This document shows, piece after piece, positions 1 to 64,000 of a DNA stretch of 64,000 bases (position 1 is its first letter; every line of letters begins with the position of its first letter). Made by a program: the position numbers and the translations under genes. The notes under the pieces were generated by a model. The model was given only the letters and a program-made list of their open reading frames with translations, did not search any database and was not told where the DNA came from. This DNA is from an uncultured Dehalococcoidales bacterium (GTDB taxonomy: Bacteria; Chloroflexota; Dehalococcoidia; GIF9; UBA5629): positions 5,541 to 69,540 of the forward strand of contig CAZSED010000012.1 in assembly GCA_964605885.1 (NCBI GenBank), read 5' to 3'.

Positions 1-2
1 AT

Positions 3-995
3 AGAGGTTCCGTCACTGGCATGGTTGGAGCTGATTTTTCGCACCAGGCTCTCTATATGGCTGTAGTCGCCTGAGCTCAGTGAAACAAGCGAAACCGTGT
101 TGTACCCGGTATTCCGCAGCAGGCACTCAGCCGCCTCAGCGGCCTGGTCCTCGGGCAGCTCCCTTACCGGGCGATAGAGCATGCCGGCCTGGCAAAAGCG
201 GCAACCCCGGCTGCAGCCCCGTTGTATCTCCACTGCAGCCCGGTCATGTATAACCTCGACATATGGGACCACCGGCTTTACGACCGGCGTCAGCTTGCCG
301 GCTATCACACGCTGAATCGAAGCCGGGCCATCGGCATTAAGGGGAGCCACGGAAGAGAGCGTTCCGTCGGCTCCGTAGCTGACCGAATAGAAGCTCGGCA
401 CGTATATTCCCGGTGTAAGGGCCAGCTTGCGAAGCAGGCTGGCACGATCCTTTATATATGTGCTGAGGGTCTCAGCAATTCCAGGCAAGGCATCCTCGAC
501 TTCGCCGACAAAGAAGAGGTCGATAAAATCGGAGAGAGGCTCTGGGTTTGCGGCGCAGCTCCCTCCCACTATGACCAGCGGGTACCTGGCATCCCGCTGG
601 CGGCTCAAGACGGGTATCCCCGCCAGGTCCAGCATATTCAGGGCAGTTGTATATCCCAGCTCGTAACCAAGTGAAAAACCCAGTACATCGAACTCGACGA
701 GCAGATGGCGCGTCTCAAGGCTGTACAGCGGCAGATTATTCTGGCGGAGCTGTCTTTCCATGTCAGGCCAAGGGGCATATACCCTTTCAGCCAGCACGTG
801 CGGCAGGTGGTTGAGCAATTCGTAAAGAATGGGGATGGCCATGTTGGAACTGCCGACCTCATAAATATCGGGGAAGGCCAGGGCAACGCGCAGGCGGGCT
901 TTATCCCAGTCCTTTTTTACGGCGTTCCACTCCCCCCCGGTGTACCTGGCCGGCTTGGTGATGTTGTGGAAGATGGAATCTTCAAGCTGAAGCAT
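3..995 (-). CDS. B12-binding radical SAM protein (TIGR03960-like), 3' end runs off the window
   Basis: Not in the ORF track. Manual translation from ATG at 995: MLQLEDSIFHNITKPARYTGGEWN...FPDIYEVGSSNMAIPILYELLN, later VEIQRGCSRGCRFCQAGM (CxxxCxxC) near 180-235. Confidence 0.9.
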   Translation of the reverse strand, partial: MLQLEDSIFHNITKPARYTGGEWNAVKKDWDKARLRVALAFPDIYEVGSSNMAIPILYELLNHLPHVLAERVYAPWPDMERQLRQNNLPLYSLETRHLLVEFDVLGFSLGYELGYTTALNMLDLAGIPVLSRQRDARYPLVIVGGSCAANPEPLSDFIDLFFVGEVEDALPGIAETLSTYIKDRASLLRKLALTPGIYVPSFYSVSYGADGTLSSVAPLNADGPASIQRVIAGKLTPVVKPVVPYVEVIHDRAAVEIQRGCSRGCRFCQAGMLYRPVRELPEDQAAEAAECLLRNTGYNTVSLVSLSSGDYSHIESLVRKISSNHASDGTS

Positions 996-1010
996 GCGAA
1001 TTCGTATTCA

Positions 1011-1039
1011 ATTATAGCTGGCGTTAGTGGCCTGCACAA
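1011..1039 (-). promoter_or_regulatory. Putative sigma70 promoter of the radical SAM gene
   Basis: Minus strand TTGTGC-17 nt-TATAAT, 15 nt upstream of the ATG. Confidence 0.5.
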
Positions 1040-1086
1040 AACATATGGAATTGGCCGTTTATCTCACTATTGTGAGCTGAACGGCG

Positions 1087-1116
1087 TTGACACTCAGTAA
1101 CTTAAAAGAGTATAAA
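1087..1116 (+). promoter_or_regulatory. Putative sigma70 promoter of the histidine kinase
   Basis: TTGACA(1087-1092)-18 nt-TATAAA(1111-1116); GGGAG upstream of ATG 1172. Confidence 0.6.
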
Positions 1117-1171
1117 ATATCCATAATATCGGGATTGATTTAGTGGTCATGAGGCTCCGGGGAGCTGGGAA

Positions 1172-4100
1172 ATGCCCAGAAAAGAGAGCAAAAAAAACCG
1201 GGGAAAAGAAGATTTAAAGGCGTCAAAGCCTAAACGCGCGGTCAGGAAAAGAGCAGCCAAGCCCAAGCCCATCGTTAAACCAGAGCCTGAGCCTAAACTG
1301 ACGCCTGTCACCCTGGTAAATCCGGCTGAGCTACTGGATGGACTGCCGATCGGGATATGTTTGTTTGACGGGGAAGACAGGGTCAGCTACTGCAATGATT
1401 GTTTCCTGGCCATTACCGGCCTGCAGCCGAACGACATACTCAATAAAAAATTGAAGCCGAACCTGATCTGCGGAGCTGCGGAGAAACCCGATGAATTGCA
1501 GGAATTATTTCAGAAGGCAAAGGATTCAGGCAGGACGGTGGCCGCCAGCGGCCTTTCAATTGATCGAGACCAAGAAGGGCTGAAGACCTGGAACATTAGC
1601 TTGATTCCTCTAGCAGACGAGGAAAAGCGCTATAACGGGATGGGGCTGCTGATTGAAGACATCACAGACCGGCCCCTGGATATACGGGACGCCGAGCTTT
1701 ACCGCAATTTTTATGAGGCCGCCTTGCATAGCAGCGGGACGCAGTCCATGCTTCAGGAGCTGGTCGGCGTAATCAAGGCCTATTGCCGCTGTGCCCACGT
1801 GAAAATCGTTATATTCAACGCTGGCAGGGAGGGGGCGTTCAAGGCGGAGACGGGTAAAAGGACCGGGTTGTGGGACAAGGACCAGTCAGTTGGCCCGCTC
1901 ACGCTCCAGGAGCTGTTCAAACAACCTGCTGACTTACTTACCCCCGGCGGGTCAATTTACATCAGGGACATAAACGAACTTGAAGGCAACCTTGAAGGGA
2001 CGTTAAAAGAGCTGGTGGTTAATGCAGCTAACTCATACGGGTTCACGTCTCTGGCACTTGTGCCGGTTAAAATTGAAGACCGGATTTGCGGCCTTATTCA
2101 ACTGGCCAGTATAAAGTCGCCTGTACGCCAGGAAGTTGTGGGCATCGTGGAAAACCTCTCCGAGCTGCTGCAGGTCATTCTTGAGCGCGCCAGTTTAAGA
2201 ACGGAGATGCGCAGGGAGCGCGAGAGCCTGTTGAAGCAGATGCACGAACGCAGCGCACATCTGGAAGCCCTGAGCGAACGTTTGAAACAGGAAGCGAGTG
2301 AGCGTAAGAAAGCGCAGGAAGACCTGAAAGTTCAGAAAGACCTGGCGGTTACTCTGGCCGGCATCGATGGCATGAATGAAGCGCTGCGGCTGTGCCTCGA
2401 ATCAGCCATACGCATATCAGGCATGGACAGCGGCGGCATCTACCTGTTGGACCCGGCGACCGGCGGGTGGGACCTGGCATATTCAATCGGTCTCTCCGAG
2501 AATTTTATCAAAGAGGTATCCCACTATGACCAGGCCGAGGCCAATGCCCAGCTTGCTGCCGCGGGAAAGACCCTGCTGGTGCGTGACATACCGGATATGA
2601 AGACCAAGGACCTAATGATAGTTGAAGGGATTAAGGGCCTCTGCGGCATCCCGATATTACATCAGGGGCAGGCCGTAGCCTTTATGAATATAGCTTCCCA
2701 CGTTATTGAAGAAATCTCGTTCCCTGTCAGGAGTTCACTTGAGGCAGTGGCGGCGGAGAGCGGCTCGGCCATAGGCCGTTTGAGGGATGAGGCGGCACTG
2801 GAAGAGAGCCGTGGTTTGTACGGGGCTTTGTTTGAGGGAACGGCGGACCCGATACTGGTTTACGATGAGGAAGGTAACTATATAGATGGCAACCAGGCTG
2901 CCCTGGACTTCCTTGAATGCGGCAGGGATGAGCTGCTGAAGATGAACGTCAGGAATACTTTGCCTCCATACCTGGACGAAGGATGGTTCAACCAGTACCG
3001 CAAGATTTGGAAGACGGGCGGCAGGATGGAGAGGGACTATTATGTCTGGGGCAAAATAAAGGTGATGGAGCTCACCATAACTCCTGTACGCTTGGGCCAA
3101 CGCCAGGTAATTGTTAATGTGGGCAAGGATATCACCGAGCGCAAGAAACTGGAGCAGGACCTGCGCAAGAGCGAAGAGCGGTACCGCACAATGCTCGAGC
3201 AGATGGACGAAGTGTATTTCGAGGTGGATTTGAGGGGGAAATATACGTTTTTCAATGAAGCCCTCTGCCGTCAGCTCGGCTATGCCAGGGAAGAGCTGAT
3301 GGATATAGACTGGAAGGTTACCGTTCCTCCCGAGGACCTTAACAAAACCTATGACATGTACATGGAGATATACCGCACCGGCCAGCCACGCCTCTGGCAG
3401 CCCACAGTTAATATCCGCAAGGATGGAAGCTTAATATATGTGGAAGACTCTGTCTATCCTGTAAAAAACGATGCCGGGCAAATAACAGGCTTCCGCGGCA
3501 TAAGCCGCGAAGTGACGGAACGTAAAAAGGCCGAGGATGCACTTAGATACAGCGAGCAGAAATACCGCTCCATCCTAGAAGACATAGACGAGTCATACTA
3601 TGAAATTGACGCCAAAGGTAACCTGATCTTTTTTAACGACGCCTGCACCCGCAGGTTCGGCTATTCACGCGAGGAGCTGGTGGGGATGAACTACAAGGCA
3701 TTCACCCGGCCCGAAGACGTGAAGGAGAAGGTGCGAATATTCACTAAGGTGTTTCAAACAGGCAAGCCGCGCTTTGCTCAGCCCATGGTCAACGTCCGCA
3801 AGGATGGCTCGATAGCCTACGTGGAGGACTCGATATTCCCACTGCTTAACGAAAAAGGGGAGATCATCGGCTGCCGGGGCATCGGGCGTGACGTAACCGA
3901 GAGGAGGCGCTGGGAGACGGCGCTTAAGGAGAGCGAGGAAAAGTTCCGCCGGCTGTTTTACGAGTCGCCCGTGGGGGCTGCAATAACAACTGTGGAGAAC
4001 TTCCATTTCGTATTGGCCAACCAGGCGATGTGCGACATCCTGGGATACACGGCTGAGGAATTGACCCTGTTGAACTTCAGGGATATTACTCACCCTGACG

Positions 4101-7100
4101 ACCTGGATCGAGATGTTGAACAGATACAAAAGCTGGCGGCTGGAGAAATAGAGCAGTATGAAACTGATAAACGTTATATTCGCAAGGATGGAGCGACGGT
4201 CTGGGGACACCTCTCCGTGCGTTTGATCAGGGATGCATCAGGACAGCCTTTATATTATCTTCCAATCATACAGGATATTACCGCACAGAGGATGGCCGAG
4301 GTGGCGTTGCGCGAGTCTGAGTCCAAATACCGCAGCCTGGTGGAAAGTGGCGGGGCGGGCATCGTCACCTGTGATAGTAATGGCTACGTAAATTTCATCA
4401 ATGACACGCTCTGCAAGCTAATCGGCTACAGCCGGAACGAGGTGATGGGCAAGCCATTCCTGGACTTTGCCCACACCGATGACCAGGATGAAGTGGGCAG
4501 GCTTTATATGCTGGCCGTTGAGGAAAAGCTCAGGGACGTACACTTTGAAGTGCGCGTGCCGCACAAAGACGGCCGCATCATCTGGTTTTATGTTAGCCCG
4601 GTGGCGCTGAAAATTGACGGCAAGATGGCCGGGTTCAGCGCCATACTACAGGATATAACAGAGCTAAAGTGGGCGGAAGATAAGATAGAGCGCCTGAATC
4701 TTATACTTCAGGCTATACGCATGGTCAACCAGCTGATCGTGCGGGAAAAGGAGCTGGACCACTTACTGCAGCTAGCCTGCGACAGCTTGGTGGAAACCCG
4801 GGGCCTGCGCAGCGCCTGCATTGTGCTGCTGGATGAGTCAAGAAATTATGTAGCGTCGGCGCAGGCCGGACTGGGCGAAGGTTATACCGGCCTGGAGCAG
4901 GAGCTCAGGATGGGGAAACTTCCTTATTGTATGGGATGCGCCCTGGAACAGGCCGAGCCCGTGGAGATAACCGAAAAAATCCCAGCATGCACGGATTGCC
5001 CGCTCTGGCCGGTTGACCAGGGGTATCCCACCATCGGGACCAGGCTTGAGTACGGCAACACGGTGTATGGCGTGCTCATCGTCTCTGCGCCGGAGGAGAT
5101 ACCGTTTGACCTGGAGGAGAAGGAACTGCTGGCTGAGGTTGCCGGCGATATCTCCTTTGCCGTGCATAACCTGGAGCTTGAGCTCCAGAAGAAACAGGCG
5201 GACGAAGCCTTGAAGGAGTCTGAAGAGCACTTCCGCAGCCTGGCGGAAGAGTCTCCTAACATGATCTTTATCAACGCTATGGGCCGCAACGTGTACGTCA
5301 ACAGGAAGTGCGAGGAGCTGACGGGCTATGCCAGGGAGGAACTGCTGGCTGAGGATTTCAGTTTCTTCCGCCTGATAGCGCCCGAACATATAGAAAAGCT
5401 GAAGGAAAACTTCGCTAGGCACGCAAGGGGAGAAGATATAGCGCCGGTCGAGTACGTGCTCTTGACTGAGACCGGCGACCGCCTGGACGTCGTTCTGAGC
5501 ACGAAGCTGATCACCTATGACAACAAGCCGGCTATCCTGGGCGTGGTAACCGATGTTTCGAATATAAAGAAGATAGAACGAGCCCTAATGGAGACGGAGA
5601 ATAAATACCGCATCATCATGGAGGAGACCAGCGAGGCTTACCTGGAGATGGACTTCAGGGGCTACTTCACCTTCGTTAATGATGCAGCCTGCCAGCACCT
5701 GGGTTACACACGGGAAGAGCTGATAGGCATGAGCTACAAGGTCATCACCAGGCCCCAGGATATACACAACAGGGTGGCCATCTGGGCTGAAGTATACAGG
5801 ACGGGAATACCACGGCATCTCGTTGAGTTCATTAATGTGCGGAAGGACGGTTCGCTTTATTACACCGAGATCTCGATATTCCCGCTTCATAATGAGAAGG
5901 GGGAAATAGTAGGACTACGTTCGGTGGCGCTGGATATCACCAGGCGCAAGGAGGCAGAGGACGAACTGCGCATGAGTGAGGAGCGTTATCGTACCATACT
6001 TGAGGACATCGACGAGTCTTATGTTGAGACTGACCTCAAAGGGAACGTAACATTTTTCAACAATGCCGTCCTCAAAAAGCTGGGCTATACACGTGAGGAA
6101 TTCAGCGGCATCAATTATAAGATGTATACGCCGCCTGACCAGATCAGAGTAAAAGCCAGGGTTTATTCGGAGGTTGTCAGCACGGGGATGCCAGTCTACT
6201 GGCATCCATTCAGGAACCTGGCCAAGGACGGGACCCTGAGGTATTCAGAGTCGTCCATTTTCCCATTGCGAAACGAAAAAGGCGAAATTGTAGGGATCCG
6301 TACAATAACCAGGGATGTGACGGAGAAAGAGCAGGCCCTGCACGCCCTTATCAATAGCGAAGCAAAGTACCGGAGCCTGGTTGAAAGCGGCGGCGCCGGC
6401 ATTGCCACCACGGACCTTGAGGGCAACCTGGACTTTGTCAATGATACGCTGTGCAGCCTGCTGGGTTATACCAAGGAAGAGCTGATGGGCAAGCCTTTCG
6501 TAGCTTTTATCAGGGAAGAGGACAGACAGGCCATAATCGATGCCTTTGTGGCGGCGGTACAGGGCGAAAGACACGGGGCGCATCTGGAGTTTCGCCTCAT
6601 GCATAAAGATGGGCATGAGATCTGGGTATACACCAACCCGACCGAGCTGAGCGTAGACAACGAAGTTGTCGGATTCAGCGCCATTATCCATGACATATCG
6701 GAGCGCAAGCGGGCTGAAGAGACAATCCGCCAGAACGAGGAAAAGTATCGCACCATACTTGAGGACATTGAGGAGCACTATGCCGAGGCAGACCAGCGTG
6801 GCAGCTTTACCTTCGTCAATGATGCCCTGTGCCGCTACTTTGGCTATTCAAGGGAAGAGATGCTCAACCTCAGTTACAAGGTTTACACGCCGCCCGAAGA
6901 TATCCGGCACAGGGTGGCAATTTTTTCGGAGGTTTACCGCACCGGCCAGCCAGTATACTGGCAGTTGTTCAGGGACATCATAAGGGACGGGTCGATTCGC
7001 TACACTGAGATATCCATCTTCCCGCGGCGCAACGAAAAAGGGGAGATAATCGGATTAAAGACGATTGGCAGGGACGTGACAGAACGCAGGAAGGCGGAAG

Positions 7101-8194
7101 AACAGCTTCAAAAGAGTGAAGAGCGCTACCGGCTGCTGGCGGATAATGCGCTGGACGTTATTTTTACCACGGACCTCAAAGGGAAGATAAACTATATCAG
7201 CCCCTCCATGTCCCATTTAACCGGACTTACTCCGCGGGAGATCATGAGTTTCCAGGGCGAAGCACTGGATATCGAGAGACTCTTCGGAATGTCTTCTACA
7301 GATGCAGAAAAGCTGAGGAGGGCTTGGGAGGCGGTTGTGGCGAATCCCGCCAAGACACAGCTGCTGGAGTTTGAGTTTAAGCACCGTGACGGCTTCAGGT
7401 CCTGGGCGGAGTTGAAAATGAGTGTCATGCAGGACAAGGACGGCAATATGACGGGCGTGCAGGGTGTAATGCGGGACATCTCTCAGCAGAAGAAGATGAC
7501 GGAGAGGCTGGTCAGCGCCGACCGGCTGGCTTCGCTGGGCGAAATGGCGGCCGGCCTGGCCCACGAAGTGAACAACCCGCTGACGGCCGTGATGGGCTTT
7601 GCCTATCTATTGATGCAGAACCCGGATATCCCGGCTGAGACCAAGGGCGACGTAGAGGCGATCTACCGCGAGGGCAAGCGCGCAGCGGATGTCATCCGCA
7701 GCTTCCTGATATTCGCCCGCGGCCAGAAACCTGAGAAACAGGCCATCTATCTTAATGACATCATACATGGTGTGCTGCGGTTAAGAAGCAGCCAGCTGGA
7801 GAAGGAAAACATCAAGGTAATTTTGAACTTGGCTGAAGACCTGCCGGCCATCCAGGGCGACATATCTCAGATGCAGCAGGTATTTTTAAACATCATTCTC
7901 AACGCCGAGTATTTCATGTACCAGGCCCACCGCAAAGGCGCCCTTGCTATCAGCACCCAGTCTGCGGATGGCCTGATCAAGGTGGCGATAGCGGATGACG
8001 GCCCGGGCATTGCACCGGACAAGCTCAGCAGGGTGTTTGATCCGTTCTTTACAACCAAGGAAGTGGGGGAGGGCACGGGCCTGGGCCTGAGCATATGCCA
8101 CGGCACGATCAAGGAGCACGGCGGCAATATATATGTTGACAGTGAAGCGGGGCAGGGGGCTACTTTTACCATAGAGCTGCCGGTCAGCAGGTAG
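1172..8194 (+). CDS. Giant cytoplasmic multi-PAS/GAF sensor histidine kinase (NtrB-like HisKA + HATPase)
   Basis: Repeated SEERYR...DITERK PAS/PAC units, GAF-like segments, H-box LAHEVNNPL, N-box QVFLNIILNA, G1 DDGPGI, F-box FDPFFTTK, G2 GTGLGL; no obvious TM helix or receiver domain. Confidence 0.95.
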   Translation: MPRKESKKNRGKEDLKASKPKRAVRKRAAKPKPIVKPEPEPKLTPVTLVNPAELLDGLPIGICLFDGEDRVSYCNDCFLAITGLQPNDILNKKLKPNLICGAAEKPDELQELFQKAKDSGRTVAASGLSIDRDQEGLKTWNISLIPLADEEKRYNGMGLLIEDITDRPLDIRDAELYRNFYEAALHSSGTQSMLQELVGVIKAYCRCAHVKIVIFNAGREGAFKAETGKRTGLWDKDQSVGPLTLQELFKQPADLLTPGGSIYIRDINELEGNLEGTLKELVVNAANSYGFTSLALVPVKIEDRICGLIQLASIKSPVRQEVVGIVENLSELLQVILERASLRTEMRRERESLLKQMHERSAHLEALSERLKQEASERKKAQEDLKVQKDLAVTLAGIDGMNEALRLCLESAIRISGMDSGGIYLLDPATGGWDLAYSIGLSENFIKEVSHYDQAEANAQLAAAGKTLLVRDIPDMKTKDLMIVEGIKGLCGIPILHQGQAVAFMNIASHVIEEISFPVRSSLEAVAAESGSAIGRLRDEAALEESRGLYGALFEGTADPILVYDEEGNYIDGNQAALDFLECGRDELLKMNVRNTLPPYLDEGWFNQYRKIWKTGGRMERDYYVWGKIKVMELTITPVRLGQRQVIVNVGKDITERKKLEQDLRKSEERYRTMLEQMDEVYFEVDLRGKYTFFNEALCRQLGYAREELMDIDWKVTVPPEDLNKTYDMYMEIYRTGQPRLWQPTVNIRKDGSLIYVEDSVYPVKNDAGQITGFRGISREVTERKKAEDALRYSEQKYRSILEDIDESYYEIDAKGNLIFFNDACTRRFGYSREELVGMNYKAFTRPEDVKEKVRIFTKVFQTGKPRFAQPMVNVRKDGSIAYVEDSIFPLLNEKGEIIGCRGIGRDVTERRRWETALKESEEKFRRLFYESPVGAAITTVENFHFVLANQAMCDILGYTAEELTLLNFRDITHPDDLDRDVEQIQKLAAGEIEQYETDKRYIRKDGATVWGHLSVRLIRDASGQPLYYLPIIQDITAQRMAEVALRESESKYRSLVESGGAGIVTCDSNGYVNFINDTLCKLIGYSRNEVMGKPFLDFAHTDDQDEVGRLYMLAVEEKLRDVHFEVRVPHKDGRIIWFYVSPVALKIDGKMAGFSAILQDITELKWAEDKIERLNLILQAIRMVNQLIVREKELDHLLQLACDSLVETRGLRSACIVLLDESRNYVASAQAGLGEGYTGLEQELRMGKLPYCMGCALEQAEPVEITEKIPACTDCPLWPVDQGYPTIGTRLEYGNTVYGVLIVSAPEEIPFDLEEKELLAEVAGDISFAVHNLELELQKKQADEALKESEEHFRSLAEESPNMIFINAMGRNVYVNRKCEELTGYAREELLAEDFSFFRLIAPEHIEKLKENFARHARGEDIAPVEYVLLTETGDRLDVVLSTKLITYDNKPAILGVVTDVSNIKKIERALMETENKYRIIMEETSEAYLEMDFRGYFTFVNDAACQHLGYTREELIGMSYKVITRPQDIHNRVAIWAEVYRTGIPRHLVEFINVRKDGSLYYTEISIFPLHNEKGEIVGLRSVALDITRRKEAEDELRMSEERYRTILEDIDESYVETDLKGNVTFFNNAVLKKLGYTREEFSGINYKMYTPPDQIRVKARVYSEVVSTGMPVYWHPFRNLAKDGTLRYSESSIFPLRNEKGEIVGIRTITRDVTEKEQALHALINSEAKYRSLVESGGAGIATTDLEGNLDFVNDTLCSLLGYTKEELMGKPFVAFIREEDRQAIIDAFVAAVQGERHGAHLEFRLMHKDGHEIWVYTNPTELSVDNEVVGFSAIIHDISERKRAEETIRQNEEKYRTILEDIEEHYAEADQRGSFTFVNDALCRYFGYSREEMLNLSYKVYTPPEDIRHRVAIFSEVYRTGQPVYWQLFRDIIRDGSIRYTEISIFPRRNEKGEIIGLKTIGRDVTERRKAEEQLQKSEERYRLLADNALDVIFTTDLKGKINYISPSMSHLTGLTPREIMSFQGEALDIERLFGMSSTDAEKLRRAWEAVVANPAKTQLLEFEFKHRDGFRSWAELKMSVMQDKDGNMTGVQGVMRDISQQKKMTERLVSADRLASLGEMAAGLAHEVNNPLTAVMGFAYLLMQNPDIPAETKGDVEAIYREGKRAADVIRSFLIFARGQKPEKQAIYLNDIIHGVLRLRSSQLEKENIKVILNLAEDLPAIQGDISQMQQVFLNIILNAEYFMYQAHRKGALAISTQSADGLIKVAIADDGPGIAPDKLSRVFDPFFTTKEVGEGTGLGLSICHGTIKEHGGNIYVDSEAGQGATFTIELPVSR

Positions 8195-8218
8195 TTTGCC
8201 TTTCCCCTGTGGCGCTTG

Positions 8219-8248
8219 TTGACAGGAATGGAATTCCTATGATAACAT
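8219..8248 (+). promoter_or_regulatory. Putative str operon promoter
   Basis: TTGACA(8219-8224)-18 nt-TAACAT(8243-8248), with extended -10 TG at 8240-8241. Confidence 0.6.
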
Positions 8249-8429
8249 TTCCATTTGTTGCAAACTTGCGCTAATCTATATGATTTAGCGCAGGCTTTGT
8301 GTGGCCTGGATCTTAGATAAGCCGGCTGGTTGACCCGGGATGAGGGCCAGATCGGGAAGTAGTCCGGGAACAACTGGGTGGCTTTTTAATTTGCCGAAAA
8401 TTTAGAGTTATTTCGAGGATAAGAATAGT

Positions 8430-8864
8430 ATGCCGACTATCAATCAGCTGGTCAGAAAGGGACGCCGCAGGGTAGGCAGGAAGACCAAGGCGCCTGCTTT
8501 GCAGGTTATATACAACGCGCTTAAAAACCGCAGCCGCAAGGGCGTCTGCTCCCCCCAGAAGCGCGGCGTGTGCGTACAGGTCAAGACCATGACGCCCAAG
8601 AAGCCCAACTCAGCGCTGCGCAAGATCGCCCGTGTAAGACTGACCAACCATATTGAAGTTATGGCATACATCCCCGGAGAAGGCCACAACCTGCAGGAGC
8701 ACTCCGTTGTGCTCATTCGCGGGGGCAGGGTGAAAGACCTGCCCGGTGTCCGCTATCACATTATCCGCGGCACTCTCGATGCCGCCGGAGTCGAAAAACG
8801 CAGGCAGGGACGCAGTAAATACGGCGCCAAGCGGGGCAAGGCGCCCGTTGTCGCCACAGTCTGA
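8430..8864 (+). CDS. rpsL: 30S ribosomal protein S12
   Basis: [12 protein letters not shown]...[11 protein letters not shown]...[12 protein letters not shown]. Confidence 0.99.
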
Positions 8865-8881
8865 GTTCAACAGGAGTAAAG

Positions 8882-9352
8882 ATGTCTAGGCGCGCCAAAT
8901 TTATCAAAAAGACGATCAACCCGGACCCCAAATTCGGGAGCCCGGTTATTGCCAGGTTTACTAATAAAATAATGTATATGGGCAAAAAATCCACCGCCCA
9001 GGGCATTATCTACGATGCATTCGAGCGCATAAACAAACAGATGAAGACCGACCCCCTTGCGGTTTTTGAGCAGGCACTTAAAAATGCCACGCCTATGCTG
9101 CAGGTAAAGTCGAGGCGCGTTGGCGGCGCCACATACCAGGTACCTATTGAGGTTTCCCCGGAGAGGGGCGAGTTCCTGGCAATGCGCTGGATTATTTCAT
9201 TTGCCAGGGAACGCAGCGGACGGTCGATGGCTGAAAAGCTGGCTGCAGAGTTGATGGATGCGGCGCAGGGACAGGGCAACTCGATCAAGAAAAAACAGGA
9301 TACGCACAAGATGGCCGAGGCCAATAAGGCATTTGCGCATTACCGATGGTAA
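8882..9352 (+). CDS. rpsG: 30S ribosomal protein S7
   Basis: [12 protein letters not shown]...[15 protein letters not shown]. Confidence 0.99.
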
Positions 9353-9402
9353 CCACAGGAATAAGGGAACCCAGGCCAAAGTCGGGCCGGGGTGTTAATA
9401 CG

Positions 9403-11469
9403 GTGACAAGATCATTCCCGCTGGACAAAGTCCGGAATATAGGCATCATCGCTCACATCGATGCCGGTAAGACCACAACCACCGAGCGGATTCTCTTTTA
9501 CACTGGCCGGACATATAAGGTCGGTGAAGTCCACGACGGCACAGCCGTCATGGACTGGATGGTGCAGGAACGGGAGCGCGGCATAACCATAACCTCAGCC
9601 GCCACAACCTGCCACTGGAGAGAACACCGCATAAATATTATTGATACGCCGGGCCATGTTGATTTCACCGCCGAGGTGGAGCGCAGCCTGCGCGTGCTGG
9701 ACGGCGGCGTGGTGGTGCTGGACGCCGTTTCGGGTGTGGAAGCGCAGTCAGAGACCGTATGGCGCCAGGCCGATAAATACAGCGTGCCCAGGATTTGCTT
9801 TATTAATAAGATGGACAGGGTGGGCGCTGATTTTATGCACACGGTGGAGATGATCGAAGACAGGTTAAAGGCCAAGACACTGATAACCCAGCTTCAAATA
9901 GGCAAGGAAACAGAGTTTAAGGGTGTGGTGGACCTGGTTTCGAATAAGGCATGGCTCTTCCCCGACGAGGTGACAGAAAAACCGGAAGAGATAGAGATGC
10001 CGGCGGAGCTGAAAGAGGAAGCGTCGCAGGCCAGGCACAAGATGATAGAGAAGCTGGCGGAAAATGACGACCAGCTCATGCTGAAATATGTTGATAACCA
10101 TGATATTGGAGAAGAGGATATCAAAGCTGCCATCAGAAGGTTGACAGTGGCCAGCAGGATTGTCCCGATTGTCTGCGGCAGCGCGCTGCGCAACAAAGGC
10201 ATACAGCTTGTGCTTGACGCCGTTGTCGACTATCTGCCCTCGCCGGCGGATAAACCGCCGCTGAAGGCGGTGACGACCTCCGACGGCTCCACTGTTGTCC
10301 GCCCGCCCAGCGATGATGCTCCGTTCTCGGCTCTGGCCTTTAAGGTCGTCTCAGACCCGTTTGTGGGCCGGCTGGTTTACTTCCGTGTATATTCAGGCAG
10401 TATCAAGGTCGGGGCGCAGGTCTATAACGCCAGCAGGGACACCAAGGAGAGGCTGGGCAGGCTGCTGCTAATGCACGCCAACCGTCGCGAGGAGATAGAG
10501 GAAGTTGATGCCGGCAGCATCGCCGCCACCCTTGGATTAAAGAATACCTTTACCGGAGACACACTGTGTGATATGGCCCAGCCCATATTGCTTGAGGATA
10601 TTAAGTTCCCCGAGCCCGTCATCTCCATGGCGGTTGAGCCCAAGAGCAAGGCCGACCAGGACAAGCTGAGCGATGCGCTGGGACGGCTGTCCGAGGAGGA
10701 CCCGACCTTTAAAGTACGCTCCAACGAGGAGACCGGGCAGACCATCATCTCCGGCATGGGCGAGCTGCATCTGGAAGTGCTGATAGACCGCATGCTGAGG
10801 GAGTTCGGCGTGCAGGTCAGGGTGGGCAAACCGCAGGTAGCCTACAAGGAGACCGTCACCGCTAGCGTTGAAGCGGAAGGACGTTTCGTCAGGCAGACTG
10901 GTGGTCACGGGCAGTACGGCGACTGCTGGCTGAGAGTTGAGCCGGGCGAACGCAACAGCGGCTTTAAGTTCTTTAATGAGGTGCGCGGCGGCGATATATC
11001 CAGGCAGTACATCCCGGCCATCGAGGCCGGCGTGCGCGAGGCCCTGGACAGCGGCGGGCTGAGCGGCTACCCCCTGGTGGATATAAAGGTTACTGTATTT
11101 GACGGCAGCGAACATGAAGTGGACTCATCGGAAATGGCCTTCAAGATGGCCGGTTCCATTGCCCTCAAGGAAGGTGTGGCCAGGGCCAAGCCGGTGATTC
11201 TCGAGCCGATAATGAAGCTTGAGGTGGTTACGCCTGCCTCGTTCATGGGCGATGTAATCGGTGATATTAATGCCAGGCGAGGACATATTGAGGGGATTGA
11301 AACGCACGGCGAGACGTGTGTTATTCATTGCTTTGTGCCCCTGGCTGAGTCCTTCGGCTATGCCACGGCCTTGAGGTCGCTTACCCAGGGCAGGGCGACC
11401 TACTCCATGGAGTTCCATCAGTACAGCGAGGTCCCGGCCAGCATACTGGAGCAAATGTTAGCTAGATAA
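9403..11469 (+). CDS. fusA: Elongation factor G
   Basis: [27 protein letters not shown]. Start moved from the track's 9346 (overlaps rpsG) to GTG 9403, which follows a GGGGTG SD. Confidence 0.98.
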
Positions 11470-11479
11470 AGGTGTGTAG

Positions 11480-11788
11480 ATGACCAAGCAGAAGATAAGG
11501 ATCAAGCTCAGGGGATACGATCACAGGCTGGTCGACCAGTCGGCCGGACAGATCGTTGAGACTGCCATCAAATCGGGCGCTGAGGTCATCGGGCCTGTGC
11601 CTTTGCCCACCAGGATAGAGAAGTTTTGCGTCATCCGCTCTCCACATATCGATAAGGACTCACGCGAGCAGTTCGAGATACGCACACACAAGAGGTTGAT
11701 CGATATAGTGGGGCCTACCAGCAAGACCATCGATGCCCTTACTCAACTTCAACTGCCGTCGGGCGTGGAAATCGATATAAGGTTATAG
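11480..11788 (+). CDS. rpsJ: 30S ribosomal protein S10
   Basis: [11 protein letters not shown]...GPVPLPT...[16 protein letters not shown]. Confidence 0.99.
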
Positions 11789-11798
11789 GAATTAGAGA

Positions 11799-12407
11799 AT
11801 GTCAGGCATACTGGCCAGAAAAATAGGTATGACACAGCTGTACAGGGAGAACCTGGAAATAGCCGTAACGGCTGTTGAGGCAGGGCCCTGCTGCGTCGTC
11901 CAGGTAAAGACCGTTGAGAAAGATAAGTACAATGCCGTTCAGATCGGATTTGGCGCCGCCAAGAAGCTCAACAAGCCTCTGAAAGGCCACGTGAAGTCCA
12001 ACGGCGACTTCAGGCACCTGCGCGAGCTGAGGGTGGACGATATAAAGGATTACCAGGTGGGACAGAAGATCAACGCCGATATTTTTAAAGCCGGCGACAT
12101 CGTACATGTCGAAGGGATATCCAAGGGAAAGGGCTTTGCCGGCGGTGTCAAGCGCTACCATTTCCACGGCGGCCCCAAGACGCACGGCCAGTCGGACAGG
12201 CATCGCGCCCCTGGTTCGGTAGGTTCCACCACGACTCCCGGCCGCGTGTTTAAAGGATTGCGCATGGCGGGCCACATGGGCGCCCGCAAGGTCACGGCCC
12301 GCAACCTCGAGGTGGTCGAGGTGGACGCGGCTAAGAATATTTTGCTTTTGAAGGGAGCGGTGCCGGGCGCCAAGGGCGGAATTTTACTTATAGAGAAGGC
12401 CTCATAG
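11799..12407 (+). CDS. rplC: 50S ribosomal protein L3
   Basis: KIGMTQ...SKGKGFAGGVKRY...RAPGSVG. Confidence 0.99.
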   Translation: MSGILARKIGMTQLYRENLEIAVTAVEAGPCCVVQVKTVEKDKYNAVQIGFGAAKKLNKPLKGHVKSNGDFRHLRELRVDDIKDYQVGQKINADIFKAGDIVHVEGISKGKGFAGGVKRYHFHGGPKTHGQSDRHRAPGSVGSTTTPGRVFKGLRMAGHMGARKVTARNLEVVEVDAAKNILLLKGAVPGAKGGILLIEKAS

Positions 12408-12418
12408 AGGATATTCAA

Positions 12419-13075
12419 GTGGAACTCGATTTATATAATTCAGAAGGAAAGAAGACCGGAAAGATCAAGGTCAGCGACCATGTTTTCGGTCAGGCCCTGA
12501 ATGAGCCGGTGGTGCACCAGGCGCTGCTCAGGCAGCTGGCCAACGGCCGGCAGGGGAATGCCGACACGCAGACCCGCTCGGACGTAAAGCGCAGCACCAA
12601 GAAATTGTATGCGCAGAAGCATACCGGCAGGGCCAGGCGCGGCAGCGCCACGTCACCCCTGCTTAAAGGAGGCGGCGTGGTATTCGGCCCACACCCCCGT
12701 TCATACAGGCAGGACATGCCCAAGAAAATGCGCAGACTGGCCTTACGCTGCGTTATTTCAGGCAAGGCTTCAGATGACGAGATAAGAGTTTTGGACAAGC
12801 TGGAGCTGGAGGAGCCGAAGACCAGGCTGTTGATCGAAATGCTTGACGCCCTGGAGATCACAGATACGGCCCTGATTGGCGTTTCGGCGCCCAATGATTA
12901 TATTACCCAGGCCGGAGCCAATGTGCCCGGAATAAAGACCACCATGGTTTCCATGCTGAATGTTGCCGACATGCTTTCACATAAAATGCTGCTGTTGGAC
13001 GTGGACGCTGTCAGGCATATGGAAAAGCTGTGGGACAAGAAAGAGGAAAAACGTATCAGGGGGAAAGCGGAGTAA
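12419..13075 (+). CDS. rplD: 50S ribosomal protein L4
   Basis: QKHTGRARRGS...GGGVVFGPHPRSY; GTG start. Confidence 0.98.
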   Translation: MELDLYNSEGKKTGKIKVSDHVFGQALNEPVVHQALLRQLANGRQGNADTQTRSDVKRSTKKLYAQKHTGRARRGSATSPLLKGGGVVFGPHPRSYRQDMPKKMRRLALRCVISGKASDDEIRVLDKLELEEPKTRLLIEMLDALEITDTALIGVSAPNDYITQAGANVPGIKTTMVSMLNVADMLSHKMLLLDVDAVRHMEKLWDKKEEKRIRGKAE

Positions 13076-13099
13076 AGCTCCACGGAGTTTGTTCATAGC

Positions 13100-13384
13100 A
13101 TGAATATATATGAAATAGTGCACAGGCCTCTGGTAACTGAGAAGAGCACCCGCCTCTCAGAGAGCAATAAGTATGCCTTTGAGGTCAACAGGAGGGCGAC
13201 CAAGCAGCAGGTCAAAGAGGCAATTGAGCTGGCCTTCAAAGTCGGCGTGGTCAGCGTTAATGTAGTCAAGGTGCCCGCCGAGACAAAAAGGGTTGGCAAA
13301 AGAAATGTGACCAGCCCGCACTGGAAGAAAGCAATAGTAACGCTCAAAGAAGGTGATAAAATACAGTTCTTTGAGGGTGTTTAG
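13100..13384 (+). CDS. rplW: 50S ribosomal protein L23
   Basis: PLVTEKS...ATKQQVKEAIE...WKKAIVTL. Confidence 0.98.
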   Translation: MNIYEIVHRPLVTEKSTRLSESNKYAFEVNRRATKQQVKEAIELAFKVGVVSVNVVKVPAETKRVGKRNVTSPHWKKAIVTLKEGDKIQFFEGV

Positions 13385-13401
13385 GATAGCAGGAGTAAGA
13401 A

Positions 13402-13497
13402 TTGGGTTCTGTTATTAAGAAACGAAAAAAGAAGATGGCGAAGCATAAGCATCGTAAGCTTCTAAGAAAGAACCGATGGCAAAGGCGCCATCCTTAA
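13402..13497 (+). CDS. Small basic protein, bS22 / mS38 (AURKAIP1/COX24, DUF1713) family, 31 aa
   Basis: Not in the ORF track. AGGAGT SD (13391-13396), TTG start, [31 protein letters not shown]. Closely resembles mycobacterial bS22 ([25 protein letters not shown]...). Confidence 0.9.
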   Translation: [31 protein letters not shown]

Positions 13498-13516
13498 TAG
13501 TTAGGAGTAGTTAGAT

Positions 13517-14347
13517 TTGGCTTTGAAGGTATTTCGCCCCACGTCGCCCGGGCGCCGGAGAATGGTTAAGATCACGTTTGATGATATAACCAAGAAGGAG
13601 CCCGAGAAGTCACTGCTGGTGCCACAGCCCAGGAAAGCTGGACGTAACAGCAGGGGTGTGATCACGACCCGTCACAGGGGCGGCGGTGCAAAACGCAGGA
13701 CGCGCATAATAGATTTCAAGCGTGATAAGCTGGGCGTGCCCGGCAAGGTTGCTGCCGTAGAGTACGACCCCGGCCGTTCAGCCCGCATTGCCTTGATATT
13801 TTATGCCGACGGCGAAAAGCGTTATATGCTGTGCCCGCTGGGGCTGGGCGTGGGCGATACAGTGCTGGCCGGCGAAGGCGCAGAGATCAAGCCGGGCAAT
13901 AACCTGCCGCTTTCGGGCATTCCTGCCGGCACCATGATACATAACCTGGAGTTCGAGCCCAACAAGGGCGGCCAGATTGTGAGGAGCGCCGGGACCGCAG
14001 CCCAGTTGCTGGGCAGGGAAGACAAATACTCGACGGTGAGACTGCCTTCGGGTGAGGTCCGCCGTTTTATGAATGAATGCAGGGCTACTATCGGCCAGGT
14101 GGGGAACGTTGACCACCAGAATATCAAGTCGGGCAAGGCAGGTCGAACGCGTTTGCTCGGACGGCGTCCCAAGGTCAGGGGCTCGGCTATGACCCCGCGC
14201 GATCACCCCCACGGTGGTGGCGAGGGCAGGGCGCCGCGCGGCATGGCCCCCAAGACGCCCAGAGGCAAGCCGGCGCTTGGACGTAAAACCCGTGTCCGCA
14301 AGCCCTCAGATAGATTGATAGTAAGGCGCCGCAAGGCGGAGAAATAA
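13517..14347 (+). CDS. rplB: 50S ribosomal protein L2
   Basis: RHRGGG...[12 protein letters not shown]...DHPHGGGEG; TTG start with AGGAGT SD. Confidence 0.99.
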
Positions 14348-14362
14348 AGAGGTAAATTAGAC

Positions 14363-14653
14363 ATGTCACGATCAGCGAGAAAGGGCCCGTACTGTCATCC
14401 CAAGCTGTTGAAAAAGATTGAAGCCCTGAATAAAAAGGGCGAGAAACAGGTTATCAAAACCTGGGCACGCTCCTCTACGGTTATGCCTGAGATGATCGGC
14501 CATACCATAGGGGTGCATGACGGCAGACGGCACGTGCCTATTTTTATCACTGAGAACATGGTAGGACATAAGCTGGGTGAGTTTGCAATGACCAGGACGT
14601 TCCGCGGCCATGTGAGCAAAGCGGCAGCAGCACCGGCGCCGGTCAAGAAGTAA
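14363..14653 (+). CDS. rpsS: 30S ribosomal protein S19
   Basis: IKTWARSS...[15 protein letters not shown]. Confidence 0.99.
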
Positions 14654-14665
14654 GCAGGTTAAGAT

Positions 14666-15004
14666 ATGAGAGTCGCAGCAACAGCAAAGAATATAGGCAT
14701 ACCGCCCCGCAAGATGAAGCTGGTGGTGGATATGGTGCGCGGCAAGAAAGTGGAAGACGCGCTCAATATCCTTAAATTTACACCGACGCCGGCGGCCAAG
14801 GCGGTAGCCAAGGTGATCAAATCGGCTTCAGCCAACGCCGAGAATAACTTCCAACTGGACCCAGCCGAATTAAAGGTCGTTTACATCGTTGCTGACGAGG
14901 GCCGGACATTAAAAAGGTACAGGCCGCAGTCCAGGGGACGATTCAGCCCCATTTTGAAGCGCGCTACGCATATCAAGGTTTTAGTCTCCGAGGAGGAACA
15001 ATAA
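14666..15004 (+). CDS. rplV: 50S ribosomal protein L22
   Basis: PRKMKLVVDMVRGK...SASANAENN...LKRYRPQSRGR. Confidence 0.98.
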   Translation: MRVAATAKNIGIPPRKMKLVVDMVRGKKVEDALNILKFTPTPAAKAVAKVIKSASANAENNFQLDPAELKVVYIVADEGRTLKRYRPQSRGRFSPILKRATHIKVLVSEEEQ

Positions 15005-15676
15005 TTGGGACATAAAGTACATCCCTACGGGTTCAGGATCGGCGTCATCCGCGGCTGGAAGGCCAAGTGGTATGACGAAAAGCACTACCTGGAAGCCCTG
15101 CATGATGATCTCAAGCTGAGGGCTACTATCAAAGGCAAGCTGCGCGAGGGAGCTGTAGCGCGCGTTGAGATAGACCGGCAGGGTAATGATATTTTAGTGA
15201 CCATTTTTACTGCACGTCCGGGCATCGTAATCGGGCGCGGCGGTCAGAGGGCCGAGGAGCTGAGGTCCGAGCTGGAGAGGGTCTGCGGAAAGAAGGTCAA
15301 GCTGTCCATCAAAGAGGTGGAACAGCCTGAGATAGAGGCAGCCCTGGTAGCTCGCAACATCGCCGATTCGCTGGAGAGGCGCGTGGCCTTCAGGCGTGCC
15401 ATGAAGCAGGCTGCCTTCAAGACCAGGCAGGCCGGGGCCAAGGGAATCAAGATCAGCTGTGCCGGCAGGCTGGGCGGCGCTGAAATTGCACGGCGCGAGA
15501 CCATACACGAAGGCCAGCTGCCCCTGCATACGCTGAGCGCTGACATAGATTATGGGTTTGCCGAGGCTGCCACTACCATGGGCAACATCGGCGTTAAAGT
15601 ATGGATATATAAAGGCCGTATCATCCCTGAAGTAAGGAGAGAAAGTGTTACAACCGAAACGGGTGAAGTATCGTAA
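15005..15676 (+). CDS. rpsC: 30S ribosomal protein S3
   Basis: [13 protein letters not shown]...[11 protein letters not shown]...[10 protein letters not shown]. Confidence 0.99.
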
Positions 15677-16085
15677 GTGCCATCGCGGCCATTTACGTGG
15701 CAAGGCACAATCGGGCAGCACTATAGAATTCGGCGATTTCGGCATGCAGGCCGCAGAGGCGCACTGGCTGACGTCCAGGCAGATCGAGGCTGCACGCCGC
15801 GTTATTGTGCGTTACCTGCGCCGCGGCGGCCAGGTATGGATCCGCGTCTTCCCGGACAAGTCGGTCACCAAGAAGCCGGCTGAAACCCGCATGGGAAGCG
15901 GCAAGGGTGCCGTTGACCACTGGGTGGCCATGGTGAAGCCCGGCAGGATGCTTTTCGAGATAGGCGGCATTAAAGAAGGAATGGCTAAAGAGGCCTTGAC
16001 ACTGGCGGCTTATAAACTGCCGATCAAAACCAGGTTCGTGGCCCGTGAAACCATAAAACAAGAGGTAAAAGGTGAAGCTCACTGA
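15645..16085 (+). CDS. rplP: 50S ribosomal protein L16
   Basis: [11 protein letters not shown]...RQIEAAR...ETRMGSGKG. Confidence 0.99.
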
Positions 16086-16269
16086 AATCAAGGCGTTGGG
16101 CGACGCCGAACTGCAGAAGAGACTGGAAGAGGCTCACCAGGAGCTGTTCAACCTGCGCTTTAAGCTGGCAACCAAACAGCTGGTCAATCATCGCGAGATT
16201 CCGGCAGTCAGGAAACGGATTGCCAGGATAAACACCATAATACGAGAAAGGGAGCTTGGCAGGAAATAA
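16072..16269 (+). CDS. rpmC: 50S ribosomal protein L29
   Basis: ELFNLRF...[10 protein letters not shown]; position in the S10 operon. Confidence 0.97.
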
Positions 16270-16272
16270 GCC

Positions 16273-16578
16273 ATGGAAAAGAACCGGAAAACCAGGATAG
16301 GTAAAGTTACCGGCAACAAGATGAACAAAACGGTTGTCGTACAGGTTGAGAACCTGCGCAGACATCCACTTTATCACAAGGTTGTCAGGCACTCCAACAG
16401 ATTCAAGGCTCATGATGAAAAGAATGAGTGCAACATTGGCGACGTTGTCAAGATGGTTGAAACAAAGCCGCTTTCCAAGGACAAGAGATGGCGGATTGTG
16501 GAAATAATTCAGAAGGCAGAAATTGTTGCGGCAATAAAAGATGACTTGCCTGAGGAAAAAGCGGGAGAATCGAAGTGA
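16273..16578 (+). CDS. rpsQ: 30S ribosomal protein S17
   Basis: KMNKTVVV...HPLYHK...[11 protein letters not shown]. Confidence 0.98.
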
Positions 16579-16943
16579 TCCAGCCTTATTCCAGATTAAG
16601 AGTGGCTGATAATACGGGTGCGCGCCAGATAATGTGCATAGGCGTACCCGGAGGCACACGCAGGCGCTATGCCACGCTGGGCGACGTTATCACCTGCAGC
16701 GTCAAGCGAGCCATCCCCGGCGGAGTTGTGAAGAAGGGCGATGTGGTCAAAGCCGTCATCGTCAGGATCGCCAACCACCATCACAGGCCGGACGGCTCTT
16801 ACGTGCGCTTTGACGACAATGCCGCTGTTATACTGGATGACAAGGGCAACCCCAAGGGCACCAGAATTTTCGGGCCGGTAGCCAGGGAATTACGGGACAA
16901 GAATTTTATGAAGATCATCTCCCTCGCTCCGGAGGTACTCTAA
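16575..16943 (+). CDS. rplN: 50S ribosomal protein L14
   Basis: VADNTGAR...FDDNAAV...[13 protein letters not shown]. Confidence 0.99.
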
Positions 16944-16945
16944 AT

Positions 16946-17257
16946 ATGAAGATCCAGAAGAATGATAATGTCCTGATAATAACGGGCAAGGACCGGGGCA
17001 AGAAAGGCAAAGTACGCAAGGTAATGCCTGATAAGAACAGCCTGATAGTCGAGGGCCTGAATTTGATTAAACGGCATTCCAAGACCAAAGGCAAGACCCG
17101 GCAGGCCGGAATCATCGAGCTGGAAGGGCCGATAGACGTTTCCAACGTCATGCTCATCTGCAACAAGTGCAACAAACCGGCCCGCGTGGGCGTGAGAGTC
17201 CTGGAAGACGGCAAGAGAGCCAGGTTCTGCCGCACCTGCTCAGAGATCATTGACTGA
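16946..17257 (+). CDS. rplX: 50S ribosomal protein L24 (variant with two CxxC motifs)
   Basis: KOW motif GKDRGKKGKV; EGPIDVSNV; CNKC and CRTC. Confidence 0.98.
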   Translation: MKIQKNDNVLIITGKDRGKKGKVRKVMPDKNSLIVEGLNLIKRHSKTKGKTRQAGIIELEGPIDVSNVMLICNKCNKPARVGVRVLEDGKRARFCRTCSEIID

Positions 17258-17269
17258 TTGAGGTAACTG

Positions 17270-17812
17270 ATGGCAAGGCTGAAAGAAAGATATAAGAAAG
17301 AGATTGTGCCGCAGCTGATAAAAAAGTACGGCTATAAGAACGTTATGGAGGTTCCCCGCTTCAATAAGATCGTATTGAACCTGGGCATGGGCGAATCGCT
17401 GACCAATCCCAAGGCCATGGAGGCCGCCGAGAAGGATTTGACCACCATTGCCGGCCAGCATGCGGTTGTGACCAAGGCAAAGAAATCTATCGCAGCCTTC
17501 AAGCTGAGGGCCGGCGTTCCCATCGGTATGATGGTCACGCTGCGTGACAAGCGGATGTATGAGTTCCTGGATAAGCTGGTCAGCGTGGTGCTGCCCAGGA
17601 TACGTGATTTTCAGGGCGTTTCCAGGGACGCCTTCGACGGCCAGGGCAACTACACGCTGGGAATGAAGGAACAGATCGTATTTCCTGAAATTGAGTACGA
17701 TAAGGTGGACAAGACCAGGGGCCTGGAAATTACCATCGTAACAACGGCTAAGACTGACGAGGACGGCCGGCGATTGCTGGAAGCGATCGGCATGCCGTTT
17801 AAGAAAAACTAG
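17270..17812 (+). CDS. rplE: 50S ribosomal protein L5
   Basis: [10 protein letters not shown]...LPRIRDFQG...[10 protein letters not shown]. Confidence 0.99.
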
Positions 17813-17824
17813 TAAGGTAAAGTA

Positions 17825-18010
17825 ATGGCAAAGATTTGCAAAATAAACAAAGCTAACCGACCACCCAAGTACAAGGTACAGGCGCATAACCGCTGCAAGC
17901 TGTGCGGCAGGCCCAGGGCCTATATCAGGAAATTTGGCATTTGCCGTATTTGCTTCCGGACGCTGGCCCTGAACGGCGAGCTGCCGGGTGTGAGGAAATC
18001 CAGCTGGTAA
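17825..18010 (+). CDS. rpsN: 30S ribosomal protein S14, type Z (zinc-binding)
   Basis: [10 protein letters not shown]...CRICFR...[11 protein letters not shown], 61 aa. Confidence 0.98.
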
Positions 18011-18032
18011 TATTTAGCGGAGTAGTTTACTG

Positions 18033-18425
18033 ATGGTTACTGATCCGATTGCCGATTTATTGACCCGGGTGCGCAACGCAGCCATGGCCCGTCACGACAG
18101 TGTGATGGTGCCCTCGTCCAAGATAAAAATTGCGCTGGCCAAGATCCTGAAAGAGGAAGGTTTTATCAGCGATTTCTCTGTGGTCAAGGGCGAACCTCAG
18201 CGCATGATTAAGGTAACGCTGAAATATATTGACAAGCAGCCGGCATTCATCGGGCTGGAACGTGTGAGCAAGCCTGGCCTGAGGGTCTACAGCGGCAAGA
18301 AAGAAATCCCCAGGGTTTACGGTGGACTCGGCATAGCAGTGCTTTCCACCTCCAAGGGGATCATGACCGGTCAGGACGCCTGGAAGCAGAACCTGGGCGG
18401 AGAAGTATTATGTTACGTATGGTAA
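18033..18425 (+). CDS. rpsH: 30S ribosomal protein S8
   Basis: [14 protein letters not shown]...SKPGLRVY...GGEVLCYVW. Confidence 0.99.
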
Positions 18426-18447
18426 TTGAACACAATGAGGTGAACCC

Positions 18448-19002
18448 GTGTCACGTGTAGGGCGTATGCCGGTGACCGTACCGGACGGCGTTAAGGTAAA
18501 AATTGACGGCAGGACGGTTACTGTCGAAGGCAGCAAAGGGAAGCTGACCCGCGAGTTTCATCCGGATATCAGCATCACGCAGGAGAAGGGTCAGTTAATA
18601 CTGAAACGGTCCAGCGAGAGCAGGCTGCAGCGGTCGCTGCACGGCCTGAGCAGGTCGCTTCTGAGCAACATGGTGGTAGGCGTAACCAAGGGTTTTGAGA
18701 AAAACCTGGAATTGAGCGGGGTGGGCTACAGGGCGCAGAAAGCGGGAAACAAATTGACCCTGCAGGTCGGCTACAGCCACCCGATTGAATTCGAGCCGCC
18801 CAAGGGAATTGATATACAGGTTGAAGGCACAAACAAAATCCGCATAGCCGGCATTGACAGGGAGCTTGTCGGTGAGACGGCGGCCGAAATCAGGCGTATC
18901 CGCATACCCGATTCTTATAAGGGAAAGGGCATTAAGTACGCAGGCGAGAGGCTTCGCCTGAAACCGGGTAAGGCCGGCAAGACCGCAACCAAAGGGAAGT
19001 AA
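18448..19002 (+). CDS. rplF: 50S ribosomal protein L6
   Basis: MSRVGRMPV...GVGYRA...PDSYKGKGIKY. Confidence 0.99.
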   Translation: MSRVGRMPVTVPDGVKVKIDGRTVTVEGSKGKLTREFHPDISITQEKGQLILKRSSESRLQRSLHGLSRSLLSNMVVGVTKGFEKNLELSGVGYRAQKAGNKLTLQVGYSHPIEFEPPKGIDIQVEGTNKIRIAGIDRELVGETAAEIRRIRIPDSYKGKGIKYAGERLRLKPGKAGKTATKGK

Positions 19003-19005
19003 AAA

Positions 19006-19371
19006 ATGCCTAAAGCAAGTTCGAATATTGCCAGGAAAAGACGTCATGTCCGTATCAGGATGAACGTCTCCGGGTCTGATAGCAAACCCAGGCTGAGCGT
19101 TTTCCGCAGCTTGAGCAACATATACGCACAGGTTATCGATGATACCAGCGGTACAACGCTTGTTTCAGTGGGCAGCCTGAACTCTGCAATAAAGGAGCAG
19201 AGCAAGGGCAAGAACAAGACCCAGGTGGCCGAGCTGGTGGGCACCGCGCTGGCAAAATCTGCACAGGATAAAGGGATCAGCCAGGTGGTATTCGACAGGG
19301 GTGGTTATAAGTATCACGGCAGGATAAAAGCCCTGGCCGAAGCTGCCCGCAAGGCCGGGTTAAAATTCTGA
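19006..19371 (+). CDS. rplR: 50S ribosomal protein L18
   Basis: PRLSVFRS...[22 protein letters not shown]. Confidence 0.99.
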
Positions 19372-19381
19372 GGATTAGACT

Positions 19382-19912
19382 ATGAAAGCAGAGACTAAAA
19401 TTCATTCGCCGATGCCCAGGGTGGATACCACTGATATGGAATTCACCGAGAAGCTGGTATCCCTCACTCGAGTCACCAAGGTGGTCAAAGGCGGTAAGAA
19501 CCTGCATTTCCGCGCGCTGGTAGTAGTCGGCGACGGCAAGGGCCACGTTGGAGTCGGCCTCGGAAAGGCCAGGGAAGTGCCCGAAGCCATCCGCAAGGCA
19601 GGCGTGGCAGCCCGGAAGAACGTGATCGGCATAACCTTCAAGGATAACACCATACCGCATGCCAGCCTTTCCAAGTTCGGTGCGGCCAGGGTGCTGCTCA
19701 AGCCGGCTCCCCCGGGAACCGGGGTAATTGCCGGCGGCGGCGTCCGTGCCGTTGTCGAGGCGGCCGGTGTGCGGGATATTCTGACTAAATCGCTGGGTTG
19801 TGCCAACCCGGTGAACGTTACCAGGGCGACGGTGCTGGCCCTGGCCAATATGAGGGATCCCAAGGAAAGCATCAAGCGAAGAAAAGGGCAAGCGCTTACC
19901 GAGGAGATTTAA
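19382..19912 (+). CDS. rpsE: 30S ribosomal protein S5
   Basis: [10 protein letters not shown]...[10 protein letters not shown]...GTGVIAGG. Confidence 0.99.
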
Positions 19913-19916
19913 GCAA

Positions 19917-20111
19917 GTGTCCAGGATACGCATTAAGTGGATTAAGAGCGATATAGGCTACCCCGGAGACCAGAGGCGCACTCTGAAGGCTCTGGGTTTT
20001 CACAAGTTGAACGAGACAATAGAGAAAGAGGATTCCCCGGTAATAAGGGGCATGGTTGCCAAGGTCAGCCACATGGTAACCGTGGAAGAGAAAGAAAATG
20101 GACCAGAGTAA
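19917..20111 (+). CDS. rpmD: 50S ribosomal protein L30
   Basis: KSDIG...TLKALG...IRGMVAKVSHMV. Confidence 0.97.
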   Translation: MSRIRIKWIKSDIGYPGDQRRTLKALGFHKLNETIEKEDSPVIRGMVAKVSHMVTVEEKENGPE

Positions 20112-20541
20112 ATTAAAGCCTGCAGCCGGAGCCAAGCACAAGAAGAAGAGGGTCGGCTGTGGTGACGGCAGCGGACACGGAACGTTTTCCACCCGCGGTT
20201 GCAAGGGCCAGAAGTCACGGGCCGGCAGGGACCTGCGCCCCGGCTTCGAAGGCGGCCAGCTGCCTATAATCAAGAGACTTCCCTGGACCAGGGGCTTTAC
20301 CAACGTCGTCAAAATCCACTACAGCCTGGTGAAAGTTGGGGATCTGAGACTGTTTGATGCCAACGCAGAAGTGGATACCAAGTCGATGCTTGAGAAAGGG
20401 CTGATCAAGTCCGCAGCCAAACCGGTCAAGGTACTGGGCAATGGTGAGCTCGACCGGCCGCTGAAGGTTAAAGCCAACAAGTTTTCTGAAAGTGCCAAAA
20501 AGAAGATAGCTGCAGCCGGTGGTTCGGTAGAGGAGATCTAA
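20098..20541 (+). CDS. rplO: 50S ribosomal protein L15
   Basis: KGQKSRAG...GFEGGQLP...KVLGNG. Confidence 0.98.
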   Translation: MDQSKLKPAAGAKHKKKRVGCGDGSGHGTFSTRGCKGQKSRAGRDLRPGFEGGQLPIIKRLPWTRGFTNVVKIHYSLVKVGDLRLFDANAEVDTKSMLEKGLIKSAAKPVKVLGNGELDRPLKVKANKFSESAKKKIAAAGGSVEEI

Positions 20542-21861
20542 ATGCCGCAGACACAGTCGAGGCCGCGCCTGATCCAGGCAATGATAGATGCCTTCTCGTT
20601 GCCCGACCTCAGACAAAAATTGATCTTCACCTTTGCCATGCTGGTGGTTTTCAGGTTCGTGGCGCATGTGCCCATACCCGGCGTGGACGTGGCGGCGCTG
20701 CAGAAGATATTCGAGCGCAGCCAGCTGCTGGGAATGCTGGACCTGTTCAGCGGTGGCGCCATGAGGTATTTCAGCATCGCTGCCATGGGCGTATATCCCT
20801 ACATTACCTCATCCATCATCATGCAGCTGCTTGTGCCGGTCATCCCGGCGTTACGCAAGCTTTCCGAGGAAGGTGAGGCGGGCAGGAACAGGGTCAACCA
20901 GATTACACACTGGCTTACTATTCCGCTGGCCGCATTACAGGGCTTTGCTCAGCTTCAGCTACTGCGCAGCCAGGGCGGCGTGCTTCCCACCGGCCCGCTG
21001 GAGACCGGCGCCATAGTAGTTTCGCTAACGGCCGGCACCATGTTCCTGGTGTGGCTGGGCGAGCTGATCACAGAGAGAGGCATCGGAAACGGCGTCTCGA
21101 TCATCATCTTCGGCGGCATCATAGCGCAGCTTCCGTCACAGCTGGGCGGTGCACTGATCGAGGGCGGAGTCAACTGGATGGGCATAGTGGTATTCGGCGT
21201 GCTGGCGCTTTTGACCGTAGTATTGATTGTTATTTTCACAGAGGGACACCGGCGCATACCTGTACAATACGCACGCACTGCCTTCAGGGGCGGCAAGATG
21301 TACCGGCAGGCCGGTTCCACCTACATCCCCCTGCGCGTTAATATGGCCGGCATGATACCGCTGATATTTGCCATGTCGCTGATGATATTTCCCGGCACCA
21401 TAGCCAGCTACTTCGCAGCCCCCGCCGGGCAGGAGCCCAATTTCGCCAACATGATAATGGAATGGTTCAATCCTTCTGCAACTCTTCCCATAGGACTGTT
21501 CTACTGGGTGTTTTACTTTGTGCTGGTGGTGGCCTTCACATTTTTCTATACCATGGTCATATTTGAGCAGATGGACCTGGCGCGCACCCTGCAGCGGCAG
21601 GGCGGATTTATACCTGGCGTCAGGCCGGGCAAACCCACTACGGACTACCTCAACGGCGTTATCGGCCGGCTGACCTGGGGCGGCGCCATCTTTCTGGCGG
21701 TGGTGGCCATCATGCCTTTCTTCGCCCAGCATATTGCAAATGTAGCCAACATGACGCTGTCCAGCACCGGCATACTCATCGTGGTGGGCGTGGCGCTGGA
21801 TACCATGAAGCAGATCGAGGCGCAGCTGACCATGCGGCGCTACGAAGGCTTCTTAAAGTAA
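20542..21861 (+). CDS. secY: Preprotein translocase subunit SecY
   Basis: MGVYPYITSSII, WLGELITERGIGNGVS, FIPGVRPG; many TM segments. Confidence 0.99.
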   Translation: MPQTQSRPRLIQAMIDAFSLPDLRQKLIFTFAMLVVFRFVAHVPIPGVDVAALQKIFERSQLLGMLDLFSGGAMRYFSIAAMGVYPYITSSIIMQLLVPVIPALRKLSEEGEAGRNRVNQITHWLTIPLAALQGFAQLQLLRSQGGVLPTGPLETGAIVVSLTAGTMFLVWLGELITERGIGNGVSIIIFGGIIAQLPSQLGGALIEGGVNWMGIVVFGVLALLTVVLIVIFTEGHRRIPVQYARTAFRGGKMYRQAGSTYIPLRVNMAGMIPLIFAMSLMIFPGTIASYFAAPAGQEPNFANMIMEWFNPSATLPIGLFYWVFYFVLVVAFTFFYTMVIFEQMDLARTLQRQGGFIPGVRPGKPTTDYLNGVIGRLTWGGAIFLAVVAIMPFFAQHIANVANMTLSSTGILIVVGVALDTMKQIEAQLTMRRYEGFLK

Positions 21862-21875
21862 GGAGGAAATGGCAA

Positions 21876-22535
21876 ATGTTCTTTATATTGCTTGGAGCGC
21901 CCGGGGCGGGGAAGGGTACCCAGGCAGATATTATTGTGAAAGAGATGTCTTTGCCGCACGTGGCTTCCGGCGACCTTTTCAGGAATGCCCTGAAGAACGG
22001 CACGGAGCTGGGCAAGCAGGCTGAATCCTATATGAAGGCGGGCAAGCTCGTGCCCGACGAGATAACCATCAAGATGATACTGGAGCGCATTGCACAGCCG
22101 GACTGCAAGAACGGCTGCGTTTTTGACGGTTTCCCCAGGACCCTGGAGCAGGCCAGGGCGTTGGATGCTGCGCTGGAGAAACAGGGCAAATCGATCGAGA
22201 AGGCCATCTATATAGAGGTTCCCGATAGCGTGCTGCTCGACAGGCTGACCGGGCGCTGGGTCTGCCGCACCTGCCAGGCGCCCTACCATGAGAAGAACTC
22301 TCCTCCCAAGAAAGCGGGAGTCTGCGATAAATGCTCCGGCGAGCTCTATCAGCGGGCGGACGACAAGGAAGAGACCATCAAAGAGCGACTGAAGGTATAT
22401 TTTGCTCAGACCATCCCGCTGCTGGACTACTATGAAAAAAAGGACCGCCTGTTCAGGGTGGACGGCAACCAGCACATTGACGAGGTCGGCAAAGACATTG
22501 TGAAGTTCCTCAAGGGATTAAAGCAGAAGAAATAA
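21876..22535 (+). CDS. adk: Adenylate kinase (Zn-binding LID)
   Basis: GAPGAGKGTQA, DGFPRT, CRTC/CDKC, QRADD. Confidence 0.99.
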   Translation: MFFILLGAPGAGKGTQADIIVKEMSLPHVASGDLFRNALKNGTELGKQAESYMKAGKLVPDEITIKMILERIAQPDCKNGCVFDGFPRTLEQARALDAALEKQGKSIEKAIYIEVPDSVLLDRLTGRWVCRTCQAPYHEKNSPPKKAGVCDKCSGELYQRADDKEETIKERLKVYFAQTIPLLDYYEKKDRLFRVDGNQHIDEVGKDIVKFLKGLKQKK

Positions 22536-23285
22536 ATGACTATCATTAAATCGGCCGAAGAGATCGCTATAATGCGTGAGGCCGGAAGGATCACGGCAAT
22601 CGTATTACAGAAAATGCGCGAAGCGGTTAAACCCGGCATCAAGACCAGGCAGCTGGATGCGCTGGCTGAAAAGGAAATGCGCAAATACAGCGCGGCCCGG
22701 CCTTCGTTTAAGGGTTATCACAGCTTTCCCGCCAGCGTATGCGTTTCTGTAAATGACGAGGTCGTTCATGGCATACCCGGCAACAGGGTGTTAAATGAAG
22801 GAGACATTGTCTCCATCGATTTTGGCGTGATTTACAAGGGTTTTCAAGGCGATGCCGCGCTCACTGTGGGCGTGGGAAAAGTGAGCGAGGAAGCGCGCAG
22901 CCTGATGGATATAACGGAAGCTTCGCTAGCGGAGGGAATCAACGCCGCACGCGACGGCGGCAGCCTGGGAGATATCGGGGCCGCCATTCAAAGCTATGTT
23001 GAGACAAGGGGCTGCAGCGTGGTCAGGGAATATTCGGGCCACGGCATAGGCCGTGACATGCACGAGGACCCGCTGATACCGAACTTTGGCAAGAAGGGTG
23101 ACGGCATGAGACTGCGTGAGGGAATGACCATGGCCCTGGAGCCGATGGTCAACCTGGGCGGATGGAAAACCAGGGTGGACGCCAACGGCTGGACGGTGCA
23201 TAGCGCAGACGGCAGCCTGTCGGCTCACTTTGAACATACCATAGCCATAAGGAGGAGTGATACCGAAATCCTGACCTTGCTGTAG
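22536..23285 (+). CDS. map: Methionine aminopeptidase type I
   Basis: SVNDEVVHGIP, GHGIG, MHEDP, SAHFEHTI. Confidence 0.98.
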   Translation: MTIIKSAEEIAIMREAGRITAIVLQKMREAVKPGIKTRQLDALAEKEMRKYSAARPSFKGYHSFPASVCVSVNDEVVHGIPGNRVLNEGDIVSIDFGVIYKGFQGDAALTVGVGKVSEEARSLMDITEASLAEGINAARDGGSLGDIGAAIQSYVETRGCSVVREYSGHGIGRDMHEDPLIPNFGKKGDGMRLREGMTMALEPMVNLGGWKTRVDANGWTVHSADGSLSAHFEHTIAIRRSDTEILTLL

Positions 23286-23294
23286 AATTATTGT

Positions 23295-23513
23295 ATGGAC
23301 AAGAAAGAAGCCATCGAGGTCGAAGGAACAGTAATAGAATCGTTGCCCAATGCAACGTTCAGGGTGGAACTGGCAAACGGGCACAGGGTACTGGCACATA
23401 TATCGGGTAAAATGAGAAGACATTATATCAGGATTCTGCCTGCGGACAAGGTGCTGGTGGAGCTTTCGCCATATGACCTTACGAGGGGCAGGATAACCTA
23501 CCGGTTCAAGTGA
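23295..23513 (+). CDS. infA: Translation initiation factor IF-1
   Basis: [10 protein letters not shown]...HISGKMR...[10 protein letters not shown]. Confidence 0.99.
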
Positions 23514-23531
23514 AAAACCGGGCGAATTATT

Positions 23532-23560
23532 TTGACATAAAGTGAATAAAGGTTTATATT
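23532..23560 (+). promoter_or_regulatory. Internal promoter upstream of rpmJ / alpha operon
   Basis: TTGACA(23532-23537)-17 nt-TATATT(23555-23560) in an AT-rich spacer. Confidence 0.75.
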
Positions 23561-23598
23561 ATTTAACGGTTTTTTTGTAAAACGAGGACATATCGGAA

Positions 23599-23712
23599 AT
23601 GAAAGTCAGGGCTTCAGTAAAAAAGAGATGCGAAAAATGCAAGATAATCAGGCGCCGCGGGGTCGTTCGCGTTATTTGCAGCAATCCTAAACACAAGCAG
23701 CGCCAGGGATAG
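23599..23712 (+). CDS. rpmJ: 50S ribosomal protein L36 (zinc-binding)
   Basis: Not in the ORF track; [37 protein letters not shown]. Confidence 0.98.
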
Positions 23713-23732
23713 TCACAGGAGTAAGTTAGAAA

Positions 23733-24122
23733 ATGGCACGTATTGCAGGCGTAGACATACCCAGGGAAAAACAGGTCCAGTTTTCCCTGCAGTATATTCA
23801 CGGGATAGGGCCCAGCATCAGCAGGAAGATATTAAAGGACCTGAAGCTAGACCCGGCCAAAAAGGTCAAGGACCTCAGCGATGAAGAGGTCAGCCGCATA
23901 CGTGAAAAGATAGATAAGGAATACAGCGTTGAAGGTGAGCTTCGCAAGGAAGTCACCATGAACATCAAGCGGCTGATCGAGATAGGCAGCCGCAGGGGCA
24001 TACGTCACAAGAGGAACTTGCCTGTCAGGGGGCAGCGGACACGCACCAACGCCCGCACCAAGCGCGGTGCCAAGAAGACCGTGGCCGGAAGGGGCCAGAA
24101 GCGTGGCGCTACCAAGAAATAA
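23733..24122 (+). CDS. rpsM: 30S ribosomal protein S13
   Basis: [10 protein letters not shown]...[14 protein letters not shown]. Confidence 0.99.
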
Positions 24123-24139
24123 AGGAGTAACCAGTTAAC

Positions 24140-24532
24140 ATGCCGCAGAAAAAGAAGGTCAGGACTAAAAGACGAGAAAAGAAGCTGATACATGAAGGAA
24201 AAGCCTTCATAACATCATCTTTTAACAATACGATCGTCACCCTAACGGACGCCAAGGGCGGCGTTATAGCCTGGGGCAGCTCGGGCACTGCCGGCTTCAA
24301 GGGTTCCCGCAAGGGCACTCCTTATGCAGCACAGATGGCCGCCCAGGCCGCATCAGCCAAGGCCAAGGAGCACGGGCTGAGGCAGGTCGAAGTCTTTGTC
24401 AGGGGGCCCGGCAGCGGGCGTGAAGCGGCTATCAGGGCCATCCAGGCTACCGGCATAGCCGTAACCGGCATCAGGGACGTGACCCCTGTACCGCACAACG
24501 GCTGCAGGCCCAGGAAGAGAAGGCGGGTATAG
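24140..24532 (+). CDS. rpsK: 30S ribosomal protein S11
   Basis: SFNNTIVT...GPGSGRE...[12 protein letters not shown]. Confidence 0.99.
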
Positions 24533-24534
24533 AT

Positions 24535-25167
24535 ATGGCCAAATATACTGAAGCTTACTGTCGTCTATGCCGCCGCGCCGGCACCAAGCTCATGCTGAAG
24601 GGCCAGCGCTGCTTTAGCGAGAAATGCGCTGTTGAGCGCCGGAACACACCTCCGGGACCTCACTCCTCCGGCCGCCGCCGACCCAAGGTGTCGGAGCACG
24701 GCTTACAGCTCGTGGAGAAGCAGAAGGCCAAGTACAGTTACGGCTGCTATGAGAGGCAGTTCCGCCGCTTCTTTGAAGAGGCATCCAGGTTGCCCGGCAT
24801 CAAAGGCACCAACCTGCTGATACTGCTGGAGAGAAGGCTGGATAACGTCATCTTCAAGCTGGGCTTCAGCGATTCACGTTCCCAGGCCCGGCAGCTGGTC
24901 AGGCACGGCCATATAAAGCTGAACGGGCGTAAGACGGATGTGCCTTCATGCCTGGTCAAAGCCGGCGATGTCATCGAATGGCGCAAAGAGAGCACCAGGA
25001 GCGAATATTATAAAACGCTGGTCGAAAAGATTGAGGATAAGGACATTCCATCCTGGCTGTCACTGGACAAGCCCAGTATGGTCGGCAAAGTTATGTCTTT
25101 GCCCGCTTCCGAGGACATCAAGACAAACTTTGACGAAAAAGCGATCGTGGAGTTTTATTCACGATAG
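24535..25167 (+). CDS. rpsD: 30S ribosomal protein S4
   Basis: CRLCRR...LERRLDNV...ARQLVRHGH...IVEFYSR. Confidence 0.99.
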   Translation: MAKYTEAYCRLCRRAGTKLMLKGQRCFSEKCAVERRNTPPGPHSSGRRRPKVSEHGLQLVEKQKAKYSYGCYERQFRRFFEEASRLPGIKGTNLLILLERRLDNVIFKLGFSDSRSQARQLVRHGHIKLNGRKTDVPSCLVKAGDVIEWRKESTRSEYYKTLVEKIEDKDIPSWLSLDKPSMVGKVMSLPASEDIKTNFDEKAIVEFYSR

Positions 25168-25175
25168 GAGGATTT

Positions 25176-26216
25176 TTGGTTCAATTAGCTTTACCAAAAA
25201 TTGAATGCACCTTATACCGGCCGAACTATGGCAAATTCGTTGCCGAGCCTGTGGAAAAGGGCTTCGGCATAATACTTGGCAACAGCCTGAGGCGCGTGCT
25301 GCTGAGCTCGCTTGACGGCGCGGCAATCACCTCGGTTCTCATCGACGGCATAACACAGGAGTTCAGCACCATTCCCAACATGAAAGAGGACGTCATAGAT
25401 TTCCTGCTGAACGTGCGGGACATCCGGATCAAGATTTTATCCAATACGGCTGAATCCGGGAAGATGGTGCTTAACGCCAAGGGGAGAATGGACGTCCATG
25501 CGGGCGATATATCACTGGTCGGCCCGCCGAATTTCGAGATAGTCAACCCTGATCTCTACCTGGCCACGCTGGATTCAAGCGACGCCAGGCTCAATGCCGA
25601 GTTCACCGTGAAGGTCGACAAAGGTTACCAGCCGGCCAGCGTCGGCGACAACGTGGGCATCATCGTGACCAGCGGCGGCACCAGCAAAGAGATATCGGTA
25701 GACGCCATCTTTTCGCCGGTCACGCGCGCCAATTACTCCGTCGAGAGCAGCGGACCCGGCAAGGGGGCCGGCAAAGAGAGGCTGTTCCTGGAGATCTGGA
25801 CTGACGGCACGATTGATCCTGTAGAAGCCATAAGCCAGAGCGCAAGCATACTGGTCGAGCAGTTCAGCAGCTTCACCAGGCTGGCCACGGCCATAGCCGA
25901 GAAAGAAGAGGCGGAAGCCTGGCAGAAATCAATTCCGTCAGATGTTTATAATATGCCACTTGAGAAACTCAACCTCTCCACGCATACCTATAACAGCCTG
26001 CGCAGGGGCGGCATAACCATGACCGGCCAGCTGCTGGAGAAGGGGCTGGACGGCCTGATGTCGCTGGGCGGCTTCGGCGTCAAATCCAAGGAGGAAGTGG
26101 AGGTGGCCCTCAAGGAACTGGGCGTAGAACTATCCGGCGCCCCGGATGAAAAAGATAAAAAGAAAAAGGGGCGTGTAAAAGCTACAGGCCCGGAAGAGGA
26201 AACCGATGAGACATAG
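25176..26216 (+). CDS. rpoA: RNA polymerase alpha subunit
   Basis: [36 protein letters not shown], alphaCTD; TTG start. Confidence 0.97.
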
Positions 26217-26559
26217 GCTTGCCGGAAGAAAATTAGGAAGGCCAGCAGCACACCGCTGGTCTTTATATCGTAACCTGGTCACCGACCTGCTCAATCACGA
26301 GAAGATTACCACCACGCTGCCCAAGGCCAAGGAGGCCAGGGGGCTGGCGGACAAGATGATTACACTGGGCAAGGAAGGAAGCCTGGCCTCGCGCAGAAGG
26401 GCGCTGGCCTTTATCTTCGATGAAAAAATAGTGGATAAGGTTTTTACAGTCTATGCGCCCAGGTATAAGGATCGCCCCGGCGGCTATACCAGGGTTTTAA
26501 AGCTGGGACAGCGTGAGGGCGACAGGGCGCCGATGGCGCTCATCGAAATGGTGGAATAG
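26206..26559 (+). CDS. rplQ: 50S ribosomal protein L17
   Basis: [12 protein letters not shown]...[10 protein letters not shown]...RPGGYTR. Confidence 0.99.
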
Positions 26560-26574
26560 GCGTTACTGACGCAG

Positions 26575-27366
26575 GTGGAGCTCTTTAATAACTTAAAAAA
26601 AATCGTCCTTGTAGTCGAATACAACGGCAAGCGCTATTGCGGCTTTCAGTGGCAAAAGGGCCAGCCGACCGTACAGGCCGAGCTGGAAAAGGCCATACAT
26701 AAGCTTACCGGAGAGAGACGGCGGGTCGTGTCCGCCTGCAGGACCGATACGGGCGTGCACGCACTGGGCCAGGTGGTGACATTCTGGACGGGCTCAAAGC
26801 TGCCCTGCCGCAAGGTAGTCAGCGGTTTGAACCACTACCTCCCAGCAGACATCTCGGTCAGGGGCGCAGCCACGGTATCGAAGGATTTCAACGTGATGAA
26901 GGACGCCGTGCGCCGGGAATACCGCTACCTGATACTCAACAGCAGCACGCGGTCTCCCCTGCTGGACGATTTTTCGTACCATGTCAGTACGAAGCTGGAC
27001 CTGGGCCTGATGAGCAGGGCCGCCAGGATGCTGAAAGGCGAGCACGATTTTGCCTCGTTTGTCACGGCCTGGGACAGGGAGAAAAGCACCGTACGGCACA
27101 TATACGAGACGATTTTTAAGAAAGAAGGCAACCTGATCGCCTTTCATGTTGTTGCTAACTCGTTCCTGACGCACCAGATACGGAACATCGTAGGCACGCT
27201 GGTGAGGGTGGGAACGGGAAAAACAGGAGTAGACGAGTTTAAAAGAATATTAGAAAGGAAAAAATTGAGCCTGGCCGGGCCAACGGCGCCGGCGCACGGA
27301 CTCTGCCTGATGAAGGTCACCTACGGGGATAATTCGGAGTTTAAATATGAAAACCTATGCGCCTAA
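26575..27366 (+). CDS. truA: tRNA pseudouridine(38-40) synthase
   Basis: EYNGKRYCGFQ, CRTDTGVHA (catalytic Asp), FLTHQIRNIVG, TAPAHGLCL. Confidence 0.97.
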   Translation: MELFNNLKKIVLVVEYNGKRYCGFQWQKGQPTVQAELEKAIHKLTGERRRVVSACRTDTGVHALGQVVTFWTGSKLPCRKVVSGLNHYLPADISVRGAATVSKDFNVMKDAVRREYRYLILNSSTRSPLLDDFSYHVSTKLDLGLMSRAARMLKGEHDFASFVTAWDREKSTVRHIYETIFKKEGNLIAFHVVANSFLTHQIRNIVGTLVRVGTGKTGVDEFKRILERKKLSLAGPTAPAHGLCLMKVTYGDNSEFKYENLCA

Positions 27367-27796
27367 GATAAAAGAGATAGAGAGGAAATGGCACCTGGTT
27401 GATGCCGACGGCCAGACATTGGGCAGGCTGTCCGTTCAGGTCGCCAGGATGCTGATCGGCAAGGACAAGGCCATGTTTGCCAATAATATGGATACGGGTG
27501 ACTTTGTGATCGTGATCAATGCCGCCAAGGTGAGGGTAACGGGCAGAAAGGCGTCCGAAAAGGCATACTACCGCTTTTCCGGCTACCCGGGCGGCATCAG
27601 GTCAGTCACGCTGGGCGAGATGCTGCAGAAGCATCCCACACGCGTGATCGAGCATGCGGTGAAGGGCATGTTGCCCAACAGCAGGCTGGGAAGGGCCATG
27701 TACAAGAAATTGAAGGTCTATGCCGACGATAAGCATCCGCACCAGGCACAGGTCGGCGGCGAAAAAGTTGCTGTCAAAAGGAAGGCTAAGAAATGA
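27347..27796 (+). CDS. rplM: 50S ribosomal protein L13
   Basis: WHLVDA...DTGDFVIVINA...AVKGMLP. Confidence 0.99.
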   Translation: MKTYAPKIKEIERKWHLVDADGQTLGRLSVQVARMLIGKDKAMFANNMDTGDFVIVINAAKVRVTGRKASEKAYYRFSGYPGGIRSVTLGEMLQKHPTRVIEHAVKGMLPNSRLGRAMYKKLKVYADDKHPHQAQVGGEKVAVKRKAKK

Positions 27797-28188
27797 GCGC
27801 TGCAACATATCATCGAGGGACCGGCCGGAGGAAGTGCGCCATAGCGCAGGTCAAGCTGTCCTCAGGCCCGGGTGAGATCACCGTCAATGGCAAGCCATAC
27901 CAGAAGGTATTTGCGCTGGTGGACCACAGGCGCATGGTTGAGCAGCCTTTCCTGGTCACGGATACCGTCGGCAAATACAATGTCGATATCAAGGTGGTCG
28001 GCGGCGGAATAACCGGGCAGGCGGGCGCCATAAAGCACGGCATAGCCCGGGCGCTGGTGGATTTGAATGACAGCTTTAAGAGCCCGCTCAGGCAGCACGG
28101 TCTGCTGACGCGTGACCCCAGGATCAAGGAGCGCAAGAAGTACGGCCTGAAGAGGGCCCGCAAAGCGCCTCAGTACACCAAGCGTTAA
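27793..28188 (+). CDS. rpsI: 30S ribosomal protein S9
   Basis: GTGRRK...GGGITGQAGAI...ERKKYGLKRARKAPQYTKR. Confidence 0.99.
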   Translation: MSAATYHRGTGRRKCAIAQVKLSSGPGEITVNGKPYQKVFALVDHRRMVEQPFLVTDTVGKYNVDIKVVGGGITGQAGAIKHGIARALVDLNDSFKSPLRQHGLLTRDPRIKERKKYGLKRARKAPQYTKR

Positions 28189-28208
28189 AGCTTCAAAGGA
28201 TTGTCAGT

Positions 28209-28246
28209 TAAAATCCCCCTTTGCACAAAAGGGGGATTTTATTTTT
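28209..28246. terminator. Bidirectional intrinsic terminator between convergent rpsI and PGI/PMI
   Basis: TAAAATCCCCCTTT-GCACA-AAAGGGGGATTTTA perfect inverted repeat with T tracts on both strands. Confidence 0.9.
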
Positions 28247-29303
28247 CCCCGGCCAGGCGGCTTTTTAACAGGTCTATCTGGGGCACGGGGGTGGGGTCTA
28301 TGCCGTAGAGCATGGCCAGGTAGAAGCTCACCCAGTCTCCCAGCAGCACCAGGCTCATCATCATGGCCAAGTCGCTGCCGCCCTGGCTGTCTATCACCTT
28401 ATAAGGTATCTTTTTCAAGCCGAGAAGCTCGCCGGTTACCTCGTAGCGCAGCAGGGTGCGGTGATGTATCGAGGGGCAGCGCAGCATAAGCACGTAAATT
28501 TTGCCGGCCATATCGGCCGGGTGGCTATAACCCAGTACGGCATTGTGGTTAAGCTCGGGCAGTATTTCGAAGAAAGTCCAGGCCTTGGCGTTCTCGTTAA
28601 TCTGAGTTTTCCAGCGTCGCGCCACATCGGAAAGGATTCCTGCCCCGTAGACGACCACGACCTTTTTATGCAGTGTGAGTGCAAGCTGCTTGGCCATGTT
28701 CTCCTTTTGGGGCACGTCCTCCTGCCAGCCTTTGTTCAGCTTTTCCAGCAGGGCGGCCATTTCCTCTACCTCTGCCAATTTGCCGCTTAGAAAGCCCAGG
28801 TTGTGCATTATGGCCATCAGGGGCAGCAGACTGTACCCCAGGGCCACCCGGGGCGGAGAAACGTGCTGTATGACGAAAAACGGCACGCCCTTTTCCTGGG
28901 CCAGGGCGGTAAGCTTGCCGCCGGTGGACGTGACCAGCTTCTTGCAGGGCAGATTTAAGGCCTGCTCGAATCCTGAAAGGGTTTCCTCGGTGTTGCCGGA
29001 GTAGCTGGAGGCGATGATCAGCGTTCTATCGTCCACATAGTCCGGCAGGCCGTAGTCACGGTGCACGATCACCTGCGGCCTGCGCAGCTTGAGAGTCAGC
29101 GCTTTCAACAGGTCGCCGCCGATGGCGGAGCCACCCATGCCGATTATGACAACCTTGTTTACCTCGGAGTAGTCAGGCGGCAGTTTGAACTCGAGGGCCT
29201 GATTCCAGGCCTGTATACACTGGGCGGGCAGCCCGGCTATCTCCCTGCGCATGCCTGCCTTGTCCAGCCTGGCGTACAGCTCCGGGCTATCCAAGTTTGT
29301 CAT
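28239..29303 (-). CDS. Bifunctional phosphoglucose/phosphomannose isomerase (SIS fold)
   Basis: GMGGSAIGGD, SSYSGNTEET, RWKTQINENAK, PELNHN, GIDPTPV. Confidence 0.93.
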   Translation of the reverse strand: MTNLDSPELYARLDKAGMRREIAGLPAQCIQAWNQALEFKLPPDYSEVNKVVIIGMGGSAIGGDLLKALTLKLRRPQVIVHRDYGLPDYVDDRTLIIASSYSGNTEETLSGFEQALNLPCKKLVTSTGGKLTALAQEKGVPFFVIQHVSPPRVALGYSLLPLMAIMHNLGFLSGKLAEVEEMAALLEKLNKGWQEDVPQKENMAKQLALTLHKKVVVVYGAGILSDVARRWKTQINENAKAWTFFEILPELNHNAVLGYSHPADMAGKIYVLMLRCPSIHHRTLLRYEVTGELLGLKKIPYKVIDSQGGSDLAMMMSLVLLGDWVSFYLAMLYGIDPTPVPQIDLLKSRLAGEK

Positions 29304-29306
29304 TAC

Positions 29307-30731
29307 TCAACCCCCGATCATTTCCTGGCCGTATTGTAGCAGCTTCTGTACCTCGTCGGCGCTGGTGCTTTCGGCATAAATACGCACCAGCGGCTCGGTC
29401 CCGGAGAAACGGATCAGCAGCCAGGACCCGTCCGCCAGCTTATAGCGGAACCCGTCCCTGTTATCCAGCTTGACCACCTTTTGCGACCCTATGGTTGCTA
29501 TCTCAGTTTGTGCAAGCCTGGCTTTCATATCCGGCATATCCGTGTCGTTCAGGTGCTGGTCGACCCGGTCGAAATAGTGCGGCCCGACCTTCTTATACAG
29601 GTCGTTGAGCAGCTGGTGGGGCGTTTTGCCAGTGCGGGACATGTAGTCCAGCAGGTAGAGGGCGGCCAGAACGCCGTCCCTTTCCGGTATGTGGCCCCTG
29701 AAGCCGTAGCCGCCGCTCTCCTCGCCGCCCAGCAGGGCTTTCTCCTGCATCATAATGGGAGCGACGTATTTGAACCCCACCGGCGTCTCGAAGACCGGCA
29801 CCTTGTAAAGCTCACCGATGGTGAAGAGCATGTCGGTCGAGGTAAGCGTCTTAACCAGTGCGCCCTTCTCCTTGCGCACCTCCAGCAAATACATGGCCAG
29901 CAGGGCAAAGACCTCCTGCGTGGTGCGGTATTTGCCATTCTCGTCGATCAACCCGATGCGGTCGGCGTCGCCGTCCGTGGCAAAGCCGGCGATGGCGTTG
30001 TCCCTGATAACGTGCCGCGCCAGCTTGCCCAGGTTTTTGCCGATAGGCTCGGGCTGTATGCCGGGGAAGAGGGGGTTACGCACCCGGTTGATCTCGTGTA
30101 TCTGAATCTTGCCGCCATCCAGCAGGGTTTTCAGGTAACCAATGCCTGCCCCGAACATGGAGTCCACCACGATGCGCAGTGGCCGCTGCTTGAGGTAATC
30201 GATGTCCACCAGCTTGCCCAGGTGCCTGGCGTAGCTGTGAAAGGGGTCGTGGAAAGAGACCAGCTTCTTTTTGATGGCATCGCGCAGGTCCATGCGGTTT
30301 ACGCCGCCGCCGGCGATGACCTCGTTGGTGTTATTTTCAATGGTGGAGGCAACCTCGGAAGGTGCGCTGGAGCCGCTGGCCACCTTGTACTTAAAGCCGT
30401 TATAGTTTCCGGGATTATGGCTGGCGGTGATCATTATGCCGCCGTCAGCCTGCAGGGCTGTCACCGTGTAGCTTAACACCGGCGTGGGCGCTGCGTTGGG
30501 GAGTAAAAAGACCTTTATGCCGTTTGCGGCCAGCACCTCGGCCGATGCGGAGGCAAAATCTTCGGAAGCATAGCGGGTGTCATAGCCTATGACCACTCCC
30601 TTCTTGCCCGGCCCGGAGGCTTTCAGATAGTTGGCCACGCCCTGTGCGCAGGCGCGCACATTGTCAAAGGTGAAATCCTCGGCAATGACCGCACGCCAGC
30701 CGTCGGTACCGAACTTGATTGTGGCGGACAT
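29307..30731 (-). CDS. Phosphoglucomutase/phosphomannomutase family protein
   Basis: FGTDGWR, TASHNP, DGDADR, GGEESGG, RFSGTEP. Confidence 0.95.
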   Translation of the reverse strand: MSATIKFGTDGWRAVIAEDFTFDNVRACAQGVANYLKASGPGKKGVVIGYDTRYASEDFASASAEVLAANGIKVFLLPNAAPTPVLSYTVTALQADGGIMITASHNPGNYNGFKYKVASGSSAPSEVASTIENNTNEVIAGGGVNRMDLRDAIKKKLVSFHDPFHSYARHLGKLVDIDYLKQRPLRIVVDSMFGAGIGYLKTLLDGGKIQIHEINRVRNPLFPGIQPEPIGKNLGKLARHVIRDNAIAGFATDGDADRIGLIDENGKYRTTQEVFALLAMYLLEVRKEKGALVKTLTSTDMLFTIGELYKVPVFETPVGFKYVAPIMMQEKALLGGEESGGYGFRGHIPERDGVLAALYLLDYMSRTGKTPHQLLNDLYKKVGPHYFDRVDQHLNDTDMPDMKARLAQTEIATIGSQKVVKLDNRDGFRYKLADGSWLLIRFSGTEPLVRIYAESTSADEVQKLLQYGQEMIGG

Positions 30732-30733
30732 AG

Positions 30734-31942
30734 CTACACCCCCGCTTCAGCTTTTAAAACCCTTGCCTTATCCGTTTTTTCCCAGGGGAATTTTACATCG
30801 GTGCGTCCGAAGTGGCCGTATGAAGCCGTGGCCCGGTAGATCGGCCTGCGCAGGTCGAAGTACCTGATGATGGCCTCGGGCCGCATATCGAAATGCTTGT
30901 GAATCAGTTTGAGTATGGCGGCATCGGGGATCTTCCCCGTGCCGAAGGTCTCAATTGATACGGACAGGGGGTGCGCCACGCCAATGGAATAGGCCACCTG
31001 CAACTCCAGCCTGTCTGCCAGGCCGGCGGCCACGCAGTTCTTGGCTATATAGCGGGCCATGTACGAGGCCGAGCGGTCGACCTTGGTGGGGTCCTTGCCG
31101 GAGAAGGCGCCGCCGCCGTGACGAGAATATCCGCCGTAGGTGTCCACCAGCAGCTTGCGCCCGGTGAAGCCTGTATCAGATACCGGCCCGCCCACCACAA
31201 AGCGGCCGGCGCTGTTTACATATATCTTGGTGTTCTTGTCCATCATGGAAGCCGGTATGACCGGCTTGATCACCTTCTGGATAATGTCCCGCCGGATGGT
31301 TTCATTGTCCGGCTCGGGATCGTGGTGCGCGCCGATGACTATGGCCTCTATCCTCTTGGGCTTGCCGTAGCTGTATTCCACTGTTACCTGTGACTTGCCG
31401 TCTGGCCGCAGGTAGGGCACAATTTTCTTCTTGCGTGCTTCGGCTAGCCTCATAGTCAGCTGGTGAGCCAGTGATATGGGCAGCGGCATCAGCTCCGGCG
31501 TCTCGTTGCAGGCATAGCCGAACATCATGCCCTGGTCGCCTGCGCCTGTCAGGTCCAGCTCATCCACTTTCTTGCTGCCCCTGACCTCCAGCGCCTTGGA
31601 TACTCCGGCGTTGATGTCCGGCGATTGTTTTTTAATGGATACGATGGTGGCCAGGCTCTGGTAGTCGAACTGGTATTCGGGCTTGGTATAGCCGATCTCT
31701 TTGACGATGTTTCTGACCACATCGGGTATCTCCACGTAGGTCTTGGTGGTCACCTCGCCCAACACTATGACCAGGCCAATGGTCACGGCGACCTCGCAGG
31801 CCACCCTGGACCGTGGGTCATCCTTGATCATGGCATCCAGTATTCCGTCTGCCACCTGGTCGCAAAGCTTGTCGGGATGGCCTTCAGTTACCGATTCGGA
31901 CGTGAAGAAATACTTGGGCGAACGCATAAAGGTATTGTTCAT
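30734..31942 (-). CDS. metK: S-adenosylmethionine synthetase
   Basis: [35 protein letters not shown]. Confidence 0.99.
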
Positions 31943-31958
31943 TGGATCTCCTTTTGGT

Positions 31959-34762
<2,804 letters not shown>

Positions 34763-34817
34763 GACAGGGGATATTTTAACAGTTTTATGTATAGTATGTC
34801 TTTGAAGCTGGCAGGGG

Positions 34818-35600
34818 TCAGCCAGCGGCCTGGCTTTTGTTCTCGGCGCCCAGCCTGTCCATCCAGTCTATGGACTTGAGCTGCTTTTCCAGCACGTACT
34901 TGATGTTCTCGCGCAGCAGGCTTTTGATCTCGTTTGTAAGCTCGGAGCTCAGTTTGACCCTGCTGGCGGTGGCGTAGTCACATTGCAGCCACAGGCGCAG
35001 CACCTTGAGCGCGTTGACGGAGAGAACTTTGGCGCCCATGTCAGGGTAGCCGCACTCCCGGCAGAGCGCCCCGCCCTGCGCAGGGTTAAAATAGTTTACC
35101 TCGGCCTGAAGCTCCCTGCCGCAGTTAGCGCACTTCTGGAACTGCGGCCTGTATCCCAGGTGGCTGAGCAACCTCAGCTCGAAATAGCGCAGCAGCCGCT
35201 CCATGTCTCCTGTTTCAGAAAGCTGTCTGAGCGTGTTCAGAAGCAGGGTGAACAGCTCCCTGTCCTCGACGTTCTCCTCGGTGAAATTGTCCATGAGCTC
35301 CGAGAGGTAGAAGCCGGCGGACATCAGCTCCAGGCTCTCCCTGACGGGCAGGAAGTTATCGATGGCCTGCGCCTGGGTGATGATATCCAGGTTGCGGCCC
35401 CTGGCCAGCATCAGCTGGCTGTGGGCCAGGAGCTCAACGTTGCCGCCCAGCTTGCTGCCCGGCTTCCTGGAGCCCTTGGCGATGGCCCTTACCTTGCCGC
35501 AGTCCAGCGTGAACAGCGTGAGCAGGCGGTCGGCTTCGCTGAACTTGGTCCTCTTGATGATGATGGCTTCTGTCTGGTAGCTGCGCGGGGCGGTGGGCAA
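34818..35600 (-). CDS. recO: DNA repair protein RecO
   Basis: FSEADRLLTLFT...GKVRAIAKG; FELRLL..LGY; CANC/CREC zinc finger. Confidence 0.96.
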   Translation of the reverse strand: MPTAPRSYQTEAIIIKRTKFSEADRLLTLFTLDCGKVRAIAKGSRKPGSKLGGNVELLAHSQLMLARGRNLDIITQAQAIDNFLPVRESLELMSAGFYLSELMDNFTEENVEDRELFTLLLNTLRQLSETGDMERLLRYFELRLLSHLGYRPQFQKCANCGRELQAEVNYFNPAQGGALCRECGYPDMGAKVLSVNALKVLRLWLQCDYATASRVKLSSELTNEIKSLLRENIKYVLEKQLKSIDWMDRLGAENKSQAAG

Positions 35601-35603
35601 GGC

Positions 35604-36215
35604 CTACATCTCCTGCCTGCCCTCCAGGGCACGGCTGAGGGTAACATCGTCGGCGTATTCGAGGTCCCCGCCGAAGGGAAGACCGCGGGCCAGCCTGGTG
35701 ACGCGTATGCCCAGCGGTGAAATCAGGCGCTGGATATACATGGAAGTGGCCTCACCCTCTACGTTGGGGTTGGTGGCCAGTATGACTTCACGCACCCGGC
35801 CATTGGCCAGGCGGTCCAGCAACTCCCTGATGTGCAGGTCCTCGGGCTTGATGCCATCGCTGGGCGAGATGACCCCGTGCAGCACGTGGTAAAGGCCGCG
35901 GAACTTCCTGGTGCGCTCCAGGGGCATGATGTCGATGGGCTCCTCCACCACGCAGATGATGCTGGTATCACGCGTCTGGTCCCCGCATATGCCGCAGGGG
36001 TCGGAATCGGTGATATTCAGGCAGGCCGAGCAAAGCTTTAAATTGTCCTTTATGCCCAGAATGGCGTCGGCCAGGTCCCGCGATCTCTCGGGAGGGGCCT
36101 GCAGCAGGTGATAGGCCAGACGCTGCGCCGTCTTGGGCCCGATGCCCGGCAGCTTACTGAGCTCTTCTATCAGCCTGGATATCGGCTTGGCTGTGGTGGG
36201 AAAATCCGGAGTCAA
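35604..36215 (-). CDS. recR: Recombination mediator RecR
   Basis: LPGIGPKTAQRLA, C4 zinc finger, EVILATNPNVEGEAT. Confidence 0.98.
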   Translation of the reverse strand: MTPDFPTTAKPISRLIEELSKLPGIGPKTAQRLAYHLLQAPPERSRDLADAILGIKDNLKLCSACLNITDSDPCGICGDQTRDTSIICVVEEPIDIMPLERTRKFRGLYHVLHGVISPSDGIKPEDLHIRELLDRLANGRVREVILATNPNVEGEATSMYIQRLISPLGIRVTRLARGLPFGGDLEYADDVTLSRALEGRQEM

Positions 36216-36224
36216 AGGTCGCTC

Positions 36225-36530
36225 CTAAAAAAGTCCCGGTATCTTCAGCCCGCCCGTAAGCTTGCCCATGCTCTGGGCAGCCATCTCCTGTGACTTGTGG
36301 ATCGCCTCGTTACAGGCGGCCAGGACCAGGTCCTGCAGAAATTCAACGTCCTCTGAATTTATAACGTCGGGCGAGATGGTGATTGATTGTATCTGCTGGT
36401 GTCCGTTGATAACTATCTTTATAGCCCCGCCGCCGGCCGTCACCTCTATATTCGTTTTCTCCAGCTCTTCCTGGGCCTTGACCAGCTTGGCCTGGAGCTC
36501 CTGTATCTGACGCAGGTTAAATTGGCTCAT
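36225..36530 (-). CDS. ybaB: YbaB/EbfC nucleoid-associated protein
   Basis: AGGGAIKI..NG...DVEFLQDLVLAACNEA; lies between dnaX and recR. Confidence 0.95.
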   Translation of the reverse strand: MSQFNLRQIQELQAKLVKAQEELEKTNIEVTAGGGAIKIVINGHQQIQSITISPDVINSEDVEFLQDLVLAACNEAIHKSQEMAAQSMGKLTGGLKIPGLF

Positions 36531-38212
36531 TTCTCCTCCGTTTCTGCATTCTCCTCAATGATTTTTGCGCCCATATTGAGGGCGGCCTCCACCAGGTGGT
36601 TGCTGCTGGCCGGCTTCAGCTCCGATTTTGGGCCCTGCGGCATCATGATACAGACTACTGTGTAGGTGTGCCCGAAGACCTCCTTGAGCTTTTTCTCTAT
36701 GAGGTGCAGGTATTTGCGGTTATCAATATAACTCTTGTGGAACTCATGGTAAAAACCCAGCAGCAGGTCCTGGCCCTTGATCTCCACCGGCTCGCAGGCA
36801 TGCCGCAGCCGAGCGTCCAGGTTGCCCTGTGAACCCTCGCCCCGCATGGAGTTGATGAAGTCCTTCCAGTGCAACCGCAGGTACTCCAGGTCGCCGGGGT
36901 CATCCATTTTAAGCGGCTCGGACAGCTTGGGCGGCTCGCCGGCCGGGTAGCTCTCATCGGACGGGGGCGGGTTAGCGGAAGCCGTGGATTCGGCCACTTT
37001 GGGCGGCCTGCTGACCAGGCTGGCAGGACGCGCATATTCACCACCGGGCCTGGTAATGCGCGGGGCTGCCGGCGCCGGTCGCGAATACTGGCTTTCCCTT
37101 GACGAGCCCTCTGCGGAGGCCATTTTATCCCTGTTGTGCTGTGCCAGGACGCTCTCCACCAGCGCCAGCTCGAGCGGCAGGGGGGAGAAGCTGTCCATGC
37201 GCATATCGATGTTGCTGAATAGCTTGACCGTGTTCAGCAGGTAGTCCAGGCTGGCGCCTGAGGCTATCTTCTGCATCTCGGCCAGGTCGTCGGCCGTGGC
37301 ATCCACCATCTCCCCCGAGCCTGACTTGGCCAGCAGAAGCTGGCGCAGGTAGTCCACCAGCTCCCGGTTGAACTGCCTGAGATCCAGGCCTTCGGCGGAG
37401 ACGGCGTTGATGACCTTGAGGCCGGAAGATATATCCTTGGCTAAGACGCAGCGGGTGAGCTCCTGTATGCGCAGGTCCCCGGTGATGCCCAGCATGGCCT
37501 TGGCCTGTGCCAGTTCGATGCTGTTGCCGTAGTAAGTTATCAGCTGCTCCAGCAGGTTGGTGGCGTCACGCAGGCTGCCGGTGGTTACCTTGGCTATCAG
37601 CTTGAGCGCCTCCGGTTCCAGCCTGACGCCCTCTTTTTCGCAGATATAAGACAGGCGGGAGACCACGGCGCTGCTGGAAAGGCGGTGGAAATCGAAGCGC
37701 TGGCAGCGGGAAGTGATGGTGGAGATTATTTTGTGCGGGTCGGTGGTGGCCAGGATGAAAATAACGTGCGGAGGAGGCTCCTCCAGCGTTTTGAGGAAGG
37801 CGTTTGCGCCTTCCCTGGTTATCATATGGACTTCGTCGATTATATAGACTTTATAGTGCAGGGCGTTGGGCGAATAGTTCACCCGCTCCTTGAGCTCGTT
37901 CATATCGTCGATGCCGCGGTTGGAGGCCTCGTCGATCTCGATTATATCCAGTGCGCTGCCCTGGTTGATGGCGTTGCAGGAATCGCAGCTGTTGCATGGC
38001 TCTCCTTCTATTGGATTGCGGCAGTTGACAGCCTTGGCCAGTATACGGGCCGTGCTGGTCTTGCCGCTGCCGCGCGGGCCGCAGAACAGGTAGGCATGGG
38101 CGATCCTGCTGCTTTTTATGGCATTGCGGAGAGTCTGGACTACGTGTTCCTGGCCGGCTACTTCGCTGAATGTCTGGGGACGCCACTTGCGGTAGAAAAC
38201 CTGGGAGGTCAT
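36527..38212 (-). CDS. dnaX: DNA polymerase III subunit gamma/tau
   Basis: YRKWRPQTF, GPRGSGKTSTAR, IIDEVHM, LKTLEEPP, SRC. Start moved from the track's 38287 to ATG 38212 (MTSQVFYRKWRP). Confidence 0.97.
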   Translation of the reverse strand: MTSQVFYRKWRPQTFSEVAGQEHVVQTLRNAIKSSRIAHAYLFCGPRGSGKTSTARILAKAVNCRNPIEGEPCNSCDSCNAINQGSALDIIEIDEASNRGIDDMNELKERVNYSPNALHYKVYIIDEVHMITREGANAFLKTLEEPPPHVIFILATTDPHKIISTITSRCQRFDFHRLSSSAVVSRLSYICEKEGVRLEPEALKLIAKVTTGSLRDATNLLEQLITYYGNSIELAQAKAMLGITGDLRIQELTRCVLAKDISSGLKVINAVSAEGLDLRQFNRELVDYLRQLLLAKSGSGEMVDATADDLAEMQKIASGASLDYLLNTVKLFSNIDMRMDSFSPLPLELALVESVLAQHNRDKMASAEGSSRESQYSRPAPAAPRITRPGGEYARPASLVSRPPKVAESTASANPPPSDESYPAGEPPKLSEPLKMDDPGDLEYLRLHWKDFINSMRGEGSQGNLDARLRHACEPVEIKGQDLLLGFYHEFHKSYIDNRKYLHLIEKKLKEVFGHTYTVVCIMMPQGPKSELKPASSNHLVEAALNMGAKIIEENAETEEK

Positions 38213-38301
38213 GGTGAAATCATTATACCGCAACCGCGCGAGGGCTGAAACCGATTCCCTGCCGGCCAAGGCAGGTTTATAATGCAATGGCGGCCTCGCT
38301 A

Positions 38302-38310
38302 TGCTATAAT
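38302..38310 (+). promoter_or_regulatory. Extended -10 promoter of rpsO-pnp-dap operon
   Basis: TGcTATAAT upstream of an AGGAGT SD and the TTG start. Confidence 0.6.
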
Positions 38311-38343
38311 CATGCGTTAAAGAGTTTTCTAGGAGTAATTACG

Positions 38344-38607
38344 TTGGACAAGGAAAAGAAGCAAGCCCTAATGAAGAGCTATGCTATACACGAAAAAGAT
38401 ACTGGCTCTTCTGATGTTCAGATCGCGGTTCTCACCGAGAGGATTAACCAGCTGTCTGGACATTTGAAGGACCATTCTCATGATCAGCATACACGTCGAT
38501 CTCTTCTCAAGCTTATCGGGAGGCGCAGGCGGCTGCTCGCTTATTTGAGCAGGGAGGACCTCAACCGCTACCGCACAGTTATAGGCAAGCTGGGCCTACG
38601 CAAATAA
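38344..38607 (+). CDS. rpsO: 30S ribosomal protein S15
   Basis: [13 protein letters not shown]...RRRLLAYL...LGLRK. Start moved to TTG 38344 (AGGAGT SD). Confidence 0.98.
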
Positions 38608-38625
38608 ATATAGCAGGTTATTATT

Positions 38626-40851
38626 ATGCCCCAGAACTTTAAGTGCAATATTGGGGACAGAGAGCTTGTCATCGATACTGGCAAGCTGGCCCAGCAGGCC
38701 GACGGCTCTGTAACCATCCGCTATGGAGATACCATAGTCCTCGTTACCGCCTGTATCAGCGAAGAGGCCAGGGAGAACAGCGACTTCGTACGCCTGACGG
38801 TTGACTACGAGGAACGCCACTATGCCGTCGGCAAGATACCCGGGAGCTTTATGCGGCGTGAAGGCCGCCCCGGCGAGCAGGCCACGCTGGCCGCGCGCCT
38901 GTGCGATCGCTCCATCCGCCCGCTCTTTATAAAGAGCCTTCCCAATGATATACAGGTGGTTATCACTGTCCTGTCCACCGACCAGGAGAACGATCCCGAC
39001 GTGCTGGGCGTCATAGGCGCTTCGGCGGCACTGACGATCTCCAGCATCCCGTTTTACGGCCCTATAGGAGCCACGAGGATAGGCTATATAGACGGCAAGA
39101 TGGTGATAAACCCGTTACTGCCGCAGATGAATGACAGCCTCCTTGACCTGGTCGTGGCCAGCAGCAAAGAGAATATCGTCATGGTGGAAGCCGGCTGCAA
39201 GGAGATAGACCCTCAAATTTACCTGGAAGCCGTCAAGCTGGCCCATGAAGAGAACCAGAAGATAATCAAGCTCCAGGAGGAGCTCCAGGCGGCCATCGGC
39301 AAGCCCAAGCGCAATACAGAAGGTTATGGTCTGAATCCGGAGCTTATCTCACAGGTAAGCGCTGATTTCGGGCAGGCGCTGGCAGCTGCACTCGAGAACC
39401 ACAGGGAATCGAGACAGGCGGAGGTCCACAGGCTGACTGCGGAAGCCAGGGAGAAGCTGAAGGAGCAGTTCGCCGAGTCTGAGATTGGCTTTGCTGTGGA
39501 CGAGGTTCTTAAGAAAGCCTGCCGGGCCAGGATTTTAAGCACGCAAAAGCACGTGGATGGCCGTGAGATCAAGCAGATCAGGCCGCTCAGCGCCGAGGTG
39601 GGGCTGCTGCCCCGCACGCACGGCTCCGGGCTGTTCTCACGCGGCCAGACACAGGTGCTGACCATCACCACACTGGGATCGCTGGGACAGGGCCAGACGA
39701 TTGACGACCTTGGAATTGAAGACGTGAAACGCTTTATGCACCACTATAACTTCCCTCCCTATTCCAACGGCGAGGTCAAGAGAATGGGTTCGCCGGGAAG
39801 AAGGGAGATCGGCCACGGAGCGCTGGCGCACAAGGCCATCCTGCCGGTTTTACCCACTGAACAGGATTTTGCCTACGCCATCCGGCTGGTATCCGAGGTG
39901 TTGAGTTCGAACGGGAGCACCTCCATGGGCAGCGTTTGTGCCTCAACCCTGTCCCTGATGGACGCCGGGGTGCCGATCAAGGCCCCGGTAGTTGGCATAG
40001 CCATGGGCCTGGTCACGGACAAGGACGACCCGGAAAAGTACGTTATCCTGACAGACATCGAGGGCATGGAAGACTTCTATGGCGACATGGATTACAAGGT
40101 AGCCGGCACGGTCAACGGGATTACGGCCATCCAGCTGGACATCAAGCTGCGGGGCATACATCAAGACGTGCTGGCCAAGGCCACCATGCAGGCCAGGGAA
40201 GCTCACTGGACGATTCTGGACAAGCTGAAGGAGGCCATTGCTGAAGTTCGCCCGGCGCTGAGCAAATATGCGCCGCGCATGTATAAGATCACCATCGACC
40301 CGTCCAAGATAGGGGCCCTGATAGGCCCGGGCGGCAAGAATATTAAGGCCATCATCGAGGAGACCAAGACGACCATCGAAGTATCCAACGATGGCACAGT
40401 GGTCATCGGCTCAGCCAGCGAAGAGGCCGCCCAGGCGGCCATCCACAGGGTGGAAGGCCTCACGCAGGACGTCGAGGTGGGCGCCATCTATACGGGCAAG
40501 GTCACCAGGATCCAGAATTTCGGCGCCTTCGTTGAGGTGCTGCCCGGCAAAGAGGGGCTGGTACATATCAGCGAGCTGGCTGACCACCATGTGGCCAAGG
40601 TTGAAGACGTGGTCAAGATAGGCGACGAGATAATGGTTAAAGTTACGGAGATTGACCGGCTTGGACGCATCAACCTTTCGCGTAAAGCCGTATTCAGTGA
40701 GCAGACCGGATCCGGCGGCGAGAAGAAATTTGACAGAGAAAGACCTCCAATGCATCCCAGGCCGCCCCACAGGCCGGGCCATCCGGCCCGGGCAGGCCTG
40801 CCTTCCAGGGAGCGAAGGCCCGAGTCCAGGCACCATACGGATAAGAGCTAA
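38626..40851 (+). CDS. pnp: Polyribonucleotide nucleotidyltransferase
   Basis: GKIPGSFMRREGRP, RREIGHG, SSNGSTSMGS, KH and S1 domains. Confidence 0.99.
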   Translation: MPQNFKCNIGDRELVIDTGKLAQQADGSVTIRYGDTIVLVTACISEEARENSDFVRLTVDYEERHYAVGKIPGSFMRREGRPGEQATLAARLCDRSIRPLFIKSLPNDIQVVITVLSTDQENDPDVLGVIGASAALTISSIPFYGPIGATRIGYIDGKMVINPLLPQMNDSLLDLVVASSKENIVMVEAGCKEIDPQIYLEAVKLAHEENQKIIKLQEELQAAIGKPKRNTEGYGLNPELISQVSADFGQALAAALENHRESRQAEVHRLTAEAREKLKEQFAESEIGFAVDEVLKKACRARILSTQKHVDGREIKQIRPLSAEVGLLPRTHGSGLFSRGQTQVLTITTLGSLGQGQTIDDLGIEDVKRFMHHYNFPPYSNGEVKRMGSPGRREIGHGALAHKAILPVLPTEQDFAYAIRLVSEVLSSNGSTSMGSVCASTLSLMDAGVPIKAPVVGIAMGLVTDKDDPEKYVILTDIEGMEDFYGDMDYKVAGTVNGITAIQLDIKLRGIHQDVLAKATMQAREAHWTILDKLKEAIAEVRPALSKYAPRMYKITIDPSKIGALIGPGGKNIKAIIEETKTTIEVSNDGTVVIGSASEEAAQAAIHRVEGLTQDVEVGAIYTGKVTRIQNFGAFVEVLPGKEGLVHISELADHHVAKVEDVVKIGDEIMVKVTEIDRLGRINLSRKAVFSEQTGSGGEKKFDRERPPMHPRPPHRPGHPARAGLPSRERRPESRHHTDKS

Positions 40852-40888
40852 AAAATCAGTCCGGGCAGGGCCCGGCGAGGTTACTGAT

Positions 40889-41692
40889 ATGGCTCAGATT
40901 AAGGTTATTGTCAATGGTGGCTTAGGCAGGATGGGGCAGCAGGTGGTCAATGCCGTAGCTGCCGATCCGGAGCTTGAGCTGATAGGAGCCGCTGATATAA
41001 AAGCGGCAGTTGAGGGCCTGCCTGCTCCGGTCAAATCCGGGAGTGTGCCGTTGCGACCCAGCCTTGGTTCGCTGCTTGAATTCCTGCATCCCGATGTGGT
41101 GGTCGACTTTACGGTAGCCGAGTCCGGCATGGATGCCGCCAGGCGCAGCCTGCAGAGCGGGGCCTGTATCGTTATGGGGACCACCGGCCTGAATGAGGAA
41201 AACCTAAACGAAATCAACCAGCTGGCGTTAAAACATAATAAGGGTGCAGTGGTGGCTGCCAACTTTGCCATCGGAGCCGTTATGTTGATGCATCTGGCAA
41301 AGATCGCGGCCAGGTATTTTGACAATGCCGAGATCATCGAGCTGCACCACGATAAGAAACTCGATGCGCCATCGGGTACGGCGCTGGCCACGGCCAGGGC
41401 CATGGGGAAATCCCGCGGCAAGCCCTTTAACTACCCCAGGACCGAGAGGGAAACGCTGCAGGGGACCCGCGGCGGGCAGTCTGAAGGCATATCCATTCAC
41501 AGCGTGAGGCTGCCCGGACTGGTAGCCAGCCAGGAAGTTATCTTCGGCGCACTGGGCCAGACGTTGAGCTTGCGGCACGATATGCTCAGCAGGGAAAGCT
41601 TTATGCCGGGCGTGATACTGGCCGTAAAAGAGGTCGTCAAACGTAAAGGCCTGGTTTTTGGACTGGATGTACTTCTAAATTTGGGAGACTGA
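40889..41692 (+). CDS. dapB: 4-hydroxy-tetrahydrodipicolinate reductase
   Basis: GRMG, DVVVDFT, GTTG, ELHHDKKLDAPSGTA. Start moved to ATG 40889 (GAGGT SD). Confidence 0.97.
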   Translation: MAQIKVIVNGGLGRMGQQVVNAVAADPELELIGAADIKAAVEGLPAPVKSGSVPLRPSLGSLLEFLHPDVVVDFTVAESGMDAARRSLQSGACIVMGTTGLNEENLNEINQLALKHNKGAVVAANFAIGAVMLMHLAKIAARYFDNAEIIELHHDKKLDAPSGTALATARAMGKSRGKPFNYPRTERETLQGTRGGQSEGISIHSVRLPGLVASQEVIFGALGQTLSLRHDMLSRESFMPGVILAVKEVVKRKGLVFGLDVLLNLGD

Positions 41693-41693
41693 T

Positions 41694-42725
41694 ATGAATG
41701 ACGGTTACCACGTAGCGATTGTAGGCGCCACCGGCATGGTAGGGCAGGAGTTCATCAAGGTGCTCCTGCAGAGAAAATTCCCGGCGGCGTCAATACAGTT
41801 ATTTGCTTCCGACCGTTCAGCCGGCAAGAAACTGTTCGTGGGACATCAGGAGAAAGTGGTCAAGGAGACTGCCAATGATTCCTTTGACAACGTGGATATC
41901 GCGCTGTTTTCCGCCGGCTCGGAGATCAGCAAGCATTTTGCGCCAATTGCGGCCAAGGCCGGCGCGCTGGTCGTGGACAACAGCGCTGCCTGGCGCATGG
42001 ACCCGCGTGTGCCGCTGGTGGTCCCTGAAGTGAATGTTGACGACATCAAGAAGCACAAGGGCATAATTGCCAACCCGAACTGCTCGACCATCCAGATGGT
42101 GGTGGCGCTTTATCCGCTGCACAAGGTCAACCCGATCAAGCGCGTGACAGTGGCCACTTACCAATCGGTCTCGGGCACGGGCATTGCCGCAGTGGAGGAG
42201 CTGACCAAGCAGTCCAAGGTGGTGCTGGAAGGCGGCAACGTTGTGCCGCATGTCTACGCCCACCAGATTGCCTTCAACCTGCTTCCTGAGATAGATGTCT
42301 TCCTGGAGAACGGCTACACCAAGGAAGAGTGGAAGATGGTGGAAGAGACACGCAAGATCATGCACGCGGAAAACATTGCAGTTTCAGCCACCTGTGTGAG
42401 GGTGCCTGTCTTCGTCAGCCACAGCGAGGCAGTTCAAATTGAGTTTACTGAGTATATGTCACCGGAAGAAGCGCGCGGCATCCTGAGCAAGGCGCCGGGC
42501 GTGAAGGTTTTGGATGACCCCAACGTCAGCCTGTATCCGCAGCCCTGGCTGGCCGCAGGCACTGACGAGGTCTACGTCGGCCGTATCAGGTCAGATGCTT
42601 CCTTTCTTAACGGGCTGGTTATGTGGGTGGTCTCGGATAATATTCGCAAGGGGGCTGCACTCAATGCCGTGCAGATAGCTGAAGAGGCCATAAAGCGGGA
42701 TTGGGTCAAACAGTCCAGTAAATAG
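41694..42725 (+). CDS. asd: Aspartate-semialdehyde dehydrogenase
   Basis: GATGMVG, VPLVVPEVN, ANPNCST, DNIRKGAALNAVQIAE. Confidence 0.98.
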   Translation: MNDGYHVAIVGATGMVGQEFIKVLLQRKFPAASIQLFASDRSAGKKLFVGHQEKVVKETANDSFDNVDIALFSAGSEISKHFAPIAAKAGALVVDNSAAWRMDPRVPLVVPEVNVDDIKKHKGIIANPNCSTIQMVVALYPLHKVNPIKRVTVATYQSVSGTGIAAVEELTKQSKVVLEGGNVVPHVYAHQIAFNLLPEIDVFLENGYTKEEWKMVEETRKIMHAENIAVSATCVRVPVFVSHSEAVQIEFTEYMSPEEARGILSKAPGVKVLDDPNVSLYPQPWLAAGTDEVYVGRIRSDASFLNGLVMWVVSDNIRKGAALNAVQIAEEAIKRDWVKQSSK

Positions 42726-42740
42726 CCTGAGGAGGACGCG

Positions 42741-43634
42741 ATGAAGAAGTTCGGACGTTTACTAACAGCTATGGTCACGCCCATGGACAGCAGGGGCAAG
42801 GTGGACTACGCGCAGGCTAAAAAACTGGCCAGGGCCCTGCTGGCCTCCGGCAACGACGGGCTGGTGGTATCCGGGACGACCGGAGAAAGCCCCACACTGA
42901 CGGCGGAGGAGAAGCTGCGCCTGTTTGCGGAGGTGAGGTCTGCCGTGCCTGCCAAAGCCACGATCGTGGCAGGAACGGGCAACTACAACACGCACGAGAG
43001 CATAGAGCTGACCAAACAGGCGGAGAAGACCGGCGTGGATGCCTGCCTGCTGACGGTGCCCTACTACAACCGTCCTACGCAGGACGGGCTATATGAACAT
43101 TTCAAGGCCATCGCCGGCTCTACCAGGCTGCCCTGCATAGTTTATAACGTGCCCTCCCGCACCGTGACAAACCTGACGGCCGACACGGCCGTTAAGCTCA
43201 GCAAGATCGATAACATTGTGGGCATCAAGGAGGCCAGCGCCGATTTTGTGCAGATAGCCAAGATAATCGAGGGCGCAGGTAAGGACTTCCTCGTATATAG
43301 CGGCAATGACGGCGACACCTTCCCCATACTCGGCCTGGGCGGGTACGGCGTCATCGGTGTGATCACGCACCTGATAGGCAAGCAATACAAGAAGATGATT
43401 GACGATCTCCTGGCTGGCCGTATCGAGCAGGCTGCAAAACTGCACCGGGGCTTCTTGCCCCTGGTGAACGCCATGTTCCTGATCGGCAACCCCATGCCCA
43501 TCAAGTATGCCCTGAACTACGTGGGCTTCAGGGTGGGCAAGCCGCGCCTGCCGCTGGTGGAGCCTGACGAAAAGACCAGGGCGGCCATCGAGCAGACGCT
43601 GAAGAAATATAAGATAGACCTGCCGGTTAAGTAA
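42741..43634 (+). CDS. dapA: 4-hydroxy-tetrahydrodipicolinate synthase
   Basis: GTTGESPTL, PYYNRP, YNVPSRT, GIKEAS. Confidence 0.97.
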   Translation: MKKFGRLLTAMVTPMDSRGKVDYAQAKKLARALLASGNDGLVVSGTTGESPTLTAEEKLRLFAEVRSAVPAKATIVAGTGNYNTHESIELTKQAEKTGVDACLLTVPYYNRPTQDGLYEHFKAIAGSTRLPCIVYNVPSRTVTNLTADTAVKLSKIDNIVGIKEASADFVQIAKIIEGAGKDFLVYSGNDGDTFPILGLGGYGVIGVITHLIGKQYKKMIDDLLAGRIEQAAKLHRGFLPLVNAMFLIGNPMPIKYALNYVGFRVGKPRLPLVEPDEKTRAAIEQTLKKYKIDLPVK

Positions 43635-43669
43635 GGCTGTCAAACTGAAGAGCGCCCACCGCTAAGGCG

Positions 43670-44953
43670 TCACAGCACGTTCTTGATTACAATGCTCTCA
43701 TCGCGCCTGGGGCCGATGGAGATGACGTGGAAGCGGCAGCCGATGAGTTCCTCAAGCCGGTTGATGTAGCGTCGAGCGTTGGCCGGCAGCTTCTTAAAAT
43801 TGCGCACGTTCCTAGTGGAAGCCTTCCAGCCCGGAAGCTCTTCATAGACAGGCGTGCAGTTTTCCAGCCCGGCCGAGTCTGCCGGGAAGCGGTCGTACTG
43901 CCTGTCGCCCATCTTGTAGGCGACGCATATCTTAACGGTCTCCATCTCATCCAGCACATCCAGCCGCGTTAGAATGCCGCTGGTGAATCCGTTGAGCTCT
44001 GTGCTGTAACGTCCCACTACTGCGTCAAACCAGCCGCACCTGCGCGCCCTGCCGGTGGTGGCGCCGTATTCATGCGCCCGCTGCCTGATGTACTCGCCGG
44101 TCTCGTCCTTGAGCTCGGTGGGCATGGGGCCGCTGCCGACCCTGGTTATGTAGGCCTTGAAAATGCCCACCACGCTGGTTATCTTGCAGGGGTTGATGCC
44201 TGACCCTATGCAAGCACCCGCAGCCAGCGGTGACGAGGACGTAACGAAGGGGTAAGAGCCAAAATCGGGGTCGAGCATGGTGCCCTGTGCGCCTTCCAGC
44301 ACAACGTTGTGGTTATTGCGCACCATATCGCTGATCATGGCGGTAGTGTCCTTTATATAGGGAGCCAGGCGCCGGGCATAGCCGGCGTATTCATTGTAGA
44401 CGGCCTCCAGGTCAAGGGCAGGCATATTATGTATCTTGGTAAGGATCTCATTTTTGGAAGCCAGTATGGCGGCCAGCCGCGTCTTGAATGCCTGGGCATC
44501 CAGCATGTCGCAGGTGCGGATGCCGCGCCGTGCGGCCTTATCGGCGAATGCAGGCCCTATGCCTTTCTTGGTTGTGCCGATGGCCCCGTCGCCGCGCTGC
44601 TCCTCCTCCAGGCCATCCAGCAATATATGCCAGGGCATAATCAGATGGGCGCGGTTGCTGATATGCAGGTTGGATACATCCACACCTCTCGACTTCAGGT
44701 CGTCCAGCTCTTCCAGCAGTACCCTGGGATTAACAACGACCCCGTTGCCGATAATACAGATGGCCCGCGGGTAGAATATCCCGGAGGGCACAACGTGCAG
44801 CTTGAACTCACCCTTGGGATTAAGGACAGTATGGCCTGCGTTGTCTCCCCCGGAGAAACGTATGACCGCATCCGCCTTTTCCGCAAGCAGGTCTACGATT
44901 TTTCCTTTGCCTTCATCGCCCCACTGGGCGCCGATCACAGCTATAACTGCCAT
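43670..44953 (-). CDS. purA: Adenylosuccinate synthetase
   Basis: QWGDEGKGK, NAGHTV, EGAQG, GATTGRARRCGWFD. Confidence 0.99.
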   Translation of the reverse strand: MAVIAVIGAQWGDEGKGKIVDLLAEKADAVIRFSGGDNAGHTVLNPKGEFKLHVVPSGIFYPRAICIIGNGVVVNPRVLLEELDDLKSRGVDVSNLHISNRAHLIMPWHILLDGLEEEQRGDGAIGTTKKGIGPAFADKAARRGIRTCDMLDAQAFKTRLAAILASKNEILTKIHNMPALDLEAVYNEYAGYARRLAPYIKDTTAMISDMVRNNHNVVLEGAQGTMLDPDFGSYPFVTSSSPLAAGACIGSGINPCKITSVVGIFKAYITRVGSGPMPTELKDETGEYIRQRAHEYGATTGRARRCGWFDAVVGRYSTELNGFTSGILTRLDVLDEMETVKICVAYKMGDRQYDRFPADSAGLENCTPVYEELPGWKASTRNVRNFKKLPANARRYINRLEELIGCRFHVISIGPRRDESIVIKNVL

Positions 44954-45023
44954 ATAATTTTCCTCCCGCGGACATACCTATATCATTCTTGTAACGTCCG
45001 GGAGCTATAAAAGATTACTAAAT

Positions 45024-45245
45024 CTACCCTCGGGACATGTAGTTCTTGCCCCAGTAATAGAGGAGAGCACCGCCGCCCAAGAGGAGCACTACAAGGCCTG
45101 TTAAAATAGTGAGGAAAATGAGCAGCGGCATATTAGTATTCGCCAGGCGCAAGCCCGTTGCCGCCAGCACAATGCCGGCCGCTATCAGCAATAGCGCCAG
45201 CACCGCCAGGCTCGAAAGACTTAGTTCAAAGGTTCTATCGCTCAT
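45024..45245 (-). CDS. Small two-TM membrane protein, unknown function
   Basis: 73 aa, two hydrophobic stretches, GGGGA SD, co-oriented within the operon. Confidence 0.7.
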   Translation of the reverse strand: MSDRTFELSLSSLAVLALLLIAAGIVLAATGLRLANTNMPLLIFLTILTGLVVLLLGGGALLYYWGKNYMSRG

Positions 45246-45277
45246 TTCCCCGCCTTTGCACTTTAAACAACTCCTTC

Positions 45278-45871
45278 TTATTTTCTAGCCTGCCGCCAGA
45301 CGTGTACAAAACGCTGTCCGACGGTCACAAAAGAAAGGACTACTACTATGGCCAGAGCTATAAAGACCTGGCTCAGGAGCAGTCCGAGCGCTAATATTAT
45401 AACCCTCTCAACACGAGTAAACAAGCCTACGGTGCAACTGATATTCATGCCCTCCGCCCGGGCCCTGATATAGCTTGTCAGGAAAGAACCGATCATGGCC
45501 AGGAAGATCATCACCAGCTCGCAGGTCACGTCGTACGGCCATACGGATATGCTGGTAACGAAGATGAAGCTTAAGAATATGGCGCCTTCCGTAACGCGGT
45601 CCACCGTTGAGTCCAGAATTGCGCCGAAGCGGGTGACCTTCTCCATGTAGCGCGCCAGGGCGCCGTCCAGCAGGTCGAACAGGCCGGCCAGCAGGAATAT
45701 AATACCGCCCCAGACAAGTTGTCCAAAGCCGATGGTGACCGCAGCAGCCAGGTTCAGAACCAGGCCTATAAGTGTCATGACGTCAGGCGTGAGCTTGAGC
45801 TTGCTGATCAGCGGCACAATCGGGCCGGTGAGCATGGATCCAGCTTTTCTGCGAAATTCCTGTAAATTCAA
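45278..45871 (-). CDS. CDP-alcohol phosphatidyltransferase, phosphatidylinositol-phosphate synthase-like
   Basis: DLLDGALAR...GAILDSTVDR signature; SYIRARAEG and GLFTRVER motifs typical of PIP/AIP synthases; two genes downstream of ino1. Confidence 0.88.
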   Translation of the reverse strand: MNLQEFRRKAGSMLTGPIVPLISKLKLTPDVMTLIGLVLNLAAAVTIGFGQLVWGGIIFLLAGLFDLLDGALARYMEKVTRFGAILDSTVDRVTEGAIFLSFIFVTSISVWPYDVTCELVMIFLAMIGSFLTSYIRARAEGMNISCTVGLFTRVERVIILALGLLLSQVFIALAIVVVLSFVTVGQRFVHVWRQARK

Positions 45872-45887
45872 TTCATTATTCCTCTAA

Positions 45888-47003
45888 TCAGCGTTTGGCC
45901 AGTGACAGATAGTAGTCCATTACCTGGCGGCTGACGTTCTCCCAGCTGTATTTTTCAGCGGTTACCAGCCCGTTGTGGGCCATCTTGAGCCTTAACTGCT
46001 TGTCGTGTATCAGGGTGAGCAGGGCATTGGCTATAGAACGGCGGTCCCTGGGCGTAGCCAGCAGCCCCTCCTGACCATGGGTCATCACACTAGAGTAACC
46101 CGGTATGCTGGTGGCCACCACGGGCTTACCGCTGGCCATGGCCTCCAGAAGCACTATCCCGAAGCTTTCTCCGCTGTTTGCAGGAGAGCAGAAGATATCC
46201 GCCGTGCGATAGTAGCGGGGAAGTTCGTCAAAAGGGACGAACCTGGTAAATACGGCCTGGTCAGGTATCAGCCTCTTAGCCAGCAGCTCGTATTGATAGC
46301 GTAGTTTCAAGCCGGGGCCGGCAATGATGAGACGAAAGTCAGGGAAATCCTTCCTGACAATGGCGCAGGCGTGGATCAGGTCATCAACGCCCTTGCGCTC
46401 CTCCAGCCGGCCGACGAAGAGAATATTCAGCTTGCCGTCGTTGTAGTCATCGCACAGCGGCCCCTCCGGCTTGAAGTGCTCGGTGTCAACGCCGTTGGGG
46501 ATGATGCGGTAGTCCGCCGGCAGGTAACGACGGATGTAGTTGAGCGCTGGCTGTGAAACTGCTATCTTGCCGCTCAGCTTGGGGCCGAGAGAACGCATTA
46601 TGGGTTGTCCCAGCCAGTAGCCCAGCGATCGCTCGTGGCAGGCATGAAACGTGCCAACATTCAGCGTCTCTGATTCGATCAGGCAGCTGAGGCAGAGCAG
46701 GGGGATAAACGGTTCGTGCAGGTGAATGATGTCGAAGCTCTCCCTCTGCAGCACCCTTTTGACCTGGTATGGCAGCCAGGGTGAGAGGGGTATGCGCGCC
46801 GTAGTTCCCCCGTAGGGAATGGGCAGCGGCCTGCCCACCGCCGTTACATCCTCGTCGAAGTACTGCGTGCCTTTCCTGCGCACGGGAGCTATGATCTGCA
46901 CATCCTGTCCCAGCAACTGAAGGTAGTGAGCCAGGTATGAAACGTGGTTGATCACGCCGCCGGGATGCGAATAGTCATATGGTGAAACCAGCCCGATCTT
47001 CAT
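45888..47003 (-). CDS. GT4 glycosyltransferase, PimA-like
   Basis: MKIGLVSPYDYSHPGGV, HLHEP, ERKG, GESFGIVLLEAMA, which mirror the mycobacterial PimA motifs. Confidence 0.85.
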   Translation of the reverse strand: MKIGLVSPYDYSHPGGVINHVSYLAHYLQLLGQDVQIIAPVRRKGTQYFDEDVTAVGRPLPIPYGGTTARIPLSPWLPYQVKRVLQRESFDIIHLHEPFIPLLCLSCLIESETLNVGTFHACHERSLGYWLGQPIMRSLGPKLSGKIAVSQPALNYIRRYLPADYRIIPNGVDTEHFKPEGPLCDDYNDGKLNILFVGRLEERKGVDDLIHACAIVRKDFPDFRLIIAGPGLKLRYQYELLAKRLIPDQAVFTRFVPFDELPRYYRTADIFCSPANSGESFGIVLLEAMASGKPVVATSIPGYSSVMTHGQEGLLATPRDRRSIANALLTLIHDKQLRLKMAHNGLVTAEKYSWENVSRQVMDYYLSLAKR

Positions 47004-47059
47004 TCGTCCGCCGTTAAAAGCTCTCTTGAACTGTTAATCACTTAGTATGGCCTAGTATT

Positions 47060-48166
47060 TCAGACAGATTCGGGTAAGGTGATCGGCTGCTGCTGGTCCT
47101 TGCCGCTTATAAACTGCTCCACGCGCCTGCGGCATTCATCGTCGGAGTATTGTATAGGCGGTGATTTCATGAAGTATGAGCTGGGCCCGACTATAGCGCC
47201 GGCCAGGCCGCGGTCCTTGGCGATTTTGAGGCAGCGGACGGCGTCTATGACCACGCCGGCAGAGTTGGGGCTGTCCCACACTTCCAGTTTACATTCCAGG
47301 TTCAGCGGCACGTCGCCGAATGTCCGGCCCTCCATGCGAATATGACAGAATTTGCGGTCCAGCAGCCACGGCACATAATCGCTGGGCCCGACATGTATGT
47401 TGTCAGGATTCATCTCATAGTCAAGCTGTGAAGTGACGGCATTGGTCTTGGATATCTTTTTGGATTCCAGCCTCTCACGCTCCAGCATGTTATAGAAGTC
47501 CGTGTTGCCGCCGAAGTTGAGCTGGTAGGTCCGCTCCAGTTTAACGCCGCGGTCCCGGAACAGCCTGGTGAGAACCCTGTGCACGATGGTAGCGCCTACC
47601 TGCGATTTAATATCATCCCCCAATACGGGCAGGCCGAAGTCCTTGAAGCGGGTGTGCCAGTAAGGCTCCCTGGCTATGAACACAGGGATGCAATTGACCA
47701 GGCCGACCCCGGCATGAAGCAGTTGCTCGATATACCACTTGGTGGCGTGCTCACTGCCTACCGGCAGGTAGTTAATGGCTACATCGGCCTTAACCTCTTT
47801 GAGTATGTTGACGATGTCAGCCGTGGGGCCGGGGGCCTTCTCAATGATTTTTCCCAGGTACTTTCCCAGGCCGTCGTGTGTCATGCCGCGAACGACCTTG
47901 ACGCCGGTTGACGGGACGTCGCAGAACTTGTACGTATTATTGGGCGGTGAGAAGATGGCATCAGCCAGGTCCTTTCCGACCTTGTTCTTGTCAATGTCTA
48001 TGGCTGCTACGAAATTTATGTCTTTGATATGATAGCCGCCCAGGTTTACGTGCATCAGGCCGGGCACGAACTCATTGTCTTTGGCCGACTTATAATAGTG
48101 CACTCCCTGCACGAAAGAGGATGCACAATTTCCGACTCCAATGATTGCCACATTGATTTTTCCCAT
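47060..48166 (-). CDS. ino1: myo-inositol-1-phosphate synthase
   Basis: [50 protein letters not shown]. Confidence 0.97.
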
Positions 48167-48198
48167 TTTGGTTTACTCCTTTCTGACGAATGACGCTA

Positions 48199-49191
48199 TC
48201 AGGACGCTATATTATGGCTGTCACCCAACATCTGGTCAATGATCTTGCGCGGCCGAACCAGCCACATGGGAATTTTTGATTCATGTAATATTTTATCGGC
48301 TACGCTGCCCAGCACCCAGCGGGCTATGCCGCTTCTTCCATGGGTGGACATGGCTATAAGGTCTGCCTTCTCGTGTTTGGCTACATCGACGATCGTTGCT
48401 GCCGGGTCACCGGACAGTATCTGCGCCGAGACCTTTATGCCCTTTTCCGTAAGCCTTTTATGCACCTTCTCCAGGTATTTTTGGCCTGCTTCATGCATGG
48501 CCTTGACGAATTGAACAAACTCCGGGCCGAGGATGCGCGCCTCCACGGCATGGGGCTCAGGTATCACGTGCAGTAATATAATCGACGCCCCGGTCTTCAT
48601 GGCCACCGCCTCGGCATCGCGCAGCGCGGCCTCGCCCGTGTCCGATCCATCCAGCGGCGTCAAAATGCGTTTAAACGTGACTACCTTGTCGCCGTCTATC
48701 TCTTTGGCATGTTTACTGTGTATTCCCAGTATGGGGATGATGGACTGTGAGACCACTTTTTCGAATACGCTGCCCAGCCACCACCGCCGCAGGCCGCTGT
48801 GCCCGTGAGTTGCCATAATAACCAGGCTGACGTGATGTTTTTTAGAATAGGAAAGTATGTTATCAGCCGGCCCCCCGTAAACAAGCTTGCCCCTGGCCTT
48901 TATTTCGCTGGCGGGGGCAACTATCTCGGCATAGTCCAGGTGCTGCTCCTTTTCATCGCTGTACAGCACAACAGCCCTGCAGGTTATGTCATGTTTCCGC
49001 AGATGCTCAACCGCGTGGTGCACGTAGTCGTCAAGCAGCTGATTTACGCGGCGCCGCTCGCTTCCCAGGCCCACACTCAGGATGTCCACTTCCGAGCTGA
49101 AGCGGGAGGCGATATCCCTGACATATGGTAAAACAGTCTCTGCTTCGCGGGAACCATCCAGCGGAACGAGTATTTTTTTGAACATTGGCAC
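48199..49191 (-). CDS. Tandem-domain universal stress protein
   Basis: Two copies of KILxPLDGS ... MxTHGxSGxxRWxLGSV; start is GTG 49191 or ATG 49185. Confidence 0.93.
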   Translation of the reverse strand: MPMFKKILVPLDGSREAETVLPYVRDIASRFSSEVDILSVGLGSERRRVNQLLDDYVHHAVEHLRKHDITCRAVVLYSDEKEQHLDYAEIVAPASEIKARGKLVYGGPADNILSYSKKHHVSLVIMATHGHSGLRRWWLGSVFEKVVSQSIIPILGIHSKHAKEIDGDKVVTFKRILTPLDGSDTGEAALRDAEAVAMKTGASIILLHVIPEPHAVEARILGPEFVQFVKAMHEAGQKYLEKVHKRLTEKGIKVSAQILSGDPAATIVDVAKHEKADLIAMSTHGRSGIARWVLGSVADKILHESKIPMWLVRPRKIIDQMLGDSHNIAS

Positions 49192-49205
49192 TCAAAATCC
49201 GCTCT

Positions 49206-49260
49206 ATTATAACAGATATTTATGTCATTCTTGAATTAATCGAGTTTTTTATGCTAATTT
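49206..49260. promoter_or_regulatory. Divergent promoters for USP-ino1 operon (minus) and PHP gene (plus)
   Basis: Minus: TGtTATAAT (49206-49214). Plus: TTGAAT(49231-49236)-18 nt-TAATTT(49255-49260) with TG extension, 6 nt before ATG 49267. Confidence 0.55.
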
Positions 49261-49266
49261 ATAGCG

Positions 49267-49938
49267 ATGCTCTATGACTTTCATTCCCACACGTTCCACA
49301 GTGACGGAGTCTTATCTCCCATAGAATTAATCAGGCGTGCCTCGGTCAAGGGCTACTCCGCCATCGGCATAACCGACCATATTGGCGTGGGCTCACTGGC
49401 CAGGGTGATCAAGGAAGTCAGTGAGGACTGCGAGGTGGCACGCTCACACTGGAATATCCTGGCTGTGCCCGGCGTCGAGTTGACGCACCTGCCCCCGCAG
49501 GCCATCGATGAGATAGCCTCCAGGGCCAAGGCCCTGGGCGCGCGTATCGTGATTGTACACGGTGAAACGCCTGTTGAGCCGGTGGAGGAGGGCACCAACC
49601 TGGCTGCAGTTAAATCGAGACACGTGGATATCCTGGCCCATCCAGGACACTTGACTGCGAAGGAAGCAGAACTGGCAGCTAAAAACGGGGTGTTCATTGA
49701 GATTACTTCCAGGCGCGGGCATTGTGCCGGGAATATTGAGGTGGCCAAAGCTGCGACCAAGGCCGGTGCGCTGATGCTGCTTGACTCAGACGCACATGAT
49801 GAAGACGACATTCTTACGGAAAAGAAGGCCAGAGAGGTGCTTGGTCAGGCAGGTATCAGCAGCAGGAAATTCAAACAGATACTAGAAGATAATCCTCTGA
49901 AGTTGCTTCAGAAGCTCAGGCGATATGCTCAATTATAA
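49267..49938 (+). CDS. PHP-domain phosphoesterase (histidinol-phosphatase-like family)
   Basis: DFHSHTFHSDG, ITDH, GVELTH, ILAHPG, DSDAH metal ligands. Confidence 0.9.
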   Translation: MLYDFHSHTFHSDGVLSPIELIRRASVKGYSAIGITDHIGVGSLARVIKEVSEDCEVARSHWNILAVPGVELTHLPPQAIDEIASRAKALGARIVIVHGETPVEPVEEGTNLAAVKSRHVDILAHPGHLTAKEAELAAKNGVFIEITSRRGHCAGNIEVAKAATKAGALMLLDSDAHDEDDILTEKKAREVLGQAGISSRKFKQILEDNPLKLLQKLRRYAQL

Positions 49939-49956
49939 ATTTGCTGTACGCGGTGC

Positions 49957-50100
49957 TTAGCTCTTGCCGATCCTGTAGACCTTGGTTCCGCAAAGCGGGC
50001 AGACACCCTTCATTGCTGGTCTGCCATTCTTCAAGGTTACCTTCACCGGATTCTTGATCTCAACCTTCTTTCTGTCTTTGAAGCAGTAGGCCTGTGTCAT
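49957..50100 (-). CDS. 47-aa basic DUF5679-like zinc-ribbon protein
   Basis: Not in the ORF track. AGGAGGTG SD; MTQAYCFKDRKKVEIKNPVKVTLKNGRPAMKGVCPLCGTKVYRIGKS*; YC...KNGRPA.KG.CP.CGTK..RIG pattern. Confidence 0.85.
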   Translation of the reverse strand: MTQAYCFKDRKKVEIKNPVKVTLKNGRPAMKGVCPLCGTKVYRIGKS

Positions 50101-50138
50101 CGAGCACCTCCTGAAGCTATTTTGTAGCTCTTAAAGGT

Positions 50139-50167
50139 AATATAGCTAATACAAATAGCTATGTCAA
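50139..50167 (-). promoter_or_regulatory. Near-consensus sigma70 promoter of the DUF5679-like gene
   Basis: TTGACA-17 nt-TATATT on the minus strand. Confidence 0.75.
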
Positions 50168-50203
50168 GCTTTGCAGGCACAAAAATAAGCCAATTTGTGC
50201 GCT

Positions 50204-51100
50204 TCAGTTCAGGTTGAATACCTTTTCAGGATGCCACAGGCCGGTTTCCGGTACGTATTTCATGACTGCCAGGAAGCTGCCGGAGGGATCATAGGCGCGG
50301 CAGCGCCCGGCCGTTTCGAGCCCGGCAACATCCAATCTTGTGTCTCGCCCGCTCGAAACCGCTGCGGCCTCTTCCGGGCCAAGCACTTGCTTGCCCCAGC
50401 CGGCCAGAGGGTAATCGAGCGGCAGAAGCAAGCCGCCCAGGCTACCATCGGTTAAGTACTCTTGAATTCTGTCCGGTGTTGCAGCGTCGCCGATTTTGAA
50501 TGGTCCGACGGCAGTCCGTACAAGTTCTTTTAAGTAGGCTCCGCAGCCCAGCGCGTTACCCAGGTCGTTGGCCAGCGAACGCACGTAGGTCCCCTTGGAG
50601 CATTGCAGCAGGACTTTTAAATACGGGCTGTTAAACTCGATGATGTCAATGCGTTCAATTGTGACCTTGCGTGCCGCAAGACGAGGCGGAAGGCCTGCCC
50701 TGGCCAGTTTATAGGAGGGCTTTCCTCCGACCTTTACAGCGCTGTGGACCGGAGGTATTTGCTCAATTACACCCTGGAAAGACAGCAGGGCTTGCTGCAA
50801 ATCGGATAACCTGATCGATAACGCGTCCTTGCAGGCAAGCAAACGGCCCTCGCCGTCATAAGTATCCGTGCTGATGCCCAGCTCAATGGTGGCAATATAT
50901 TCCTTGGAGAAGTCCAGGATGTATTCTGCAATCCTTGTTGCCTGTCCCAGGCAGACAAGCAACACACCGGTGGCCATTGGATCCAGCGTGCCGGCGTGGC
51001 CGGCGGTTTTTTCACCGGTTATCCTGCGTAGCCTGGCAACCACGCTGAAGGAGGTACAGGATGCAGGTTTATTTACGTTTAGTATGCCGTTTAATCGCAT
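50204..51100 (-). CDS. truB: tRNA pseudouridine(55) synthase
   Basis: GHAGTLDPMATGVL, TDTYDGEG, CSKGTYVRSLA. Confidence 0.98.
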   Translation of the reverse strand: MRLNGILNVNKPASCTSFSVVARLRRITGEKTAGHAGTLDPMATGVLLVCLGQATRIAEYILDFSKEYIATIELGISTDTYDGEGRLLACKDALSIRLSDLQQALLSFQGVIEQIPPVHSAVKVGGKPSYKLARAGLPPRLAARKVTIERIDIIEFNSPYLKVLLQCSKGTYVRSLANDLGNALGCGAYLKELVRTAVGPFKIGDAATPDRIQEYLTDGSLGGLLLPLDYPLAGWGKQVLGPEEAAAVSSGRDTRLDVAGLETAGRCRAYDPSGSFLAVMKYVPETGLWHPEKVFNLN

Positions 51101-51458
51101 CGGCTTCCATTTTATCTGCAGCAGCCACCCTTTCTATCGTGCTGACGAGCTCCACGCCGCGCTGGATGGAATCATCGAATTCAAAGGTGAGTTCCGGAGT
51201 AACCCGGATATTCAGGCGGTGGGCCAGCTCCCTGCGAAAGAATCCGGAGGCTGACGTAAAGCCCTTAATAATATCTCCCCGGTTTGCGGCGTCACCCAGT
51301 GCGCTTATAGAGATCCTGGCGTTCTTGAGATCCTTGGATAAAGAAACGCCGGTGATGCTGATCAAGCCTTTGAGGCGTGGATCGTTTATATGCCTGCACA
51401 GAAGGTCGCTTATCTCAATCTGGATTTGCTGGCTGAGGCGTTCCGTTCGCCGCGTCAT
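51069..51458 (-). CDS. rbfA: Ribosome-binding factor A
   Basis: DPRL...SKDLKNA...RVTPELTFEFDDS; follows infB. Confidence 0.96.
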   Translation of the reverse strand: MTRRTERLSQQIQIEISDLLCRHINDPRLKGLISITGVSLSKDLKNARISISALGDAANRGDIIKGFTSASGFFRRELAHRLNIRVTPELTFEFDDSIQRGVELVSTIERVAAADKMEADAIKRHTKRK

Positions 51459-51518
51459 AACATTCTCCCTGTGAAAATTTGAGAGGTGATGGTGGCCCGG
51501 TTACCAGGTGTGCGAGAG

Positions 51519-53306
51519 CTAGTCTACCCTTTCCTTGCGGACAAATTGCAGGATGTCGCCTACCTGGAAATCGTTAGAGCTGCCAAGCTTGACGCCGCAC
51601 TCCATCCCGCTGGTCACCTCCTTTACGTCATCTTTAAAGCGGCGCAGCCCGGCAATGCTTGATTCGGCTATAACTTTTCCTCCGCGAATGATGCGGACAA
51701 CCGAGTCACGAGTTGCCTTCCCGTCCTTGATCTGTACTCCGGCTATTATGCCTTTCTTGCCAGCCTCAAAAATAGCCCTTACCTCGCCCTGACCGGAGAC
51801 GACCTCGGCGTATTCAGGCTCGAGCAGGCCTTGCAGGGCTTTTTCGACATCCTCGATCAGTTTATAAATCACACTGTACTGGCGGATACTGATATTTTCC
51901 TGCTCGGCCAGTCGGCTGGCGCCCGGCTCAGGCCTGCTGTTGAAGCCTACGATGACCGCCTTGGAAGCCATTGCCAGCAGGATGTCGCTCTCTGTGATGC
52001 TGCCGGTGCCGGTGTGGATGACCTTGACGCGGGTCTTATCGTTACTGAGGTGCTCCAACGAATCTTTAATTGGCTCTATGCTCCCGTGAACATCCGTCTT
52101 AAGGATGATGTTAAGGTCTTTTATCTCACCGGCGCTGGCCTGTGCCGCCACTGCCGTCAGGCTCAGGGCGCGTGCCGCGCCGTGGCCCAGGCCGCTCTCC
52201 CTGTTTTTCTCGATAAGGGCCTTGGCTTCTTTATCATCAGTCACCACCTGGAACTGCTCGCCGGCGGCAGGCACGGCATTCATACCTAAAATCTCAACCG
52301 GTGTGGCGGGCTCAGCCTTCCTGATATTTTTGCCGGCGTCATTGAACATGGCTTTGACCTTGCCGGATACTGTGCCGGTGACCAGTGTATCACTGATCTT
52401 GAGGATTCCTTTTTGTACGAGCAGTGTGGCTATGGGGCCACGATTCTTATCCAGCTTAGCCTCGATGACAACGCCCTCCGCAGGCACATCCCATTCGGCT
52501 TTCAGCTCCAGCATATCTGCAACCAACAGCAGGTTCTCCAGCAGGTCGTCTATGCCCTGCTTTTTCTTGGCAGAGACAGGCACGCAGATAACGTCCCCGC
52601 CCCATTCTTCTATAAGAACACCGAGGTCTGCCAGCTGCTGCTTGATCCTGTCGGGATTGGCGTTGGCTTTATCGATTTTATTCAGTGCTACCACTATGCT
52701 TACGCCGGCGGCCCGGGCGTGGTCGATAGCTTCAACAGTCTGCGGCATAACCCCGTCATCGGCCGCGACCACCAGCACGGCTATGTCCGTGGCGCGGGCG
52801 CCGCGCGCCCGCATGGCGGTGAACGCCTCATGACCGGGGGTGTCCAGGAAGGTGATTTTACGTCCGTCCATTTCAATCTGATAAGCGCCAATGTGCTGGG
52901 TAATGGCGCCGGCCTCCCCGGCGGCCACATTGGTCTGCCTGATAGCATCCAGCAGGCTGGTCTTGCCGTGGTCGACGTGGCCCATGATAGTAATGACGGG
53001 AGGGCGGGGGTGCAGTTTAACCCCCTTTTCTACAACGGCCTGCCTGGCCTGAACAGGGGCGTGTATCCTTTTGGCCGTGAACCCGAAGTCCGTCACAAGC
53101 TTGGAGGCGGCTTCGTAATCCAGTGACTGGTTGATGTTGGCCATGATGCCGTTGCGCATCAGCTGCTTGATGATCTCAATGCCGCTCACGCCCAGCTGGT
53201 CTGCAAGCTGTTTAACGGTTATTACCGGGGGCAGGCCTATTTGTGAGGATGGAGCTTTGTCCCCGCTTTCAACCGCTTTTTCATCCTGTTCTGGCTTATT
53301 TTTCAT
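51519..53306 (-). CDS. infB: Translation initiation factor IF-2 (short form)
   Basis: [40 protein letters not shown]. Confidence 0.99.
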
Positions 53307-53629
53307 GATTCCATTTCCTTGCCTGACAGATTCTGGAAGTATTGCTGCAGAAGCTGACGATTCTCCGGTGAAAGACTGGTGCGCAAGGCATACTCAATGC
53401 GGTTGCTTTTCAGGCCAGTTTCCCAGCACTTTTCAATATGGCAGAGATATACACCCCTGCCGGGCTTTTTTCCTTTCAGGTCCACTTCAACCATATTTGC
53501 GGAGCAGACCAGGCGGACCAGCTCCCTCTTGCTTTTTACCTGTCGACAGGCGACGCAGGAGCGCTGAGGCACATGCTTACGTTTTGGCGCCCTGGCTTCG
53601 ATACTAGCTTTCGAAGTCTTCGTCCTCAT
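53303..53629 (-). CDS. ylxR: YlxR/DUF448 (RnpM) family RNA-binding protein
   Basis: PQRSCVACR...KRELVRLV...GRGVYLC. Start moved to ATG 53629, overlapping the nusA 3' end. Confidence 0.9.
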   Translation of the reverse strand: MRTKTSKASIEARAPKRKHVPQRSCVACRQVKSKRELVRLVCSANMVEVDLKGKKPGRGVYLCHIEKCWETGLKSNRIEYALRTSLSPENRQLLQQYFQNLSGKEMES

Positions 53630-55013
53630 AATACACCGTCTTCTTGGTCTTTGCCTTTTTGGCTTTAGCGCCGGTATCCTTTCCTTCGCCGTCCTTCTTG
53701 GCTGCCTCCTTTTTCTTGGGCTTTCCTTCCTTGCCTGACAGGATCTCTTCAGCAAAGCGAATCTTGGATGGCTTTGTGGGCCCGGCTGCTTCCAGCGGCA
53801 GCAGGATTTCTATTCCAGCGCCTTCCTGTTGCCCCTCTGTGGAGACCGAGGCGGCCACCGGTTCTTCTGCAGCTTCCTCCGGGATCAGCTCTCCGGCCAG
53901 CTCGGCCACCGCCTCAGGAAGCTCGGCCTTTTCGGCAGCCTGAAGCTCTTCCATCTTGTGTGTGGCTTTTTCAGCCTCAAGCTCTGAAGCGCTCTTAATA
54001 TCGATGCGCCAGCCCGTCAGCTTGGCGGCAAGGCGTACATTCTGGCCTTCTTTGCCTATTGCCAGTGACAGATGCTTATCGGGTACCTTAACAACGGCGG
54101 TAGTTTCAGCCTCGTTCAACGATACACCCAACACCTGGGCAGGGCTCAGAGCGTTGGCAATAAAGACCCTGGGGTCGTCAGACCACTGTACCACATCGAT
54201 CTTTTCGCCGTTGAGCTCGTTGACTATGTTCTGAATCCTTATGCCGCGCAGGCCCACGCAGCATCCCACGGGGTCGATATTGGGCTGGCGGGTGAAGACC
54301 GCTACTTTGCTGCGATAACCGGCCTCCCTTGCCACTGCCTTTATTTCAACCACGCCGCTGGCAATCTCCGGTATTTCCAGAATGAGCAGGTCGCGTAAAA
54401 GATTCCTGTGGGCCCGGGATGCTATCACCTGCGGACCCCTGGTCGTCTTGGCCACCTCAACGATATATAGCTTCACCCTCTGGCCCGGGCGGTAGCGCTC
54501 GGTGGGCATCTTCTCGTTCTGGGGGATAACGGCTTCCGTTTTTCCTATATCAACTACTATGTGTTCGGTCGTAATGCGCTGAACCGTTCCCGTGATAATC
54601 TCGCCTTCCTTGCCCACGAACTCTTCATAGATGGCGCCCCGCTCCGCGTCGTGCAGTTTCTGAAGGATGACCTGCTTGGCTATCTGGGCAGGTATGCGCC
54701 CGGCATTGGGAGGGGGAACGTCGGTGGTTATCGTGTCTCCGACCTTCAGCGTCTTGTCTTTTTTCTTGGCTTCCTTCAAGGAAATTTCGCGGTACTCGTC
54801 TTCCGGTTTTTCAGCCACTATTTTTTTCATAGTGAGCTTAACTTCGCCTGACAGCGGGTGTATCCTGACCGCTATATCTTCGCCATGAGTGAAGGACTCT
54901 TTTCTGTAGGCTGAAACCATGGCGGATTCAAGGGCGCTGAGGACTATTTCCTTGGGCAGGTTTTTCTCTGCCGCAAGCTGCATAAGGGCGTTCATGAATT
55001 CAGTCTTTGCCAT
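53604..55013 (-). CDS. nusA: Transcription termination/antitermination factor NusA
   Basis: AQIAKQVI, AREAGYRSKVAV, GEKIDVV, AIGKEGQNVRLAAKLTGWRIDI; ATG 55013 (alternative GTG 55022). Confidence 0.98.
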   Translation of the reverse strand: MAKTEFMNALMQLAAEKNLPKEIVLSALESAMVSAYRKESFTHGEDIAVRIHPLSGEVKLTMKKIVAEKPEDEYREISLKEAKKKDKTLKVGDTITTDVPPPNAGRIPAQIAKQVILQKLHDAERGAIYEEFVGKEGEIITGTVQRITTEHIVVDIGKTEAVIPQNEKMPTERYRPGQRVKLYIVEVAKTTRGPQVIASRAHRNLLRDLLILEIPEIASGVVEIKAVAREAGYRSKVAVFTRQPNIDPVGCCVGLRGIRIQNIVNELNGEKIDVVQWSDDPRVFIANALSPAQVLGVSLNEAETTAVVKVPDKHLSLAIGKEGQNVRLAAKLTGWRIDIKSASELEAEKATHKMEELQAAEKAELPEAVAELAGELIPEEAAEEPVAASVSTEGQQEGAGIEILLPLEAAGPTKPSKIRFAEEILSGKEGKPKKKEAAKKDGEGKDTGAKAKKAKTKKTVYYEDEDFES

Positions 55014-55050
55014 CGATGTCACGCTCTCTCAATATGCATTTTTTCTCAAT

Positions 55051-55078
55051 AAAAAAGTGGGTGCAAGGACCCACTTTT
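55051..55078 (-). terminator. rimP/nusA-leader-type attenuator hairpin
   Basis: Minus strand AAAAGTGGGT-CCTTGC-ACCCACTTTTTT, located between the promoter and the nusA start. Confidence 0.8.
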
Positions 55079-55102
55079 AGGACAAGTATTGAATTCAGTA
55101 AG

Positions 55103-55131
55103 ATAATATCATATCCAAGTTGAAAATGCAA
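55103..55131 (-). promoter_or_regulatory. nusA operon promoter
   Basis: TTGCAT-17 nt-TATTAT with TG extension, minus strand. Confidence 0.7.
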
Positions 55132-55190
55132 ATAGGAACATACGTACAAAAAGGTATGCGGCTGCAGCCTGCAAGGCTCGCTTCCCCGTC

Positions 55191-56351
55191 CTATCTGCCC
55201 AGCTTGCGGAGCGACTTCTGAAGGGAGCGGTGCTTCATCGCATCGAAGATCACCCTGCCATGCCAGTCGAATGAAATATCGGGCGAGCTCAGTATGGTCT
55301 CATGGATTCCATGGCTCTCGATCACGTTGAACACATGCTCAATCTGCCTGTTGGTCAATCTGCGATAAAAGCGGTGCGCCCAGTAGTCTATAGCCAACTC
55401 CTGCTTGAGCAATTTGTGCCACTGCTTCTGGTACTGCGAGAGCTTTCTGGATGAGAGGTCGTCGGAAAGCAGCGCTTCACGGGCAGCCTGAACGCACAGT
55501 CCGGCGCACAGCAAGCCAAAGTAAATGCCACCTCCCGTGGTCGGCTTGACCTGGCCGGCGGCATCACCCACTACCATTATACGATCGGAATATGTCCTGG
55601 GGAGTATGCTCAGGGGCACCGCGCCATAGCTGATCTCAGCGGGGGCAACATTAATCCTGCCCTTTTGTACTAAGCCGCTGAGGTACTTGTCCATAAAGGG
55701 CCTGGGATTTCCGTGACACAGCAGGCCGGCTTTGACCCTGTTTGCCCCGGCCGGCACCAACCAGCTGAAAAACCCGGGCGCAATCTCAGCGTCTGAATAT
55801 ACCTCCACTTCAGCCAGGCCGGGACAATCCACCAGGGCCTGCGCACCCTGGGCATAGTCATGAATCTGTCCCAGGCCTAAGGACCTTGGTAGGGAGGTCC
55901 CGAATCCACAGGCGGCGATAACCAATCTTGCATCCAGTACAGTAGCCCCGCCGCCATGAGCCGCCTGTACCTGCAGCGATTGTCGTTTTTTCTCGATGCC
56001 GGACACACTTGTAGAAAATAAGTACTGTACGCCGTGCTTCTCCGCACGGGATGCTATATTCCGGTCCAGAGCCGGCCGGTCAAGCACATAGGCCTGAATA
56101 TCCTCCCGCTGCACGCGTAGGTATTTACCGGAGGGAGAAAAGATTTTGGCTGAATGCGCCTCAAACTGCACCAGGTCGCGGCCGGGAGAAAGCAGGTTAA
56201 AGCACTCACGGCTTATGATGCCGGTGCAACTGGCCTTGGCGCCTGCCTGAGGGCTTTTCTCAAGCACGCACACGCTGTGCCCCATGCGGGCGAGCTCATC
56301 GGCTATATAGCTGCCGGTGATGCCGGCGCCGATTATCACTGCATCGTACAT
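55191..56351 (-). CDS. Geranylgeranyl reductase family flavoprotein
   Basis: YDAVIIGAGITG FAD motif, CTG, DRPALD, PGFFSWLVP (variant of PxxYxWxFP), VGDAAGQVKPTTGGGI. Confidence 0.88.
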   Translation of the reverse strand: MYDAVIIGAGITGSYIADELARMGHSVCVLEKSPQAGAKASCTGIISRECFNLLSPGRDLVQFEAHSAKIFSPSGKYLRVQREDIQAYVLDRPALDRNIASRAEKHGVQYLFSTSVSGIEKKRQSLQVQAAHGGGATVLDARLVIAACGFGTSLPRSLGLGQIHDYAQGAQALVDCPGLAEVEVYSDAEIAPGFFSWLVPAGANRVKAGLLCHGNPRPFMDKYLSGLVQKGRINVAPAEISYGAVPLSILPRTYSDRIMVVGDAAGQVKPTTGGGIYFGLLCAGLCVQAAREALLSDDLSSRKLSQYQKQWHKLLKQELAIDYWAHRFYRRLTNRQIEHVFNVIESHGIHETILSSPDISFDWHGRVIFDAMKHRSLQKSLRKLGR

Positions 56352-56403
56352 TATCAGTATTTAAAGGGGATGGCCGCGGAGGTATCCAGGGCGGATTGGC
56401 CTG

Positions 56404-57117
56404 CTAAGAAGGCCGCAGACCGCCGAATCTCCTCTGGCGTTTGCTGTATGCGGCCAATGCCTTATCCAACTCCTGCTGGCCAAAGTCGGGCCAGAGCACC
56501 GGAGTGAAGTAGAGCTCCGCGTAAGCTGCCTGCCAGATAAGAAAGTTACTTAAGCGCATTTCATCCCCCGTCCTGATGAACAAATCGGGATCGGGGAGGT
56601 CCGCGGTATATAAATGCCGGGAGAGGGTGTTTTCGTCAACGCGGGCGGACGGGATTTTTTCCTGGATGATGCTGCGCAGCGCATCGACGATTTCGCTCCT
56701 TCCGCCGTAATTAAAAGCAACATTTACTGTTAGACCTGTATTATTTCCAGTCAGGGCAATCGCCTGCCGGGCCTTCTTCTGAATTTCCGGCGAAAGCCGG
56801 TCAAGTTTGCCCAGGTGCTTGATGCGAATATTGCGGTCATGGGCCACCTGAATCGCCTCATCCAGGTTATCCTTGAGCAGTTTTATGATGCCGTCGACCT
56901 CCCTTTTGGGACGGTTCCAGTTCTCCGTGGAAAAGGCGTAAAGCGTCAGGTAGGGGATGCCGTAGCCGGAGAACATCTCAACGAAGTCACGGGCGTGCAG
57001 GGCGCCCTGCCTGTGGCCGTACAGCCGCGGCTTGCCGCGCTGTTCGGCCCACCTGCCGTTGCCGTCCATCACAATGGCAACGTGCCCGGGCAGCTTTTTT
57101 TTACCTGTGTCCGGCAT
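56404..57117 (-). CDS. uppS: cis-prenyltransferase (polyprenyl diphosphate synthase)
   Basis: HVAIVMDGNGRWA, YAFSTENWNRP, NYGGRSEI, RLSNFLIWQAAYAE. Confidence 0.95.
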   Translation of the reverse strand: MPDTGKKKLPGHVAIVMDGNGRWAEQRGKPRLYGHRQGALHARDFVEMFSGYGIPYLTLYAFSTENWNRPKREVDGIIKLLKDNLDEAIQVAHDRNIRIKHLGKLDRLSPEIQKKARQAIALTGNNTGLTVNVAFNYGGRSEIVDALRSIIQEKIPSARVDENTLSRHLYTADLPDPDLFIRTGDEMRLSNFLIWQAAYAELYFTPVLWPDFGQQELDKALAAYSKRQRRFGGLRPS

Positions 57118-58432
57118 TACCTTTCTTTCTTTTAATCCTGGCTTTTGGGGGCTGCCCTGACCTGGCTGTATTCTCTGTAAACTCGCACCTTGTCTTATTG
57201 AACACGATGGTATTGGGCTTGAGGTCTTCAGTCAGGCAGACGTTTGAGCCCACGATAGAGTTGGGACCGACCCGCCGCCCGGGCAGTATCCCCGAGTTTA
57301 TGCCCGTCCTGCAGTCATCGCCGATGATGGCTCCGAAATGGTTCCTGCCGGTGCCGATGGCCTTGCCGTTGTATTTTACCGATATCTCCCCCTGGTCGAA
57401 GCGGAAATTGGCCGTTACGCTGCCTGCTGCGAACGAGCAATTGTCACCGACTATCGAGTCACCAATATAGCTTGAATGGAACCAGCAGTTGTCACCCACA
57501 TAGGAGTTCTTTATCTCTGTTGAGAATCCCACCACGCAGTTGGCACCTATGTGGCTGTAATCCCTTATCAGGGCATTGTTGCCTATGACAGTGTTGGGGC
57601 CTATATAGGCCGGCCCCCTTATTACAGCGTTCTCCAGCACACGTACATTTTCCCCTATAACGGCTTTACCTTCTATAGTAGCCCGTCCGGATATCTGGGC
57701 GGATTTAGCAATGCTGTTCACGCTCTTATCCAGGAAGAACCTGACGACGTCAAACAGATGCCACGGGTATTTAATCGGCGCCCAAAATCCGTCATAAGCG
57801 GTCACCTTTATCTTGTATCCATCTTTGACCATCTGATCCATGGTGCACTCATACACATCATCCAGTGAGGTCTTAATATAGTTCATGTAGGTCAAGAGCC
57901 TGCCTGCATCCCTGTGAAGGTGTAAAAGTATGTTGACCAGGTCGCTGGGCTCGGTGCCCGGCTCGGGCTTCTCTACTATGCGCTTGAGCTGGCCGTTGCT
58001 CTTTACAGCCAGATACCCGCCGGGGAAATATTGTTTTACGCGGTATCCCAGCATGAAAGAGGATGCCGCGCAATTGCCAGGTGCACCCAGTAATACGCCA
58101 TAGGCCAGAGGATCGAATACGTCATTGGGATTAACCACCAGTATCTCGTCTCCCAGGGAAGAAGCTGCGCTTCTCAGTGCATCGGCTATTCCCAACGGCT
58201 TCTTTTGCAGGGCGAATTCGAATTTGACGCCTTTGATACCGGCGGCTATACGGCGGATCTGCTCAATATTTACCGGGTTGCCGATAATGACGAAACTGCG
58301 CAAACCTGCCTTCTTGGCCATTAATATCTGATGTTCGAGCAATGTCTTTCCCAGGAAGTCAAGTAAAAATTTGTCCTCCGTGATTGGGAACATTCTCTTC
58401 CCTACGCCGCCGCAAAGAAAGACAGCTTTCAT
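57101..58432 (-). CDS. Bifunctional sugar-1-phosphate nucleotidyltransferase/acetyltransferase (archaeal GlmU-like)
   Basis: LCGGVGKRMFP, QKKPLGIADAL, IVEKP, YPW, then hexapeptide repeats, TANFRFD, FGAIIGD. Confidence 0.85.
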   Translation of the reverse strand: MKAVFLCGGVGKRMFPITEDKFLLDFLGKTLLEHQILMAKKAGLRSFVIIGNPVNIEQIRRIAAGIKGVKFEFALQKKPLGIADALRSAASSLGDEILVVNPNDVFDPLAYGVLLGAPGNCAASSFMLGYRVKQYFPGGYLAVKSNGQLKRIVEKPEPGTEPSDLVNILLHLHRDAGRLLTYMNYIKTSLDDVYECTMDQMVKDGYKIKVTAYDGFWAPIKYPWHLFDVVRFFLDKSVNSIAKSAQISGRATIEGKAVIGENVRVLENAVIRGPAYIGPNTVIGNNALIRDYSHIGANCVVGFSTEIKNSYVGDNCWFHSSYIGDSIVGDNCSFAAGSVTANFRFDQGEISVKYNGKAIGTGRNHFGAIIGDDCRTGINSGILPGRRVGPNSIVGSNVCLTEDLKPNTIVFNKTRCEFTENTARSGQPPKARIKRKKGNAGHR

Positions 58433-59802
58433 GCTTGTACCTCTTTTAACGCATTATCGACGATGGACATACCTTTTTCTAATAAATTTCTGGCGTCTGA
58501 ACTGGTGGTGGATTCAGCCAGCACTCTTATGGCGGGCTCAGTTCCGCTGGCTCTGATCAGCATCCACCCGTTCCCGAACTCGAGACGCAGGCCATCCAGT
58601 TCGTTGACCGAGGAGGGCTTCAAGGCCTGTGCTCGCTGCCCGATGACTGGCATGACCGCCTGTTTGACATCATTCGGGCAGTCCAGCTTATCTTTAAAAA
58701 AATGCACCGGGGGCAGCTTGGCCAGAAACCCTCTTATCTCACCGATGTTTTTAACTGCACTCAGCAGCGTCAGGGAGGCCAGTAACGTATCGGGGTAGTA
58801 TCCGGCGGCAGGCAGTATGTAGACACCCACGGATTCTACTCCCAGGGCGGCATCGTTGTCTCTGGCCAGGTAAGCGGCATATACGTCTCCCACTTTGCCC
58901 CTGATCACCTGGCCGCCCAGGTCCTTAAGCGCCAGGTCAAGCAGCATCCCAGTCTCAACCGTAGTGGCGACCAATTTTTTCCCCGATGCCCGGACAACAT
59001 GGTGTGAAATGAAGGAAATCATCTCGTTAAAGCCCAGGAAGCCCTGCTGATCGCAAAATACCACGCGGTCTGCATCACCGTCAAAGCAGATGGCCAGGTC
59101 AGCGTTTTTCTGCCGCAGGAACTTGATAGTCCCCTGAAGGGTATCCTCCCTGGGCTCAGAGCTCCTCCCCGGGAAACGTCCGTCAGGGGTATCGTTGACG
59201 GGTATCACCTTAAATCCCAGATCAGTGAACAGTTCGCTGGCAAAGCCGGATGCCGCTCCGTTGCCGGGGTCCACCATAACCTTGAGGCCGTGGTTCAGGT
59301 CCCAGCCGGCCACCAGCGTCTTTATAAAGTCAAAATACTTATATTTTAATTTGGGTGCGGACTCTGCCTGCCCCTGCTTGCCGAAGCGATATTTGCCACT
59401 GTAATAGAGCGCTTCGATCTGCTCCTCCTGCGCCCGGCTGAAGCCGATTGAATTGCCGTTAAACAGCTTAATTCCATTGAACTCGGGCGGATTATGTGAG
59501 GCGGTGATCATAACGCCAGCGTCGAACCCCAGCTCGCGGGCAATCAAAGCCAGAGCGGGTGTGGGAATTGTGCCCAGGTGCGCAACATTCACTCCGCATT
59601 GAACCAGGCCTTCGGTTACCGCTCCCTTGATCAGCTCACGGCTTAAGCGGCTGTCGGTAGCCAGGCAAACCGCGGAACCAGATGCCAGCAGCGTGCCCAA
59701 CGCCCTGCCGACATCACGACAAAGGTCCGGTGTAAGGTCCTGGTTGACCACGCCCCTTACGCCGCTAGTACCGAAAAGCCTCTTCTCCATGCGTTGGGTC
59801 AC
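58429..59802 (-). CDS. Phosphohexomutase, archaeal phosphoglucosamine-mutase (GlmM)-like
   Basis: LFGTSGVRG, TASHNPPEFNGIK, DGDADR, RASGTEP; start GTG 59802 or ATG 59790; stop overlaps the GlmU-like start. Confidence 0.85.
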   Translation of the reverse strand: MTQRMEKRLFGTSGVRGVVNQDLTPDLCRDVGRALGTLLASGSAVCLATDSRLSRELIKGAVTEGLVQCGVNVAHLGTIPTPALALIARELGFDAGVMITASHNPPEFNGIKLFNGNSIGFSRAQEEQIEALYYSGKYRFGKQGQAESAPKLKYKYFDFIKTLVAGWDLNHGLKVMVDPGNGAASGFASELFTDLGFKVIPVNDTPDGRFPGRSSEPREDTLQGTIKFLRQKNADLAICFDGDADRVVFCDQQGFLGFNEMISFISHHVVRASGKKLVATTVETGMLLDLALKDLGGQVIRGKVGDVYAAYLARDNDAALGVESVGVYILPAAGYYPDTLLASLTLLSAVKNIGEIRGFLAKLPPVHFFKDKLDCPNDVKQAVMPVIGQRAQALKPSSVNELDGLRLEFGNGWMLIRASGTEPAIRVLAESTTSSDARNLLEKGMSIVDNALKEVQA

Positions 59803-59823
59803 GAAACTGGATTTCGGTACATG

Positions 59824-59852
59824 ATAGTAATGCCAAGGCCACTCAATGTCAA
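59824..59852 (-). promoter_or_regulatory. Promoter of the glmM-like operon
   Basis: TTGACA-17 nt-TACTAT, minus strand. Confidence 0.7.
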
Positions 59853-59977
59853 TCTGATAATAGTTCAGGCGAGGCAGGCATAATTGATTGATTGTTCAAG
59901 TAATTTTTATCGACTGCTCGGAATAGTGGGGCCGGCCCGGGAAGCTAAATAATGCTGAATGGTTTACATAAGAAATA

Positions 59978-60006
59978 TTGACGGCTTCAATTTTATCTGA
60001 TAATAT
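59978..60006 (+). promoter_or_regulatory. Promoter of the liv-type transporter operon
   Basis: TTGACG-17 nt-TAATAT with TG extension. Confidence 0.65.
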
Positions 60007-60054
60007 CATACCTTGACGTGCGAGGGAGGAAAAATTCGTAAAGAAAGGTAAAAT

Positions 60055-60930
60055 GTGCTGACAACAATTGAAACGACGCTGATCTACAGTCTATTGCTAG
60101 GTTCCCTGTACTTACTTGTTTCCATTGGCTTTTCTCTCATCTGCGGCGTGCTAAGGATCTTCCACCTTGGCTATGCGTATATCTTCGTCGCAACCATTTA
60201 CCTCACCTGGATGTTTTACAACACGCTGGCCCTACCTCTCTGGCTGGCAATCCTGTTAATGGTAATAGTCCAGGCAGGTATAGCTATCGCCCTCTACTAC
60301 GGCATCATCGCCCGGTACCTTAAAATGGAAGAAAAAATCATTACCGGGTTGCTGTTGGTTGCCATTATAGCTGAGCAGGCAGCCAACAGGTGGTATCCCA
60401 TTCAAGCAGCCGTGTTCCTGCCGATGACCCTGATCGACGGCAGCCTGAATATCGGCGCTACCAGCATATCCTACCAGATGTTGCTGGCGGCTGCGGTGGG
60501 CATTATAGTAACAGCCCTATTCGTGCTCTTCTTCCTTAAGACCAAGACAGGCCTGGCGGTAAGAGCAATTTCCTACGACATCAATACTGCCAAGATTATG
60601 GGCATCCAGGTTGAGCAGATGTACATGTTGATCATGGTACTAGTGCTGCTGCCCGTTATCATAGCAATGCTCATGATCGCTCCGGTCTGGGCGGTGGACC
60701 CCAGCATGGGCTGGGGTTACATGATCACAGCCATCTTGATCTCGGTGATGGGCGGCCTGGGCAACATACGGGGCACAATTATTGCCAGTTACATCATCGG
60801 CTTTACACACGCCTTAATATCATTTGCAGTTAGTGAACCACGTCTTATGAACCTCGCAGCGCTGATGGTCGTCATCGTAATGCTGATCGTCAGGCCGCAG
60901 GGCATAGCCAAGACGGAAAGCTTGTGGTGA
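60055..60930 (+). CDS. HAAT/branched-chain-type ABC transporter permease (LivH-like)
   Basis: GSLYLLVSIGFSLI.GV, KTKTGLAVRAIS, MGGLGNIRG, RPQGI. Confidence 0.92.
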   Translation: MLTTIETTLIYSLLLGSLYLLVSIGFSLICGVLRIFHLGYAYIFVATIYLTWMFYNTLALPLWLAILLMVIVQAGIAIALYYGIIARYLKMEEKIITGLLLVAIIAEQAANRWYPIQAAVFLPMTLIDGSLNIGATSISYQMLLAAAVGIIVTALFVLFFLKTKTGLAVRAISYDINTAKIMGIQVEQMYMLIMVLVLLPVIIAMLMIAPVWAVDPSMGWGYMITAILISVMGGLGNIRGTIIASYIIGFTHALISFAVSEPRLMNLAALMVVIVMLIVRPQGIAKTESLW

Positions 60931-60934
60931 TTAA

Positions 60935-61972
60935 ATGGAACTAGAAGTTAAACGTGAAAAGCTTGTATTACGCGTAGGCACACAGAAACTGGAATGGCAT
61001 ATTGAACCCAGGTACTGGCGTAACCCGGCCATCTATGTTGGAGCTCTGATTGTTCTGTCCGTTCTAGTATACTTCTTTTATCCCACCCTTCTTCCCACCA
61101 TTATCGATGCCAACCTGCTGGCAGCCATCGCCATTCCGCTTGGCTGGATGACCATTGGCACGGGCCGCCTTAACTTCGGGCCTCAATTCTATATCGGCGC
61201 CGGCGGTTACGCCGCGGCTCTCTGCAGCATCCATCTGGGCTGGCCGCCGTTTGTCACCCTGCTGGTAGCCATCATCGCCGGCCTGGTCTTCGGCCTTTTA
61301 ATGAGCCCGCTTTCCATCATAGCCGGCGGCCTGTATTATACGCTTCTGACCCTGCTCTTCCCCCTGGTTTTCCTGGAAGTTACATTTATTTATATAGATT
61401 TATTTAAGGGCGATACCGGCTTGTTCGGCATTGCCCCCATGGTGAACTTGGGCTCGTTCACCCTCAACCAATTGCTGCTCTGCCTGATGTCCTTGTTCAT
61501 GATGTTGGTATACATGTTGATTGTGGACAAGATTCTTCGTTCAAAGTTTGCTACTTCCATGGCGGCTATCAACGATGACGAAGAAGTTGCCGAGGCCATG
61601 GGCGTCAACGTGAAGAAAATCAAGATCATCAGCTTTACCGTACCGGCGGTTATGATTGCCGTCATCGGATGGTTCTATGCCCACTATTACGGCACTTTTT
61701 CGGGCATTACATATCTGCCTCTCACATTCATGCTCAAAGTACTGATGGTAAGCATGATCGGTGGCCGCGTCCAGATTTACGGCAACGTGGTCGGCGGCTA
61801 CTTTATCGCCTTCCTCGAATTGCTGTTGATTAACGTGGTGGGTGACTATTCACCTGTAATATTCCCCGTTATCCTGCTTATCCTGTTGCTGACACTCCCC
61901 GAAGGTCTGTTCGGCCTTTACAGGAAGCGCCATTACAGGGAATACCTGCCCACGATACATGTCAGGAGATAA
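60935..61972 (+). CDS. HAAT-type ABC transporter permease (LivM-like)
   Basis: GRLNFG..FYIGAGGY, AINDDEEVAEAMGVN, PEGLFG. Confidence 0.9.
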   Translation: MELEVKREKLVLRVGTQKLEWHIEPRYWRNPAIYVGALIVLSVLVYFFYPTLLPTIIDANLLAAIAIPLGWMTIGTGRLNFGPQFYIGAGGYAAALCSIHLGWPPFVTLLVAIIAGLVFGLLMSPLSIIAGGLYYTLLTLLFPLVFLEVTFIYIDLFKGDTGLFGIAPMVNLGSFTLNQLLLCLMSLFMMLVYMLIVDKILRSKFATSMAAINDDEEVAEAMGVNVKKIKIISFTVPAVMIAVIGWFYAHYYGTFSGITYLPLTFMLKVLMVSMIGGRVQIYGNVVGGYFIAFLELLLINVVGDYSPVIFPVILLILLLTLPEGLFGLYRKRHYREYLPTIHVRR

Positions 61973-61976
61973 TAAC

Positions 61977-62714
61977 GTGGCTGAAATATTGAAAGTAAAT
62001 AACGTTTCCAAGCACTTCGGCGGCTTGATGGCGGTCAACGATGTGAGTTTCTCCATCAACGAAGGTGAAACTCTGGGCTTAATGGGGCCCAACGGCGCCG
62101 GCAAGACAACCCTGGTGAACATGATCACCGGACAGTATCTGGCAGACGCCGGCAACATTCAGTTCATGGGCCACGATATCACAAAGCTGCCGCCTTACAA
62201 GAGGTGCAAGCTGGGTATCAGCCGCACATACCAGATTCCCAGGCCGTTCCCCGAGCTTACTGCACTGATGAGCGTGGTCGTCAGCGCGCTCTACGGCAAG
62301 GACAGGACCAATCAGAGCCTTGAGGATGCAGCCACAGAGGCCACACAGTACCTCGAGTTCTGCGGCCTGTTTAGCAAGCGTAATGTGCTGGGTAAGGACC
62401 TGACCCTGTACGAGCTGCGCGGGCTGGAACTGGCCAGGGCGCTGGCCACCACTCCCAAGCTGGTCTTTGTGGACGAGGTGATGGCCGGGCTTAACCCGAG
62501 CGAGGCCAGCAAAGCCGTCAGGCTGCTGGAACGCACCAAAGAGGAGTTCGGCGTTACCATACTCTGGATCGAACACGTAATGGCAGCGCTGATGAAGGCG
62601 GCACAGAGAGTGGTCGTGCTTCACTACGGAAAGAAGATCTGCGAGGGTCCACCACAGGCGGTTGCCAATGACCCTTACGTAATAGAATGCTACTTAGGAT
62701 CGTGCCATGTTTGA
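61977..62714 (+). CDS. HAAT-type ABC transporter ATPase (LivG-like)
   Basis: FGGLMAVNDV, GPNGAGKTT, DEVMAGL, IEH; GTG 61977 after an AGGAG SD (track start 61959). Confidence 0.93.
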   Translation: MAEILKVNNVSKHFGGLMAVNDVSFSINEGETLGLMGPNGAGKTTLVNMITGQYLADAGNIQFMGHDITKLPPYKRCKLGISRTYQIPRPFPELTALMSVVVSALYGKDRTNQSLEDAATEATQYLEFCGLFSKRNVLGKDLTLYELRGLELARALATTPKLVFVDEVMAGLNPSEASKAVRLLERTKEEFGVTILWIEHVMAALMKAAQRVVVLHYGKKICEGPPQAVANDPYVIECYLGSCHV

Positions 62715-63411
62715 AGTCAAAGATTTATTCGTATCTTACGGTATTACGCCGGTGTTGCACGGGGTGTGCTTAAACGTAAAAGAAAATGAAATGGTCGCCC
62801 TTCTGGGCTCTAACGGCGCCGGCAAATCCACGCTGATCAATACCATCCTGGGAATGATAAAGCCCACCAGCGGCTCAATAATCTTCGAGGGTGAGAATAT
62901 TGAAAGGCTGGCCCCGCACCAGATAATCAAACGGGGCATTGCCCAGGTGCCTGAGGCCCGCAGGATATTCCCTTACATGAGTGTAATGGATAACCTCATG
63001 GTCGGAGCTTACAACAGTTCCGCCTGGCGCATGCGGAAGAAGACCCTGGAAAGGGTTTTCAATATGTTCCCAATCTTAAAGGAAAGGAAAAGCCAGTCTG
63101 GTGGCACATTGAGTGGTGGCGAGCAGCAGATGATGGTCATCGGGCGCGGCCTGATGTCCAACCCCAAATTGCTGATGGTAGATGAGCCTTCGCTGGGCCT
63201 TGCTCCCAAGATACTGGAGGTTGTTTACGATACACTGGCCAAACTCAGGGATGAAAAGATCACCACCATACTGTCCGAGCAGAATGCACAGCAGGCTCTT
63301 TCCATCGCGGGTCGCGGCTACATAATGGAGAACGGACGGGTGGTCTTCGAAGATATCAGCGAGAACTTATTGAACAGTGACAAGGTTAAGAAAGCTTACC
63401 TCGGGATGTAA
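62707..63411 (+). CDS. HAAT-type ABC transporter ATPase (LivF-like)
   Basis: GSNGAGKST, LSGGEQQM, DEPSLGLAP, AYLG. Confidence 0.95.
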   Translation: MFEVKDLFVSYGITPVLHGVCLNVKENEMVALLGSNGAGKSTLINTILGMIKPTSGSIIFEGENIERLAPHQIIKRGIAQVPEARRIFPYMSVMDNLMVGAYNSSAWRMRKKTLERVFNMFPILKERKSQSGGTLSGGEQQMMVIGRGLMSNPKLLMVDEPSLGLAPKILEVVYDTLAKLRDEKITTILSEQNAQQALSIAGRGYIMENGRVVFEDISENLLNSDKVKKAYLGM

Positions 63412-63413
63412 AT

Positions 63414-64000
63414 ATGGAAAATTATTTTGACTACACAAAAAAGCTCTTTGATCCTTCTAAAATAAACGAGAAGCCGGAAGTTTTTAACGGCATACGTGTT
63501 CTGGACTTTACACACGTGATTTACGGTCCCACCGTGGGCAAGATACTCGGGCAGTACGGCGCCGAGGTGATAAAATTCGAGCTTCCCTGGATAGGAGACC
63601 TCTGGAGGGTCGGCGTTAACTGGGGCAGTTTCTGGCGGCACTCCAGCGTATGTTTCCACTTTGTTCAGTTCGGCAAGTATTTCTTTGCGCTTAACCTCAA
63701 GCTGCCCAAGGCCAAAGAGATAATCCTGAAAATGGCTGAGAAAGCCGATGTGGTGGTGGAGAACTTCGCCGCCGGCACCACGGACACGTGGGGCATCGGC
63801 TACAGGCAGCTCAGCAAGGTCAACCCTGGCCTCATTTACCTTAGCTGCGCGACTTACGGCCAGTACGGGCCGATGCGTTTCTTCCCGGGCTGGGACCTGC
63901 TGGCGCAGGCTGCCAGCGGTGTCATAAGCGTAACGGGCTACCCCGGCACCGATAAGTATTACAAGCTGCCTGATTACGTGGGCGATTTCCTGCCGGGCAA
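63414..64000 (+). CDS. Class III CoA-transferase (CaiB/BaiF family), runs off the window
   Basis: Not in the ORF track. MENYFDYTKKLFDPSKINEKPEVFNGIRVLDFTHVIYGP...GAEVIKFE...ADVVVENF...YGQYGP...PGWDLLAQAASG...YVGDF (catalytic-Asp position near 63984). Confidence 0.92.
   Translation, partial: MENYFDYTKKLFDPSKINEKPEVFNGIRVLDFTHVIYGPTVGKILGQYGAEVIKFELPWIGDLWRVGVNWGSFWRHSSVCFHFVQFGKYFFALNLKLPKAKEIILKMAEKADVVVENFAAGTTDTWGIGYRQLSKVNPGLIYLSCATYGQYGPMRFFPGWDLLAQAASGVISVTGYPGTDKYYKLPDYVGDFLPG

Follow-up and report, generated by a model that had tools for sequence, protein, structure and literature searches.

To our knowledge, bS22 came to light in bacteria solely through cryo-EM of ribosomes from mycobacteria, Bacteroidota and Borrelia. 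In Mycobacterium smegmatis, Flavobacterium johnsoniae and Borrelia burgdorferi, the protein is reported to bind between h44 and h45 and to contact the 50S subunit (PMC7797042, PMC10618245). The homologues are further described as inserting near h27, in a position resembling those of mS38 and eL41 (PMC7797042, PMC10618245, PMC10081302). The actinobacterial genes named are MSMEG_0945 in M. smegmatis and Rv0550B in M. tuberculosis (PMC10081302). According to the same report, bS22 of M. smegmatis is dispensable, and its deletion alters the aminoglycoside pocket of h44 (PMC10081302); the presence of the gene is therefore no proof of a stoichiometric or essential role.

Here we describe a bS22 gene of Chloroflexota that lies inside the S10 operon, between rplW (encoding uL23) and rplB (encoding uL2). 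The gene was found in a stretch of DNA of 64,000 nt, referred to throughout as the window. We compared this locus with those of related genomes, with stand-alone bS22 genes elsewhere in the phylum and with the ribosomal proteins to which bS22 has been likened.

A bS22 gene in the S10 operon

The S10 operon of the window and the features around the rplW–rplB junction are as follows.

9346–11469: fusA, preceding the S10 operon (NCBIfam)
11480–16085, plus strand: S10 operon, comprising rpsJ, rplC, rplD, rplW, bS22, rplB, rpsS, rplV, rpsC and rplP (an NCBIfam equivalog match above cut-off for each gene; NF047430 for bS22)
13100–13384, plus strand: rplW, 50S ribosomal protein uL23, 94 aa (NF004363, 111.8 bits, cut-off 81)
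13391–13396, plus strand: Shine–Dalgarno-like AGGAGT before bS22, 5 nt upstream of the TTG at 13402 (from the sequence)
13402–13497, plus strand: bS22 gene, with a TTG start, 31 codons and a TAA stop, intact
13503–13508, plus strand: Shine–Dalgarno-like AGGAGT before rplB, 8 nt upstream of the rplB TTG (from the sequence)
13517–14347, plus strand: rplB, 50S ribosomal protein uL2, TTG start, 276 aa (TIGR01171, 396.4 bits, cut-off 174.5)

The sequence and the list of open reading frames place the end of rplW at 13384 and the TTG start of rplB at 13517, which leaves a gap of 132 nt. The bS22 gene lies within this gap on the operon strand, separated from rplW by 17 nt and from rplB by 19 nt. The original prediction, made from the letters of the window, had reported the 132-nt gap, an AGGAGT Shine–Dalgarno site, a TTG start, a 31-aa ORF and a second AGGAGT before rplB, and all of these lie at the coordinates claimed. 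Lysine and arginine account for 15 of the 31 residues of the product (9 K and 6 R, along with 3 H), and its size and basicity fit the family norm of about 30–33 residues and a highly basic composition.

The product matches the NCBIfam equivalog model NF047430 (ribo_bS22) with 67.1 bits (cut-off 34; E = 1e-18), residues 1–30 aligning with positions 1–30 of the 31 in the profile. A search with the Pfam model PF08213 (COX24_C, formerly DUF1713), which had been proposed as a check on the gene, likewise gave a match above the gathering cut-off (39.6 bits against 23, E = 4.9e-10). When compared by phmmer with PDB chains, the protein matched bS22 of Cutibacterium and mycobacterial ribosomes, namely 8crx_X (E = 1.9e-7), 9e16_x (E = 3.3e-7), the 5o5j/5o61 group (E = 3.4e-7) and 6dzi_j (E = 2.1e-6), in ungapped alignments of 28–30 residues (residues 1–29/30 of the product) with 60–70% identity; mS38 chains in the PDB gave weak matches (E = 0.2–1). 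A genomic search of the window's own assembly (2.15 Mb, 98% complete) returned a single NF047430 match, at 62.1 bits, and among 14 control genomes the model matched Corynebacterium only. The bS22/mS38-like gene predicted between rplW and rplB is thus borne out by family models, by chains from solved ribosomes and by the conservation described below. We conclude that 13402–13497 genuinely encodes bS22 and adds a member from Chloroflexota to a family already known.

The gene had also been described as hidden, which holds only in part. The exact protein is already present in NCBI nr, and its 90% cluster includes two proteins annotated as 'AURKAIP1/COX24 domain-containing protein [Dehalococcoidia bacterium]'. 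All eight members of that cluster come from NCBI sources only, however, so other pipelines may miss the gene. The bS22 sequence of a further locus (L069) had no entry in the protein cluster collection. In these genomes, the gene deserves the name bS22. Among the papers listed, our literature search found no description of bS22 in the S10 operon, or of this arrangement in Chloroflexota or Dehalococcoidia. The lineage-specific operon position therefore appears to be unreported in papers, yet the gene itself is already called in public annotation.

No promoter-like or terminator-like site was found on the plus strand of 13385–13516 in a consensus scan, which is weak evidence, and Rfam gave no match at E values up to 1 in positions 11000–15000 of the window. 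The predicted RNA fold of 13375–13535 (161 nt) has a z-score of −2.16, with 3 of 200 shuffles folding equally well, a weak signal. A 7-bp hairpin, GATGGCAAAGGCGCCATC on the plus strand, lies at window positions 13475–13492, in the 3'-terminal part of the bS22 coding sequence; it also forms in the predicted RNA fold and was returned by the consensus scan as a minus-strand terminator-like site. Elsewhere in the operon, rpsC has a TTG start (15005), like rplB. The spacer from fusA (EF-G) to rpsJ is 10 nt, with no tuf between them (window 9346–11788).

The embedded gene is conserved and under purifying selection

We sampled 41 genomes from the order to which the window belongs, representing five family codes, and all of them have a bS22 match over the cut-off. 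The order uL23–bS22–uL2 was found in each of the 41 (neighbourhoods checked: 30, then G031 and G033, G034, and 8 more), and the longer arrangement uL4–uL23–bS22–uL2–uS19 in 30 of 30 loci of the order. In one genome of the window's family, G012 (L318, G012:C4), the bS22 frame breaks after about residue 24. Because the uL2 alignment in this locus is also broken, we think that this is probably no pseudogene and that the break stems from assembly indels.

We pooled 140 embedded loci, which correspond to 103 distinct coding sequences; some genomes entered the pool by two routes, and related genomes are not independent. The ORF is 31 aa long in 133 of the 140 loci and 30 aa long in the other 7, and starts with TTG in 106, ATG in 22, GTG in 11 and ATT in 1. 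A purine motif resembling a Shine–Dalgarno site is present upstream of bS22 in 135 of 140 loci and upstream of rplB in 136 of 140, with median spacers of 17 nt between uL23 and bS22 and of 20 nt between bS22 and uL2. Mean column entropy across the pool is 0.47 at first, 0.31 at second and 1.20 at third codon positions, and a crude count with no multiple-hit correction gave pN of 0.086 versus pS of 1.03 (ratio 0.08). Residues G2, K6, K19, R25 and W26 are invariant in all 99 distinct 31-aa products. The embedded bS22 is protein-coding and is under strong purifying selection. Where the original prediction had allowed that the ORF might prove disrupted in relatives, the frame is instead intact in 140 loci, with G012 the only break.

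TTG also prevails as the start of rplB, in 91 of the 140 embedded loci. In families f9, f78, f80 and f100, which belong to other orders, the embedded bS22 starts with ATG at the loci checked.

Occurrence within the phylum

In a sample of the phylum (n = 301 genomes), 63 genomes, G209 included, had a match at E = 0.001 or better, and 55 were over the cut-off. Nine of the 62 matches examined (the 63 minus G209) are embedded in the S10 operon, namely eight from the window's order and G151; at the other 53, uL23 and uL2 are both absent within 2.5 kb. The neighbours of the stand-alone genes are unrelated metabolic genes, for example acyl-CoA dehydrogenase and LemA, thiolase and redoxin, HIT, UbiA, or FAA hydrolase and a PLP enzyme. 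A sample of the class (n = 201 genomes) contained bS22 matches in 61, of which 43 lie elsewhere in the genome and 18 are embedded, the latter comprising 11 from the window's order, 3 from f78, 2 from f80 and 1 each from f9 and f100.

No bS22 was detected in the other 140 of the 201 class-sample genomes. In family f7 of the phylum sample, it was undetected in nine near-complete genomes of 1.4–1.9 Mb, seven of them single-contig. Since f7 and many other Dehalococcoidia are without a detectable bS22, the ribosomes of this class can work without the protein. Of 60 Dehalococcoidia genomes with no inserted gene, 47 have a rplW–rplB gap of at most 40 nt. Within the genomes sampled, the uL23–bS22–uL2 arrangement occurs in the window's order and in four further Dehalococcoidia families. 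The expectation of this arrangement in Chloroflexota thus named the right lineage, but in the genomes sampled it is limited to part of the class Dehalococcoidia.

We also scanned one genome per GTDB species for the pattern of bS22 codons followed 236–266 nt later by codons for the uL2 motif RHxGGG, which gave at least 115 loci. Among the matches listed, 104 are clear cases of uL23–bS22–uL2, 2 more have a broken uL2 alignment, and 9 are chance matches without the arrangement. For L087–L166, that is, 80 of the at least 115 matches listed, 79 titles are those of Dehalococcoidia, Dehalococcoidales, Chloroflexota or 'Chloroflexia' MAGs. One short contig of 1.9 kb (L121, CAYWTX010000327.1) is titled uncultured Planctomycetaceae, and its uL23, bS22 and uL2 are 72%, 97% and 89% identical, respectively, to those of the window; it is probably a Dehalococcoidia contig mis-binned into a Planctomycetaceae MAG.

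The stand-alone genes show some recurrent and some singular settings. At five loci, L217, L227, L234 (f106), L226 (f114) and L239 (f110), bS22 lies directly upstream of a GAPDH gene; the other flank is occupied by an HGD-D family gene in four of the five and by a metallo-beta-lactamase-fold gene in L227. Genome G503 carries two bS22 copies on two contigs (L217, L218). At L240 (G436, f118), a stand-alone bS22-like N-terminus, of which 26 residues match the model, continues into an open frame of 112 aa; the gene may be fused to another or may have lost its stop codon, or the assembly may be in error here.

Evolutionary history of the junction

Trees of four proteins (uL4, uL23, uL2 and uS19), built with FastTree and IQ-TREE, resolve deep nodes poorly. 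In the IQ-TREE quick tree, the window's order together with f78 and f80 forms one clade in which all members are embedded (SH-aLRT 92), and FastTree unites the window's order with f78 (SH-like 0.85). Families f9 and f100 fall outside the main embedded clade, and the free tree therefore needs at least three changes of state. Placing all 28 embedded rows in one clade was not rejected by the AU test (lnL difference 7.5, p = 0.448), the group having been defined by the trait after the first tree. These results are compatible with one capture that was followed by moves or losses, and there may also have been repeated capture into the rplW–rplB junction.

Two genomes of family f17 (L280 in G278 and L312 in G293) have a rplW–rplB gap of 83–98 nt and no bS22 match in either genome. 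In both, a K/R-rich stretch in the gap enters the rplB start in another frame; that of L280 reads MGSQVKRRVKKRSKNAAKGI, and that of L312 resembles it and is without a start codon. Both stretches may be what is left of an embedded bS22 that has decayed. In four further f17 genomes, the gap measures 5–11 nt, or 83–84 nt without a K/R-rich ORF.

We offer one fuller history tentatively, leaning somewhat against it as a whole: bS22 may have been captured once into the rplW–rplB junction, by the forebear of a large group of Dehalococcoidia, and may then have become indispensable as a ribosomal protein produced in concert with its operon neighbours, unlike the dispensable stand-alone gene of actinobacteria, with neighbouring lineages keeping the gene elsewhere, lacking it or carrying K/R-rich decayed remnants at this junction. 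If true, this would provide a natural series of gain, fixation and loss of a ribosomal protein within one class.

Discussion

bS22 is a small-subunit protein, the counterpart in bacteria of mitochondrial mS38/Cox24 and, in position, the analogue of eL41. We are highly confident in reading the ORF as the genome's single bS22 gene, moved between rplW and rplB in the ancestor of a Dehalococcoidia clade, co-transcribed with the S10 operon, provided with its own Shine–Dalgarno site and, by homology, encoding a ribosome-bound protein. The family membership of the gene, its conservation, the purifying selection on it, its operon position and its phylogenetic distribution are all direct observations of this study. 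In the course of events that we propose, bS22 would have reached the rplW–rplB junction in that ancestor. It would most likely be carried on the S10 operon mRNA, translated from its own Shine–Dalgarno site and its (mostly TTG) start codon, and thus made alongside ten other ribosomal proteins. From the layout of the operon we infer co-transcription together with independent translation, and stoichiometric co-expression would be a deduction from operon position. Once made, the basic helical peptide would be incorporated into the ribosome, where, by analogy with the resolved homologues, it would occupy a 16S rRNA pocket of h27/h44/h45 near the decoding centre and touch the 50S subunit. Dehalococcoidia bS22 would, on the same analogy, fill this pocket at full occupancy.

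A 31-codon ORF that stops 19 nt short of rplB (with a median of 20 nt across the 140 loci) could also be a short leader or upstream ORF that regulates rplB translation or couples to it, its peptide being no component of the ribosome. The prevalence of TTG starts (106 of 140) and the slightly better folding of the 161-nt region than of its shuffles (z = −2.16) would suit such an element. It is the peptide itself, however, that is under strong purifying selection and that is 60–70% identical to bS22 chains resolved in ribosomes; the same protein is encoded by stand-alone genes, far from rplB, in other Chloroflexota, and rplB retains its own Shine–Dalgarno-like motif in 136 of the 140 loci. We therefore judge a leader function very improbable. 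Still less credible is a non-coding spacer in which the frame is open by chance or is what remains of a decaying gene, an idea suggested by the very short ORF, its non-ATG start and the possible decayed remnants in f17. Against it stand the HMM E value of 1e-18, an intact frame in 140 related loci with variation biased to third positions, and the fact that only G012 is broken, in an assembly that breaks the uL2 alignment too. A chance frame or remnant is refuted by the conservation data from the 140 loci.

How constantly the protein is used is a different matter. In place of a constitutive, stoichiometric subunit, bS22 could be a facultative accessory that joins the ribosome under particular conditions, such as stress or antibiotic exposure. 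This would accord with the M. smegmatis protein, which is reported to be non-essential and to modulate aminoglycoside sensitivity (PMC10081302), and with the patchy occurrence of bS22 in the class (a match in 61 of 201 genomes); a weak TTG start could moreover lower the yield of bS22 relative to its neighbours. The gene is nevertheless present in single copy inside the core S10 operon, where no separate promoter or terminator is predicted, and all 41 genomes examined in the window's order have kept it. The TTG start is shared by rplB and rpsC of the same operon. On balance, we consider an accessory role unlikely, and we favour bS22 as a ribosomal protein produced with the rest of the S10 operon.

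These results extend the picture of bS22 in that Chloroflexota carry the protein. One Dehalococcoidia clade has placed bS22 in the most conserved ribosomal operon, and sister lineages do without it; comparing them could help to ask what the function of bS22 is and at what point the protein turns into a constant component of the ribosome. The results also indicate that the rplW–rplB junction can accept new genes. Nothing is overturned, as the family is known and the gene is already publicly called.

Comparison with described bS22 and related proteins

The closest described proteins are the actinobacterial bS22 of M. smegmatis, M. tuberculosis and Cutibacterium acnes (PDB 5o5j/5o61, 8crx), which belong to the same NCBIfam equivalog and contain the same Pfam domain as the protein of the window. 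Residues 1–29/30 align without gaps, the N-terminus MGSVIKKR is common to both, and the proteins are similarly basic, with 31 residues in the window versus 33. The protein of the window also has Lys16, the residue through which M. smegmatis bS22 is reported to contact the h44 pocket (PMC10081302). The genomic setting differs: uL23 and uL2 are not nearby in five actinobacterial loci among the matches of the codon-pattern scan (L088, L116, L117, L168 and L191), whereas the gene of the window lies inside the S10 operon. TTG starts predominate in the window's clade, unlike in actinobacterial bS22, and the Chloroflexota protein is known from sequence alone.

The protein of the window also resembles bS22 of Bacteroidota (Fjoh_1533 of F. 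johnsoniae, and Porphyromonas gingivalis) and of B. burgdorferi (bb0822), which are described as tiny, basic, helical proteins of the h44/h45 pocket (PMC7797042, PMC10618245). The Borrelia gene is reported to have been previously unannotated and to use a non-canonical GUG start (PMC7797042, PMC10618245). In sequence, the Bacteroidota and Borrelia proteins are more divergent than the actinobacterial ones. A wider resemblance links the window's bS22 to mS38/Cox24/AURKAIP1, with which it has the PF08213 domain in common; mS38 and eL41 are both described at an analogous position at the subunit interface (PMC10618245). Both are nuclear-encoded, but mS38 is much longer than bS22 and has the domain at its C-terminus, whereas eL41 is shorter than bS22 and unbent.

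The junction itself has a parallel within our own data. In family f112, at L294 (G408) and L311 (G486), a rplW–rplB gap of 424–448 nt is filled by an ORF of about 140 aa that is unrelated to bS22. This insert occupies the slot that in the window is taken by a ribosomal protein gene, one that is strongly conserved and has become fixed throughout an order.
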